Source of the DNA: Neophaeotheca triangularis
Taxonomy: Eukaryota
Length of the DNA: 64,000 bases
NCBI GenBank assembly: GCA_054600435.1
Contig: BAAIJX010000009.1
Location: 248,001-312,000 of the forward strand
Direction: 5' to 3'
Position 1 is the first letter of the stretch. Every line of letters starts with the position of its first letter. Shown here in pieces: positions 1 through 64,000 of this stretch. The notes under the pieces were generated by a model that worked only from the letters and a program-made list of their open reading frames with translations, was not told the origin of the DNA and searched no databases. Position numbers and translations under genes: made by a program.

Positions 1-1064
1 AAGACGGCTTGCGTGCCTTTGCCGGCTTGTCCTAGCCAACTGCAAGTGGAGGCGTTCTTATCTCCACCTCTTATCGGCCTTGTAGTGCTTCTCCGCACCA
101 CGCCAAGAGATTAGTGCTGCTAGCGTGGGCTAGGCGGAGACGACAAGTATGAACGAGGTCACTGACTTGTTAAGGCCGGTTTGGTCTACCCAGTGCATGG
201 AGGGGTTTCTACGTCCATGTTGGGAGAGTTGCTACATTCTGATTCTCGAGGGTGTGTGTCTTCCAGGTTAGGTCGGCTGGCAATGCTCGGATCCGCCAAT
301 ATCGCCAGGCATATCGTTCAATAATGACCGCCAGCTTACCAGCCGGAACCGGGAGTTGAATTCACCTCCTACCTAGGTACGAGCGCAGATCCACCACATG
401 CACACATCGTGGCACCCGTGAGGCGTGCGAGCCGCTTGCGGCTTGACGGGAGTTTGGAGTCTCACCCCGGACCCTCCACAGAAACTGCCCGCGTCAAAAG
501 AACGGGTCAGTGGGGCGCTTCTTTAAACAAATCACGACTTCTAGCTGCCTAATAGGGCAAGCCGGCTATTTATGCTCGTTGACCGGTGCTATCATATGGA
601 GAGCATAACGAATTATATTTGCGTGACAACGAAGGCCGGCCAAGGATATGCTTGAGGCAGGCAAGGCCTGAGAACAAACAAATCTGGCGCCTGCACAAAT
701 CCCATGAGGACACGAGCGGAATCGCATATTGCTGTACATGAGTACTTAGGATCGGCATAGACTCGTGCTCTACAGTGGGGCCACTAAGGGGCAATTGTCA
801 TGACGGCGTGCAACGGTAAGGACATGTTGCGGGGATAAGATGGATAATTATGGGGGTTCCATGTAGCAATGAAGCCAGAGGCTATGGTCCATGGAGCCAT
901 AAAGTCACCCATCGGCCATCGCCCACGGCTCTGCGTATCTCCGTCGAGACACTTAAAGTCCCCTTTACATTTCCACAGCTGACAGCCTTTCCCTCGTTTT
1001 CTCCCTCTCTCCTGGACCCCGCCAGTTTGAACTCGGCTTACACAACCTTCATCCACCCACAGCC

Positions 1065-2920
1065 ATGGAGTCTACAGGCCAAACAGCAGAGCCCATTGCC
1101 GACGGCGCATGGGCAGTAGCAAAGCAATCTTTTGGCGACCTCTTCCGCTGGAAACAACGAGTTGAGATCCGCAACGAGTACGGCGAAGTGCGCACCGAAT
1201 GGCAAGTGCCCGTACGACTGAAGAACCCCATCTCGCTCTTCGCCCAACTCTCGCCGTCGGGATGGCTCTTCTTCATCGTCGGCTTTTGCGCTTGGACGGC
1301 AGACGCTTTTGACTTCCACGCTTTGTCGATCCAGACGGTCAAGCTGGCCGCATACTACAATCAAACGAATACGGCGATTAGTACGGCGATTACTCTTACG
1401 CTTCTTTTGAGGTCCGTTGGAGCGCTTTTCTTTGGAATTGCGGGAGACCGTTTTGGTAAGATATTATCTTGTACCCGTTGGGAAAGACTCCGCTCGCTAA
1501 CACTACATACCAGGTCGGAAATACCCCATGGTTCGTCGTCTCGCCTTCGCCGTTTGTGGAAGACTTGGCGCTTACTAACCCTAAAAAAGGTTATCAACAT
1601 GTTTGTTCTTGGATTGTTACAAATTGCCACGATCTATTCGAACACTTTCCAACAGTTTCTCGCTGTGAGAGCGCTCTTCGGCCTCTTCATGGGTGGTGTT
1701 TGTAAGCTACATGTCGTCACTAATGCGGTTAAATCAACCATGCTGACTTTTGGTAGATGGAAATGCCGTAGCCATGGCCCTGGAGAACTGCCCCATCGAA
1801 GCTCGCGGTATTATGAGCGGTATTCTCCAGCAAGGCTACTCGCTGGGCTACGTCCTCGCGGCATGCGCCAACCTGGGCGTCGGTGGTGAGGTGAATACCT
1901 GGAAGACTGTTTTCTGGATTGCTGCAGGACTGTCAATCGGGGTTGGATGCGTTCGACTATTATTCCCCGAATCCAAACAATTCAGGGAGTTAAAGAAGCA
2001 AGGGCACAAAGGCCCCAATGCCAAAGAGTTCTTGAAAGAAACGAAGAGCATGCTTGCTGCCGAGTGGAAGCTGTGCGTCTACTGCATTTTTCTAATGTCC
2101 TGGTTCAACTACTACAGCCACGCCTCCGAAGACTCTTACACGACGTTCATGATCCAGCAGAAGGGTCTCAGCAACTACGATGCCAGCATCGCTTCTATTC
2201 TGTAAGTGGAGAGGGGATACGCAAGGCCAGCAAGCCTTACTGACAGTCTTCCAGAATGAAGAGCGGCGCGTGCGTTGGAGGGACCTTCTTAGGGTATATC
2301 TCGCAATGGGTCGGCCGTCGAAGAGCAATCGTTCTCGCCGCACTCTGCAGCGCCGTGTTTATCCCCGCTTGGATCCTACCCAACTCCACCGGCGCGCTTT
2401 CCGCCACCGGTTTCATAATGCAGTTCTTCGTGCAAGGAGCTTGGGGAGTGATCCCAATCCACCTCAACGAGTTGTCGCCGGCAGCATTCCGCTCTTCGTT
2501 CCCCGGCGTCACGTATCAGATGTAAGTTCTCCCTCAGTACGCACACGAACGCGAGGCGTCCGCCGAGAAGACCACATCTAACCTTATTCAAACAGCGGCA
2601 ACATGATTTCCGCCCCCGCAGCCCAAATCGTCAACGCCATTGCCGAAGGCGTGCTCCTCGATAACGCTGCTGGCGGCGAAAGGGTCCCATCTTACGGGCC
2701 AACAATGGCCGTTACCACGGCCATTATCGCGCTTGGAATTGCCATTACGACTGCTGTCGGGCCAGAGAAGCGTGGCAGTCACTTCGAGAGCGCTGTTGTC
2801 GGACAGCAGACCGCTGCTCATGCGGCAGAGGTCAAGAACGAGGATCTCGAGCTGGGAAGGGCTAAGAGTGTCGAGAGCGATGAACATGCTGAGTATAAAG
2901 AGGAAACGGGGAAGAATTAA
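1065..2920 (+). CDS. JEN1: MFS carboxylic acid/H+ symporter (Jen1-like), 6 exons
   Basis: Exons 1065-1455, 1514-1530, 1590-1701, 1757-2201, 2255-2521, 2596-2920 splice in frame through GT-AG introns. Motifs AWTADAFDFH, TLLLRSVGALFFG, GDRFGRKYPM, SGILQQGYSLGY, QGAWGVIPIHLNELSP are typical of fungal Jen1/SHS-family transporters. Confidence 0.9.
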
Positions 2921-3153
2921 GGGCTTCAGTCTGGAGAGACCTTGATGGTATATGATTTGGAAAAATGCATGGGTCAAAAGCGCTATCATTCATTTTTTAC
3001 AGTTCTTTTACAGTGTCACTTTGACCCCCGAGTTAATACACGGCTCGAGATAGGGCTGAGCATTTGGGTTGTGGCGTGGACGAGGCACTACTGAGGTAGT
3101 GGCGGTCTAATGTTTTGAACGGGGTAAAATGGTATATGTCATTGACTTTTTCT

Positions 3154-4323
3154 CTACAGTGCCGACCGAATGACTTTCCCCAAAACACCTGGCTGCAGTA
3201 GCACATTGCCCTTCCAAGTCTCTAGCATAGGGCAAATGGCAAACTGCGCATGACTATGCTGAAAACCATACGCCCTCAAAAGACCAACATAATGAATCGA
3301 TGCCGCCAGCACAACCGCCACATGAAAAAGCTGATGGGAAGCGCCGAGAACGTCGTACCTGCCTGGTCTGGAGCTCTCCGGCCATTGGAACTGTTTCCAA
3401 CGTCAGTCAATCTGCTGGTAGGTCAAAGATGAAGAATCAGTCCTTACCACGAACGGCACCAGGCCTAGCAAATACATGCCGCCTTGAGCTAGCACCCACT
3501 TAATGCCTACCATCTCCTCCATGCCCGCCCAGCCATACAGCAAGATGCCCTTTCCCAGAGGCGCGACCCCAGAAGCGGCAAAGATGACGAAAAGCGGTGC
3601 AATCATCGGCCCTGCCCAAGGTTTGCGCACCAAAGGCGAAAGCAGAAAAGCAACGAGCAAGACCGCAATTCCGGTAAACTCGAGCCATTGTCAGCAACTG
3701 CAAACCACGCAGCCCCGGACGCAGGTAAAACTCACCGTCAACAAAAACTTCCGCATCATTTCCATCTCGCACGTAAAAGTGTAGTAAATCGTCGGCACAA
3801 AGGACGACCAAATCAAGCAAGCGATACCGGCGTAGTCCAGCTGCCGACACTTTTGCGCCACGGCCTCGGAATGGCACATGAGCGTGTGGCAGCAGGTTGA
3901 GAAAGCCATGCACGCGATGCCGCCGGCGAAGAAGATGGCGAAGACGACGACGTCCTCGCGGCGGGGCGAAGTGGAGGGTTCTTCCAGGCCTGTCAGAGCC
4001 AGCGTGGCGCGCAGGATTAGGTAAAGGATTGGGAAGAGGAAGAGTAGGTGCGAGTAGATGTTGACGGTTTGGTTGTGGATGTAGGTTAGACTGGTTAGAC
4101 AGATGCGGTAGGAGAAGCTGATGGGCCGGTGGTAGCTCAGGATGTAGGGGTTGTCTTGGGCCCATTCCGGGAGGTCTTTGAGGTGGATGAGGTGGCCGTT
4201 GGTCTCTTGGGAGGTTCTGGAGTCGGGGCTGGGTATTTGCGAGCCAGGGTTGGTGTCGCCACTGCGACTAGTCCGTTCCTTGCCCATGTCCGAGTTGGCG
4301 GCCTTTGTCGAGGTTTTGTCCAT
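3154..4323 (-). CDS. PAQR/hemolysin-III family membrane protein (Izh/adiponectin receptor-like), 3 exons
   Basis: Introns 3735-3679 and 3447-3391. Motifs LPEWAQDNPYILSYHR, HNQTVNIYSH, HTLMCHS, LDYAGI, WPE..PGRYDVLGASHQLFH. Stop TAG at 3156-3154. Confidence 0.88.
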
Positions 4324-5112
4324 TATGGCTATGTTGGATGGTCAAGTATGCGGCGATTTGCGTACTGCAACGTTGCTCAAGTGACCATGTTTTCAATTTT
4401 TATCCTTCAACTATTAAATAGGGATCGTTAAAGGTTTCCCCTTCGGCTTCTGACCGAAAGAGAGTGGTTCCGACAAAGAGAGTTTTCGTTACCCATCAAC
4501 AACCTCCCGCAGAGATTGAGGTTCGGCCTACGTGCTGCGCCTCATTTCATTTTAATGTAGCCAAGACATTTCAATATCTTGGTGTCTAAAAGAGATTTGG
4601 CCTCATGCTTCATTCTGTTTATTGCAGTTTCTTATCCTCGTCAAAAACTAAGAGCTGCTATATGAGCGTAGGTACTACATAGGTTCGCAGGCATTTGACT
4701 TCACCGCTTGGCGTCAGGACAAGATGTCACTGCTAGTCTTGACTGCGCCACCTTGGACTCTGGAGAAGATTGCCCGCGACACAGTGCCAAGAAGCTCGAT
4801 CTATCAAGTTGAAGCGCTGAGGATCGATACAAAAGAGCTTGCGCAAATGCCTGAAAAGAACACTGCTGTGTCCATTGGTGTTATCGGCCAGCAAAAATGC
4901 TTCATGTACTCGCCGTCCAGACGAAAGCATGCTTCATAGACAATTGAACCGACGACCCTCTTGAACCCCCGTCCTTCGGAAGTTCGCAGACACTAGCTGC
5001 TATCTCTGTACTTGAAAGGTGGTCGAAAGAACGACCATGTCTATCTATGTGATATCTATACACCTCCAGCCTTCACAACAACCCATACCCATCTCGTCCA
5101 AAGGACTTCAGC

Positions 5113-5947
5113 TCAATACTGAGCATACCCCCCAGAAGCACTAATACACTGCCCGCTGACCCAACTACTCCCCTCGCCAGCCAAAAACCCCACAACCTCG
5201 GCAATCTCCTCAACCCTCCCAGCCCTCTGCTGAACAGGCGTAGCCAGCAACTGCGGCCTCACCGTCGCCTCATCCACCTTCTCCAACATCTCCGTCTGCA
5301 CAGGCCCGGGATTGACGGCATTGACAGTGGTCCCATCCCTCCCCAACTCGACCGCCCAATTCCGCGTCAGCCCCTCCAGCGCGGCTTTGGAAGCCGCGTA
5401 CATGCCTACGTTCGGGTAGCCCTGGCGTGCGCCGACGCTGCTGATGTTGATGATGCGGCCCGGGCGGCGGAGGTGCGGGAGCACGGCTTGCAACATCAGG
5501 AGCGGGGCGCGGACGTTGGTGTGGAAGATTTCGTCGAAATGGGCGGGGCTGATGTCCGCGATGGCCGCGTCGCTGATGATGGCGGCGTTGTTGATTAGGA
5601 TGTCGATGCTAGGGCCGAAAGCGAGGAGCGTGGCGTCGATGATTTTGGAGGGGCTGGTGGGGAGTTTGAGGTCGGCTTGCACTGCGATGGCTTTGCTGGC
5701 GGTCGTTGAGGTTATCTTCTGTACGAGGGCTTCCGTTGGGGCTTGCGAGTTGGGGTTTGTGTAGGTTAGAGTCACGTTTGCGCCGCGCTGGGCGAGGTCG
5801 AGGGCCAGGCCGGCGCCGATGCCACGGCTGGCGCCTGTGACGATGGCGCTGGAGATGATCGTCAGTTTGGTGTTCTTGCGAAGAAGAGGTGTTTAGTGCG
5901 GATTACACTTTGCCCTCAAGGCTGCTGGTTGAGGATTTAGGAGCCAT
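5113..5947 (-). CDS. Short-chain dehydrogenase/reductase (FabG-like), 2 exons
   Basis: ATG at 5947, intron about 5906-5849. Spliced protein has KVAIVTGASRGIG (TGxxxGIG), NNAA, YAASK catalytic motif and NAVNPG. Confidence 0.9.
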
Positions 5948-6614
5948 TGTTGTTTTCTATAAGGGATCGTGTATAGTTGGTTCGGAATTGAGGACAAGGT
6001 TTGGAAAGTTGTCGATAGCGGTTTTCCAGGTATGTTCGTTAGTTAGTTATCATCTATGAATGTAGTCGTGAATTGTACATTTGTACGATCGAATTTTTGC
6101 CACCAACGAATGTCATGAATTTATCTGGAGCAAGACCACCTTGAACTTTACTAAGCATCATCGCTCCGCAGTAACTTGACGAAAGATCTGCAAGTACCCA
6201 CCAGGTCAGTAATACACACCAAGTAATGGCTAAGCAAGACAACAAGGTGCCGAAGTTTTCTGAAGTCATCTGGCTGTTCGATGAGACGGACGTAGCAAAG
6301 CTCGTCGCTCAGCTCAAGTCCGACCGGGGAGGGTACCGGAAGGGCCTACGTTCGTGCATGTCAATCACAGAATTCATATTTTCAAATATTGACAAACTCC
6401 TCAAGAACATCATGTCTGTACAAAATGACATGTCATGTCCCTAAAGTGATATACAAGGGCCAGCCGGCCGCGTCGGGAGGGGTATTCACAAAGTCTCGTC
6501 TTCTTCCAAAATTTCCGGCTAACCCAAATACCAGCGACCCCTAAGCGCCGTTCAGAATCCCATTTTTACAAACCGCCCCAAGAACGAAACAAAGAAACCA
6601 CAAGGCCGTCAATT

Positions 6615-8384
6615 CTATATCCTCGAGTACTCGTACTCGTTCTTACCGCCTCGCAGCCCGCCCCGCCGGATAAGCACGCGCATGCCGTACCAGGCGCCCA
6701 CAACTGTGAGAGCGACGACGAAGAGCACGCCAGCTGCGACGGTGAAGTTCCTAGCTCCTGACGAAGCCATGTTGGGCGTAGCTTCTGAATGCTTTAAGAC
6801 TTTGCTGCCCTTATCTAGAGCTGCTACTCTGTAGTGAGAGAACTCCTGCGCCGCATTTCCGGAAGGCAGGGAGATGACGGATTCGAAGCCCTGTCTCTCT
6901 ACTTCGGCGACGGGCTCGAAGTTCTTGGCGTCGTCTTTGGAGGCCTGGAGTTCCCAGAAGGCGACCTCTGTCGCGCCATTCCAGCTGACATAGAGGTTGT
7001 TGTTCTGGATTTTGATGCTAGGGGGGTAGTCTGGTTCCCCGACCCAATCAATTTTGTAGGCTCGGTAGGATTTAATGCGGCCCCACCAGAAGAGGTGGCC
7101 GGCGCCGAAATGGGTTTCGCAGAGAAGTTCGCCCGAGGGTTGGTGCTCGGTGTAGGCTGCGGATGCGCCCCAGCCGATGAAGATGTTGCCGGAGGGAACT
7201 TCTTGGACTGAGCCTTGGGAGGGGGCTCGTGTTTGTTGGAGAGAGACGTAAGTGGCTTGCAGCTCTGCTGTGCGATTTTCGACGTCGAGGTGGATTTTCA
7301 TGCCTTTGCTGTAGGGGGCGTCCATGTGCAGGGGTCCGGCGTCTTCGTTGTCGAAGAGCGTTAAGATGTTTTCTTCCTCGTTGAGCCATCGGGCGTCGTG
7401 TTGCCATCGGAACGTGCTCGCTGCGCCTCCGGAGAGGTCTTCGAAGTCGCTGTAGCGGCCGCCGAAGACCCAGAGTACTTCCCCAGTCGGACTGAGGCAA
7501 GTCACGCTGTGAAAGTGCCGGGAAGAGATAAGGTAATTGCCTTTGGAGTCCTTGTCGATACTGTTGAGGTGGTAAAAGTCGAATGGTATACTGTCCCAGT
7601 ATCCGGCAAACGGATGCGTCATGTAGGAGTCGTTGCCACGAAAGTGCTGAGAAGCATCCCACTCAAAGATCAACTCCCCAGTGGCAATCGCAACTTCTTG
7701 GAACCCGCTATCAGTAATCCATCCTTCCACCGGCCTGCCCATCGCAGACAAATCAGCGTTGCCTTTCTGGTAAACAGTCATAAGCGCCGTGTCGTTCTCG
7801 GTAATCTTAAACTCGTGTAAATCGCCGTGCTTGCCCTTCCCCACAGCACCAACCCTATGCACAACTTCGTACCGGTTATTTAGCATGTAGTAGTGCCCTT
7901 GCCCCATACTGCCAGACTTGGAGCCAGCCCAGAAAGTCAGAAAGTCCTGATCCTGATAGCGCTGCAACTCCAGATTCATCGTGGAACCGTACTCTCCGCT
8001 CATCCACACCAGCTCACCCCGCGAGTCCAAAATCATGGGCCCAGGATGGGGCACCGAACCTCCACCCGGAGAGATGAGAACATAACCCCCATCACACGAA
8101 CTATCCCAGCGCAAACGTTTCGTAATCGGAGCCTCGAGATCGAAGCTCACGAACTGCCGGGTCGGGTAGAAACCGTAGACACCGAGGTCGTAAAAGGGCG
8201 TCACCAGCGCCGGCATCAGCCATGCTAGTATCGGCAGTAACAGTTGGTGGACGGCGAACAATACCAACAGCAGTGCTGCAAGGGATGCTATCGCCAGGCC
8301 CGCGATGCGGAGTTTGCGCCAGCGACCGGGCGTGTGTGGCTTGAACCACTTTGCCCGCGTGGGCGTCGGTAGACTCCATTCCAT
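6615..8384 (-). CDS. Fungal arylsulfotransferase (ASST)-like beta-propeller protein, membrane anchored
   Basis: Long intronless ORF, first ATG at 8384. Motifs GPMILDSRGELVW, DLHEFKIT, DFYHLNSIDKD, WQHDARW, SQGSVQ, SYRAYK, YVSWNGATEV. Hydrophobic segments near both ends. Confidence 0.85.
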   Translation of the reverse strand: MEWSLPTPTRAKWFKPHTPGRWRKLRIAGLAIASLAALLLVLFAVHQLLLPILAWLMPALVTPFYDLGVYGFYPTRQFVSFDLEAPITKRLRWDSSCDGGYVLISPGGGSVPHPGPMILDSRGELVWMSGEYGSTMNLELQRYQDQDFLTFWAGSKSGSMGQGHYYMLNNRYEVVHRVGAVGKGKHGDLHEFKITENDTALMTVYQKGNADLSAMGRPVEGWITDSGFQEVAIATGELIFEWDASQHFRGNDSYMTHPFAGYWDSIPFDFYHLNSIDKDSKGNYLISSRHFHSVTCLSPTGEVLWVFGGRYSDFEDLSGGAASTFRWQHDARWLNEEENILTLFDNEDAGPLHMDAPYSKGMKIHLDVENRTAELQATYVSLQQTRAPSQGSVQEVPSGNIFIGWGASAAYTEHQPSGELLCETHFGAGHLFWWGRIKSYRAYKIDWVGEPDYPPSIKIQNNNLYVSWNGATEVAFWELQASKDDAKNFEPVAEVERQGFESVISLPSGNAAQEFSHYRVAALDKGSKVLKHSEATPNMASSGARNFTVAAGVLFVVALTVVGAWYGMRVLIRRGGLRGGKNEYEYSRI

Positions 8385-9403
8385 GACCACGTGCGAGCCG
8401 TAAATTCGGCTCTTTTCTTTGTGACTAACGAGTGATTGTTGTTTTACGGTCGGCCATGGGAGCTAGGTAGAGGTGCTTTTGCAGGTGCTGGCAGGTAGTG
8501 TGTGAGTGTGACAGCTTGTGCTGATGCGTGTTTCTGGGTGAGGTCAACGGCGGCCCAACCAAGGAGTGGCGGAGCACTCAAGGTTTCTCTTGGCGCGGGT
8601 TGCTAGCGTGGAGCAGCGGACTATGGTAGGTAAGGTAACCTTGTTAGGGTTTGATGCCGCGCTGCAGAGGGAGTAACGCCGAATACGAAATGACATACGA
8701 AAAGGCAAAGGACAGCCTCCATCCTCTTACCTGCAGTAACCATAACTCATCACTCACTAGTCACTCCAGGATCGTAACCGCTTGTAGGCCCATCTTCGCC
8801 GTGACGACGGCGGCGGCGGATAGCTTTGCCGCAGGGGCACATCACCTCACTTCCCCCGGCGGGGTAGCAGTCATGTAGCATGTTTCCGCCCACTTCGGCT
8901 ACCGGTTGATGTTATCATTCGCACTTATCAAGCGCGGCATATTCCTCAGGAGCATTGACGGGAAAGAAGCAAGAAAAAGGGAAAAATTCAGAGCGAGCGA
9001 AGTGAATGTCCGTCGGGAGCAGCGACGACAGTTTTCTTACTTCCAAGCAAGGCTGCAACATTGTTGCCTAGGAATCCTTCGGGCGTCGCTTGCTGACCAA
9101 GACTCGTCTGGACCGCTCACTACCTACCTAGGTACTTTCTTTACGCTATCGCGTCTGCGAGATCTTGCTACATAATATCGGGCACCAGTCTCTAGTGCTA
9201 GGCTTGTTTGGCTTTCAATATGAATGGTAGATAGGCGAGGCGATGGGTGGATCGATAGAAATGCCCACATGGCAGACAGGTCACAACAACAATCTAGAAA
9301 TTCAGCGGTTGATCTAGCAAGGAGGACTGAGAACGAGCAATGGTTCTGCGCCCTAGCACACTATTATACCAGTAGTCTATATAGAGAGCAACAGATCCCC
9401 CAG

Positions 9404-10664
9404 TCAACGTCCAGCAAGCACCTCTAACAAGTTTTCCCACCCACCCAAATCATAAAGATTCTCCAAATCCTCCAAATTCCATACCCTTGTCCAAAGCGCC
9501 TCTTGCCCATTCGGCGGCCGTCCATCATTCGTCCTCACAACCATTTGATCGCTAAGCACCGGCCACCACACGTCCGGCTCGTCAGATCCCGCACTCGACA
9601 GTGCAGGGTTAGAAACGTGTTCTGGCCCACGCTTTTCAACTTCCCTCTCAAGATTGTGCTTCTGGAGCGCGCGCTTGGAAGCTCGAAAAACCATTCCGTC
9701 GGCCATGTCGTCACGCCAGTCCGCCCATTTCGCCGTCTCGTTAGTCGTCATGCCTGCCCAGATGAGATAGCAGTGGTAGCCCAGCAGCGCCAAGGGTAAG
9801 CCAGCAGTCGCCACGGCAAGCATCCCCACGCCAGCAATGCTGAGACCGCCTTCCTGCGTCGCTCGTCCAAAGATGTCGATGACTTCTTGCAGTCCGGCGC
9901 TCGAGAGCAGGGAATTTTGCCGATTGACGCGCAGCACCGGTCGCAGTATCCACCAGCTGAGGTACGCGCCGTAGGAGAGTAGTATACTTAAGGTTAGGAG
10001 CAGGCCCAGGAAATAGCGATAGTTGCCTCTTCCTAGGCAATTGTCGACCCATGGGCAGTGGTGGTCGGCTTTGGCCACGCAGACGCCGCAGAGGGAGCAG
10101 TGTTTGCTGCGAGCGGGCTTGGGGAGCTCGCAAGTTCGGCAAGGGTTGTCGGGCCGGTAAAGAACGTGGTCGTAAGGGTAGTCATGGAGGCTTGTTTCGT
10201 GGTTGAAGGGCGTGATGTGGTGGGCGGTGTGAGTGACGCTTAGGTAGGTGAAGAGGTAGGGGAGACTTAGAAGGAGAGGAATGGGGATGAGGAGGTGGGT
10301 GGGAAGGAGGTCGGTTGCGTTCCAGAGGAAAAGGATGGCGCAGCCGGTGAGGAGGAAGAGAAAGGCTATCTACAAAGGGAAATGAGCCTGTGGTCTTACC
10401 TTGAGATTGCTGTGTACCTACCAGGACGACAGGGTTCTTTTCGTAGAACAGGTAGTGACCGAGGGATTGACTGCGATGAGTGATTTGCCCTCCTGTCAGG
10501 GTCGAGTCGATCTGCCGAAGGCGTTTTGGGATGTGGATGCAGAGTACTCGCTGCAGTAGGCCGATGGGCGTCTTTCTGAGCGCCGGGAGCTGGCCGAAGA
10601 GCGCTATGAAAGTTACGAGCGAGACGATGAGGACGCCCAGCAGTACTTTATAGAGAATACTCAT
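9404..10664 (-). CDS. SWF1: DHHC palmitoyltransferase Swf1, 2 exons
   Basis: Intron 10421-10370 joins the N-terminal FGQLPALRKTPIG segment to C..C...KPARSKHCSLCGVCVAKADHHCPWVDNCLG, followed by TTNE and NLYDLG motifs. Confidence 0.9.
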
Positions 10665-10913
10665 GATACGCTTGGTACTCTCACAAAGATTGATACAGTT
10701 ATGTACCTAAACTGTTCAGTTGTTCCTCAAATCTCCATTCTTGTCAAGTACTCGGAATTTTTGGTCTGTGCGCGTCTTGTGCAGCTTCACGCGTCTTGCG
10801 GGGTTTACAGTACCTTACCTAGTCTACTGGAGGTATCAACTTTCCTTTTCGCCTGAACACCTCACAACCTCACCTTCTCTTGTCCCCTTTCCACGTCCGC
10901 AGCCATATCAACC

Positions 10914-13703
10914 ATGGCGGAGGGACAGACAATCGTCACCGACGCGACTGACGGCGCGCCCGCGCTGGGCTCGCTCTTCGACGGAAAGCGCTTCTTTCTC
11001 GTTCAGCGCGTCCCGTCCAGGCAGCACTTCATCAGCCAAATCCAGGCCAACGGCGGTCGCGTGGTCAAACTCGAAGCACAAGCCGATTACATCGTCGCCG
11101 ACCACAAGCGAAGGGATGCGCCGGCCGGTAGCATCTCCTGGGCCTTCATTGATCGATCCATAAAAGACGGCGAGCTCAAAGACCCAGCAGACCACCCTGC
11201 TGGCCCGCCAGTTGGCGCAGCTCGTGCGGTTGGATCTGGCGTGCCGAGCAAGGCCACTCGCACTCCGTTTACGCCTGAGGACGACGAGTTCTTGTGGGAA
11301 TGGGTACAGGCTGCGCACAGAAGAGGAGGCATGGTCAAAGGGAATCAGATCTACCAGGAGCTGGAGAGGAAGAACTCGCGTCACACCTTCCAGGCTTGGA
11401 GGGATCGCTACCTGAAGAAAATGCACGGCATACGCGCTCTAGATATAGATGCGCCCAGTACCCCAGCTGTACCCGCGCCAAACTCCGCGCCTGCGCCCGT
11501 GTCAGCGCCCGCAAACCCTCCAGAATTTACTCAAGACGATTTCGATCAATTGCTCTTGCAGGCTCATGATATTCTCAACGTCGCCGAAGAAAATTTGGAA
11601 CTTGCTTGGGATGCGTGGCACGATGTGCGTCCAACCCATACTGCCGAGGAGTGGGCTGCGTATTTTGATGAGGTCGTGAAGCCAGAGTATCTCAGGAAGA
11701 AGGGGCTGCGCAACGGCGACCGAGGGGACGCACGGGATGAGGATCAAGAAGAAAGCGAGGATGAACAGCCTGAAGCGACTCCTTCTAAAGCTGGGAAGAG
11801 GAAACGGGACGCCCTTGGTGATTCTCACGCTCAGCCTGCAGGGGGTCGGAAGGCTACCAAGCACACCAAAGTGACCTCGAATCAGACAGCTGCTTCCACC
11901 TCAGCTTATCGAAATGGAGAAAATCACAGCAGACAGCCCCAGCGTGTACCTTCGACGACGTTTGATCCGGATAGTTCCGATTCTAAGGGATTCGCGCTAT
12001 CAGCGGCTCCGAGACCACAGAATTCTGGAAGACAGTCGGCAGAGGCAGTTCAGACATTAGAGAGCGATGAGGGGGACATGGATGGTGCCATGCCGACATC
12101 TGAAGCCAATGCAGCTATTGAGGCGCAAATCCAAGCGGACGTGGATGCTCAGCAATCCGCGGTAAGAGCGGGTAATGGCCATGAACGACAGCAACCAAAA
12201 GTCGCGGAGGCACGCGAATACTTGGAGGACAAGGACGAGGAGGGAGAGCAAGTAGATGAGGCACTTATAGAGGGAGCGGGGGCAGCTCATGGGTCTGGGT
12301 TGGGCCAAGCATTGACCGAAGAGAATCTTGCGAGCCAGCAAGCGCAGCATAGAGTTCACCTTCTGCGCGGGAAAGATCTTCCTGAGGACGACGACAAACA
12401 GGATCAGACAGGCTACCTTGAGTACTTGCAAGAGACCATGCAAGAGGCTAAGCGCAACGATAGGGATGGTCCGACTCCTCGTAAAGCCGGTCAAGATGGT
12501 CAACCATTACAAGGTTCCCAGGCCGCAGAGAGCGAGCACATGTTCTCAAGCCAGGCCAACAACGAACTGGGAGGAGTGGATTTACGCTGGCCGTCGATGT
12601 CGCCTCAAGGGCAACGAGCTCAGCCCCAGCAACCGGAGAGCCAGAACTTCTCATTCGAGACACAAGTCAATAATTCCAGCCTACCCGCTCAATATCCTGA
12701 CCTGTCGAACAAGAACGGCAAGCAGCGCCCTGAGGAAGTTGCAGCTGCATTGCTCAAGTCGACAAGCAGGCCTGAACAGAACACCAGCCGCACGCACAAC
12801 CACTGGATTTCTCAACAGCAGAAGAGCCAGCGAGAGGGTGGAGTTGATGCTTCGACTGCAGACGACGATTTCGCGGGTCTGGATCTGTCGATGCCTGAGC
12901 CAGACGGTGGCTTTGACTTTTCTTTCGGCGATGAACAGAATGGCATGGGCCAAGAGCCTTTAATGATGCCTTCACAGACTGCGCAACCACAAGAATTAGC
13001 CCGGAAAGCACAAGACGACGAAGAGATGAACGCCAGAAACTCCACCGAAATCGTGGTCTCTTCGAACTCAGCCTCTGGAGACGGCTCCCAAACGCAAAAC
13101 CAACCAAGTCAGCAACCACCAGCACCACAAACCCTCGACACCCAAGCGATCCTCAACGCCGAAACCCAACAACCTGATCTTAGTATGCCGCTTCCTCCAG
13201 ACTCCGACTCCGGCTCCGAGCCCCTCCAATCTCAGCACTACGAAAAATTGAAATCTCCCGCCCCTTCTCACTCCAGCCCTCATACAAGAACGAACAACCA
13301 ACCCAAACCACTACCCCCCTATGCCCTCGCCGCCGAAGCCGCCCTCCGCGAATCCCGCCGCCGCTCTTCCAAACCCCTTCCCCAACCCTCCGACAACGAA
13401 CCTCTCAACGACGACGACATAATGTCCTACATCGCTTCCATAGTCCGTCGAGGCTACGACGAGGCCAAAGTCCTGAACGCTTTGCAAGCGACTTCCATGC
13501 GGCCGGAGTTGGCGGAGGAGGTGCTTTGGCTGGAGCGCAGGGGCGAGGGTTTTCCCGATCGCATGCCCGGGGCTTGGAGTGAGGCTGAGGATCGGGCTGT
13601 TGAGGGGGGTGATGCGGGGGCTATGAGGGAACTCGAGGTTAAGCATGGGTGGGATGAGGTTAGGGCTAGGTTGCAGTTTTTGCAGGATTGGAGGGAGGGT
13701 TGA
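10914..13703 (+). CDS. RAP1: Telomere-associated protein Rap1 (BRCT, Myb and C-terminal RCT domains)
   Basis: 929-aa ORF. N-terminal BRCT-like LFDGKRFFLVQRVP...ADYIVADH...SWAFI, Myb-like RTPFTPEDDEFLW...HTFQAWRDRYLK, long disordered middle, C-terminal ALQATSM...PGAWSEAED...KHGWDEVRARLQFL. Confidence 0.85.
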   Translation: MAEGQTIVTDATDGAPALGSLFDGKRFFLVQRVPSRQHFISQIQANGGRVVKLEAQADYIVADHKRRDAPAGSISWAFIDRSIKDGELKDPADHPAGPPVGAARAVGSGVPSKATRTPFTPEDDEFLWEWVQAAHRRGGMVKGNQIYQELERKNSRHTFQAWRDRYLKKMHGIRALDIDAPSTPAVPAPNSAPAPVSAPANPPEFTQDDFDQLLLQAHDILNVAEENLELAWDAWHDVRPTHTAEEWAAYFDEVVKPEYLRKKGLRNGDRGDARDEDQEESEDEQPEATPSKAGKRKRDALGDSHAQPAGGRKATKHTKVTSNQTAASTSAYRNGENHSRQPQRVPSTTFDPDSSDSKGFALSAAPRPQNSGRQSAEAVQTLESDEGDMDGAMPTSEANAAIEAQIQADVDAQQSAVRAGNGHERQQPKVAEAREYLEDKDEEGEQVDEALIEGAGAAHGSGLGQALTEENLASQQAQHRVHLLRGKDLPEDDDKQDQTGYLEYLQETMQEAKRNDRDGPTPRKAGQDGQPLQGSQAAESEHMFSSQANNELGGVDLRWPSMSPQGQRAQPQQPESQNFSFETQVNNSSLPAQYPDLSNKNGKQRPEEVAAALLKSTSRPEQNTSRTHNHWISQQQKSQREGGVDASTADDDFAGLDLSMPEPDGGFDFSFGDEQNGMGQEPLMMPSQTAQPQELARKAQDDEEMNARNSTEIVVSSNSASGDGSQTQNQPSQQPPAPQTLDTQAILNAETQQPDLSMPLPPDSDSGSEPLQSQHYEKLKSPAPSHSSPHTRTNNQPKPLPPYALAAEAALRESRRRSSKPLPQPSDNEPLNDDDIMSYIASIVRRGYDEAKVLNALQATSMRPELAEEVLWLERRGEGFPDRMPGAWSEAEDRAVEGGDAGAMRELEVKHGWDEVRARLQFLQDWREG

Positions 13704-15757
13704 GGGGGAATTTGGGTTTGAGGGCTGGCTAGGGTCAGAGTTTGGGATGGACTGGCTGCTGGTCATGTAGTCTTGCCATGGATGCTAGTAGTGTGTTGTT
13801 GGTATTGACGCATCGGTTGAACGTGCTCGGTCGGTGGTTGTAGATGATGGAGGTTGGTAGTACTAGGCCGCAGAGAATTCTTGCTATCTCATCTTTCTAA
13901 TATTCGAGTCGCTGGATTGTTTTCGTGAGGGACCAACCGTGAATATTTGCAACGACCCGATCTCTGCTGTTTCATACTTTCCATTTCTCCTCCCGGAAGC
14001 AATGTTGCTATTGAGTGGCATGCCTGCTCCTGCCTTTTCCTCTCTTGCATTGTTTCATTGCATAACAGCGCTGTGCGCCTTCCCCCCATTCCTCTACCTC
14101 CTCACTCCCCTTTTATTAGGAGGGGACCCTCGCCATGGCTGATTGAGCGGTCGTGCTCTGCAATCAAACCGTATTAGGTCCCTGATGCCACTCGGTTGTG
14201 TGGAATTCACGAGGCTCTGAGAAGCTGGACATGGGAAGATGGTTTCTTGTTGCGATGCTCGTTAAAACTATCGTTACTATTTTATCCCTCTGCGACTACT
14301 TTTGGCATTCCAGTGGTACTTTGGTCACCCAAGGACATCTCTTAATCACTTTTCGATCGAACATGCCCTCGTTCTCCAAAACCCACGAAAAGGCGGCCCC
14401 CACTAGCATGCTCGAGCAACTACTACAAATCCATGTTCGACCCACGACACGGAATCCGTAAAGGGATACTAATACTAGTATCACTTGGCGTTACAAGCGA
14501 TGCCTCGCAACTGGAGACCGCTGGAACTTCTGCCGCGGTGGGTGAGAGCCCCGATGATGGCTCGGCAAGTGGAGAGCTGTCTTCGAATCACCGTCGGAAT
14601 ATTGGACAATCATCACGTTGCCTGCGCGACAGCGTGTCAGCGTTATTCAGGGCCGACATTACTCGAGATCCTTCGAGAAATGAAGAGCTCCACTCTAAGA
14701 CCCCCGAACGGCGGGTGTTTGGAGGCTTCCTGGTGCGGTGGGATCATGGGGAGGGAGGGATGGGGGAAATCAATTCGGAACCGTGATTGAAGCGGGAGAG
14801 TAGGGCCCACAGAAGCTGATTGAGTGGTGGTTATTACTTATTAGTGCCTGAGGACCTGAACTGTGCTGATGACAGAACTGGCCCCAGCTGATCCCCGCCA
14901 AGTGGAGGTGGGTCTGTTTGAGCTCGACCTCCAACAACAACATGCGGACTATATGCCTCTCTACAACTCGCCAGACTGGGCCGTGAAAGATGGTATTCGA
15001 CCACGAAGAGCTCTACGACCGGAACCCGATTCTGTTTTTTTTCTTTCGCGATTCGATCTTTGAAAGGATTGCTGTGCGCTGCTATGGACTCATGAATAGA
15101 CGTCGGCGGCAAAATTCTTTTTTGCTCAAGGCCAAGCTACCAAGCCAGCTGGGCGTGTATCATGGCGTGTCTTGGGAGGGCCAACCTTCATAACGAAGCG
15201 CGGACAAACTCGACAAGACGAGGGCTGAGCGCAGGCAAGACGCTTGATGACAGAATGGGCTCAGAGACTTACCCAAATTTACGGCGTGTTGAAGGCATGG
15301 CACATGCTAAACTCCACTGCTTTTTCCCTCTTCGCCCACTAGCAAGCGTGGCAAGCAACTTGCGTGGCTTGCCCAGACCTATCGCTTCCTGGCATATCTC
15401 GCGCTTATCTCTCGAGACAATCAATACCTCAACAATACCTCAGTAGGTATGACGACCTTGAGACGGCAGAGTTGCGGCACGCCTGCGGTAGGTGACCTTC
15501 AACAACATGGCCAAGACGTTACTTCTGGAGCGTGCACGAGGTCACTTCTCTCGGCTGGTTCCACGCCCAAGAGCAAAGTGGATCTCTGGAGGAAGAACTC
15601 AAACCCGCAAAGCTCTCCCACGGCCCCATTGCTGTAATGTCTAGCCACGCGAAGTTGAATATATAATGGCCTTGTCCTCCGCAAGCCCCAGACGTGTGCC
15701 GCAATCATTCAAACCCTCTTTCTCATTTCTTTCGACAACTAGGTACTCTCTGCAATC

Positions 15758-17615
15758 ATGGGAGTAGCAGGTGTCAAAGACAACGCCGATGGCGTGCCTA
15801 CCTTCTGGGGCACGTCTGGAAGCACTCTCCAATTGATGGTGACCATTGTCGCTACCACGGACTTTCTGCTCTTCGGTTCGTTCTATCGTGCGAACAGCCG
15901 AACTTGTCGCAAAGACTGACCCCTCTGCAGGTTATGACCAAGGTGTCATGGCTGGTATCATCTCTTCCGACGCTTTTACGACCGCTTTTCCTGAGGTACA
16001 CAACGACCCTACCTACGAAGGTTTCGTCACCGCCATCTACGCCGTCGGCTGCTTCTTGGGCGCCGTCTTCATTCTCATCTTCGCCGACTACCTGGGCCGC
16101 CGCAACTCGATCTTCCTTGGTGCTGGTGTCATGATTATTGGTGTCATCATCCAGATCGCCTGTGTACCTCCAAGCTCAGGTGCTACCGCACAGTTCATCG
16201 TTGGACGCTGTCTGACTGGTGTCGGGAACGGCATCAACACCAGTACCATCCCTACCTACCAAGCTGAGTGTTGTAAAGCCAAGAATCGTGGACGCCTCAT
16301 CTGTATTGAGGGTGGTAACGTTGCCATCGGTACTTTAATCGCTTACTGGATTGACTACGGATGTCTCTACGGCCCTGACCCATTCACTTGGAGGTTTCCC
16401 ATTGCTTTCCAGGTTGTCTTCGCCGTCATCGTTGCTGTCCTGATGCTCAGGCTTCCAGAGTCGCCCCGTTGGTTGATGACCAAGGATCGACACGAGGACG
16501 CAGCGACAGTTCTCGCAGGTCTGGCTCGTACCACACGCGACTCTCCGGAAGTCAGGACTCAAATGGGTGTTATCATCGACGGTATCCGCGCTTCTGGCCA
16601 TGCTGGTGGTGTCACTCCGGTTTCCGCCCTTTTCAAGGGTGGCAAGCAACAGCACTTCCGTCGTATGATGCTTGGCGCTGGTTCTCAGTTCATGCAGCAG
16701 CTTTCCGGTTGCAACGCTGTCATTTACTACTTCCCCATCCTGTTTCAGAGGACTATTGGTGTTTCCCACAACTTATCTCTTCTGCTCGGTGGTGTCAACA
16801 TGATCATCTACTCCATCTTCGCGACAACTTCCTGGTACTTTGTCGAGCGGATCGGCCGTCGCAAGCTCTTCATCATCGGTGCCACCGGACAGTGTCTCTC
16901 CATGGTGCTTACCTTTGGCGCTTTAATCCCTGGCGACTCTGAAGCCGCCAAGGGTGCTGCCGTCGGCCTCTTTACCTACATTGCCTTCTTCGGTGCAACT
17001 TGGCTGCCTCTGCCGTGGTTGTATCCCGCCGAAATTAACCCTCTGAAGACCAGAGCGAAGGCCAACGCTGTCTCCACCACACAGAACTGGTAAGTTCAAC
17101 TTTGAAGGAAAGAATTTGGGAAATTTCACAATTCTCTCCACACAGGTCCTCTTCCATGGTGATAAGGTGCTAACTGATGAAACAGGATCTGGAACTTCTT
17201 CATCGTCATGATCACGCCCGTATTGATCGATGGTACCGGTACCCAAGGATGGGGAACCTACCTCTTCTTCGCTGTCCTGAACGCACTCTTCGTGGTAAGC
17301 ACTCTCTCTATTCTAACCCGTCTGGCGAACCTCGGCCACTAACACACTCGCCAGCCTGCAATCTACTTCTTTTACCCTGAGACGGCAGGAAGGACGCTAG
17401 AAGAGATTGACTTGATCTTCGCCAAGGGCCACAACGAGAACATGTCCTACGTCCGCGCCGGCAAAGAGCTACCGCGTCTCACTGAGGACGAGCTGAACCA
17501 AGAGGCCAAGGAGCAGGGCGTTCAGTCCTCAGACGACGAGGCCGGCCAGCTTGCTGACGCTAAGCATGGCGAAAAGGAGAAGGATCTTGCCTATGATGGC
17601 AATGGTCTTGCGTAA
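15758..17615 (+). CDS. STL1: MFS sugar porter, Stl1-like glycerol/polyol-H+ symporter, 4 exons
   Basis: Introns 15876-15930, 17090-17185, 17295-17354. Motifs LLFGYDQGVM, GRR, IPTYQAE, PESPRWL, QQLSGCNAVIYY, PWLYPAEINPLKTR, YPETAGRTLEEID. Confidence 0.85.
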
Positions 17616-18460
17616 AGCTGAGAAGGGATTGGTGAAAATTTGGGAGGACAAGCTGTACAAGTGCATGCATGCACACGGCTTGACAATAGATCATAGATGC
17701 TTATATCCAATAGACAAATAGAAAACATTTATCACAAACATCACTGTTATATCCAAAATTGATCTCAACTCCTGAATCCCTGAAAGTTGCGCACGGTCTC
17801 GGTGGCTTTTCGGCTTCACCACCGCAACAGCATTCTCCTGTAGCTAGGAGGCGCTTCTACCTTGCCAACCGACAATGAGCATACAACCGACGTCGCGATG
17901 CTGTCGTTCCATCAACGCCGAGTGTCGCTTCTTGTCTCTCGTACCGCGAGTGGCAAGCAATTCGTTCGCATCGTCCTGTCTGCGAGTTTTGGCTCTCCTG
18001 ATGTGCTGGGTTCCCTCTAGGCTTCGGTACTTGCCTAGTACAACGGGAGCCGAATTGTCGGATCGGGGTGTTCTCATCGCTTTTCACCAGGGGTGGAACA
18101 TGTCTCGGCGAACGGGTTGAGGGTCGTTGATCCGCAACCCGAACGAGAGGGTGCGAGTTACGAGTGGCCAAAGCCGCCAATACGGTAGGTACGATTGAGT
18201 CACTCTATGGCCGAGGGCATGAGATTGATGTTCAAGCGCAGATGCACGTTTTCCCAATTGTATCAGGCAGAGCTACTGACGAGCGGTTCTCTTGCCGGCG
18301 GTGCTGCTTCTAGAGATGATAGATATACCCCGTAGCACCGTCGTGGTTGTACTAGATCCACCCTTCGAGTCCCGACTCCACTATCGCTCGGCGAACGCTG
18401 CTTCGCAACCATACCGTGACTGAGCCCAAACAAGATGAGTCAGCTCCGCCACCTTGCAGC

Positions 18461-19219
18461 TCAGTCCCACGACCGGCCATAGGACACCGTGACGCCGGAA
18501 TCACAGATACAACGCCAGCCCAGGCCATCGCGCCGGAAAAGAACGTCCTTGACGGCGCGCTTGTTGCTCGGGCGTAGCTTGCTGCACTGCACCTCGAAAT
18601 GCACCACGAGCTTTGAATGCAGCAGGTGATGTCGAGTGGCAGATTGCAGCAAGGCGCGGAGCGTGTCGATTGGGAGAGCGTCGACGCTGGCCTCGGGACG
18701 GTCTCTTGCTCCGAGTCGGTACGCCAGACGTATGTGTCGGAGACTGCTTGTGCCTTGCTCGCCCACGGCGCGGAGGAAGTGGGTCAGTTGGTCGAGGTTG
18801 TCCGGGTCGTCTTGGGCGGCGTAGAAGCGCTCGTCTTGGGACTTTAGGGGTCTTGGGATCTCGAACGTCCAGCCGTGGTACCAGATGGGAAGGTATTCTT
18901 TACGGAATTGTTTGGAGGTGAGCTGGGCTGATAGGAACGCTTCGTAGACGGGGCACGTCTCTACTGGCGTGTCCGGAGAAAGCCCCTTTTGCCGTGTCAG
19001 GCTGGCTTTTGACCCGAGTGGACACAGTACGTTGCTGTATGAAGATGGTCCTTGCTTGCCGGGGTGGGCGGTGGAAGTAAGACGTCCCTTTCGTGATGAG
19101 TCTCGAAGAGCCGAGTAAATGATGAGTCGTAGCTCTGCTGGAAGGTCGAAAAATCCAACTTCACTTGGTCGCTGCTTCGTGGTGTCCATGTCGCTGAGTG
19201 TAAGCTGACTAGTGGGCAT
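18461..19219 (-). CDS. Hypothetical protein with N-terminal F-box-like motif
   Basis: 252-aa ORF with FFDLPAELRLIIY and later LTSKQFRKEYLPIWY, a pattern common in Dothideomycete hypothetical proteins. Confidence 0.65.
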   Translation of the reverse strand: MPTSQLTLSDMDTTKQRPSEVGFFDLPAELRLIIYSALRDSSRKGRLTSTAHPGKQGPSSYSNVLCPLGSKASLTRQKGLSPDTPVETCPVYEAFLSAQLTSKQFRKEYLPIWYHGWTFEIPRPLKSQDERFYAAQDDPDNLDQLTHFLRAVGEQGTSSLRHIRLAYRLGARDRPEASVDALPIDTLRALLQSATRHHLLHSKLVVHFEVQCSKLRPSNKRAVKDVLFRRDGLGWRCICDSGVTVSYGRSWD

Positions 19220-20486
19220 ATAAGTAAGAGGCTCGAATAAAAGAATGCTCCGAACTCAAGCCTTTCGCTAAATGCAAGGGACGAAAGTCAGGGTGATAGC
19301 AAGAGAGCTGGGGAAGTGGAATCGCAACAGGAGAACGAGCAGTATACATATCTCCCAGTGTCCCCTGTTTAGACGCGGCAGGCACTCAAGCCATTGGAGT
19401 TTACTTCACGTGGCGCCTTGGGAAGTTGGGGCCCCTCGACCAGAGGTACGGCGTACCTCGTCCATCACAACATACTACTAGGGTGCGCAGCAAAGCACCT
19501 GGATTGGCATGACTACGGCACCGGACACTTCCTCTCAAACTAAACACCACAGAACGTGCAGTGACGAATGCAGATCGTCTGGGCTTGCTACCGCCGAGAG
19601 TCTTTAACAACCCACAGGATTGTTTTCCATACGCCAGCCACGAGGCCGGAGAGCGGACACGCAAGCACATACAACGGGAACGGGGGATGTCATTGAGATG
19701 ATCGACATCTTGAGCCTTTGCTTGTGGCTTCGAAATCGGCTTGGCGATATCTTTGATGCGATAAGGTCAGACCGTGTCGCGTCCGCCAAGCACGGGACTC
19801 CGACAAATTACGCAGTTTCGTCTGAGAATGCCCGCATTACTTCGCCTCAATGCGCGGTAATCTGAAGGCGGAAGGCTCACGTTGGTTGTCGACGGTCCAT
19901 GGATGTTTGGTTGATGTACAGCTTGGCATTCGTAGATCTTCGTATCTCATGGCACCCGACTTCTGGTTGCTGTTTGGGAAGACCGTGGTTGTTGGGGTCG
20001 ATGCTGATAAGCTCTCTGTAGGTAAGCTGTAACGGATGGCTCGAGAGTGGCTTGTTGGCATACTTTTCCATGCCCGAGCCAGGGCGTACCGACTTGGAGC
20101 TGAAGACTCCATTCTCCGAAGGTTACCTGCTTTTCTTTGCTTGCCATTTCTTCGCTGTTAACAGGGTAGTAAGCTTATTGTTGAACCCAAATTGAGCCGT
20201 GCTGCACCATGGAGGGAAGTGTGCGTAGACTAAGACTAGCCTGTCTGCGGCTGATGGCATGAACATCCAGGTCCGGTTGACTTTAAATTTGTGGTGGACG
20301 ATACCTGTAACCTAGGTAGGCGTGGTGAAGTCTGGAGGCTTGCCAAGACTCCGGAAGGTTTCGGTCTGAACCGTGGCCGAACGGCAGCCCACTTCAAGTT
20401 CCAGACTAGTTACTCCTAGTTACTACTATTAGGAGGTAACCTGGAGGTACCAACTACTGGACCCGATCTTAAAGTGTGCACTACAG

Positions 20487-20516
<30 letters not shown>
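20487..20516. repeat. (TAC)10 microsatellite
   Basis: Ten perfect TAC units, intergenic. Confidence 0.95.
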
Positions 20517-20517
<1 letters not shown>

Positions 20518-21463
20518 GCATGTCACAGCTTCAACTTTCCCCTCCGCATCTCCGCAGGCGTTGTAACCCGGCCCAACGATCTTAACAAACGTCGCGGGTG
20601 TACAGGACCTGCATTAGTCGAGTACCGTCTGATAGATCGAGTCCGGCTGTTGTTTACATCCCGCATTGAACGAGCATCAAGGTACTGTTGACGCGTCCAG
20701 GTTGGTCGCACAATAAAATGCGCGCGGAAATGAGGCAGGCAAGTGTCGTGCACATGTGTTTGTCGGATCCATCAGAGGATCAACAAGCAATCTGATGAAG
20801 AGTTGTCGCCGCGCGAGGCTTCAAACACGTACGTACCCGTTCTACAGGTACCGACTACCCAGAAAGTCATGAACGCATTATTAGTTATTATTATGGTTGC
20901 TGCAAAAGTACTCGGAGCACAGCCACGAGTGCCGAGAGACAGCTTCAACACACTACTACTACTGCTGGACAGCCAGCGTTGCCCAGCATTGTCACCCGAA
21001 GACTTGGCTGCATAGACTTCGAAAGCTGATCGCGACCAGGACGCCCGGCGTGGTCGTTGGAGTCGAGAGTTGACGTGTAGCATCCAACCTTGTCCCTTCG
21101 GCCGGGCCATCTGATAGGCTCGCGGGCATGTTATGGTACCTGCTGCAAGCAAGCAAGCTCTCGGGTCCCTTTGGGTAACCTACCGCAACCGCTGCAGCAA
21201 TATCTTGATACATACAACTTATTTAGCATGGAAAGGTGACCGTGGGGATCCGGTTCTCTGATGCTCCGAGACGCGAGAACCGATGAAATGTACTTTTGGA
21301 GGTAGCGACCAGCCAGATGCATGGGAGAGCATATACCAAAAAGCTCTTGCTTCCCTGGATTTGTCTCGACAGTTTTCCCGCCATTGTCAGTCAGTCAGTC
21401 AGTCAGTCTTCGCTCTACGGGAATCTTCCGACTGTACTTTAGAAAATAGCGGACGCATTCACG

Positions 21464-23034
21464 ATGAATCCGTCTCCAGTTGGCAGCTTCCCTCCGTCAG
21501 GCATTGAGGTCCTGATCGTTGGCACGGGTTTCGGAGGCCTCACCGCAGCTCTGGAATGTACTCGCAAAGGCCACAATGTCCGCATCCTCGAGCGGAATAC
21601 AACGGTGGACAAGGGAGGTACGCATTACAAAGTGGCAAGTCCAACACAAACACCTGGACAGCTGGCTGATTGACTCTCGTATATAGGTGACATGTACTTT
21701 ATGGGAGTTTCGGCAACCGGCATTTTCAAGCATTGGCCCGAGATGTCCGAGGAGTACTCGGGCATCTCCCTCCACGATGCCTGGATCGAGACGTTCAAGC
21801 ACGACGGCAACCGCATGTTCCCGCCGACCAAAGTCGCCGACAGGCTCAGGTCGCCTGAAGGCGTCAACCCCGGCACTTTCCAGATGCGTCCTCTTATCTA
21901 CACGATGCTCTTGGAGCAAGTCCAGAGACTCGGCATAACGATTGAGTTTGGCAAGAAAGTCGTCGACTACTTTGAGGATGAGCAGGGGGGAAAGGGCGGT
22001 GTGAGGCTTCAAGATGGCACGGAGCTCAAGGCAGACGTAGTGATTGCGTCTGATGGTGTCGGTTCAAAGTCACAGAAGATTGTAGGGGGAGAAGTGCGCG
22101 CGAGGTCGAGCGGTAGGGCCATGTGGCGCGCAGTCTTCCCCCGGGAGCACTTGGACAAGTACGAAGACACAAAGGAATTCTTCGCCATGAAGGATGGCGA
22201 GGAACCCATCGTGCGAACGTTCTTCGGGTGAGTTTGGATTCCCAGGCTTGAAGTGCTGATGTTCCTTTACTGACAAGATGTAGGCCGGGGACTTACGCCC
22301 TCACGCTCACTAACAAGGACGTGGTCGTCTGGATTATGAACCACGATGCCACCGGCACCGAAGCAGAGTCATGGCACAACCATATTTCGGCGGACGAGGT
22401 TCTCAACGCCATGGACAAGGTGCCGGGACCTACCAAATGGTCCACGGCATTCCAAGACCTCGTCAGAGCAACCCCGCCCGACACCATCGTCAACTTCGAG
22501 CTCTGGTGGCGCGACCCGCAGCCTAGCTGGAGCTCAAAGGGTGGTCGCATCGTACAGATTGGAGACGCGGCTCACTCGTTTCTTCCATCATCCGGCAACG
22601 GCGCAACCCAAGCCATCGAAGACGCAACCTCCCTCGCGGCGTGCTTGCAAGAAGGCGGCAAGGAGAATATCCCCGAAGCAGTGCGGGCACACGTGCGCTT
22701 CCGCTTTGTCCGAAACGCCTGCGCACAAAAGATGGGTTTCGCAAACGCCGAGCTCCTGCAGAAGACGGATTGGGAGAAGGTCAAGTTCGACCCGAGGAAG
22801 TCGTCGCCCAAGCTTCCCAAGTGGGTTTGGTCTCACGACCCAGAGGCGCACGTTCACCAGAACTATGCCGCCTGCGTTGATGGTATGAAGAAGAACATTC
22901 GCATTGAAGACGACGAGAGGGTGCCGCCGAACTTCCCGCCCGGTTACAGGTATGAGAAGTGGACGATTGACGATATCATGGACGATTTGAACAATGGGCG
23001 TGAGGTTGATCTCGGTGCTGGCGACTGGAACTGA
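21464..23034 (+). CDS. FAD-dependent monooxygenase (salicylate hydroxylase/MAK1-like), 3 exons
   Basis: Introns 21618-21686 and 22228-22283. Rossmann IVGTGFGGL, DG motif ADVVIASDGVGS, GD motif QIGDAAHSFLPSSGNGATQAIEDA. Confidence 0.9.
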
Positions 23035-24214
23035 TGCAGCCGAGCTCATGCATTGGATGGCTGGCAATGGCGAATGACGTGCAAGGTGTTGGTAATGTTC
23101 ACAATGGATTCCCGAGGTACGAGATTATTTTATATTATTGTGTTGATGAATCGGATTTTATTGGGATTTGGATTTGCACACACTTTCGCTTGTACACGAA
23201 GTCGATGGTTTTGTCTGAGCAGCATTCTGCGTTCAGTCGGCGAAGTTGGTCTGGAGATGTCGCCGGATCTAGCTCCGTTGGCAGGACGTGTTATGTATCG
23301 TTATTGAACTCATCGTGGATGGTCAGACCGTCAGTCATGCTGTTCAACTTGGCGTGGACTTGTCGTACTTGTGAAGTAATCAAGGTGAAGCTCTAGGGGT
23401 GAAAGGTAACGTGTTCTCAAGCAAGTATTCACGCATCCACTGACCCAATATGCTTGCGTGAAGGCGGTCACGGTCCGAAGGGCGATGGCTCGTCTCATCA
23501 GCCGCTGAATCCCAAGCCTCGAAACCAGCTGCACCCATCCATGTGAGACGAGACGAGACGGCCGACGTTGCCGCAGGAACGTTCGAGACTACGTGTGACT
23601 GTTATTAGATTGACAGTTGACACTTCCATCATCAACCTTCCAACAACTGTATCAATAATACTTTCATGGAAGCATTTTCGGACACAAAAAGTCTTGACTC
23701 TTGTCGAGCAATCCAGATTTGCTGCTTCGAGATTCGAGAAGGCTTGGTTAAAAGTCGGAAGCTCAACATTACATTTAAGCGAGGGGGTCAAAAAATGCCG
23801 CACCAAGGAATTCGTCAATCGATGGCGCACGGCTGATAGAATCGGTATTATTGAAATAAACACTCCCGATTCTGTTAGAAAAGCCGTCGCAGAGCTGTAA
23901 ACCCCCCCAGAAATCGTCATTCACACATGAAGACGACAGAAATAATAAGAGTAAAAATATTAAAATTAATTATCATGGGGGTTGCCCCAATCACCTGGCA
24001 CAGAAGTTACGACTCCTGAGGTCCGGACATAATAATAGAGCGAAGAGGGGGGCGACACCGGATGGCAAATGCCCAGCGGAACTAGCGGACTTGGCATTAT
24101 TTGCCAAGCTGGTCGTGCGACGGCGGACCAACCGATCAACCGACCAACAAGATGGAAGTGCACCTAGAGGCTACTAATAAATGCGTAATAAAGGCCGCGG
24201 GTGTGGTACTGGTG

Positions 24215-24263
24215 CGTGGGCGTGGGCGTGGGCATAACCCCCCCACCCCCCCCCCCCTCCCCC
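24215..24263. repeat. (CGTGGG)3 followed by a ~26-nt poly-C tract
   Basis: Read directly, upstream of the antiporter gene. The minus-strand G-tract could form a G-quadruplex. Confidence 0.8.
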
Positions 24264-25127
24264 TGTCCTGTCACGGTCCTGTCCTGTGCAGGTGCCCTTC
24301 CCGCGTCTTGGAAGGGCTTCATGGCGCTTGAGTCGCGAAACTACGACACACAGACTCTCACACACAACAGAAGAGAGTGGTGAGTGGTGAGCACTACTAC
24401 TACTGTGAGCCCCGTTCACTACTACTGCCGCCGCCGTTTAAGACCCGGAAAATTATGCCAGTCTGCCCTGCCTATCACAGACCCGACGACCCCCAAAAGC
24501 CGCCAAAACTCGACGTGGTCGACGTGGTCGAGGCAGTTGAGGCACTTCGAGAGTAGTCTGCCAAGGGACAAGTCTCGTTGGACGTTGACGTTGGTGCTTT
24601 GACGAAAGGAACGCCTCCGCTGCCGGCTACCCTATCTTCGGAGAAAGAGCATCTGCTGGTCCCTTTCGTGTCCTTCCCCATCATCTTCATCATCCCTCCA
24701 CTACTCCCGTCTCTTCTCAGATTCTGCTGTGGCGAGCAGTTTGCGACAGCTTTTGTTCGTGTCTCTTCTACCTTGCTTTGTCCTGCGACGACTCGGCACC
24801 TGGGCATATTTCGTCGAGTTTCATGCATTGCCTCTGTATCTTCACCCTCGAGCATATTATTTCAAAGCCGTCGACTGTTTAGAGCGTGTCCAGTCGCATC
24901 TTCTTCATTTTGCTTTGTTGAAGCGGAGAAGCTGCTGCTACTGTACTCGCGCAAGTGTCGCGTGAGAGAAAGTCTCGGACGGCTGCCTTTTTTCTTTTTC
25001 TTACCATTTCTGCTTCTTATTCGCCTCATTCGACGACCTCTTGCTGGACTTTTGCCGACTTTTACGATTGAACGATTGTACAGACCCAAAGACCTGGCAT
25101 GCATAGCGCCCTCGCTTGCTGCCCATC

Positions 25128-27763
25128 ATGCCGACTCTCGATGTCAGCAACCTCAATGTCATTATATCCATCCTGGGTTTCTTCACCGTTGCCTATGGAT
25201 TCATGTCGGTGAAGATTAAGCAGGTGTGGTATTTGGGAGAAGCTCGTGGGTTACCATAGAATTTTACAGTCCGAGCAGAAAATCTGACATGCCGCAGTGC
25301 CTGCCGTCGTCTTTGGCATCGCACTTGGCCAAGTCAGCGCCCGATGGATCAATCCCGATGATTGGGTGGGAGACGAAGAAAACCGGAATGCCATCACCTT
25401 GGGCATGTGTCGCATCGTGATTGGTGTTCAGCTGGTCATTGCCGGGTTTCAGCTGCCTGCCAAGTATCAGTGGGCTCGTTGGAGACCGATGGCCATTTTG
25501 CTGCTGGGTACCATGACCCTGATGTGGCTCTGCACGACTGGCTGCATGATGGCTACGGTGCCGCACCTCACCTTTTTGGCCGCCCTCGTTATTGGGTCTT
25601 GCGTCACGTGTACAGATCCGATTTTGTCGCAAGCCATCGCCAAAGGACCTTTTGCCGACAAATACGTGAAAAGAAATCTTCGTGAAATCATCTCTTCCGA
25701 GGCTGGAGCGAACGACGGTTTTGGTTTTCCTTTCCTGATGCTCGCGACCTACCTCATACGGCACGCCTCGAATCCGGACTTTGATTTGTCTCAGGATGGT
25801 GAAGGTGGTCACCTGAACGAGCACAGTGACGTTGGGCGGCAGGGAGGTGGCGGTGGGGAGGCCGTGAAGATGTGGGTCGTGGAGACATTGCTCTACACCA
25901 TTCTCATGTCGATTGCCTATGGTGCGGTCTTGGGCTTTATGAGCCAGTACGGGATCCGGTTTGCTCTGAGAAGGTGGGTGGTTCGATGTTTAAATGGCCG
26001 TGGAGCGGTTGCTGACGTTTCTTTAGACGCTGGATCGATACCGAATCATTTCTGCTCTGGCCGACCGCTCTCGGTTTGTTCATCGTCGGGACATGTGGGT
26101 TGCTGGGTACCGATGATCTGCTAGCCTGCTTCACGGCAGGAAACTGCATGAACTGGGATGGACAGTATCTTGAAGAAGCGGAGGAGAGGCACGATGAGGT
26201 GAACCCGTACGACTACCAGCTTGCCCAACTCCGTCATTCAGCTCGTTTGCTAACTGATAGGGCAGCTCGATTGATGTTATGTTAAATTTTGGCGGTAATT
26301 CTATTCGCACAGAGCCCCCATATCAGTCCTCTGACTAACGAGCGACCAGGATTCATGTATATCGGAGCGATTCTCCCGTGGGACCAATTCAGCGACCCAG
26401 ATGGGACAGGGTTGACGTACGGACGACTCGTGGGCCTTGGCTTCATGATTCTTGCGTTCAGAAGACTGCCGCCGATCTTCCTGACGTATAAGTTCATGGT
26501 GAGCTGTCCCCCAGAACCCTCCTGGGTACTTTTCATGCCTTGCAACTTCAAAACGCTAATAAGAACTTTCAGCCTGAGGTCTTCGATAACTACTGGGATG
26601 CTTTGTTCGCTGGTAAGTGTTCTCCGAGCACCTTGGATCAAGGTGTTGAAGTTATCGTTGGGCCGTACGGCGAAACATCTCGACCCTTTTTATTCACCAA
26701 AGGTTCCCACACATCAATAACAGCTGCTAATCACGTGTACAGGTTATTTTGGTCCGATAGGCATAGGTTTGTAATACGGCTGTGTACGTAGTACGACGGC
26801 GCTGACGAATTCATCCAGGTGCGGTCTTTTACGTCGAACACACCCGGCACCTTTTCCCGCTCCCTGGAGAGGCCCAGACGTCCGAAGAAGACTGGCTGGT
26901 CCGGCTTATGATTCCAGTAGTGTACTGGCTCGTCTTCTTTAGCATCGTCGTCCATGGGTTGTCGATTCCGTAAGTCCAATACATCAAAAACCGCCAGAAC
27001 CCGATTTTTGACTAGAATACTTGCAGGGCTCTGAATTTCGCGCTCAAGCTCAAGGGCGTTAAGCCCATTGTCGACGGTGAGTATCCCTCACGATGGATGA
27101 GAGTAGTGAGTGGTAGGGCGCAAAGAAAAGCCGACAGCTATACACTGTCCAGCTTGGCAAATCTGACCTGCTACTCTCTACCTCCATCCATCGTGACTTC
27201 AATCCTTAGGCTCTAGGGCACCGCTAACACTCTCATCCAGATGATGAGGGCCCGACCGAGATGAGACGCCTCAGCATGGCTCAATCGCTTCCAAAGAACG
27301 CTCGGGCAAGCATGGATCCGCGGAGAGCAAGCATTGTCGTAAGTTACCAACGTTCGGACCGTATACCCTCGAAATCAGAGCTAACGGACGCTGGAAGGTC
27401 AACAACCAATTTACGAGGACAAGACCTTTGTCACGGTCCAGAAGTCGTGCTGGCAGCGATACTCGAAGCCGACTCAGTCGCCAAGCAAGCCGTGTCGGCA
27501 GTCGAACGGAAGCCCAAGACTTCCAGATGTACCCGTCGACTTCTTATCCAGATCTCCAGCGTTCATACGAAACCGAGCCTCAGCAGGGCGACGCGGGCGA
27601 TGGGGCGAACCTTACAAAGAGTGTCAGCAACGTCTCTGGCGACATTCCCTGGTCTCGTTCAATAACGTTCCACGAACCTAAATACCCAGCTCGAAAGCCT
27701 CCTGGTAGCCCCCGTCCTCCGGTGCCCCCGAAGGACGGTCAGGACTCTGGGGATTTGGTTTGA
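25128..27763 (+). CDS. CPA1-family Na+(K+)/H+ antiporter (Nha1/Sod2-like), 11 exons
   Basis: Introns 25246-25297, 25974-26026, 26207-26265, 26295-26349, 26499-26572, 26613-26742, 26767-26818, 26970-27026, 27077-27240, 27339-27397 give one continuous frame. Motifs TCTDPILS, SEAGANDGFGFPF, GTDDLLACF, FRRLPP, GYFGPIGIGAVFY, SIVVHGLSIP. Confidence 0.88.
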
Positions 27764-28658
27764 GAGAGGTTGTTTAAGGGTGGCATGGAAATTTTGTATC
27801 ATCTAGACGTGCTAAATTGCAGCATTTGAGACAACAGACCGACCGATCAATCAATTACGCGAAGTGTTGACTCCAATTGTAGAGCTGTTCTCGAAGATAT
27901 CCGCACCTTTCAGTGACCTCTTGAACTTTCATCGTTGCATTGTGGTAGGCACCGACAGCACGAGTCTATAACGGTAGAGTTCAGCAGCGGCGTCCAATTC
28001 GGGTTAGCGCCAAGCGTGGCATCAAGTGCACATACGCTCAAGCAGGAACTTCATCTCTCTCCTTTCTATCTACTACTACATTACGCATCTAACTCCATCA
28101 CAGCACTCCCGATGCCAGAGGCGAAAAGCAAAGGCTTACATGGGAAGATGTCCGATTCGAGCAGTATGCGGTCTCGACTTCGACAGCGCCTGCTGTTCTG
28201 CCAAACTAGCAAGGAGAACAAAATCTATCTTCGCCAGCCATGACAGGCTCACTCACAACTCTGGGTGTTTCGCAAATTATTTCTTTTTTCACCTCTTCTA
28301 TACTCTTCCGTCGCCTTCATCTTTCCAACGGCTACCGCATTACCCTCTTTCTGCGGCATGACTGATGGCATCTGCGTGGATGGCTGCCTTGAAGAACCAG
28401 TCTTCACTGTAGTTTGTGGGAGTGCACTGGGCCTGGAAGTAGACAGTTTTTCCTCGGTTGACATTTCTGTCACGCTCTAATGCGGCCTGTCCTAGCATGA
28501 GTCTCCACAGTCTAAGATTATCACGGTCTTGCAGTGGAATCTTTTCCCAGTGGCCCAGGTTCAGCCTCAGACTCCGCTACCCAGATAATTGAATACCCTC
28601 GCCACCTTTATACAAACCACTTCTCTCCACCCCACCTTCTGCTTTACCCCTTCTCTCA

Positions 28659-31270
28659 CTAGCGCTCCGCATTGCCCTCGCCATCTCCAGCATCCTCCGC
28701 CTCGCCTTCGCCCTTTACAATACCCACACCAATGCGCGCTCGCTCGAGCAGACATTCCACCTCATCGTGAACGAGGAAGCCAGCTCTCGCCACCAGGTCA
28801 CGTGAGCCGTCGGCGAATGCACCGACTCGCCCGCAGCAGTCCAGTGGAAAAGAAGACATGGTTGTAAGAAACTCGAGCGCTTTCGTAGGTCCTTTCTCCA
28901 CGACTGCCGCCAATTGTCCCATCTTTCAACCGCTCTCGGCAGTGCTGGTGCAAGAATGGGGAGCCTTCTTCCTCGGCTGGCTGCTGTGAAGGGGGTTCGT
29001 GGCTTTTCTGGCATGAGAACGGTTACTGTGTTTCTCTCTTTCTCTCAACTTTCACTGGGATTGCTCTTGGGTACGCGAATTGGCCTTCATTACACAGTCC
29101 AGTCCATCTTCCCGGCCATCTGTGTACGGTAAATAGACACCAGCATGCCCTGGCAATGGGGAGCGACACCCAGCACAACAGCTTCTCACCAACATCGCAG
29201 CCACTTTGGAACAAAACGTTTGCGCCGAATATAAGCCCCTGAACTCCCGTTACTACACATGATGCCGTTGCTCACTTTGAAGGCGATACTCAGACAGACT
29301 CTCTCTCGCTGTCACTCTTCCAAAAAGTGAAGTCTATCCCAACTTTGGCCTGTGTTACGATCTCTACTCTACCTCGGCTACAAGTGAACAGGGTGCTATT
29401 ATTGGAATAGGGAATGCCAGTAGCGCTAGGGACGAGCAAAATCGGCGGAAATGGTATTCTCATTTCAACACCCTTCTGTTGGAAAACCCTCCCCAGCAAA
29501 CTCTGCACGAGTTTTGGACTAGCAGTTGCCCTTCTACTCATTGTATGCCATGCCCCGACTACGTAATAGATAGAGCACTGTTTACGAACGACGAATCGCT
29601 GTCGCTGCTAAGGACAAGCAACAGCGGCTTGCAACTCAATCTTTTAGGGAGCTTATGGGTTGGAAATGGCACTTTTGAGATAAAAGAAAGCCTCCCCGGT
29701 AAAATCAGCATCGATTTTAGAGCAGCATCTCGGGCTTCACCTTGCTCTTTATCCTACGTTGGTCATGGAAAGACTGGGCGCTCTTACTGACGGCTATGGA
29801 GCTCAAATTGCCAGGTACAGCTGAGACCTCCTATTCTACTAGCACTTTTGTGCTGAAAACCGCTCCCTGGCAAGACGAACCGATCCGACCAGGACTCCTC
29901 CACCACTGCTCAATCAAAGCCAGAACGTCCTCGCCGCTCTGGTCCCTACCAAGGCCCACATCTGGATTCGCGCACTCTACTCCAAAGAGCGTTAGCCGGA
30001 GTACCGTGAAACACCTACTCTTCTTCGTAGCTCTGCAGCGCTTCCCCTTCGCGACCAGCCCGCCAGACTTCCTCATCTCCCATCTTGTGCGCTTGGCTGT
30101 CGTGCGTGAGCCGTAGAGCAACACCGCCGGACCGGCCAACGTTCGAACGCAGCTCATTCTCCGTATGTACTGGGTTGACACTTTCGGCCGCTGCGACTGC
30201 GGCAAAGCAATCCTGCTTACCCTTTGCCGTTCCCTTCGGCAAAAATTCGTCGAGATAAGCCATCGTCTACTGAGGGAGAGGATCTGTCTAGACTTTGAGT
30301 ACTTCGGGCGCGACTTCGACTTCTCCGTTTATGATTTATCGTCGAAAGAGGTTCTTGATGGCGCGGGCGTTCTGCCCTCTGCTTTGGGCAGAGCGCTTTT
30401 GGCGACTGTTCGGATACTCGAAGCCGGTAGACGAGAAAACCACCCAGACCATGGCGATTTCTTCTGCTTGCATGCCACCGATCTCAAGGGTAATGGTTGG
30501 GTCAAAAGCGCCAGTGACGCTGGGTCTCCGTCGCAAGCTCGGATGGCGTTCCTGTCGAGTCTGTGACACTGCCGTACTTCTTGGTCAGGCAGGATGCAAA
30601 CCTGTCGTTTTGTAACGTTGCGACGGGTGGAAACGTTTTCCTCGTTGTCGAGGGGCTATACTTGGCATTTTTGGGCCAGTCTGGACCACCGTCCTTGACT
30701 AGTTCATCTTCCGCATTGTTCTCAATGGTCGTCTGTCGCAGCGGCTTGCTGATCGAAGGGAAGCAACTTCTTGAGCGCCTGAGCCCGACTCGAAAGAGGC
30801 TTGGACGGCCAGAGAACCCAAGTTTTCGACTGCCTTGAGCTCATGGAAAGCCAAGCAAACCTTCTCTTCCTCGATGAATCTTCTGAGCGTATGCGCATCC
30901 CTGATGTTGAGATAGCCCGGCACGTGGCGTATGCTCTTGGCATTGCCATCGAGCCTGGCACATGACATGGATATGATGGATCAGGAAGGGCGCTTTGTTG
31001 AGCTTGATCTTCTCTTCTTCCTCTCCGGCCGGGGTTTCAGGTGTTTCGTAAGGCTTCGATTTTCGCGGGAGCGGCAGTGGAGGCGCGACACTCACACTTT
31101 AGGCCTCGCGGTGGCTCATCTTCACCGTCGGATACCTCGACGCTGTGTGCCGACTTCCTGCTTCTTTTTGTAGAATGTGTCGAGGCTGGGGATGTGGCAT
31201 CCGAAAACTGCCGTGCTCTTTTTTCGGGGGGCGGTGTCTTTGGCTTCGAACATTGGGGGGTCGGGTCCAT
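28659..31270 (-). pseudogene. Probable decayed gene of unknown function
   Basis: Chain of protein-like minus-strand ORF fragments (MDPTPQCSKPKTPPPEKR..., ...RRFIEEEKVCLAFHELK..., ...MAYLDEFLPK..., ...VHDEVECLLERAR...) broken by stops and frameshifts, with some intron-like relics. No family recognised. Confidence 0.4.
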
Positions 31271-31650
31271 GATCGAGGGAATAGACAATTAGAAGAATTA
31301 GTTATACTTGGTCTTTTCCGCGATCGAAAAGAAAGCCGAGAAGAAGCTAGTTGAGCTGCCTCTCTGTGTACTCGGCTATCCTTGATCGCGATGTGGGGTT
31401 AATGATCGGCCAGGATCAGATCCTCCGTTGAGTGAGGAAAAGAAAAGCCAAACCATATCACACATTCAACTAATCAAGCCTGATCGTACGAGTAAAAGAA
31501 AGCCAGAACTGGGATAATGGCGCCCGCCCGCTCGAGCCCGTATCAAATCTTACCTACGGTATTGAGAAAAATCAAAGATCGATGAGCTCTCCAGAAACTA
31601 TGGTGGATCTGACAGATGCAAGATGAAACACCTTCAACTTCATCAAACAT

Positions 31651-32949
31651 CTACCTGCCCGGCGGCTCCAAAATCTCCAAAAAAGCATCCACCAATTCCC
31701 CGGGCTGCTCGAAGAAATCAAACATCACCAACCCCAACCTCTTCCCCTTCATCTCTCGCAAAATCGGCAACAACTGCTGATTCACACCCCCTTTCGGCGT
31801 CTTCTCCTTCCCATCCCCCAGAGCCTGTATCTCAGGCGAATTAGGCGGATCCGCGTCCATCTTGGTACTGGAAGCGAACGTCCAGAAAAAACCTCCCGCC
31901 TCCTCGGAGCTAGCCGCACGTTTGAGATGGGCGACCGTGGCATCGACCTTGGAGGCGATGTAGTCGGCGGCAGTGGCCGGGGGACTGCCTTTGGGTGGTG
32001 TCTTGGGGTGGTAGTAGTCTTCGATATGAGCTGTGCCGCCCGTGGATTCGTTGTAGGTGATTTCGGTGTTGGCGCCGTTAACGGTCCAGTCGTTGGGGCT
32101 GAAGTGGAGGCCTGGTAGCGCGGCAGTGTAAGATGAGGGGAGTTTATCTAAATCGAAGCGGCGGAGGAGGGTGATTTTCCCGCGCGTATCGCCTAGCGTG
32201 CCCAGTTCGTTCTTTGCTTGGTTGGTATAGCGGTGTGCGACTGGGTTTGTAAAGGCTGAGAAGAGTTGGCGTTGTAGGCTTTCATCCTGCGTGGCGTGTG
32301 GTGTTGTCCCGCCTTCGTATTTGAAGGACAAGAATAGTGCTTCACTTGGGTGGTCGTCTAGCCACTTGTAGAAAGAGAAGAGTACGTCCGGCAGCGTCGC
32401 CGTTTGAGATTGCAAGCCTTTGCCATGCCAAAACACGATGCTAGTGTTGGTCACATCGAAGGCATATCTCATGTCGAATGCTCGTATCCCCTTGTTGAGA
32501 GCTCCAATGATGGGTACATCTTGACATCGATACTCTTCCGGTGGATGCTCGGTTGGTTGTACAAGCTCGGTGATATGGTTGAGAGACTGCTGGGTGGCAA
32601 GAGTATAGTTCCATGTCGCAGAATCGTGAGTACCGGGAATGTTCATTTGAGTGACCGGGGTGCTGTCTGGCCATTTCGACATCCACGTAGAGTAGCGGTC
32701 TTGGATATTGACATAGTCCCCAAAGATGGGGGAAGCATCATCAAGAACCTTTTGCAGAGCATGTTCCGTCAAGGAGGCGTCAGGGGTTGTAGTTTTACGA
32801 GCATCAGGGTCGGGAGCGAGTGAGCTCATTGTGAGTTTTGTGGGAGGCTCGGATTTGAAGTGCAGGGAAAAGAAAATGACAACTATTAAAGCGACACTAA
32901 TCGCCAGTACCAGTTGCCTAGCCTGAGTGAACGATGGACTTGGAGCCAT
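31651..32949 (-). CDS. PI-PLC X-domain phosphodiesterase with N-terminal signal anchor
   Basis: Likely start MAPSPSF at 32949, then a hydrophobic segment. Motifs TWMSKWPD, MNIPGTHDSATW, RCQD...LNKGIRAFDMR, FWHG, LGDTRGKITLLRRF, GLVMFDFF. Confidence 0.88.
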   Translation of the reverse strand: MAPSPSFTQARQLVLAISVALIVVIFFSLHFKSEPPTKLTMSSLAPDPDARKTTTPDASLTEHALQKVLDDASPIFGDYVNIQDRYSTWMSKWPDSTPVTQMNIPGTHDSATWNYTLATQQSLNHITELVQPTEHPPEEYRCQDVPIIGALNKGIRAFDMRYAFDVTNTSIVFWHGKGLQSQTATLPDVLFSFYKWLDDHPSEALFLSFKYEGGTTPHATQDESLQRQLFSAFTNPVAHRYTNQAKNELGTLGDTRGKITLLRRFDLDKLPSSYTAALPGLHFSPNDWTVNGANTEITYNESTGGTAHIEDYYHPKTPPKGSPPATAADYIASKVDATVAHLKRAASSEEAGGFFWTFASSTKMDADPPNSPEIQALGDGKEKTPKGGVNQQLLPILREMKGKRLGLVMFDFFEQPGELVDAFLEILEPPGR

Positions 32950-33212
32950 GACTGTGTTGCTGCGGTATGTAGTGGTTAGGGCATAGCATTGATGGTGTTT
33001 CGAAGAGGCAGGCAAGTTGCCCAAACCCTCACCCCAAGGACAACTCTTCCAACATGTCCAGCTCGCCTGCACCTGCAGTGCACACTTGGCCCGTGTCGAA
33101 ACCGCGTCATGCTCACCATCTCCAACGCCTCTTCACATTAACTTGAACATGGCCACCTCACATAATGCGACACCTCCACCTGTAGGGATTGAAGGGATTG
33201 ACGGGATCGATC

Positions 33213-34385
33213 ATGGGCTACGATTCCGACGACGAGGACCTCTATGGCATTCCAAAACATCGACAATCCTCCTTTGACCGAAGTTGGGATTCCTGGTTAA
33301 GATTCGCCTATCGGAAATCGCGTCTACTTATATTGAGCGCAGCATGCCTCATCTACATGATATACTGGCTATCATCTGACCCTCTACCCCCAAAAGTCGA
33401 TTGGTCTCGATTCGCATACAGTCAGTATGTCACAGACTCGCACTCACTATGCAACGCACTCATGGTCTTCGAGTCTCTCCATCGCTTTGGTAGCAAAGCA
33501 GACCGAGTCCTCCTCTACCCCGAGCAATGGGACACCCACATCAGCTCCAGTCGAGACAGAGACAGTCAACTGCTCAACCTAGCACGAGACAAATACAACG
33601 CCGTCCTCCAACCCATCCAACTCATCAACGCCGCCGGTCACGCCGACCCGGGAACACTCCAAGACCCCAGCACGTGGGACACGAGCATAACCAAACTCCG
33701 CGCCTTCGAACTCACTGTCTACAAACGCGTCCTCCACCTAGACAGCGACATAACCCTCTTCGAACACCTCGACGACCTCTTCCTCCTCCCCAGAACCCCC
33801 ATGGCCATGCCCCGAGCCTACTGGTCCGACGCACCCTCTAACGCCCGACCCCTCACCAGCCTCCTAATGCTCCTCGAACCGAACCGGAAAGACCTGAAAT
33901 GGATGCTAGACACCCTCCAGCACTGGCAATACGACCCCAACCTCGCCGCAAGCTACGACATGGAACTGCTCAATTCGCGCTTCGGGGCCTCGGCCCTCGT
34001 CCTCCCACACCGCCCCTACGCCCTGCTGACGGCCGAATTCCGCCGCCACGACCACTCGGCGTATCTCGGAACGCCGCGCGAGCTGCAAAGCACGACCTGG
34101 GACGCGGACAAGATCCTCAACGAAGCGAAACTGGTCCATTTCTCCGACTGGCCGCTCCCCAAACCTTGGGTCATGTGGCCGCAAGAGGGTCTGGCGGAAA
34201 TGCAACCGAGTTGTGGGGGCACGATGGAGGGGACGTGTAGGGAGAGGGAGATTTGGAAGGCGCTGTATACGGATTTTAGGAAGAGGAGGAAGGATGTTTG
34301 TAAGATTTTGAGTGTGCCGGCGCCGCAGTGGGAAACTTGGAAAAAGACTGTTGGGGCGGGCAATGGGACTAGTATGCCGGAGTGA
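33213..34385 (+). CDS. GNT1: Glycosyltransferase family 8 (Gnt1-like), type II membrane protein
   Basis: ATG at 33213, TM segment, then WSRFAYSQYVTD, LCNALMVFESL, TKLRAFELTVYKRVLHLDSD (DxD), AMPRAYW, YDMELLN, HFSDWPLPKPW. Confidence 0.82.
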   Translation: MGYDSDDEDLYGIPKHRQSSFDRSWDSWLRFAYRKSRLLILSAACLIYMIYWLSSDPLPPKVDWSRFAYSQYVTDSHSLCNALMVFESLHRFGSKADRVLLYPEQWDTHISSSRDRDSQLLNLARDKYNAVLQPIQLINAAGHADPGTLQDPSTWDTSITKLRAFELTVYKRVLHLDSDITLFEHLDDLFLLPRTPMAMPRAYWSDAPSNARPLTSLLMLLEPNRKDLKWMLDTLQHWQYDPNLAASYDMELLNSRFGASALVLPHRPYALLTAEFRRHDHSAYLGTPRELQSTTWDADKILNEAKLVHFSDWPLPKPWVMWPQEGLAEMQPSCGGTMEGTCREREIWKALYTDFRKRRKDVCKILSVPAPQWETWKKTVGAGNGTSMPE

Positions 34386-35086
34386 TTTGGGAGGGAAGGG
34401 AAGGCAAGGCCTTGTTTGGATAAATTTACAGCTTGGCTGTTTGCGGGTGTATAGGGAGATACCCAGTGTCGTGCGAGATTTTACCCAAGCTTTGATCGTA
34501 AGTACATTATGCTGCTGGGGACATGGTTGTGCTTATGTCAATGCACATGATTAGGCTGCAGCGCTTCTTACACCCGTCGAGAGTACAAGTACAGTATTAA
34601 CCCCTCACCCCTGATTGCTGACGACTGTCCAGAGCGAGAACATCTGAAGCGCAACGGCTGACTTGAAATACAATGGCCTTGGCTTTACATGGATCGATCC
34701 ATTCGAGCGTTACCGGGCTAGCTCGTCAATCGCCCCTTTGCAAGTCAAAAAGTTCGCCTAGGATTTCAATGTTGGCGAGGATGTGTGATTTGTATTCCAT
34801 GACACCGCTGCTGGGTTCTGAGCGGCGCTGTGAAATTCATAGAGGTTCTGGACGACCGGAATGCCCCAACGCCCAGGTGAATTGTACAAATCTTCAATAC
34901 AAGAATGTACATAGCAATGTGCACCCACCCACCCACCCTCTCACTATGCCATCTCCCGACCTACCCACAGAGAACGCAAGCAAACCGCCGCTCCAGAAAA
35001 ATGCCTTCCCAGTCCACAAAAACCATGACGCTAATACTGCTGCAAACCGATGAGTGACAAACCGAAGAAAAAAAATGAAAGACGAC

Positions 35087-35551
35087 TCAACGCAAGAAAA
35101 CCTCCACCACCCCTGGCAAAACATTCTCCCTTCCCAACTTCCCAGCCCCAATCCGTCTCCTAGCCGCTTGACCACTCACCCTCCTGAGCGCCTCAGCATC
35201 GAAATCGCCTTTTACCCCAACACTCCGGAATTCACGCAGGGGTGATGCCACGGGCGGTAGCGCCGGTCTCTCGGACCGCAGGATTGGGGTCTTGAGTTTG
35301 AGGATCGGCGAGTCGGGGCGGAAAATGGGGGATGTTGCTGTTGTTGGGGTTGAGAAGGGTAAGCGTTCTGAAAGCGGTCTGGGGGGCGAGCTTTGTTCGC
35401 GGTCGAGGTCGAGTTGTTTGAGAGCTGTGGCGGCGAGGCCTGCAGTTGAACTGGCGGCGGTGCGGAGGTAGGTTGTTGCTGTGGAGCCTGCGATAAGAAA
35501 GTTGGTGAGTACGAAGAGGAGATGGGTGGGAGAGGTAGGGTGCGCGGACAT
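35087..35551 (-). CDS. Putative small hypothetical protein (154 aa)
   Basis: ATG ORF with a hydrophobic N-terminal stretch and TATATAAA immediately upstream (35570-35563). It starts only 80 bp after the Sec24-like stop. Confidence 0.4.
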   Translation of the reverse strand: MSAHPTSPTHLLFVLTNFLIAGSTATTYLRTAASSTAGLAATALKQLDLDREQSSPPRPLSERLPFSTPTTATSPIFRPDSPILKLKTPILRSERPALPPVASPLREFRSVGVKGDFDAEALRRVSGQAARRRIGAGKLGRENVLPGVVEVFLR

Positions 35552-35630
35552 TTGAAGGGTGGTTTATATATGTAATGCCGAGATGTGGATTTTGTTTGGG
35601 GCAAGTGCAAAATGCCGGGAGGAGGGTCAC

Positions 35631-38600
35631 TCAACCCCAATACGGCACTTGGCCTGTGATGCTCGAGAGGATGCCGCCGTCTTCACCAGAACCTTTCGAT
35701 CGCTGTCCGGCGAGCTGGGGGTGTTAGTGAGTCGAGGATTGTCAATACAGGCTGGAGACGAGAGTGGTGCCTTACCTCCATGCCGACTCCTCGATGCAGT
35801 AGCACGAGCCAGTCGACGTAAGAACTTGCTTCTCCGTTACGGTCTTCGTACAGTAATCTGGCAAATTCAAATTCGGCACCATCAAGACCCTGGCGTGCGA
35901 GCTGTATCGCCAAACCTTTGCTTCCTCTCTGGCCTTCGAGATGTATCAAGATGTTCCGTGCTTGTGCATTGAGCTGCGTCTCCAGGACTGGCAGTGAGGT
36001 GGTGTTAGGATCCAAAGCTTGCAGACTGTCAAAGCCAGGTCCAAACAGGTCTTCCAACAAATTGGGGGAAACTTGATTGTGCAGCCAGAGCAGCAAGATT
36101 TGACCATTATCGACGAGGTACGCTCCACCCTCTTCGATTTGGCTGAAAGATGCTCGTACAGCGGATGGCATTTTGAGATGCCCGTTCTCATCAGCGAAGC
36201 CATCCGTAGGGTCGAGGTTATGCAAAGAGATGATGCGTGGGTACAAGTACAAGCTCAGTTCTGCAGGACCCATGGATTTGAGCAGTCTGATCTCGTGCGA
36301 GCGGCGATCGGAAGGTTCCTTGCCGCCCTTGAGAGCACGAGACTTGAAGAGACCGAGCATGTACATGCCGAACTCTTTGAGATTCTCCGGCAAGACAAGT
36401 TGACCGGATGGGTGGGAGCCCGAGACTTGCTTGCGGTAGCCAGCGAGAATATCGATACTCTTGTCTTGCAGTGCTTGGCGCACTTCCTTGAGACTGCGAT
36501 TCTCAGTTGCCTTGGAAGCGGCTTCTTTAGCCATGATTGTGAGCACAGCATCCTGATCAACAAACCGCATGCTCTCTGCAGGACTAGGAGTGACGGAGGC
36601 TACTGTGTTGGTGCATCGGACTCGTCGTTCGCCTGTGGCAGTGGTATAGAGGAGAGCAGCTTGGAAGTGTGCATCCAGTTTCGGGTCGAGTTTGCCGTCG
36701 TATGAGAAGGTAACGCCCACCCCGCTGTCTTCGCTAACACTGGCAAGCTCCAAGTCGGCGCCAAAGGTGTGCTGAGTGAAGGAGCCGCTGTACTGTGCAA
36801 GCTGGAGCCCTTGGCTGCACCTCACCTTCATGAGTGCAGCAAATCCTTGCTCTCGTTGCACGGTATGGCTCAGCTCTTTTTCTAATCGGAGAGCATCTCT
36901 AGGATAAGACCAGTTCGGGTAGTAGAATGTGTCACCACCAGTCTTCTCAGCCAGATGCCCAATCGCAGCAAGATCCATGTAGCCACCTGCAGGAGCCGAA
37001 AGGAAGAAATCAACGCCAACACCAGCCTTCACCATAGCCGCCTGTGTCTTCAACACTTGAGGGTGCTCAGTCCGGAGCAGTTGGCGCATATGTTCACTGT
37101 CGTCGTTGGGAGACTGGCCTTTGTCTCGTGGGAAGAGACGACCAGGACCGTGGGTGGGCATGCTAGCCAAGCTGCAGATGATTTTCCCTCCTGTAATGTC
37201 AAGAGCGGCGAGTGCAGCGGTCATTGCGGGTAAGAGTGCATTCTCGGCATGTCGTATCGAAGAGAACATTGTAGGCATACGTTGGAGAAGGGTGGTGATA
37301 TTAGCTCTGCTCTCGGTAGGATCGACAAATAGATGCTCGGGGGAGACAGCGGCAAAGGGGTCCTCGAGGTCGCTGACAACCAACTCCTGAGGTGCAGACA
37401 TGGTGGCAGCGACTTTGTAGAAATGAATCTCTCGATCGAACGCAACAAATCCCACTCTCGCGCCGGGAGGTATCTTGCTGGGCTTGGGGAGGTTCTCGCC
37501 GTTTGCTTCCTCAGCACCCCCTTCCTTTGCACCCTCCCCGTACAAAGCAGCCAAAAGACCATCGCAAACGCCCTGCAAGAACCCACGATTGCAGGACTCT
37601 GCGCTGACATCAATCAAGAAAAGATAGCGCATGGGTACTGGCTCCTTCGACCAATACTCCTTCGGCACCAAAAACTCACACGTCCCCAGTGTAAGCTCAG
37701 GTCGCGAACCCCTATCAACCCGGATACCTTGAGGATCGGTCGGCGCAAAGTACTCCGGAGGAACCTCATTCGGATGGCCACAAAGATTGCAAGTCATTCT
37801 GTTGCCGCCGTTTGAGAAGATCATGAAGGGATTGATGTAAGCTCGACATCTTCGACATCTCGGAGGTCCAACGTCGCCAAAGTCCAGTACAGGGATCGCT
37901 TGCTCGCCGTCTGCTTGTTTTGCAAGGGGTTGCAACGACAAACCGAGAGGCAGACCCGTCGATGTCATTTGTTCGTTGGTCGTGGGGATGCAATTCAATG
38001 TCAACCGTGCATATTTGGGTGAAGAATTTCCCTGATCGAAAGCCACAAAGGGAGTTGATGCGGGCGGCGGTAGATGTTGCTCCATTGTCGGATACACATG
38101 TGTTCTGTAGTACTCGGCCGCCATATCTCGACTCAAAGGCACGCCCGGTATTTGATCCGGGTTGACCTTCCCCTGAGCACCTCCTGGCGCCCCTTGAGCT
38201 CTCTGCTGCTGTTGTTGCTGGTCCATTGCTATTGGGGTACCTGCCTGGGCTGGAAACTGGTTCATGGCAGGTGTTGAAGTTTGCGATTGCCAAGGTGCTT
38301 GCGCGGGTGATGCGCTGGGTTGGAATTGGTTTTGTTGACCATTCATGAACTGTCCTGATGGTGCTCCAGCATATGCTTGTGAATTTGCCGCAGGCTGCTC
38401 GAGCTGGTGGTATGCATGCCTATCCTTCTTCTTTCTATGTGTCTGCGGTGCACCACCATCCATCCCCATCTGTCCCATCTGTTGCGTCAAACCCCTCATA
38501 TCCTGCTGCTGCTGTGGTTGCGGCTGTTGGCCGGGTTGCCCGTAGCCATAGCCCTGTGTGTACCCTGCCATGGTTGGTTGACTCGATGCGATTGGATTAG

Positions 38601-38838
38601 AGCTGGGAGGTTGTTGTTCTTGTTCTCGTTCTTGTTGTTGTTGTTGTTTCGGGAAATAGCTGTCCGCCGGCGTCGGGTAAGTACTCGCAATCGTTGGTGT
38701 CCCTGCAACACCGCCCTGTTGATATCCTCCGGGTGTACCTGCTACCGGTGGATGCCAAGTGTTTGTGGTTCTACGAACTGGTCTGGGGCGTTCGTCAGTT
38801 GGAGTTGCATAGGCAGATTGACTTGGGATCTGGAACAT
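35631..38838 (-). CDS. SFB3: COPII coat subunit, Sec24-like (Sfb3/Lst1 type), terminal intron
   Basis: Q/P-rich N-terminus, DQGNSSPKYARLT, zinc finger PPRCRRCRAYINPF...CNLC, trunk/VWA domain, ERRVR, LYLYPR. Intron 35775-35715 leads to LAGQRSKG...VPYWG and stop at 35633-35631. An upstream exon is possible. Confidence 0.85.
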
Positions 38839-39457
38839 GTCCAAGTCTGACTAAGGCAGTACCTTAGTGAGCGATTGGACGTGAGTTGATGAAGTACACG
38901 TGGAGTTTAAAGTTGGCGAGCTGCGTTGGCTGTTTGGTGATGTCGCCGCCACTTTCCCCGCCGACGGTGCAAAAGAAAGGAAGTCAACTAGGTATCACAG
39001 GTATGTACCTAGGTATGTCTCCAGATCTCTTTCCAACACCGAAGGAAGGGTTCATTTCAATACCATCCACGTGACCAACTCAGATATATCAGAATGGCAC
39101 TATCCCAATGCAGAAGGCAAGTCGTTGCGATATGCTCACGTGCACCGCGTGTCGAGCGCGACAGGGCAGTCCCGAACTGGAAACGAGCAGCCAACGACGT
39201 CACCTGGAAACAGAACGACGCGACGAGGTCGGAGGCAATTATCGAGTGGCACAAAACGCGTCTTCAAACCCCATCTGTCCATCACTGCCTGTGATAGTTG
39301 GCAAAACACTTTATACCTTTAGAGAGTAGGAGGTAGCTATCAGACCCTTTCTCTTTCCCTTTCTCTTTCTCCACCCACTCGCTCTCCTCTACTCCAGGCT
39401 TCAACTCGTTCGAATACTAAGCTCCCCAACACACTCCCAAAGTCACCAACCCACAAC

Positions 39458-40008
39458 ATGTCCATCGTCGACCCTTACACCACGACCCGGGAAGTCTTCA
39501 CCAACCATCTCCTCGACCGTGAAATCCCCGCAGATGCCCATCCTACGTGGCTGGACATTCACGACAAGCTCTGCAATCTCTACCGCAAACTCGCCTTCCA
39601 CCCGGCCATGGAACCCAACCTCCAACAAACCTACAAGACACCCGCAGCCTACAAGAACAAAGTGTATCCAAACGCTCCTCCCCTAAAACCCCACCGCTCC
39701 GAGAAACCAAACTAACCCCTGCCCCTAGCTACTTCATGTGGGACTTCGTAGGCCGCACCCTGTGTTTCCTTTACATTGTGCCAGCGACTCTACACGGCGT
39801 GGAAGACGAAGACGGCAGATTCGTCGATGGACCATTTACCGAGTACTGGAGCGACATCACTAGCCGCAACGTCCTTGCCAAGGAGCTGATGCTGGACACG
39901 AAGCCCGGGATGCTGGACATGCTGCTCGAGTCGGCGTATCCTGGTGGGACTGGGCCGATCCCGACATTCGGGGAGGAGATTCTGCAGGATGCTAGGGCGT
40001 TGGTTTAG
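39458..40008 (+). CDS. Fungal hypothetical protein, 2 exons
   Basis: Intron 39664-39728 (GTATCC...CTAAC...TAG) fuses ...LAFHPAMEPNLQQTYKTPAAYKNKV to YFMWDFVGRTL... in frame. Confidence 0.75.
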
Positions 40009-40048
40009 TTGAGGTTGAGGGGACCCTTGGCAGATGGTAGTGCTGGAT

Positions 40049-40699
40049 TTAGGAGGTTGATGGTGTTTGGCAGCCTAGGCGTTTGTATGATTGCTTTGTA
40101 AGATTGCTCCTTGAGCCAGCACTACGGACCTGATTGATCCGCGTCTGGATGTTGGGCCTGCCACTGATGTAGATGCGGGTTTCTTGCTCGCTCATGCCGT
40201 GGGTGGCGTCCATGTAGTTCTCCAGGTCGTTGCGGACTTGCCGTAGTCGAGGGGCTTCTCTGATGGGCACGGCAATGACTCGGCCGTTGCGGTCTTGGAT
40301 GATGCGGGCCTGGGGGACGGTGGGGTTATTGGATGTTGGTGCTAGTGGTAGGCGTTGGTGTCGAGGTTCTGGGGCGGTTTGTGGGTGAACTCTATTCCGT
40401 CAGTGGGGAGCTGGGCCATCCGACGGCGGGTGCAGGTGTCTTTCAGGTCAGTCTGCTATGTTGTCTTACAGGAGGGGCCCGGGACTAAATTCTGATGGAA
40501 GAGCAAGAGCATTAGTGTCGTAGCTTTTGCTGATATCCGGGCGTTGGCTACTCAGACGGTGGTTGGGGACCAGTGTTGCCCAGGAGTTGCGGTACGATTC
40601 GATGCTGAACTTCGCTGTGATTGCGATGCCCTTCGCTCCAATAACACAACTGTTATTTCTAATACGTTGCTCGGTTTTGCGACGGGACTCAAGCTGCAT
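40049..40699 (-). CDS. Possible spliced hypothetical protein (~190 aa) or gene relic
   Basis: Intron-like 40469-40392 (GTAAGA...CTGAC...TAG) joins ORF 40699-40470 in frame to 40391-40049 (…ARIIQDRNGRVIAVPIREAPRLRQVRNDLENYMDATH…). Confidence 0.35.
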
Positions 40700-41222
40700 G
40701 TGGACTGGGAGCCTTGCCCGAAATCGATGCTCTTATGATCTGCTGTGCCCTTGGCCAGCGGGAGCGGTCCGAAAAGAGAAACCGCCAGCGAGCGTGTAGG
40801 CTGAAGACGCAGAATAGCATCAACATTATGCGCATCGAGGGCATGCTCGCCATGTTCGAGACCGAAGACCAGCCGATTTCCTAACCCATGCGAGAAGTAG
40901 GTTCAGAGGGACACACAAAGTTACCATCGTAGGCCAAGTATGTTTCCAGCCTAGACTTCAGCCTAGACTCCTTGTCGCGGTGGTAGGCCAGAAAGGTCTC
41001 AGCCCTGGATCTCAACTCAGACTCTTTCCCCGTCGGTCATGCTTGAACTTTTCTCTCGGTCCTCTAGGAGTTTCAGCATGCGTTCGGTGTGATGTCAATG
41101 CAAAGCTGGAACAAATCTCTCAGTCAGGTCATGCAATACATTAAGCTCGTCTAACGGCCTCGCTCAGTGATATCCCCCAAACCGAAACGCCGATTGCTAT
41201 GATATCTCTACAGTATACTTCA

Positions 41223-44200
41223 CTACCATATCGCCTGGGCAATCATCAAAGCAGTGGCCGCAAGCATGACGAATGTCGAGAGTAGTCTGCTATGAGAGGA
41301 CACAGCCCCTGAATCCGATTCGGCATCGGCGGTTGCCGTCTCGTCCACCTCAGTCGCCTGCGCTTCAGTAGTGGCTGGGATTGTTGTCGTAGCGTCGAGA
41401 TCGCCACTTACGGTCTCGCTACCTACCGCCGACGTCGATGCCACCCCTGATAGTTGTGCCTCTGGCATGTTGCTACGCAGAAAGGGCTGCGTAGATCCAT
41501 CGATGGCCACGCCAGTCGCATGCACAACCACCGTGCCCAGACCAGAAACGAAAGTGGTCACGCCCTCTCCTGAAGCCGCAGCGTTGTACTGAACGGTGTA
41601 GGGCGTGCCATTGGAACCTGTGACAACACCACCGGTAGCCTGTATCTGAGCAAGACCGTTGATATTCGCTGCAGTCGGAGAGAAAAATTGAGTAGAGCCC
41701 TCGATAACTACCCCGGATGCTTGAACTACCACAGTACCTAGACCTGAGATAAACGTCGTCACGCCCTCGCCTGAATCCGTGGGGTCGTATCGGAGGGTGT
41801 AAGGCGTGCCTTCGGCATCTGTGACAACACCTCCAGGAGGTTGCGTCTGAGCTAGACCGTTGATATTAGCTTCAATTGCGGAAAACGACTGAGTAGAGCC
41901 GTCGATAACAACGCCGGAAGGTCCAACAACTACAGTTCCAAGTCCGAATACGACTGTCGTCATGCTATTGCTGGTACCAGTGGCGTCGTATTGAAAGGTG
42001 AACGGCGTGCCATTCGAGTCCGTGACGATACCTCTAACACCCTGCAACTGAGCCTGTCCGCTGGCTTCTGGGTCGGACAACGAGTACGACTGAGCAACAT
42101 CGTCGATGAAGACATCCGACGGCCCAACGACAACAGTTCCCAGACCGGGGATGACTGTCGTCACGCCATCCCCAGGGTTCGTAGCGTCGTACTGAATGGT
42201 ATACGGCGTGCCATTGGAGTCCGTAAAAACGCCCCTACCACCCTGAGCACGAGCCTGTCCACTTGCTCCAGAGTCAGGTACAAGGTATGCTTGAGTAATT
42301 CCATTGATCACGACACCAGAGGACTGAATGACGACTTCGCCTAGTCCAGGCATGGACGTAGTCATGTCTGCGGCCGTGTCAGCTGCATCGATAGTAATTG
42401 TATGTTGCTCGCCGTTCCAGTCCGTGATGACTCCGCCTCCGAAGGAACTGCCTGTGACTTGCGGTTGAGCGGCTCCAGACTCTACCACGGAGTAGGCCTG
42501 AGTCAAGCCAGCAACGATGGCAGCTGTCGGTTGTAGGACGACGGTACCGACCCCTGGTATGACGGTAGTACTGTCCAGAGCCGGGCCGTCCGTGGCCTCT
42601 TCCTGTCCTGCATTCAGAGCAACACTTGGCGAGACAATGGTGTGAGCGTTTCCTCCCGAGTCTGTGACCACCCAGCCTGCAACAGTAGATTCTCTATTCT
42701 CGTTCACGATAGCGCCATTCGCCGCTCCGCTTTGCGCTGGGTTCACCACCGTGCTCGGCTGTAAGACGATATGCACCCCTCCTTGCGACTCCGTAAACAC
42801 GACCCCTGCAGCAGCGGGTTGATTCGGTTGTCCATGATCAGCAGCCGCGGACGAACGGTGTTGACCTTGGTTTTGACTTTGAGCTCCTTCGCGGTCTTGC
42901 GGGCTCCCACTGCTATCACTGTTGCCTCCATCGTTGCCTCCACCGCTGTCTCCACCATTGATACTACTGTAAACACCATTGTCGCCGCTAGCATCCGTCT
43001 GCGCTGTCTGCTCAGGAACTAACCCAGGCTGAATGGACCCCAACTCATCTCTAGTCGTGTCTTCACCGCTAAGCCAATTAACCTGCTCGGTGGCTCCAGC
43101 ACCTTCCACGCTTGGGGAAGACCTGATCCCGCCTATCGCACTCATGATTAAATCAGCAATACCTAGCCCTCTCGAAGGCGACTGCTGTGCTGAGTGGACA
43201 GGCTCCTCATCAACACTACCACGAGACGTGGCAGGCGAGGGGATGTCGAGTGTCGTCTGGCTATGTTCCACCTTAGCAGTCTCCAATGTCCATCTATCAG
43301 AGTGATCTGGTGTCTTTGCCGAACTTGTCGCTGCCGCGCTCGTCTGCCGAGGTGTAGTTGGTCCATGGATGTTACCAGTTTCCGCGCTCTGGCTCGTCAG
43401 ACTTGAAGTCGGTGTCGCCTCCGCAACGGAAGCCCCAGCTGGTCTGGTAACGCCAGCAATCTGCGACTGGGGTGTAAGAGCGATGGGTGGGTCAAAGAAG
43501 ACGGCGTCCGTGCCGGTGTCAAAGCGACAAGAGATCTCGAGACCCGGCAACGCACCTGGCACGACTTTCCGACCATCCTGGCTAAAAAATTCTGGTGGTA
43601 TGCTCAGAATGGGATGATAGTCGTTCCAGATAGTGGAACAAGTATTTACAGTCGTGATAATGGAGCTGGACCAAGTTGAATGGGTCTCGGTGTAAGTTTC
43701 GGCGGCACCTTCAATGGTGACAATTCGATCCATCACAAGTTGTGATTCGTAAAGAGTAGTCCAGCAGTGAGGTTGGCATCTGTACACGCTTGCCGGAACA
43801 GGCCACTCAAAATCTGCGTAGTTTACTCGACGTGCTTGCCCAAAGCCCTCCTCTGCTGCCGTGGCACAGTATGAATAGACAGACTCAGGAGCCTGCTGCA
43901 AGAACCAGTCGTCTGTCGCTACTGTCGCGGTACCGCCCAGGTTGTACGCCCATTTCCCATGTATCTGAATGTAGACATATGGGCTCGTGAGGGTTGTTCC
44001 CTTTGTGACGAATATGTTGGGTTCTCCTTCTGCCGTAGTCATAGCGGTAGGTGCTGGCATGGTCGAGTTGCCACACAGGGCATTGGAGGACCGTTGTACC
44101 GGCCAGTACAGGAAATACACCTCGGCAACGCTCATGAAACAGATTCCCCCACCATAGTTGATTTCCCACGATGTTGCCGTAGGGACACCACATATTGGGG

Positions 44201-45032
44201 GATCTGGAAAAATTGCTGTGTCCGGTTCGATAAGGGTGTCGGCGGCGGAGTCCGAGACAATTGAGGCCCGGTCTAGTTTATCATCCATATACGTCGACCA
44301 CGCACTCTGAGCCGAATAATATGAGCTATTTAATACGGAGCAGTCACTTGGCAAGATCGTGCAAGGTGGCGCTGGAATGTTGGAGAATAGAGGTTCATGA
44401 GTTGTTGCAAGCCTCGAACTCAGAGTAGTCAGCGTAAAGGTCGTTGTGCTAACGCTGATGGAAGCATCCATGCGCGGGAAACCATCGCACAGTGTGTAGA
44501 CCGGCTGTGACTGGTTGTTGGGCCAATGCGTGACAGTGTGATACGCAAAGCTCCAGTCACGAGAGGTGTATGTCAACAGTGTAGTGACGGTTTTTGTACC
44601 GGTCAATGTGGATGCCGAGTAAGCCCATTCTTGCTTGGCAGCATCGCAAGAGGAAGCGTACTCGAGGCCAGTGCCAACTGCTGGCACGCTCATGGGAACA
44701 GCGGCTGTGGTATTGGCAGACTCATGGGTCACACTGTCCGTCGTTGTGAAGGGATCATTCGGACTACCAGAGGCGTTCGTTCCAAGGGGTCCACTTGTTG
44801 ATGCTGTGAGGTTAGGGAACATGGGCGATGATTGGACGGTATGAGATGATAGGTGCTTTGCGGTAGCTGAAGATCGAATGATTCCAGTCATAGTGGTGTT
44901 CTTGGAGCCGCCATGAGCAGTGTAGGAGGCTTCGACATTCTGGGGAGCTTGACGCGACAAAAGAGTGGCGCCAGTGTCGGCGATCAGTGTGAGGCCGAAC
45001 ACAACGTATGCAACCATGAAGTGGAAGCGCAT
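41223..45032 (-). CDS. Large secreted, Ser/Thr/Gly-rich, probably GPI-anchored cell-surface protein with Cys-rich N-terminal domain and tandem repeats (adhesin-like)
   Basis: 1269-aa ORF. Signal peptide MRFHFMVAYVVFGLTLIA, Cys-rich globular region, S/T linker, 67-aa repeats, C-terminal DSGAVSSHSR plus hydrophobic tail. Confidence 0.85.
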   Translation of the reverse strand: MRFHFMVAYVVFGLTLIADTGATLLSRQAPQNVEASYTAHGGSKNTTMTGIIRSSATAKHLSSHTVQSSPMFPNLTASTSGPLGTNASGSPNDPFTTTDSVTHESANTTAAVPMSVPAVGTGLEYASSCDAAKQEWAYSASTLTGTKTVTTLLTYTSRDWSFAYHTVTHWPNNQSQPVYTLCDGFPRMDASISVSTTTFTLTTLSSRLATTHEPLFSNIPAPPCTILPSDCSVLNSSYYSAQSAWSTYMDDKLDRASIVSDSAADTLIEPDTAIFPDPPICGVPTATSWEINYGGGICFMSVAEVYFLYWPVQRSSNALCGNSTMPAPTAMTTAEGEPNIFVTKGTTLTSPYVYIQIHGKWAYNLGGTATVATDDWFLQQAPESVYSYCATAAEEGFGQARRVNYADFEWPVPASVYRCQPHCWTTLYESQLVMDRIVTIEGAAETYTETHSTWSSSIITTVNTCSTIWNDYHPILSIPPEFFSQDGRKVVPGALPGLEISCRFDTGTDAVFFDPPIALTPQSQIAGVTRPAGASVAEATPTSSLTSQSAETGNIHGPTTPRQTSAAATSSAKTPDHSDRWTLETAKVEHSQTTLDIPSPATSRGSVDEEPVHSAQQSPSRGLGIADLIMSAIGGIRSSPSVEGAGATEQVNWLSGEDTTRDELGSIQPGLVPEQTAQTDASGDNGVYSSINGGDSGGGNDGGNSDSSGSPQDREGAQSQNQGQHRSSAAADHGQPNQPAAAGVVFTESQGGVHIVLQPSTVVNPAQSGAANGAIVNENRESTVAGWVVTDSGGNAHTIVSPSVALNAGQEEATDGPALDSTTVIPGVGTVVLQPTAAIVAGLTQAYSVVESGAAQPQVTGSSFGGGVITDWNGEQHTITIDAADTAADMTTSMPGLGEVVIQSSGVVINGITQAYLVPDSGASGQARAQGGRGVFTDSNGTPYTIQYDATNPGDGVTTVIPGLGTVVVGPSDVFIDDVAQSYSLSDPEASGQAQLQGVRGIVTDSNGTPFTFQYDATGTSNSMTTVVFGLGTVVVGPSGVVIDGSTQSFSAIEANINGLAQTQPPGGVVTDAEGTPYTLRYDPTDSGEGVTTFISGLGTVVVQASGVVIEGSTQFFSPTAANINGLAQIQATGGVVTGSNGTPYTVQYNAAASGEGVTTFVSGLGTVVVHATGVAIDGSTQPFLRSNMPEAQLSGVASTSAVGSETVSGDLDATTTIPATTEAQATEVDETATADAESDSGAVSSHSRLLSTFVMLAATALMIAQAIW
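41475..42435 (-). repeat. Coding tandem repeat, five 201-bp (67-aa) units
   Basis: Equivalent positions fall at 41620, 41821, 42022, 42223 and 42424, exactly 201 bp apart. Two more degenerate units extend to about 42810. Confidence 0.9.
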
Positions 45033-46063
45033 CGTCTCGACGAAAACTTTGGCGTTGTAGCTTCCAAGGAGGACAGTAGTCGGCAGGAGCTACTGTACCA
45101 ACGCGAGCAGCACATCGTTGTACTATATGTAATGACTACCAGCCTTGCTTGAAGCCCGACTGTCTCCCAAGAGCCAGGCTGAATCCTTCCTCGTAAGCGA
45201 AGGTGCATATCACTGGAGGGTCCAGGCTTTAGACATTGTCGGGTGCCGATACGCTGTGCGACATCGAACACTGGTGAGAGCAACGGCCCACGTGGTAGAG
45301 GGTTTGTTTGATGCGTCTGTATTTATATCCAGCTGCACATCAATCCATCCACGACCAATGAAAAGAGAAGCGAAGTTACACCAACATCAGCGGGGGCGTT
45401 GTTGATCCAGCCTCGTCAGAAGTTTGCGATAGAGCACCGAAGGCCGGCGAGGGTGATTGACGAGAGAACACATCTACCGTCAAGTCTGGCGAGAACAGAG
45501 TGTTGGCTGTGTGGTACTTATGTAGACGATGAACTCGTCCAGAGCATAAGGTACGAACGAAGAGGTACCGTATATGAAAACCATCGAGGTATGGTGCTTG
45601 GCAATTTGCGGGCACATGCAGCCTGATATTGGAACCACTGCTGATATGCGGTGCTGAATGCCCAGAGATCAGAGTTAATATCGACGTGGCTGGTGCCGTA
45701 GCAGGGTTGGCCATGCACATTTGATCATGGAGACGCGGCACCGATGCGAGTCAATGGATGCGACAAGGCTTAACAGCGCCTGTCATCCTTCCCGACGATA
45801 TGGGTACTTGGCAACTCCCACAAGTAAACGTCGTCTCTTCTTCAAAGCCGCCCTCGGGGATCGATTCGTATATCGTCTTCAGGTCAAGCACGGCGCTGTT
45901 GTCCGCAATCCCCTTCGCTCTGCAAAAACATCTTGGTTCGCTGCAAATGCAAATCCTAGACCCGTTCGATGCTCAAAGCCGGATCGCCAAAATGAAGAAT
46001 GCCTCCATCGCGCACCCTCGCAAACACTATCTGGACTTCGTGACGATAGTCGAGACCTGACCT

Positions 46064-48580
46064 TCAAGGCGCAACAGCCCGATCAATCTTGAAATACCTC
46101 ATCTCATCCTCCCTCTCCACAACCCCAATCTCCTCAACCAACTCCTTCCAAACCCCTGGCTTAGAGCTCAAACACCATTCCTCGACCTCCGCCTGCTTAC
46201 TCTGCCCCGGACAACCGGCAAACAGACTCCCCACCACAAAAGTATCAACAACACACTCCCCCTCAAGCTCGGCAGTTTCCAGAGTCCCTATCGCCAACTC
46301 ATTATCCCCATTGCCCGCCAACGCAGCCGCATAACTCGCCCACATACTCTGATCGAGCTCGACATTATTCCGCTTGAGCCGCGCCCACAGCTCCTGTGCT
46401 TTCAAATCCCCAAAAGGCGCCTTCTCGCACGCGCGTAGAGCGATGTGAATGCTGTTGTAGGTCGGGCCTTCGCGGCTGGCGACGATGTCATCCCAGAAAT
46501 CCAAGCCCTGACGCGGGCGCCCGCACGCCGTGTATGCGAGGATAAGCGCATTGTAGACGTACGTGTTGAGTTGGATATTAAAGTCGAGTTTGAGCTGGTT
46601 GTGCACAACTTCGAGGCTTTCGATGTCGCGAAGTTTGGCGGCGCCCATGAAGGCGGCGACGTAGGTGTCGGTGGTTGGAAGGGTGTCGGGCCGCGTGTGT
46701 GCTCGCATGTGGTTGAAGATGTGCACAGCCATGTCGGGGCGGTTGCGGTGTGTGGAAAAGAAGTTGGCCATTAGCTTTTCGCGCTCCGGGCGGGCGGTCT
46801 CGTCAAAGATGGTTTTGAGAATATTGTAGGCGTCCCAGCTGGCCGGTGTGGGGGTGTCGGGAGAGAGACAGTAGTCTATGAGGGTAGAGCGGACGACGGT
46901 CCGTTCGGCTGTGGAGTAGTGTACGGTGTGGGTATTGAGCAAGTCAACCGTGTCGTGGATTTCGTTGCGACTAAGATGGAGGACCGAGAGTGTGCTGACA
47001 GTCAGTGGCTCGAACCGGGCACGGCGGTCTGAAAGATCCCCGGCGACGGCCATGATGGTCTCAAAGTCATGCCGCCCGCTGGTGCAAAGCGCGACGAGGA
47101 GTTTGTTCACTGTCGAAAGGTCCTCGTTGGCCGAAAGGTCTTCGCCTTGCAAGTTCTTGTAAGCCACAAGCGCGCCATCGACGTCCCCAACCGCGAGGCG
47201 GTACTCTATTTGTAGGACAAATGTCCTTGCGTCCGGATGTATGCCTCGCTCGCGTCCAAGAGTAATGAAACGTTCGGCCATGTAAGGGTCCTTTTGTGAA
47301 ATTGCAAAATCAACCAGGCCATTGATAGTGGCAATGTCGGGTATGCGGTGGTGCTTTGGGTCTTGAATGGCTGAGTTGGACTGCTCCATTATCCCAAACA
47401 TGCGACCAATCTCATCCACGCTTTTCTTGGTACCTGCAGCCCAGATGAAGATGGCATCCCATACCGGCTTCGTAGGATTGGCCTTCATCATGTCTCGGAT
47501 GACGGAGTGACCAAGGTCTAATTCTCCGTGTCGCAGGCACCATCTGAGGACCTGACCTACTGCGCGCCCGTCAATATCCCGACCCGCTTGGACGAAGGGG
47601 TTCTGCGAATGGTGCCCCATAATGCTCGAGTATGCCGCCCACCATTTTTTGACAGATCCTGAATCTTCCCGGCTGCAATAGAAAGTGAGCAGAGGTTCTA
47701 TAAGCAGTCTGGATTTCATTTGTATGCCCCGCTCTTCTAGTATGCTTTCTGTTCGAAGCAATTCGCCCTCATTGCCTTGCCTCGAAAATGCCCATAGGAC
47801 CTGGCTCCAAAATTTAACGTAATCGATGCCCCGTTTCGGTGTTGATGTGTTTGGGCCAGCTTCTTCTGCCTCCATCCCAGCTTTGGGGGCGCCGTTTTGA
47901 ATGTTCTCGTCGCTACCCGGATCATTTGCGAGTAGAAGGTCACGAGCTTCTTCTAGTCTGCCAGTGTAGCAAAGTGCCATCGCACACGAGCCCGCAGCTC
48001 TGGTGACCCAAGTCCCCTTCTTGTCGGCATAGGTCTGGCGGAGCTCGTTGTATATTACTGATGCCAATTGCGCGTGCGCAGAGGATGATTGGCGAGGCGG
48101 CCTCGCAAGGACTTTGATAGCTGTGAAAAGTGTATCAAAATCAAGTCCACTCTGCCTGCCTGCAAACTCTTCGTTCTGAGACAGGCAATATTCCAAGCTC
48201 TTCAGTGCAACATCAGCATGCATGTCCTCTATTGACTGGCCCTTGCTGAATTTGAACTCGAAGAACTTGGTAAGAGCATCTTCCAGATCCTCCACCGGCG
48301 GTAGTCTAGCTCGTAGCCGTTGCATCTTCGCAAAAGTGACCATGGTGTCGACTCCTGGATCCAGTTCGGGTTCCGTAACATCTTTGGTCGCTCGTCTGAA
48401 CATGTCGAAGTTGAAAAAGTTGCGCCGTTGCGATTGGCCGATATGTAAAGGACTGTCTCTTCGCCTTCTCACCAGTGGCGCAAGACCCGCCTGCGGTCGT
48501 CTTCTCAAACATCCTGAGAAGACTAGGGGTTCGTTGGCGGCGAGTCTGCGGAAGACCTGGCGTGTGAGGTGGGACGGCAT
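46064..48580 (-). CDS. CIA84: Complex I intermediate-associated protein 84 (mitochondrial PPR protein)
   Basis: 838-aa ORF with Arg-rich mitochondrial presequence MPSHLTRQVFRRL, PDIATINGLVDFA, and PPR-like repeats (YVYNALILAYTACG, PTYNSIHIALRACE). Confidence 0.82.
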   Translation of the reverse strand: MPSHLTRQVFRRLAANEPLVFSGCLRRRPQAGLAPLVRRRRDSPLHIGQSQRRNFFNFDMFRRATKDVTEPELDPGVDTMVTFAKMQRLRARLPPVEDLEDALTKFFEFKFSKGQSIEDMHADVALKSLEYCLSQNEEFAGRQSGLDFDTLFTAIKVLARPPRQSSSAHAQLASVIYNELRQTYADKKGTWVTRAAGSCAMALCYTGRLEEARDLLLANDPGSDENIQNGAPKAGMEAEEAGPNTSTPKRGIDYVKFWSQVLWAFSRQGNEGELLRTESILEERGIQMKSRLLIEPLLTFYCSREDSGSVKKWWAAYSSIMGHHSQNPFVQAGRDIDGRAVGQVLRWCLRHGELDLGHSVIRDMMKANPTKPVWDAIFIWAAGTKKSVDEIGRMFGIMEQSNSAIQDPKHHRIPDIATINGLVDFAISQKDPYMAERFITLGRERGIHPDARTFVLQIEYRLAVGDVDGALVAYKNLQGEDLSANEDLSTVNKLLVALCTSGRHDFETIMAVAGDLSDRRARFEPLTVSTLSVLHLSRNEIHDTVDLLNTHTVHYSTAERTVVRSTLIDYCLSPDTPTPASWDAYNILKTIFDETARPEREKLMANFFSTHRNRPDMAVHIFNHMRAHTRPDTLPTTDTYVAAFMGAAKLRDIESLEVVHNQLKLDFNIQLNTYVYNALILAYTACGRPRQGLDFWDDIVASREGPTYNSIHIALRACEKAPFGDLKAQELWARLKRNNVELDQSMWASYAAALAGNGDNELAIGTLETAELEGECVVDTFVVGSLFAGCPGQSKQAEVEEWCLSSKPGVWKELVEEIGVVEREDEMRYFKIDRAVAP

Positions 48581-48909
48581 GTCGCGGTCGTAGTATCAAA
48601 TATGCCGGCGTCGCATCTATTGACAGAACGATAGACGCATAGATCCAGAAGAAAAACGACGAAACACGACAATAGGGGTAATAATATGGAATCAAGAGGC
48701 ACTTTAGTCGAGTACTCTGGAGCTCTCGATGATGGATGGTCTGCCAAGACACGAAAGAGAGAATCCGTCCTTCTCCTAGCGTATGTGTCTATTGGCCAAT
48801 GGGCGCCTTTCGGCCTTCATCTGGGCGAATCTCCTCGACGTCTCTACTACACTTCCAACTACTATGTACCACTGAGCGACCACAACCAAACACACCACAC
48901 AATAACATC

Positions 48910-49716
48910 ATGGCGCTCGAACAAACCATGAAGCGCCTCACCCTGCGCTCCGGCAGCAACAATATCTGCCGTCACTGCTGCCAAACCCGCAACCTCTCAA
49001 CCACCTTTCCCTTCCAAGCAGACAACCAAGGCCGGAGATACGAGAACATGAGCACCGCCGCCTTCGCCGACAGCATCCTCAAACCCCAACAGCCCAGCAC
49101 CGCCGATCCCTCAACCCGAGTCAACACAGCCCACCGCTCGCCCGCCTCCGCAACCTCGGCCGCCGCACCCCCTTCCCCAGGCTCGCCCGCCGCCCACCAA
49201 TCCAAGTCCCCCAACAACAACAGAATCTTCGACTTCGCTCGCTCTTCGATTCAGCAAGCTTCAACCCCCGCCGCGCAAGAAGCAAAACTCGCTGAACTCG
49301 CCCGCGCCACCAACCGCAACGACCTTGAAACCCAACTGCCTCGTGGCGCGCGCTGGCAACTCGGCGACGTCTATGCGCCGCACGACCTCTCTGGCGTCGA
49401 AGCGAACAAATTCAGGAAATCCCGTCGCGATGGCACTAGAGCTCGTGGGGAGTGGGACGTTGTGGATGTGCTGGGACTGCAGCCGAAGAACATGTATAGG
49501 AATTTTTCTGTCATGAGCGAGTATGTGACTGAGATGGGGAGGTTGAAGCGCCGGAATGAGACAGGTTTGAGGCCGGTAAACCAAAGGAGAATGGCGAAGG
49601 CTGTTAGGAGGGCTGTGGGTATCGGTTTGATGCCCAGTGTGCATCGGCATCCGGAGATTTTGCTCAAGGGAAGGGCGAGGGTTATGGGGATGGGGGGTGC
49701 GAATAATAACAGATAG
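48910..49716 (+). CDS. RSM18: Mitochondrial small-subunit ribosomal protein bS18m
   Basis: ATG at 48910. WQLGDVYAPHDLS and the S18 domain YRNFSVMSEYVTEMGRL...TGLRPVNQRRMAKAVRRAVGIGLMPSVHRHPE. Confidence 0.9.
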   Translation: MALEQTMKRLTLRSGSNNICRHCCQTRNLSTTFPFQADNQGRRYENMSTAAFADSILKPQQPSTADPSTRVNTAHRSPASATSAAAPPSPGSPAAHQSKSPNNNRIFDFARSSIQQASTPAAQEAKLAELARATNRNDLETQLPRGARWQLGDVYAPHDLSGVEANKFRKSRRDGTRARGEWDVVDVLGLQPKNMYRNFSVMSEYVTEMGRLKRRNETGLRPVNQRRMAKAVRRAVGIGLMPSVHRHPEILLKGRARVMGMGGANNNR

Positions 49717-51193
49717 GTTGAGAATGGCTGTGACAGTCGTCCGATGGGGACAGTCGACGAAGGAAGAAGAGCTTAGTGGGAACGGAGATGGGAGGGAAAT
49801 TCTTATTCTTGCTCTATCGAAGGGGAAAAGGGAAGGCCCATAACCCGCCGAGGGCACGGTAGCGCAGCAGAGGCTACTGGCCGGGTGAGACACAAACGTA
49901 CTGCAATGTCAGAAGACCACTGTAGGAAAAGAAAAGCATAAAGCACTGTACCAACACTACTTAAAATCACCCAAGACAACAAACAGCCTCACCCGGCCCT
50001 ACCAAGAACCTGCACGTGATAGACACCCGGTCCACCCACAGCCTAGAAACACATACAGCAGCAAACCAAAAACATCCTTCGAAAACACCTCTGCACCTTT
50101 GCATAAAACCAACACTCCTACTCACAAGAGCCAAAACCCTCTCCTATAGCCTCCTCATTTTCACCTTCGCCTCCACCGCCCGCTCGGCTTCCAACTTCCC
50201 AGACTTTCACCACACCTCCTTGCAACCCCAAAGCCGTCGATCCCCCTACGGCCGAAGCCAAAGCAAGCCTCCACAAAGCAACACGACAGCGAGCCAGCAA
50301 ACCACCCAACCCAAACCCCAACCGCATGCCACTAGCCTAACCACGTGCCCGCAACCATACTAACGTGCTACATCCCACCCACCACCCACCCAATCAAACC
50401 CCCGAACCCAGCCAATCGCACAAGATCGAGTGCCGTGCCACTGCCTGCTGATCATTTGCCACTAGTTATCGTCCCGAGGTCTTCTCACCAGCCCGACGGC
50501 TTTTGTACATACCTCACCTTGGCCAGGCAAGACGCAACGACATTTTTCACTGCTCGTGTAACCGCGAGGACTATTTACCTCTGCCTCTATTCAGCCCAAG
50601 CTCCGGCGACGTTACCAAATCACCACGGATTCCGCGAATACCATCAAACCACGGGGGACAAAAGCAAACACCACAAGAGAAGAGAAGAGAAGGGAAGAGA
50701 GGTGAGGTAAGGTATGATACATTCGTAACCGGGCATTCTGCAGATCCACTACTCCATCGCTAAAATCGCTATCTCAAAAGGGTAGCAGCATGCTAGTGGG
50801 ATTGCTGCAACAGAGTAAAGAAAGAAAAAACAAACGCTCTCCCTCCTCGCACTTCCAGGCTTGCTACACACAGCTTCTCATCGGTGTGTCGTGTCCGGAA
50901 GGCCTGGATGAGGAAAGCATGCCTGGGTGGTGATGTGTGTTGTACACGTCTGCGCCACGGGGTAGGCATGCTGGGAAGGGTGTCGGGGCTGTAGTGAAAC
51001 TGTCGCAGGCCGTGTGGGAGAAGATTCCGCCAGACTGAAAGCCCCAAAGCGCGCCACGCTGGACTCTCCCACGGCACACTCTCCCACGGTCGAAACCATC
51101 CACCATCTTTCACTCTTCCTTCACACCCGAAACCGCGAAACCCCTCTTACGCCTCCTCTGGGCCTTAACAACCATAGTCGAGATTTCGGATTT

Positions 51194-53990
51194 CTACTCC
51201 TCCTCCGACTCCTCGCTCTCATCACCTGAGCTGGCATCCGCGGCACGAACGCCGCCACCGTTGGCAGGACTGATACCCCTCCCGGGGTCCTCATACTGCG
51301 CCAACTGCTGCTTGATAGAGCTGATCTTGTCAATCTGCTCCTTCTTACCCATGGGCTTATGCTTCTTCTTGGCCGCGTTACTCTTGCCGCCACCGCCGCC
51401 ACGAGGCATACGCTCGGGCTCAAAGTCGTCATCATCGGCCGCTGCAACATCGTCTGGAGACGCGCGGGAGGTTTGCGGTTTGCCGAAGATGGAGCGGACG
51501 TGCTTGAGCAGCAGAAGTTGTACGTCGTTGGGGAGGTCGTCGATCTCAAGCTCCATATCGTCACCCATGTCGGCATACTTCTTGCAATTGTCGGTAATGA
51601 TTTGGGTGAGGCGTTCAACCTGGCGGGCGTCCATTTGTTCTACAGCGGTGGAGATTTCCTGCTTTTCGTCGTAGGTGACTTGGCGTGGTTTGGCGGCCTT
51701 TTTCTTTGGGGCGGGCTTGGCGGGTTTGGAGAGAGGGATTGTCGGTTTCTTTGCCTTTTTGGACGCCTTACCCTTCTCCTTCGCTTTCTTCGCTTTCATC
51801 TGAGTGCCCGCGAGAGCTTTTTGGATGTCGAGGAGCTGTTGGCTGAGCTTGGCGATGGTCTCGGCGTTGACATCGTCAGGTTGGTCTTCCTCGTCTTCCT
51901 CCTCATCTTCTTCACTCTCGTCGCCTGAAGCTGGAGACTCGCGCTGGGATGTTGGCTGATGTTGCTTTTCCCACTTGGACTTGTTCCCCCAAAGCAATGT
52001 GAATTCGCGTTTAAGTTGAATGGCCATGTCGCGGACGGGGTTCCCAGGAGGGTTGAACGCGAGAGCGTTTTGGACCATGAGCTCAAAGTCTTTGGAGAAT
52101 TCGGTTGCTCTACCGTACTGTCCGGTCTTGAGCTTCTGCGCCATGGTGCCGAGATCCATCGGATGTTTGACAACCTGGCGATAATGCGGAATGTTGAGTG
52201 CTACAGGATCCACGGGCACCAGGAAGGGCGAGTTGTGCATCCCGTACTTGGGACTGCGGATCTGGTCGAGAACATCCTCGCAGAATTTGAGCTCCAGTTG
52301 ATGTTCCTTTCGCTTCGGCTTCGGGTAGGTCACTTCACGGTTTGCCGGAGGCTTGATGGCACGCGATGGACGGTTCATGGTGCTATCACGGCGGATCTGC
52401 GGTGTGCCATCGGGCTGAAGAGCGAACGTTTCCCTTCCTGCGGCTCCACTCGTTACAGCTGCACCCGATCCACTGACAGCGGCGGCAGCAGGGGCAGGAG
52501 CAGCAGCCCCCGTTCCATTGGCCGCAGGAGATGGCGCATGCACTGGGGCACGAGATTCTCGGCGCGACGGAGCTTTCGATGCGGGCGGGCTGCGTTTCTT
52601 CTGAGACTTGACGGGGAGAGCAACATTCGGACCCGGGATTGCCTGCATCATCTTGCGGAAATAAGCCTCCATGGAATTGCCTTGTTGTGTCACTGGATGG
52701 TCAGGACCGTTGAATGTCTTTGTGTTGGAGATGATGAGATCAAAGTCATTGACGAGGGCTTGCACAGTAGCGTATTTGTCCTCTTTCAATTTTGTCTCCA
52801 TCTGACTGATGTCCATGGGGTTTTTGATGATCGTGGGATAAGAGGGAATTTTAAGCGCCTCCCAATCCACAGGTTTGACGAAGAGATTGGCGGGCCGTGT
52901 CTTCTTCAGGTTCTTCATCTTCTCCAGTAACGCCATCTTTTGAGGCGCCGTCATCGGCTCTGTGCAGTACTGGGCTGTTTGGGAGGATTGGTTCGATCCA
53001 TCTGGCTCCATGGGAGGAGCTGCAGATGCCGCAGGTGCCGAGGCCGCCGCTTCTGTCGACGGTCGTACATCTTTTGCAGCTTCTTCGACAGGAGGCGAGG
53101 CCGCCACTTTAGTGGATGTTTCAGGTGCAGAAGCGGCAGCAGTGGCAATTGCATTTTCTTCCTCTACGATGTCCATCTTCTCGTCGACGTCAGCGGGGGC
53201 CTTCGGTGCTGATTCTGCAATCGGCCCTTCGGGCTCCGCCTCAGTCTTTGCCCGTTTGACGCGATGCTCATCATTGTCAACGTCATCTTCACGGGCGCGC
53301 ACCACGCCAGCAACCTGTTCAGGAGCGGGCGCGGTGAGAGGCGACTTTGCAGGTTCTTCGTGTGGAGCCCCCTGCGCAGGTTCATGATCACCGGAAGCAG
53401 GCGGAGGGTCTTCACCCACACCGTTGGTGGGGGCGTTCTCAATGAATGAAGTGCCATTTGCCTCGTGTACTACTTCTGGCTGAGGCTGAGCATCTTGACG
53501 TGGCGCATCCTCACCCGTCACATCCTCCATCACCGCATCGACGTCGGTACCGGAGTCCACGGGAGGCTCAGGAGGAGGCGTGGGATGAGATGAGGCGTCT
53601 TTGGGGAGATATGGGGTTACAGGATCCATGCCAGACGAAACAGATTCAACAGGGTTGGCAGCGGGAGCAACGGGATTGGAGTCAGGAGCAGATACGGGAG
53701 CTTCCTTGAGATTTATCGTTGCTTCTGTGGACTGAAGTGAAGATGCATCTCGATTTTCGCCAAAGGCACCTGCGTTTTGTTGCGACGTTGCTACGTCAGG
53801 TTGTGGTGAGCTATGGAGATATGCATTAGCTTATGGCCATGAAGGTGAAATTGCGCAGGCAGAGTGTCAAGTGAAAGAGATTTAAATTATCAACTCACCC
53901 GTTGGTCATGCGCGTGTCGCCCCCTTCCTGTCGCGTCTGGTCGACGTCGTCGGCAGGTGGCGCCTGGGGTTGCGCGACCTCGGAGGCCAT
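51194..53990 (-). CDS. BDF1: BET-family double-bromodomain protein with ET domain, 2 exons
   Basis: ATG at 53990, intron 53898-53811 keeps the frame. BD1 FVKPVDWEALKIPSYPTIIKNPMD...TFNG, BD2 PFLVPVDPVALNIPHYRQVVKHPMDLGT...AFNP, ET VTYDEKQEIS...ELEIDDLP. Confidence 0.92.
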
Positions 53991-54035
53991 TATGGTTGAT
54001 CAGGAAGGTGAAGTGAGTGACAGGGATGTTTTCCA

Positions 54036-54430
54036 CACGTGACTGCGCGTGGATAGAAAAGTATTCTAGAGGTAAGCCGCTTTGTCGTTTGCGCGCGCGT
54101 TTCGAAACACGAATGTTTTGATTGGTCGCGGGGTCGCGCGTAGTGCCGAATGAAGCGCGTGTTTCGAGCGTTTGTCAAGAGAGTGTGAGTCTTCAGATGA
54201 AGAATCAACACGTGATTAGTATTATTAGCGCGTCCTGGGTCGGGTTCGAGTGAAGTGAGGGAGGGAGGGAGTCGGTGTTGATGATGTTGTTCGGGAAGGG
54301 GTCGTGCGCCGGCGCAAGCGTGGATGTGGCTCGGGGATCGAATAGGAGGAGAGTCGGCGGTAGAAGAGCAAATTTACTTGTAGCTCGGCTGTGGAGCTGG
54401 GTGCGCCACTGGGTCCGAGCAGACCACGTG
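54036..54430 (-). promoter_or_regulatory. BDF1 upstream cluster of ACGCG (MCB-core) and RTCACGTG (Cbf1-type E-box) sites
   Basis: CGCGT at 54046, 54096, 54137, 54156, 54229. CACGTGAY at 54036, 54209, 54425. ATTGG (CCAAT on minus strand) at 54121. Confidence 0.5.
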
Positions 54431-54979
54431 ACCAGTCAAAGCCTTGATTTTGACAATGACACGGCTGCCTGCCAATCCGATGTCGCGCGCGACTTTGAAG
54501 GTCGACTTCCACGATGCAGGTGGGTTGTTGTCAAGTTTTGGTAGTAGTGAGGCTAAAGGTATGAGAATACCAAGTCACCCGATGCCGGAGTACTGGGACA
54601 AGAGTGTTGTCGTTATTGTTATTGTTGTCTGGAGTCGACGGCGACGTGTCGTGAATAATGAATGCGGTCCAACTAGTGAAAGCGACCGTGCGCGAGGGCG
54701 GCAAGTGGAAGCCAGGTGGATGGTAAGAGCTACTAGTAATAACTTAAGGTGTGAGGGGACGGGGCGGCGTGCTGGAAACTTCTCCCTTTGGAACTGGACA
54801 CGACGCGTGGAAGAATGCGACAGACTGGAGAGGAGGCGAAGTAGTAATCGGATTACTTTATTAAAGGCGACGGCGTCGGGCGATGCAAGTCCAAGGTAAG
54901 TCGGCAGCGGGATTATCGATGAAACGGGCGGAAACCTGAGGCAGCCTGGAGGCAAGCAATTGGAAGCAACAACGGTGGG

Positions 54980-54980
<1 letters not shown>

Positions 54981-55010
<30 letters not shown>
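54981..55010. repeat. (TCG)10 microsatellite
   Basis: Ten perfect TCG units between BDF1 and UTP5. Confidence 0.95.
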
Positions 55011-55011
<1 letters not shown>

Positions 55012-55209
55012 GACAAGTCCAGAATATACTGTATCTGGGTAATAAAATGGAGAACGAAAAAAGACACAGATCGCGCCGGCATGGACGCGACTCTCTCTTA
55101 TTATTTCTTTCCAACTTGGCCGACCCCCTACCTTGCGCGCCATCACAACTAAACGCCCTCTCATTGGTTCGGTAGAGTCGGCCTCATGCAAACTCTCCTT
55201 TTCCCGCAC

Positions 55210-55220
55210 TGAAAAATTTC
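55210..55220 (+). promoter_or_regulatory. RRPE ribosome-biogenesis promoter element
   Basis: TGAAAAATTTC matches the RRPE consensus and lies about 375 bp upstream of UTP5. Confidence 0.55.
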
Positions 55221-55593
55221 ACGGCCGTCATTCGACCTCGTTTGGTCGTTCCCAGGTTACCTTATCTATCTAACTAGGTACCGCAAAGTAATTGATACAT
55301 AACTTATATACTACTGCTGGAAAGCCTCGTTGTCGCACAATAATAATACCTGATAGTATATACGCATATCTTGACGTCTGCTGTATTGTGTCCTGCCCCC
55401 TCCGTCTCCCGATCTCCGTCTTTGGCCTCAGGTTCCCACCGTTGCAGCAAAGCAAGCGTGCCAAGACCCTAGCTCTCTCTCTTTTGTGGGTCTATAGACT
55501 TTTCTGACCTTGACGACATTCGACACCTGAGCATCCATACATACTGTACCGTCCCGACTACCACATCCTCCTCCATTGGGCAATGTACTCGCC

Positions 55594-57063
55594 ATGAGTG
55601 CTTCAAAGCGCCTCCGTCAGCGGCAAGAGGATGCCACCCGCGCAGCTTCTCCTCAATCCGCCAACAAACGCCTGAAAACTACCAAAGCCACTCACGTGCC
55701 AGCTGCTAAAAGCGGTCTCGACTTCCTGGTCGATGAGAATGCGAGAGACGGGAGAAAGCTGGGTGCAAAGCTCACCAATGGCGCTCCGAGAAAGAACACC
55801 ACCCAGGTGAACGAGTCGAATGCGATTGTAGCGCCCAATACTGCTCAGGTTGAAGCAAATGAGACGCAGCCCGAGGTTATAGACATTTCCAGCGGCGAGG
55901 AGGAATCAAGTGAACTTGAAGAGTCGGAGGATCACGCAGACGAGGGTGCGCAAGCTGAGGGTCCAACGTCCCAACAGAAACCCTCTATCAACGGCCATAT
56001 CTCACCAGTGTCTGATGAGCAGGAAGGCTCTGGCCACGGCGATGTTGAGATGGGTGGCATGGGCGATGATAATGGCGATACCGGAGAGGAACCTTCACTT
56101 GGCGACATGCTCTTAGCTCGACACCCCGAACCGATCAACGTTGCCGATTCCTTCCAGGATCCTTTCGCCGAATCCAAAGCCATGGTGCCTTCAGCGGGTA
56201 AAGCTCTCGCCGTTCCATCTGGCAACTCCTTAGGTACAGTGCTCACCCAGGCACTCCGAACCAACGACAAGGATCTGCTGGAAAGCTGTTTCCAGACAAA
56301 CGACAAAGCTAGCATACGAGCTACCGTACAGCGACTTCAGTCCCAGCATGTCGCAAGCCTGCTTACCAGGCTGGCAGAACGGATACACAAGCGGCCGGGC
56401 AGGACTGGCAACCTCCTTGTCTGGATACAGTGGTGCTTGGTCGCTCACGGTGGCTACCTCTCCTCCCAACCTGACGTCCTGAAACAGCTCGCGTCCCTGC
56501 AATCAGTCATTCGGGAGCGCGCAAACGGTCTTCAGCCTCTGTTGCACGTCAAAGGGAAATTGGACATGCTCAGTGCGCAGCTCGAACTTAGACGAGACTT
56601 GCACCAGTCCTCGCGCGCGTCGAACGGGGAGGAAGATGAAGATGATGCCGTCATCTATGTCGAAGGGCAGGATGACGACTGGTCGAGCAGTGAAGGAGAG
56701 GAGCGAGATGAGGAGACGAGTGCACGGGCGATTGCGCCTCCATCGACAAGCAAAAAGGGCAGGAAGCCCCCTACCTTTGTTTCCGGCAACGCTTCTGCTA
56801 GCGAGGGCAGCGATGACGAACAAATGCCGACCACCAACGGCGTCTCGCATCACGATCAAGATGAGGACTCTGGAAGCGAAGAAGAAGACCAAGATGGCAT
56901 GCTCGATGTCGAGGCCGAAGAGACCGACGACGACGATGCGGAAGAGGACTCCGAAGACGATGCAGACGACCAAGAGGCTAGCGAAGAGGAGGACATGTCC
57001 GAGGACGAGAGCGAGGAGGAAGCACAGCCTGCAAAACCTGCAAAGCTCAATCGAAAGCGATAA
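55594..57063 (+). CDS. UTP5: U3 snoRNA-associated protein Utp5 (Utp12/Dip2 C-terminal domain)
   Basis: SLGTVLTQALRTNDKDLLESC...IRATVQRL...RPGRTGNLLVWIQWCLVAHGGYL...KGKLDMLSAQ, followed by a long acidic tail. Confidence 0.85.
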   Translation: MSASKRLRQRQEDATRAASPQSANKRLKTTKATHVPAAKSGLDFLVDENARDGRKLGAKLTNGAPRKNTTQVNESNAIVAPNTAQVEANETQPEVIDISSGEEESSELEESEDHADEGAQAEGPTSQQKPSINGHISPVSDEQEGSGHGDVEMGGMGDDNGDTGEEPSLGDMLLARHPEPINVADSFQDPFAESKAMVPSAGKALAVPSGNSLGTVLTQALRTNDKDLLESCFQTNDKASIRATVQRLQSQHVASLLTRLAERIHKRPGRTGNLLVWIQWCLVAHGGYLSSQPDVLKQLASLQSVIRERANGLQPLLHVKGKLDMLSAQLELRRDLHQSSRASNGEEDEDDAVIYVEGQDDDWSSSEGEERDEETSARAIAPPSTSKKGRKPPTFVSGNASASEGSDDEQMPTTNGVSHHDQDEDSGSEEEDQDGMLDVEAEETDDDDAEEDSEDDADDQEASEEEDMSEDESEEEAQPAKPAKLNRKR

Positions 57064-57173
57064 ACCTGTCAACCGTAGGGATACCGGAGCGTGTGTGTAT
57101 ATATTGGACAGGCTTACGATGTGGGAGGGGATTTTGCACAGGAGCGAGGGTGAGTCTGCTTTCCGCAGCATTT

Positions 57174-57515
57174 TTAGCGGTAGAGGACTGTGCACAGGAA
57201 AGGATGTGCATATGATACCCAGCGTCGGCGTTCGGGAAGAAGTTGGCATAACGTTGTTTTATCAGCCTCGAGGCTATTCAGTTTTCGACACTTCATCCTG
57301 CGTGCTCGCTTCTTCGAGGTAGGCCCCTTCTTCTGCTCATCGACACTAAAGGCTCTCGAATCAAATCCTCCCCCTTTACGATACCGCGAAGATGGACTAA
57401 GCGTGAAGTACATCGCAACCATGATACTTCCAGCAAAGACAATTCGCCACAGGAGTCGGCGCCGACCGCCACGGTACGACTCGTTATATTTGGGTGCATA
57501 CGGAAACACGGCCAT
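57174..57515 (-). CDS. Putative small single-pass membrane protein
   Basis: ATG in good context (ACAATGG). Reads MAVFPYAPKYNESYRGGRRR, then hydrophobic LLWRIVFAGSIMVAMYFTL, then a basic tail. Confidence 0.35.
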   Translation of the reverse strand: MAVFPYAPKYNESYRGGRRRLLWRIVFAGSIMVAMYFTLSPSSRYRKGGGFDSRAFSVDEQKKGPTSKKRARRMKCRKLNSLEADKTTLCQLLPERRRWVSYAHPFLCTVLYR

Positions 57516-57760
57516 TGTGTCAATATGTACGAAGCAACACTTCCCTTTGTTACACTCTTTGACAACGTCCTCGAGCAACCTCATTCTTTGTCAACACAAC
57601 GAGCACAATGCATTGTGCACTTGCTTTGTATCAAACACATAAGTACTCGAGCTCGGAGTACTGCTCCATGCTCAATTCCATCTCAGCATCTTCAACTCGA
57701 GCCCAACCTGCACAGTCTTTCCTCAGCGCTTTCCTTTTCACACCAAGCAGCCAATACAAA

Positions 57761-58543
57761 ATGCCCCTCAGAAACGCCCTCCCAAGACAATACTACGCCG
57801 AGGCTGGTCCCTCTGGCTACAACACCAACAAGGCCCTGCCCCCAAAGCCCAGACGCAAGACGTTCGCTGAGCAAGCGGGCAACGACCCTAACCTTCAAGG
57901 TCTAGGCTGGCTCCTCAACGAAGACGATCGCCACCGCCCCGCCACATCTTCCTCACGCTCCACCCGCTCCACCCGCTCTACACAGCGTTCAGCACCACAG
58001 CCGCATTCCTGGCTCGACCCGCCCAGCCCGACCTACTGGCCCTCAGCCAACCCACCCCGTAAAGAATTCCACGACTGGCGCGGTGAACCACTCACCCACC
58101 CCAAGCCCACCAAGCAAAAGCACTCCAGAGGTAAGCCACTGCCCGCCGCCCCTGACAAACCCCTCCCCCCCGCGCCTTGGGACACCGACTACCCCTACAC
58201 CCGCCCCCACCAATCGGGCAGAAGCACGCACGGCCATACGCTCAAGCACAAGCAGAAATTCGACTCCCGCCCCATTGAGCTCGAGACCCGCCAACCCCGG
58301 CTCGTGCCCTACGGCAGCCAGCGCGCGAGCGAGCGCCCCCAGCCCCGACCCAAGCTCGAGCCGCTCAAGCATGGGTTCGTCAAGGGTGAGATCATCGAGA
58401 CGAGGGGCGATAGGTTGAGGGCTGCGAGTGGCAAGCGGCCGAAGACGATGCTCAAGAGTGAGTGGGAGGCGGAGAGGAGGCGCAAGGCGGAGTTGGAGAG
58501 GGCGAGGAGCCGCAAGGGCAGCGCTTGTTGCGTTGTGCAGTAA
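57761..58543 (+). CDS. Pro/Arg-rich hypothetical protein ending in a CaaX box
   Basis: ATG after CAAA, 260 codons, PxxP motifs, C-terminus RSRKGSACCVVQ then stop. Confidence 0.7.
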   Translation: MPLRNALPRQYYAEAGPSGYNTNKALPPKPRRKTFAEQAGNDPNLQGLGWLLNEDDRHRPATSSSRSTRSTRSTQRSAPQPHSWLDPPSPTYWPSANPPRKEFHDWRGEPLTHPKPTKQKHSRGKPLPAAPDKPLPPAPWDTDYPYTRPHQSGRSTHGHTLKHKQKFDSRPIELETRQPRLVPYGSQRASERPQPRPKLEPLKHGFVKGEIIETRGDRLRAASGKRPKTMLKSEWEAERRRKAELERARSRKGSACCVVQ

Positions 58544-59128
58544 GTTCGCAATTTTCCCTTTTGTTTGTCTATGGTGTGAATGTGCTTGGGTTGCTTTAGC
58601 TTGCTGTCGCGTTTGGCGTTTTGCTCTTTTTGCGGTGCTTTGGGATAGACTATCTGACTTTTTTTGCAGGCCTGGTGCTTTGCGTGGGTTCTAAAATGTA
58701 CGAGTAAGTCCAAGACAATCTTATTCCTTCTAGCCAATCGTTTCTAATCACCTCACATCAGCCAAATATCAACTGACTGGCATTTTCACCATCCTTCTCA
58801 ATATTCTGTCTCCAACATCGCGTGACGAAGCCTCGCCACCGGACATTGGCAATCGACAATGGAAGCCACCAAACCCGCAGTCTTTTCATTGTCATTCTTT
58901 GTTCTCCAGATAAAAACATCAGTACCCGCGTCCTCCGACCCTTGTCACAATAACATCATCCCCACCATTTCTTTATCCAGCCTCTTTGTCGAAACCCGCC
59001 CCCAATCTCCCCCACCTAATCATAGCATCTCCTCGCGAACCACCCCTTCCCCTCCCACCGATTACCCATGAAACGAAAAAAGATGCAACCCACCACTCCC
59101 AAGCCACCACCACCTCCGTTACCCCGCC

Positions 59129-60160
59129 ATGGACTCGCGCTCAGGCACCGAAATCATCAACCCCTTCACCGGCCGGCCTTGCCGAAGCCCAGCCGCCCAA
59201 AACCGCATCAAAAGACCCGAAACGCTCACCACAACTTCCCCCAAACCCCTCGACACCGAACTCGCCCCGCTAAGCCCGGTCTACAGCCTCGAAATCGACA
59301 GCAGCCTGCCACCAGACGGTTTGATCAGCCGGACAATGTCGCTGCGCAGACCTTCCAGCAGCGGACTCGGACTCCCGATGCCGCAAGCTAGAAGCAGCGA
59401 TCCGGTAGCCGCGGCACGGACGATAGTGCCGAGATCCCAGCCGAAGGCACCGCACAGGAGTTGCGACGAGAGGGTGAAGAAGACGAACAGAGTTTCCGGT
59501 GGCGTTTGGGACGGGGACAGTGTCCATCGCGCGCTTTCGCTACAGTCTTCACACCGCCCTCACGACCGCCACAATCACCTCCAACTCGGCCACCAACATC
59601 GGCAACGACAACACCTGCAACCCCTGGAACACGGCGACCACTCCTCTTCGCTACCGAAAAGTGGGCTCTCCGCCCTTCACACACCCTCGCGTTTTAGTTT
59701 CCAAAGCCCACGACCCGCGCCTCTACCCCCTGACCGGAATTCCTACGACCAGGTAGTTTGGAAGAGTTTGAAAAGTCCCAGAAGCGGGAGTGTGACTCGC
59801 AAGAGCCGGAGCCAGGATAGCAGCAAGCGGGTGGAAGGCAGTTCCGCGAGTGAAGAACCAGAGAAGAGAGCGGGAGAGGGGAGTCTGAGCGGGAGGGAAC
59901 CCAGCGACAGCGACAGCGACAGCAGCGACAGTAACGACGGCAGCAGCACTCGCAAAACCATCCTCGCACGCCCTGGCCAGTCAGCCCACCGCGACCGCCA
60001 TGACGCTTTCGGCCAGTTTCACAAACCCCTGCCCCCGACTCCCACAACGGGGTCCGTGACTTTGGACCTGCTGGTCGCCATGGAGGTTGATGAGAGGGAG
60101 CGGCGAATACGGGCAGAGCGCGCTGGGCAAAGGGAAAGGGGGGAGGGGGAGAAGTTTTAG
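59129..60160 (+). CDS. Ser/Arg/Pro-rich disordered hypothetical protein
   Basis: 343-aa ORF with GCCATGG start, INPFTGRP, KPLPPTP and a short helical C-terminus. Confidence 0.6.
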   Translation: MDSRSGTEIINPFTGRPCRSPAAQNRIKRPETLTTTSPKPLDTELAPLSPVYSLEIDSSLPPDGLISRTMSLRRPSSSGLGLPMPQARSSDPVAAARTIVPRSQPKAPHRSCDERVKKTNRVSGGVWDGDSVHRALSLQSSHRPHDRHNHLQLGHQHRQRQHLQPLEHGDHSSSLPKSGLSALHTPSRFSFQSPRPAPLPPDRNSYDQVVWKSLKSPRSGSVTRKSRSQDSSKRVEGSSASEEPEKRAGEGSLSGREPSDSDSDSSDSNDGSSTRKTILARPGQSAHRDRHDAFGQFHKPLPPTPTTGSVTLDLLVAMEVDERERRIRAERAGQRERGEGEKF

Positions 60161-61019
60161 AAATTCGAAACGGGCTGAGAGCTAGGGGTTGGGAAAGGAG
60201 GGGGTTACAGAAGTGTTTCTAGGACGAGGGGTACGACGGAGGTTCTTTTGCTTTCTCCGTGGCCAGAGCGATCTTGCGGCTTCTGTTTACACTTTGTAAG
60301 GTAGAGTCGCCGTAGCCGTCTTCTTTCCTTCCCTTCCCTTCTCTTTCCTTTGCTCCACTGCTGCGTAGGAAGTAAACAGCACCTTTAGGTAAAACACCAC
60401 CCCCCCCCCAGTGCCAAGGTCCAAGAGATCCCAACACAAAACCGCCTTGAACGCGGACCCTTGGATTCGCGCACCCCCTCCTCCGTTCCAGAGAGTCTAT
60501 AGCAAAAGGAGACGCTACTTTCGCGCTTTGTTTAAAAGGTGTTTGCCAGGGCTGGCACACACGTGCTCCAGCTTCGAAATCGTCAGTGGTCATGCATAAG
60601 GCTATCTCGCACTTCCCGCGTGGCTGGCAGGCTGGCAGCGAAGTGACTCGGCTCGTTCGTGGTCGCGGAAAGCGGTGGTTTTTGGGGGGAGGGGCGTGCC
60701 CGCTGTGTCTGGGAGACGGGTGGTTCGCGTTGGGGATTTGATCGGGAGAGTACAGATGCCTAGTTTTAAAGAGTAGACCGGGGCGGGTGGGATGGGAGTA
60801 GGGGGGGTTAGTGGCTGGTTGTCTGGGTGGGTTATCGTACATTCGCTAAGGGATAAGGCTACGGCTTGCAAGGGTGCGTGTTCTGAAACAGTACATCTAT
60901 CAAGCAGCAGTCAAGTGATACCGACCGAGTAGAGCTAACGAACGAGACTATGAGCTCTTCGCTTGAGATGACGACAGGCGTCTGATGTAGATTACCTAGC
61001 TTGCGTTACATTAGTTTGC

Positions 61020-62938
61020 ATCACATCACATCACATCGCCGAGAGCGAAGGGGTTGAAAGACAATCAAAGTGGGAGACTCTTCCATTGAAAAAAAAGCTG
61101 TCAAAAGAAAAGAAGCCAAGAGACATCCATCTACAATGCAGTCCAGTCCCCAGCCCTTTCCCACGGCAATGGAAAGAGAAATCTCCCACCAGAACTTCGC
61201 GACCCGAGAGAACGAAAGGAGCAAGCCGCCACAAGGTCCAGACCCCTCCTTCCATCGACATCCTCTAGAGCCCGGTGTTTTTTTGTTTTTTTTTCCCTCG
61301 AAAATCCCAAGGAGTGGGCTATCGGCGCGGACCAACTCGATACCGCGGCAAGTTGCAGAGCCCGACCGTCTCGTAGGACAAGAGACAAAAAAGAACAAAA
61401 AAGACAAAAAACATCGATTCCATCCTGGGGGAAAAATAATCAAAAAACTCCTCATGTAAACAAAAATTGTCCCAGCAGCCAAAGATATCCAAAAAAGCAT
61501 TCCTACACGCGCGATTCCGCCTGAAAGATACAGGGGAAAAGGGGAGGAATGCCCCCCCACCCGCTTTCAGAAAGAAAGGAGGCAGGATGGAAGTGAACGC
61601 AACCCCGTATCAAAAAAGGTGACAGGGATTCCGGCCAATGACTACCGCACAACAACGGCATCTCTTTCTAATCTTTCTAACCTGATGATAGTGTTGCGTT
61701 CCGCTCGATACGAACCCAGAGGATCGTAGGGGGAACGCGTAAAGAACGCTCGTTACCGGAAACGCGGCGGCGCTCTCAGCAGCTACTAGGCTTGGTTGAA
61801 GGTGTGCGTGTAGCTGATCGGCTACACGGCTTTTTTTCCGAGCCTAGCGCGCGATGCCTCCGCCGCAGTTTGTTAGAGCAAGGCCATGCCCCAGAAGCTC
61901 CCTCTCACGAAGATCGGAAAAGCGACTGATGCCACACGCCTACAATAGTGTGGCAACAAATGTCCGGCTCATGGTGGTTGGATAGTATTTCGTCGACGCA
62001 ACGGGTTTCGGGCGGTTTGCGGTTGGCTTGTCTGGGAATCGTGCGTCGCTGGTCTTTGGAGCTCTTTGCCTGGGAGCCTCGGCGTGTGCACGGCGCTGCC
62101 GGTTCGCCGCATCTTGCTCGTTCGGCTCGCTTCGGCCCTTCTTTCGCGCTTCGGCGGACTGTTCAGCGGGCAAGCCACGGCTGAGGCGTCGGCGGAAGGG
62201 GGAAAGATGGAGGCGGAAGCGAGGAAGGGGCAAGTACCGGCCTCGTCGGTAACGACGGCAACGGAGAGGCTTCGAGGGAAGAGGAAAGACAGCGGTGTCG
62301 GTTCTTTGCAAGTCTCGCAAGCGGCGAGAAGGGTGTGGGTGGGCGAAAGTTGTTCGGTTACCAGAGGAGCGGGATGGAGGGGGCGAGCGAGTGCCACGAC
62401 ATTACCAATGGAAATACAGCGCCCTGTCGAGGGACGCAAGCAATGAGCTCCGAGATCGGTGGACTGTTCGTAGCCGTTCAGCGTGCGTCCGGTCGCCGCG
62501 GTTGGGCTCCGAAGAGCCAACGGGGGAGGCCGGGTATCGAGGAAGGCCAGATATGTCCAACGCTCATCTCATCGAGGTAGGTCGACAAGGGGTTTCGCAA
62601 ACGCGAGCAAAAATAACAAGTGTTAAACAGGTGCAGAGCACAACGCAAGAACGCTCGCAACAGAACGCAGTTTTGGGGTATTCCTTCGTTTTGCGCAAAT
62701 ACCGGCGCAGAGGCGCAACGCTTGATACGTCCTCCCGGCGCGAAAGAGCTGCACGGGAGGAGGAACGAAGGAAGAGACCTGATACCGCTCGGGCTGAGCG
62801 TATTTAAAGTCTCGGTCGCAGTCGCTGTTCCACAAGCCGGGGGGATCCTGCGGGTTGACGCAGAGGGCCTCTAGCGCGCATTAGAGGCCAAAAGGTCAGG
62901 GGCAGGACTGAAGCGCAAACCATGACGAGAGCGCTTCA
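61020..62938. ncRNA. Candidate large structured RNA (or very long structured 3' UTR), identity unknown
   Basis: More than 12 nested perfect 7-10 bp helices, GNRA/UUCG-capped hairpins, a ~250-nt imperfect rod, and no credible ORF. Confidence 0.45.
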
Positions 62939-64000
62939 ACGGCTGGGATCAGCAAAGGGATTCGATGGTCCGTGAGGATTAGTGGATGGAGGGTTGGTAC
63001 TGATATTGGGAGTTTTAGAGCCTTGAGGGGGGGATGTTGGTGAAGTGACGGCAAAATCGCCATGGCTGGAGGCACGGACATGGGTTGGACGTCGGACGGC
63101 ATTGTCAACATACTGCCCGCTTACCGAGCCAAACTTCTCTTGGGAGGGACTAAACCCTGAGGTTGTGGTCGGAGAAGCTGGGTTGAAGTTGAATGTCGGC
63201 AGCGGGTTGGGAGTCAAAGTGTAGGCTTGTCCATTTAGTCTGTTGGCGGTATGGTCGCCGTCTTGCCTTGAACTTGTCGCTTGTTCGTAGGTTGGTGTGG
63301 CTTCTTGACTAGGCCGTGATTCGGCATTGCGCGTAGCGAAGAAAGTATCTAGTTCATGTTTCTCTTGAGCTGGGTTCCCAGGCTGTATAGGCCGAGGGCT
63401 TCTGTAAACGCCACCGCTACCACCTCTGTAAAAGATGGAGCCTGCTCTGATCAAGCCGATCAAGACGATGACGACCCAAATGAGCAGTATGCAAGAGCAG
63501 ATGATGGCTTCTTGTCGGATAGCCTTGGCGAAGTACGAAGTAACCCATAGTACAGCGTCGGAGATCTCGTCAGCAGCTCGAGCGCCGGCTCCTTCAGGGG
63601 CCAGCATCTCGTCTTGGGTGGCAGCAACCTTTTCGGCGCCCCCCAGGCTGAACGTGTCAACGGGCATGAGGGGGAAATCGATCCGAGCATTGTTACCGAC
63701 CCAAGTCAGGCCAGTCTGGATGCCTTCGATCTTTAGTAGCACCAGGCAATTGAGCACGTCCAAGATGGGCGTGTGTAGGACGGTACCACCAAAGGTCGTG
63801 TCGAGAACATCCATCATGCCGTCAACGAATACGTTGAGAGTGTCGTTGACTGCATTCGTGGTGATATTGACCCAGCCAAGGACGTCTTGGTTGATCTTGT
63901 CGCTAGTGGAACCGATCATGTCGTTGGTACCGGCAGCCCATTGTTCGCTGGCGTTATTGAGCTGGAACATGACTTTGTCCGCAAATTCGCCTACTTGGTC
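62936..64000 (-). CDS. PRM1: Plasma-membrane fusion protein Prm1 (3' part; 5' end lies beyond the window)
   Basis: LNNASEQWA...INQDVLGWVNITTNAVNDTLNVF...TFGGTVL...VLNCLVLLKIEGIQTGLTWV, TM segment EAIICSCILLIWVVIVLIGL, cytosolic tail ending in NPF. Confidence 0.88.
   Translation of the reverse strand, partial: DQVGEFADKVMFQLNNASEQWAAGTNDMIGSTSDKINQDVLGWVNITTNAVNDTLNVFVDGMMDVLDTTFGGTVLHTPILDVLNCLVLLKIEGIQTGLTWVGNNARIDFPLMPVDTFSLGGAEKVAATQDEMLAPEGAGARAADEISDAVLWVTSYFAKAIRQEAIICSCILLIWVVIVLIGLIRAGSIFYRGGSGGVYRSPRPIQPGNPAQEKHELDTFFATRNAESRPSQEATPTYEQATSSRQDGDHTANRLNGQAYTLTPNPLPTFNFNPASPTTTSGFSPSQEKFGSVSGQYVDNAVRRPTHVRASSHGDFAVTSPTSPPQGSKTPNISTNPPSTNPHGPSNPFADPSR

Follow-up and report, generated by a model that had tools for sequence, protein, structure and literature searches.

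A conserved, multi-domain structured RNA following the PRM1 stop codon, probably the 3' UTR of the PRM1 message, in Neophaeotheca triangularis and related fungi

The stretch of about 1.87 kb that follows the stop codon of PRM1 in Neophaeotheca triangularis (61069-62938 of the 64,000-nucleotide stretch of DNA analysed, here called the window) is very probably a conserved structured RNA on the PRM1 strand, which is the minus strand of the window and the one on which all features described below lie. It is delimited by RNA contigs, inverted repeats and collinearity with relatives. The fold starts at a hairpin containing the stop codon and ends about 1.87 kb downstream at a terminal hairpin, where the RNA contigs stop; in between are at least five sequence islands, several compensated helices and a long variable arm with a conserved tip. 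The reading that we favour, with modest confidence, is that this is the 3' UTR of the PRM1 mRNA in this Dothideomycete fungus, forming a single multi-domain RNA of an undescribed family that would serve as a scaffold in cis. The original prediction, made from the letters of the sequence, was of a functional, undescribed, large structured RNA, and this is supported by the RNA contigs, the collinearity, covariation in three domains and the lack of a match in Rfam; of the two forms that it offered, a structured PRM1 3' UTR is favoured over a standalone RNA by a contig bridging the stop codon and by helices specific to the sense strand.

The last 354 codons of the PRM1 coding sequence occupy 62939-64000, and the gene continues beyond the edge of the window. 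The protein search returned 575 proteins at E <= 1e-5 among 4780 candidates, the named matches being Dothideomycetes entries for "plasma membrane fusion protein prm1"; one protein (P0001) is the complete 803-aa PRM1 from the same genome. Transcription of the adjoining interval is borne out by RNA-library contigs of four studies (X1, X2, X9 and X7), which span 61069-62704, and a further X1 contig (record 5, 62794-62978) crosses the PRM1 stop codon, extending 142 nt into the UTR and 43 nt into the coding sequence. In X9, a poly(A) library, only the final 555 nt as read in PRM1 sense (61073-61627) are covered. Contig ends from three studies fall at 61069, 61073 and 61092, within 24 nt of 61069, while those on the 5' side are scattered (62523, 62677 and 62704), these being Logan contigs, which cannot show RNA ends or levels. 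There is no contig cover over 57500-61068 in any of the four runs, nor over 62705-62793 in X1; contigs for the PRM1 coding part are absent from X2, X7 and X9, and neither such holes in cover nor contig depth can rank abundance.

Related species show the same arrangement, with contigs that carry the PRM1 coding sequence plus a tail of 1.1-2.1 kb and that share their ends. In one of these species, contigs from six samples (L010-L015) terminate 2083-2117 nt past the PRM1 stop, and the starts of four of them (L010, L013, L014 and L015) cluster to within 4 nt of a site about 555 nt upstream of the ATG; the genomic contig L052 continues beyond both the start and the end points. Two contigs of the L010-L015 species end, in the sense direction, with an A or AAA that has no counterpart in the genome. 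Judged by their common ends and not by their metadata, the relatives' JGI contigs are probably transcripts.

The interval was singled out in the original prediction for its complementary pairs, and all ten of these were found where they had been placed, nine as exact reverse complements and the tenth, CTAGGCTTGG/CCGAGCCTAG, with one G.U. The region 61020-62938 holds 23 exact inverted repeats (at least 8 bp, no more than 200 nt apart) against 5.07 +/- 2.22 expected, a count reached by none of 200 dinucleotide shuffles, and 62 other tiles of 1919 nt outside the region have 0-8 each. By midpoint, all 23 lie within 61000-62999, compared with 2 repeats in 56500-60999. Folding energies also differ from those of shuffled sequence, with 150-nt sliding z-scores of -5.7, -4.3, -3.7 and -3.3 within 61750-62950; across 60100-61450 they are nowhere under -1.3.

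The interval is rich in inverted repeats and contains some ORFs of 126-183 codons, as could be the case in a relic of a transposon or foldback element, in a spacer that is palindrome-rich by chance or in a hidden protein gene; all three are now hardly credible. The interval is single-copy, with no second copy in the 64-kb window, which is as far as the check for a multi-copy transposon relic extends, and its synteny with PRM1 is kept across distant taxa, along with covariation. The earlier judgement that the gap has no credible ORF also holds. The G+C content of 60150-62700 shows no 3-base periodicity, none of ten gap ORFs matched Pfam, and no homologue of the 183-codon ORF was found among proteins of 100-321 residues. 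Between the RNA contigs and the window there are indels of 12, 5, 6, 4, 1, 1, 2 and 1 nt over 61127-62609, and none in the PRM1 coding part; a hidden protein gene was thus rejected on the frame-breaking indels among near-identical strains, together with the missing periodicity, Pfam match and homologue. Programmed readthrough of the UGA was rejected as well, since the next stop comes after 0-115 codons in 45 sequences and no frame is kept open. No tRNA or tmRNA was detected.

A metagenome scan with the PRM1 fragment alone gave 78 pattern matches and no relative; the related loci came from a second, alignment-based scan. In 21 of 44 non-redundant metagenome loci, the DNA after the PRM1 stop is collinear with the interval by nhmmer, starting 7-28 nt past the stop codon; in the other 23, which have more distant PRM1s, nhmmer found no match. 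The relatives' PRM1 proteins are only about 56-64% identical, yet shared sequence islands are 80-94% identical by blastn, and the genes farther downstream of PRM1 vary. RNAalifold over the entire 575-column alignment yielded few pairs, the variable stems being out of register there. Compensatory changes in the loci downstream of the relatives' PRM1 genes, proposed earlier as a check on function, are seen as covariation in three domains (alignments A2, A3 and A5). Several helices of the original prediction, namely TGCCACAC/GTGTGGCA, GGCCTCTA/TAGAGGCC and the terminal GTGGGAGA/TCTCCCAC, are backed by these comparative data; the 10-bp helix TTCCTTCGTT/AACGAAGGAA depends on an 18-nt insertion present in the window alone.

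Read in PRM1 sense, the fold opens with hairpin HP1 (62909-62938; stem 62938-62931 / 62916-62909), in which the UGA stop is paired with UCA at the base and the loop carries a conserved GUCAUG. The hairpin is kept in relatives though their stem sequences differ, and the TGA is invariant across the 20 sequences of alignment A2. Next come the helices GUCCU/AGGAU (62908-62904 / 62849-62845) and UGAC/GUCA (62898-62895 / 62859-62856), which together span 62845-62908 and enclose a second hairpin, HP2, GGCCUCUA/UAGAGGCC (62889-62866), again retained as a fold with differing stem sequences in the relatives listed. RNAalifold on A2 gave 9 pairs, 6 of them with both sides changed. The paired share of cells in these is 91.1%, compared with 82.5% for shuffles (0/500 as high) and 25-45% for slid controls, and the covariation score is 0.344 against 0.178 (0/500 as high); the observed number of double-change pairs was reached by 1/500 shuffles and that of further pair types by 26/500.

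Island A (62794-62813) reads GAGACUUUAAAUAnGCUCAG in the sense direction and matches a peak of conservation at 62815-62796 (mean 0.83); a related form, GAGACGUAAUUGCUCAG, is found in more distant loci. Island B (62638-62703), whose identity to relatives is 80-94% by blastn, forms a U.G-rich helix of GGUAUUUGCG (62703-62694) with UGCGUUGUGC (62647-62638), in which U.G swaps with C-G between species; alignment A5 of this island (20 sequences, RNAalifold, sense) has 12 pairs, 5 of them double-changed. Island C (62356-62425), in sense UGUAUUUCC-UUGG-UAAUGUCGYGGCACU...GCCCCAUCCAUCCCGCUCCUCUG, shows 84-94% identity across some 64 nt with relatives that have PRM1 proteins of about 58-64% identity. 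Between islands C and D lies the arm of variable length (61978-62361), whose tip, GGCUUGCCC (62176-62168), is conserved; this tip and a UGGUACU motif were read off four sequences (the window, L021, L030 and L052). On the sense strand the arm has fold z-scores of -4.23 both in the window, where 0/100 shuffles fold as well, and in L021 (0/200), of -4.49 in L030 (0/200) and of -0.24 in L052 (72/200).

Island D (61868-61977) is a four-helix junction around an invariant CCGGACA, and it contains the predicted hairpin UGCCACAC/GUGUGGCA (61955-61930). Alignment A3 of this island (18 sequences) has 17 pairs, 12 of them changed on both sides; the share of paired cells is 94.4%, compared with 81.1% for shuffles (0/500 as high) and 28-45% for slid controls, and the covariation score is 0.450 against 0.198 (0/500 as high), with the double-change pairs reached by 0/500 shuffles and the further pair types by 5/500. 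Island E (61585-61668), UGUGCGGUUGUUAUUGGG...UCCCUGUC...GGAUACGGGGUUGGUUC in sense, was defined on an nhmmer alignment of 13 sequences and shows 78% blastn identity to the L052 group. The RNA closes with the 3'-terminal hairpin (61069-61191), GUGGGAGA...UCUCCCAC enclosing UUCCAUUG/CAAUGGAA, at the RNA 3' end marked by the contig ends of three studies. A terminal GGGAG...GGCAAU...CUCCC hairpin is also present in four relatives (L017, L025, L031 and L050), in two of which (L017 and L025) it lies at or near the contig ends; its closing pair is G-C, U-A or G.U.

Being unstranded, the RNA contigs might in principle merge a pair of convergent transcripts that overlap, and one rival to be weighed is a separate non-coding RNA gene that runs along the plus strand towards PRM1 and overlaps the end of that gene. 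The window's plus strand does fold slightly better (total energy -740 against -694 kcal/mol for minus, with stronger local z-scores too); the strand-neutral stems of the window alone, read on the minus strand, have 14 G.U against 29 A.C; and the neutral helix CAGUC/GACUG has, on the sense strand, 9 A.C against 2 G.U. Other measures are even: whole-domain fold z-scores of 16 homologues (12 shuffles each) do not separate the strands, the strand-neutral stems of 20 sequences have 337 G.U against 308 A.C (each about 55-63 over shuffles), strand-neutral helices on MAFFT alignments have 20 against 18, and the hairpin of island D is strand-neutral by itself. In islands B and D, however, the helices backed by compensation are found in sense only. 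Island D gives 17 pairs on the PRM1-sense strand and 7, the hairpin only, on the antisense, and island B, in the same 20 sequences, 12 and 0; in A3 and A5, helices dependent on an exchange of G.U with G-C or A-U are found on the PRM1-sense strand only, though RNAalifold favours G.U-tolerant helices, which lends some method bias to this result. HP1, the stop-codon hairpin, folds better in sense in 17 of 19 sequences and less well in 2, with a mean difference of -2.2 kcal/mol; cover by the poly(A) library lies at what is the 3' end in PRM1 sense; and the non-templated A runs at contig ends point the same way. A plus-strand gene therefore seems very unlikely.

Fungal 3' UTRs are mostly short, and to our knowledge conserved RNA structures have seldom been described there, genome-wide screens reporting a small number; a folded, conserved tail of about 1.9 kb is very unusual for a fungal mRNA. 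Large conserved 3' UTRs occur in localised mRNAs such as bicoid and oskar of Drosophila, and zipcodes in ASH1 of yeast; oskar RNA has an additional non-coding scaffold role. Like these, the PRM1 tail is a multi-stem structure in the 3' UTR of a coding mRNA, on the mRNA strand, kept in phylogeny with compensatory changes, and PRM1 too encodes a protein required at a particular site in the cell. Unlike them, it belongs to another kingdom, has no sequence relation to them and begins at the stop codon itself; it is 2-3 times the length of the bicoid element, and the likeness in localisation rests on analogy. The original prediction pointed to localisation or control of the PRM1 message during cell fusion, and such a role may be envisaged by this analogy; that the tail regulates in cis we put somewhat above even. 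It would act as a scaffold for RNA-binding proteins, in a manner resembling the large 3' UTRs of bicoid and oskar, and the scaffold would set the fate of the message, that is, where and when it is translated; it might also maintain the stability of the mRNA though a 3' UTR of such length could invite nonsense-mediated decay.

The screen of Gao, Jones and Rivas 2021 (PMC8216456) described, in the available part of its text, covariation-backed 3' UTR structures of unknown function in fungal genes, single structures in thioredoxin, GLY1, MET13, a RING-finger gene and a thioesterase gene. Neither "PRM1" nor "membrane fusion" occurs in the accessible text of that paper or of Li and Breaker 2017 (PMC5640933). 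The PRM1 tail resembles the structures of these screens, so far as the available portions describe them, in being covariation-backed and in a 3' UTR (PMC8216456, PMC5640933), and differs from the single structures there in being a multi-domain RNA of 1.1-2.1 kb. It is notable for islands more conserved than the protein that precedes them, for covarying helices, for the stop-codon hairpin and for its defined, structured ends. It offers a testable handle on the post-transcriptional control of membrane fusion in filamentous fungi, bears on how very long 3' UTRs escape decay, and forms a family now open to modelling and to searches of named genomes, such as those of Zymoseptoria, Hortaea and other Dothideomycetes.

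A less probable but still appreciable alternative is that the PRM1 transcript is bifunctional, being also the precursor of a stable ncRNA of 1.1-2.1 kb that is cut from, or survives from, the 3' UTR and forms the core of a trans-acting RNP. The 3' part would then be transcribed together with the mRNA of a cell-fusion gene, possibly be released from it, and represent a new class of large fungal RNP RNA, with a layout like that of telomerase RNA -- conserved junctions, variable arms and conserved tips -- and, if this minority reading applies, old enough that fungi with no more than about 50% identity between their PRM1 proteins have it in common. Its size, near-invariant islands, arm with a conserved tip and structured ends are closer to those of stable RNP RNAs than to those of ordinary UTRs, and the fold sets in exactly at the stop codon and closes at the terminal hairpin. 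There is also precedent for an ncRNA processed from an mRNA: according to the accessible part of PMC9564094, the telomerase RNA of Ustilago maydis is made from the Emi1 mRNA. As far as that text allows comparison, the PRM1 tail is likewise a long fungal ncRNA candidate physically carried on a protein-coding mRNA (PMC9564094); it differs in having no telomere template, in its host gene and its phylum, and in that its release is a candidate only. Against release, the contigs, which cannot as such show RNA ends, display no discrete 5' end of a processed species, their ends there being scattered; contigs join coding sequence and tail in the window's species and in many relatives; and no known RNA family was matched. 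The 3' UTR reading is preferred, and if the tail does act on its own, it would be a large addition to the few big structured RNAs known from eukaryotes.

Telomerase RNA itself had been set aside in the original prediction because no template was seen, and indeed neither strand carries one, either in the window or in relatives. According to the available portion of PMC3592445, the telomerase RNA (TER) of Pezizomycotina is an independent RNA gene of 1.6-2.4 kb (2049 nt in N. crassa, 2425 nt in M. graminicola), that has, about 200 nt from its 3' end, a three-way junction with a P6.1 stem of 4 bp and a loop of 5 nt (NUNGN); the N. crassa template is the 9 nt UAACCCUAA, about 1.5 telomere repeats. 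To the extent that this text describes it, the PRM1 tail is like TER in measuring about 2 kb, in having conserved core domains set apart by arms that defy alignment between classes, and in its covariation-backed helices (PMC3592445), as well as in its conserved islands between variable arms and its U-rich and A-rich tracts, but it has neither the defining template, nor its own gene, nor an Rfam match. Over 61069-62935, the 6-mer permutations of CCCTAA are missing from the minus strand and represented once on the plus strand (CTAACC, 61677), and no telomere-template 7-mer lies at a conserved place on either strand in 45 sequences. Infernal with Rfam on 59800-63200 gave six matches at E 0.33-7.8, every one well short of its gathering score and the best with 23 bits against 60, in keeping with the undescribed status claimed earlier, and Rfam 15 gave no match at E <= 0.1 in eight relatives' contigs. 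The length of about 1.87 kb would fit an independent TER gene, but the first hairpin holds the PRM1 stop codon, and contigs run from the PRM1 coding sequence into the RNA without a break. A Pezizomycotina-type telomerase RNA is thus excluded for lack of a template on both strands, barring a non-canonical telomere repeat that matches a conserved island. Elsewhere in the window, TAACCCTAA occurs at position 1576, within an intron of another gene.

The minus-strand ORF ending at 62936 encodes PRM1: 575 proteins match it with E <= 1e-5, and those that carry a name are annotated "plasma membrane fusion protein prm1" in Dothideomycetes (Oleoguttula, Meristemomyces, Hortaea, Teratosphaeriaceae, Zymoseptoria and others), at 47-59% identity. 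Since the nearest relative's PRM1 is 74% identical, and the named matches only 47-59%, the source lineage is, judged by these proteins, a poorly sampled Dothideomycete. The DNA 3' of this gene is best read as the 3' UTR of the PRM1 mRNA, and as a new family of large, multi-domain structured RNA. That this gap has no credible ORF, as originally predicted, was borne out by periodicity, Pfam, homologue and indel tests. Three-base G+C periodicity is missing from the gap, in contrast to the PRM1 coding part; none of 10 gap ORFs has a Pfam match, and no homologue of the longest (183 codons) was found among proteins of 100-321 residues. Over 61127-62609, RNA contigs of near-identical strains carry indels of 12, 5, 6, 4, 1, 1, 2 and 1 nt relative to the window, with the PRM1 coding part free of indels. 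Nowhere else in the 64-kb window does any part of the gap recur.

Parts of the interval were found in 14 public runs from 7 studies, 12 of them recorded as RNA. Contigs from four runs, one from each of four studies, were placed on the window; they span 61069-62704, and run X1 additionally covers 62794-64000, with one contig (62794-62978) crossing the PRM1 stop codon. No introns were seen in the placed contigs. True contig ends from three studies lie at 61069, 61073 and 61092, and poly(A) library X9 contributes only 61073-61627, the PRM1-sense 3' end. None of the four runs has a contig on 57500-61068; this and other uncovered stretches serve as no more than a weak check on DNA carry-over and do not count as evidence. 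The start first assigned to the interval, 61020, takes in an (ATCAC)n microsatellite (61020-61037) lying directly outside the mapped RNA end (61069) and absent from the RNA contigs.

All ten of the complementary pairs originally listed are present at the positions given for them, nine as exact reverse complements and one with a single G.U. Exact inverted repeats of 8 bp or longer, with arms no more than 200 nt apart, number 23 within 61020-62938, versus 5.07 +/- 2.22 in dinucleotide shuffles (23 reached in 0 of 200) and 0-8 in equal-sized tiles elsewhere in the window; by bin, all 23 fall within 61000-62999, with 2 in the 4.5 kb leftward. Folding against shuffled controls, the check first suggested, gave sliding 150-nt z-scores of -3.3 (61751), -5.7 (62126), -4.3 (62651) and -3.7 (62801), and no fold signal at 60100-61450.

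With only the PRM1 fragment as query, a metagenome contig scan gave no relatives; an alignment of 34 PRM1 proteins gave 80 loci, many of them entire contigs of 4-5 kb in which the PRM1 reading frame is followed by 1.1-2.1 kb of further sequence. Six contigs of one species from six samples (L010-L015) end 2083-2117 nt past the stop, two of the six with a terminal A or AAA missing from the genome, while a 223-kb genomic contig of that species (L052) continues beyond those ends. Because of these ends, such contigs would be full-length transcripts with a 2.1-kb 3' UTR. Four of these presumed PRM1 transcripts, each from a different sample (L010, L013, L014 and L015), share a start site to within 4 nt, about 555 nt ahead of the ATG; the relative's 5' UTR is therefore unusually long too.

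The downstream parts were reduced to 45 non-redundant sequences, the window included. Collinear homology to the window minus strand was detected by nhmmer in 21 of the 44 relatives, beginning 7-28 nt past the stop and extending to 62362 in nearly all 21, and in several to 61880, 61640 or 61473 (L021, E 2e-48; L055, 2e-39). Islands detected by blastn have 80-94% identity at 62674-62610 and 62425-62362 and 74-82% at 61973-61884 and 61667-61595, which exceeds expectation beside a protein of ~60% identity. Nine sequences more distant still, in which the inserted hairpins are absent, also show by eye island D's invariant core, CCGGACA ... GGGUAUGRUCGCUCAYUCGCC, and at that distance the first islands are likewise present in related forms. 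The genes past the element differ between relatives, which ties the element to PRM1.

Compensatory changes were found in all three domains tested. In the stop-proximal domain (alignment A2, n=20), RNAalifold gives GUCCY/RGGAU plus UGAC/GUYA, with 6 of the 9 pairs changed on both sides; paired cells are 91.1%, versus 82.5% shuffled (reached in 0 of 500) and 25-45% with slid partners, and the covariation score is 0.344 versus 0.178. Island D (A3, n=18) has 17 pairs in four helices, 12 changed on both sides, with 94.4% paired cells versus 81.1% shuffled (0 of 500) and 28-45% slid, and a covariation score of 0.450 versus 0.198. Its hairpin in the original prediction, UGCCACAC/GUGUGGCA in the window, reads UGUCAUGC/GCAUGACA, UGCUAUGC/GCAUAGCA, UGCUGUAC/GUACAGCA and UGCCGCGC/GCGCGGCA in others. 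Island B (A5, n=20) has 12 pairs, 5 changed on both sides. The stop-codon hairpin, in which UGA pairs with UCA around a GUCAUG loop, is retained despite quite different stems, as is the predicted hairpin GGCCUCUA/UAGAGGCC. The terminal hairpin GTGGGAGA/TCTCCCAC recurs in four relatives, its closing pair being G-C, U-A or G.U, and in two (L017, L025) lies at or near the contig end. The long arm (61978-62361) is unalignable, yet folds as a long hairpin, with a z-score of -4.23 for both the window and L021 and of -4.49 for L030; L052 has -0.24. Its tip, GGCUUGCCC(C) (62168-62176, minus strand), and UGGUACU on its 5' strand occur in all four of these sequences and are candidate protein-binding sites. 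The 10-bp helix TTCCTTCGTT/AACGAAGGAA is present and perfect in the window; it is a lineage-specific extra helix, created by an 18-nt insertion (62681-62698, minus strand) carried by the window alone among 21 aligned sequences.

The RNA very probably lies on the PRM1-sense (minus) strand. RNAalifold gives island D 17 pairs in sense and only a symmetric 7-pair hairpin in antisense, and island B 12 versus 0; in the sense-only helices, U.G or G.U swaps with C-G, G-C or U-A across species. For the stop-codon hairpin, 17 of 19 sequences fold more stably in sense and the other 2 less stably (mean difference -2.2 kcal/mol); sense is preferred by 12 versus 4 for hairpin HP3 (n=22) and by 11 versus 9 for hairpin HP2 (62889-62866; n=20). 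Coding part and tail are joined in RNA contigs, the poly(A) library X9 covers the sense 3' end, and non-templated A is found at the sense 3' ends of relatives' contigs. Against this, the window's total energy is -740 kcal/mol on the plus strand versus -694 on the minus, with stronger plus-strand local z-scores. Whole-domain z-scores of 16 homologues did not separate the strands, two strand-neutral counts were even (G.U 20 versus A.C 18; 337 versus 308), and the window alone gave G.U 14 versus A.C 29. Sense is favoured because the covariation-backed sense-only helices and transcript contiguity were weighed above the other tests.

Most likely, the PRM1 3' UTR would serve as a cis-acting protein-binding scaffold that determines where the PRM1 message goes, how it is translated or how stable it is; so long a UTR may escape decay with the help of its structured 3' end and the hairpin at the stop codon. 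The main rival, which we consider rather unlikely, is that the tail would be released from the PRM1 mRNA, or persist, as a trans-acting RNP RNA; precedent exists in the Ustilago telomerase RNA, reportedly made from an mRNA (PMC9564094).

As for known RNAs, an Rfam search of the gap gave only 6 weak matches, far under gathering scores, in keeping with the element having been called undescribed; 8 relatives' contigs gave no Rfam match at E <= 0.1, and no tRNA was found in the gap. No earlier description of a PRM1-tail RNA was found within the literature covered: PRM1 and membrane fusion are not mentioned in the available text of two genome-wide fungal RNA-structure screens (PMC8216456, PMC5640933), and titles and abstracts on PRM1, UTRs, plasma membrane fusion and Neurospora describe no such element. 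Pezizomycotina telomerase RNAs are reported to be of similar size (N. crassa 2049 nt, M. graminicola 2425 nt), with the template as their defining feature (PMC3592445). Telomere-repeat permutation 6-mers within the RNA number 0 on the minus strand and 1 on the plus, and no 7-mer holds a conserved place across the 45 sequences on either strand; as predicted, this is not telomerase RNA, the template being absent from both strands in window and relatives. Two distant relatives carry the homologous motifs AACCCTAAC and AACCCTAC in antisense, ~1047-1055 (L071) and ~854 nt (L058) past the stop; chance alone predicts ~3-4 such 9-mers over all DNA scanned, and the core group has no counterpart. A perfect template-like 9-mer, TAACCCTAA (1576-1584, plus strand), lies within an MFS-type transporter gene, in a branch-site-like stretch of an intron, and appears to be a chance occurrence rather than an RNA gene.

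Beyond the RNA end, ~900 nt (60161-61068) with long G/C homopolymer-like tracts and no fold signal separate it from a plus-strand ORF stop at 60160. That ORF (59129-60160) and another at 57608-58543, both on the plus strand, proline/serine/arginine-rich and without Pfam matches, may form one intron-containing gene for a disordered protein, convergent with PRM1.
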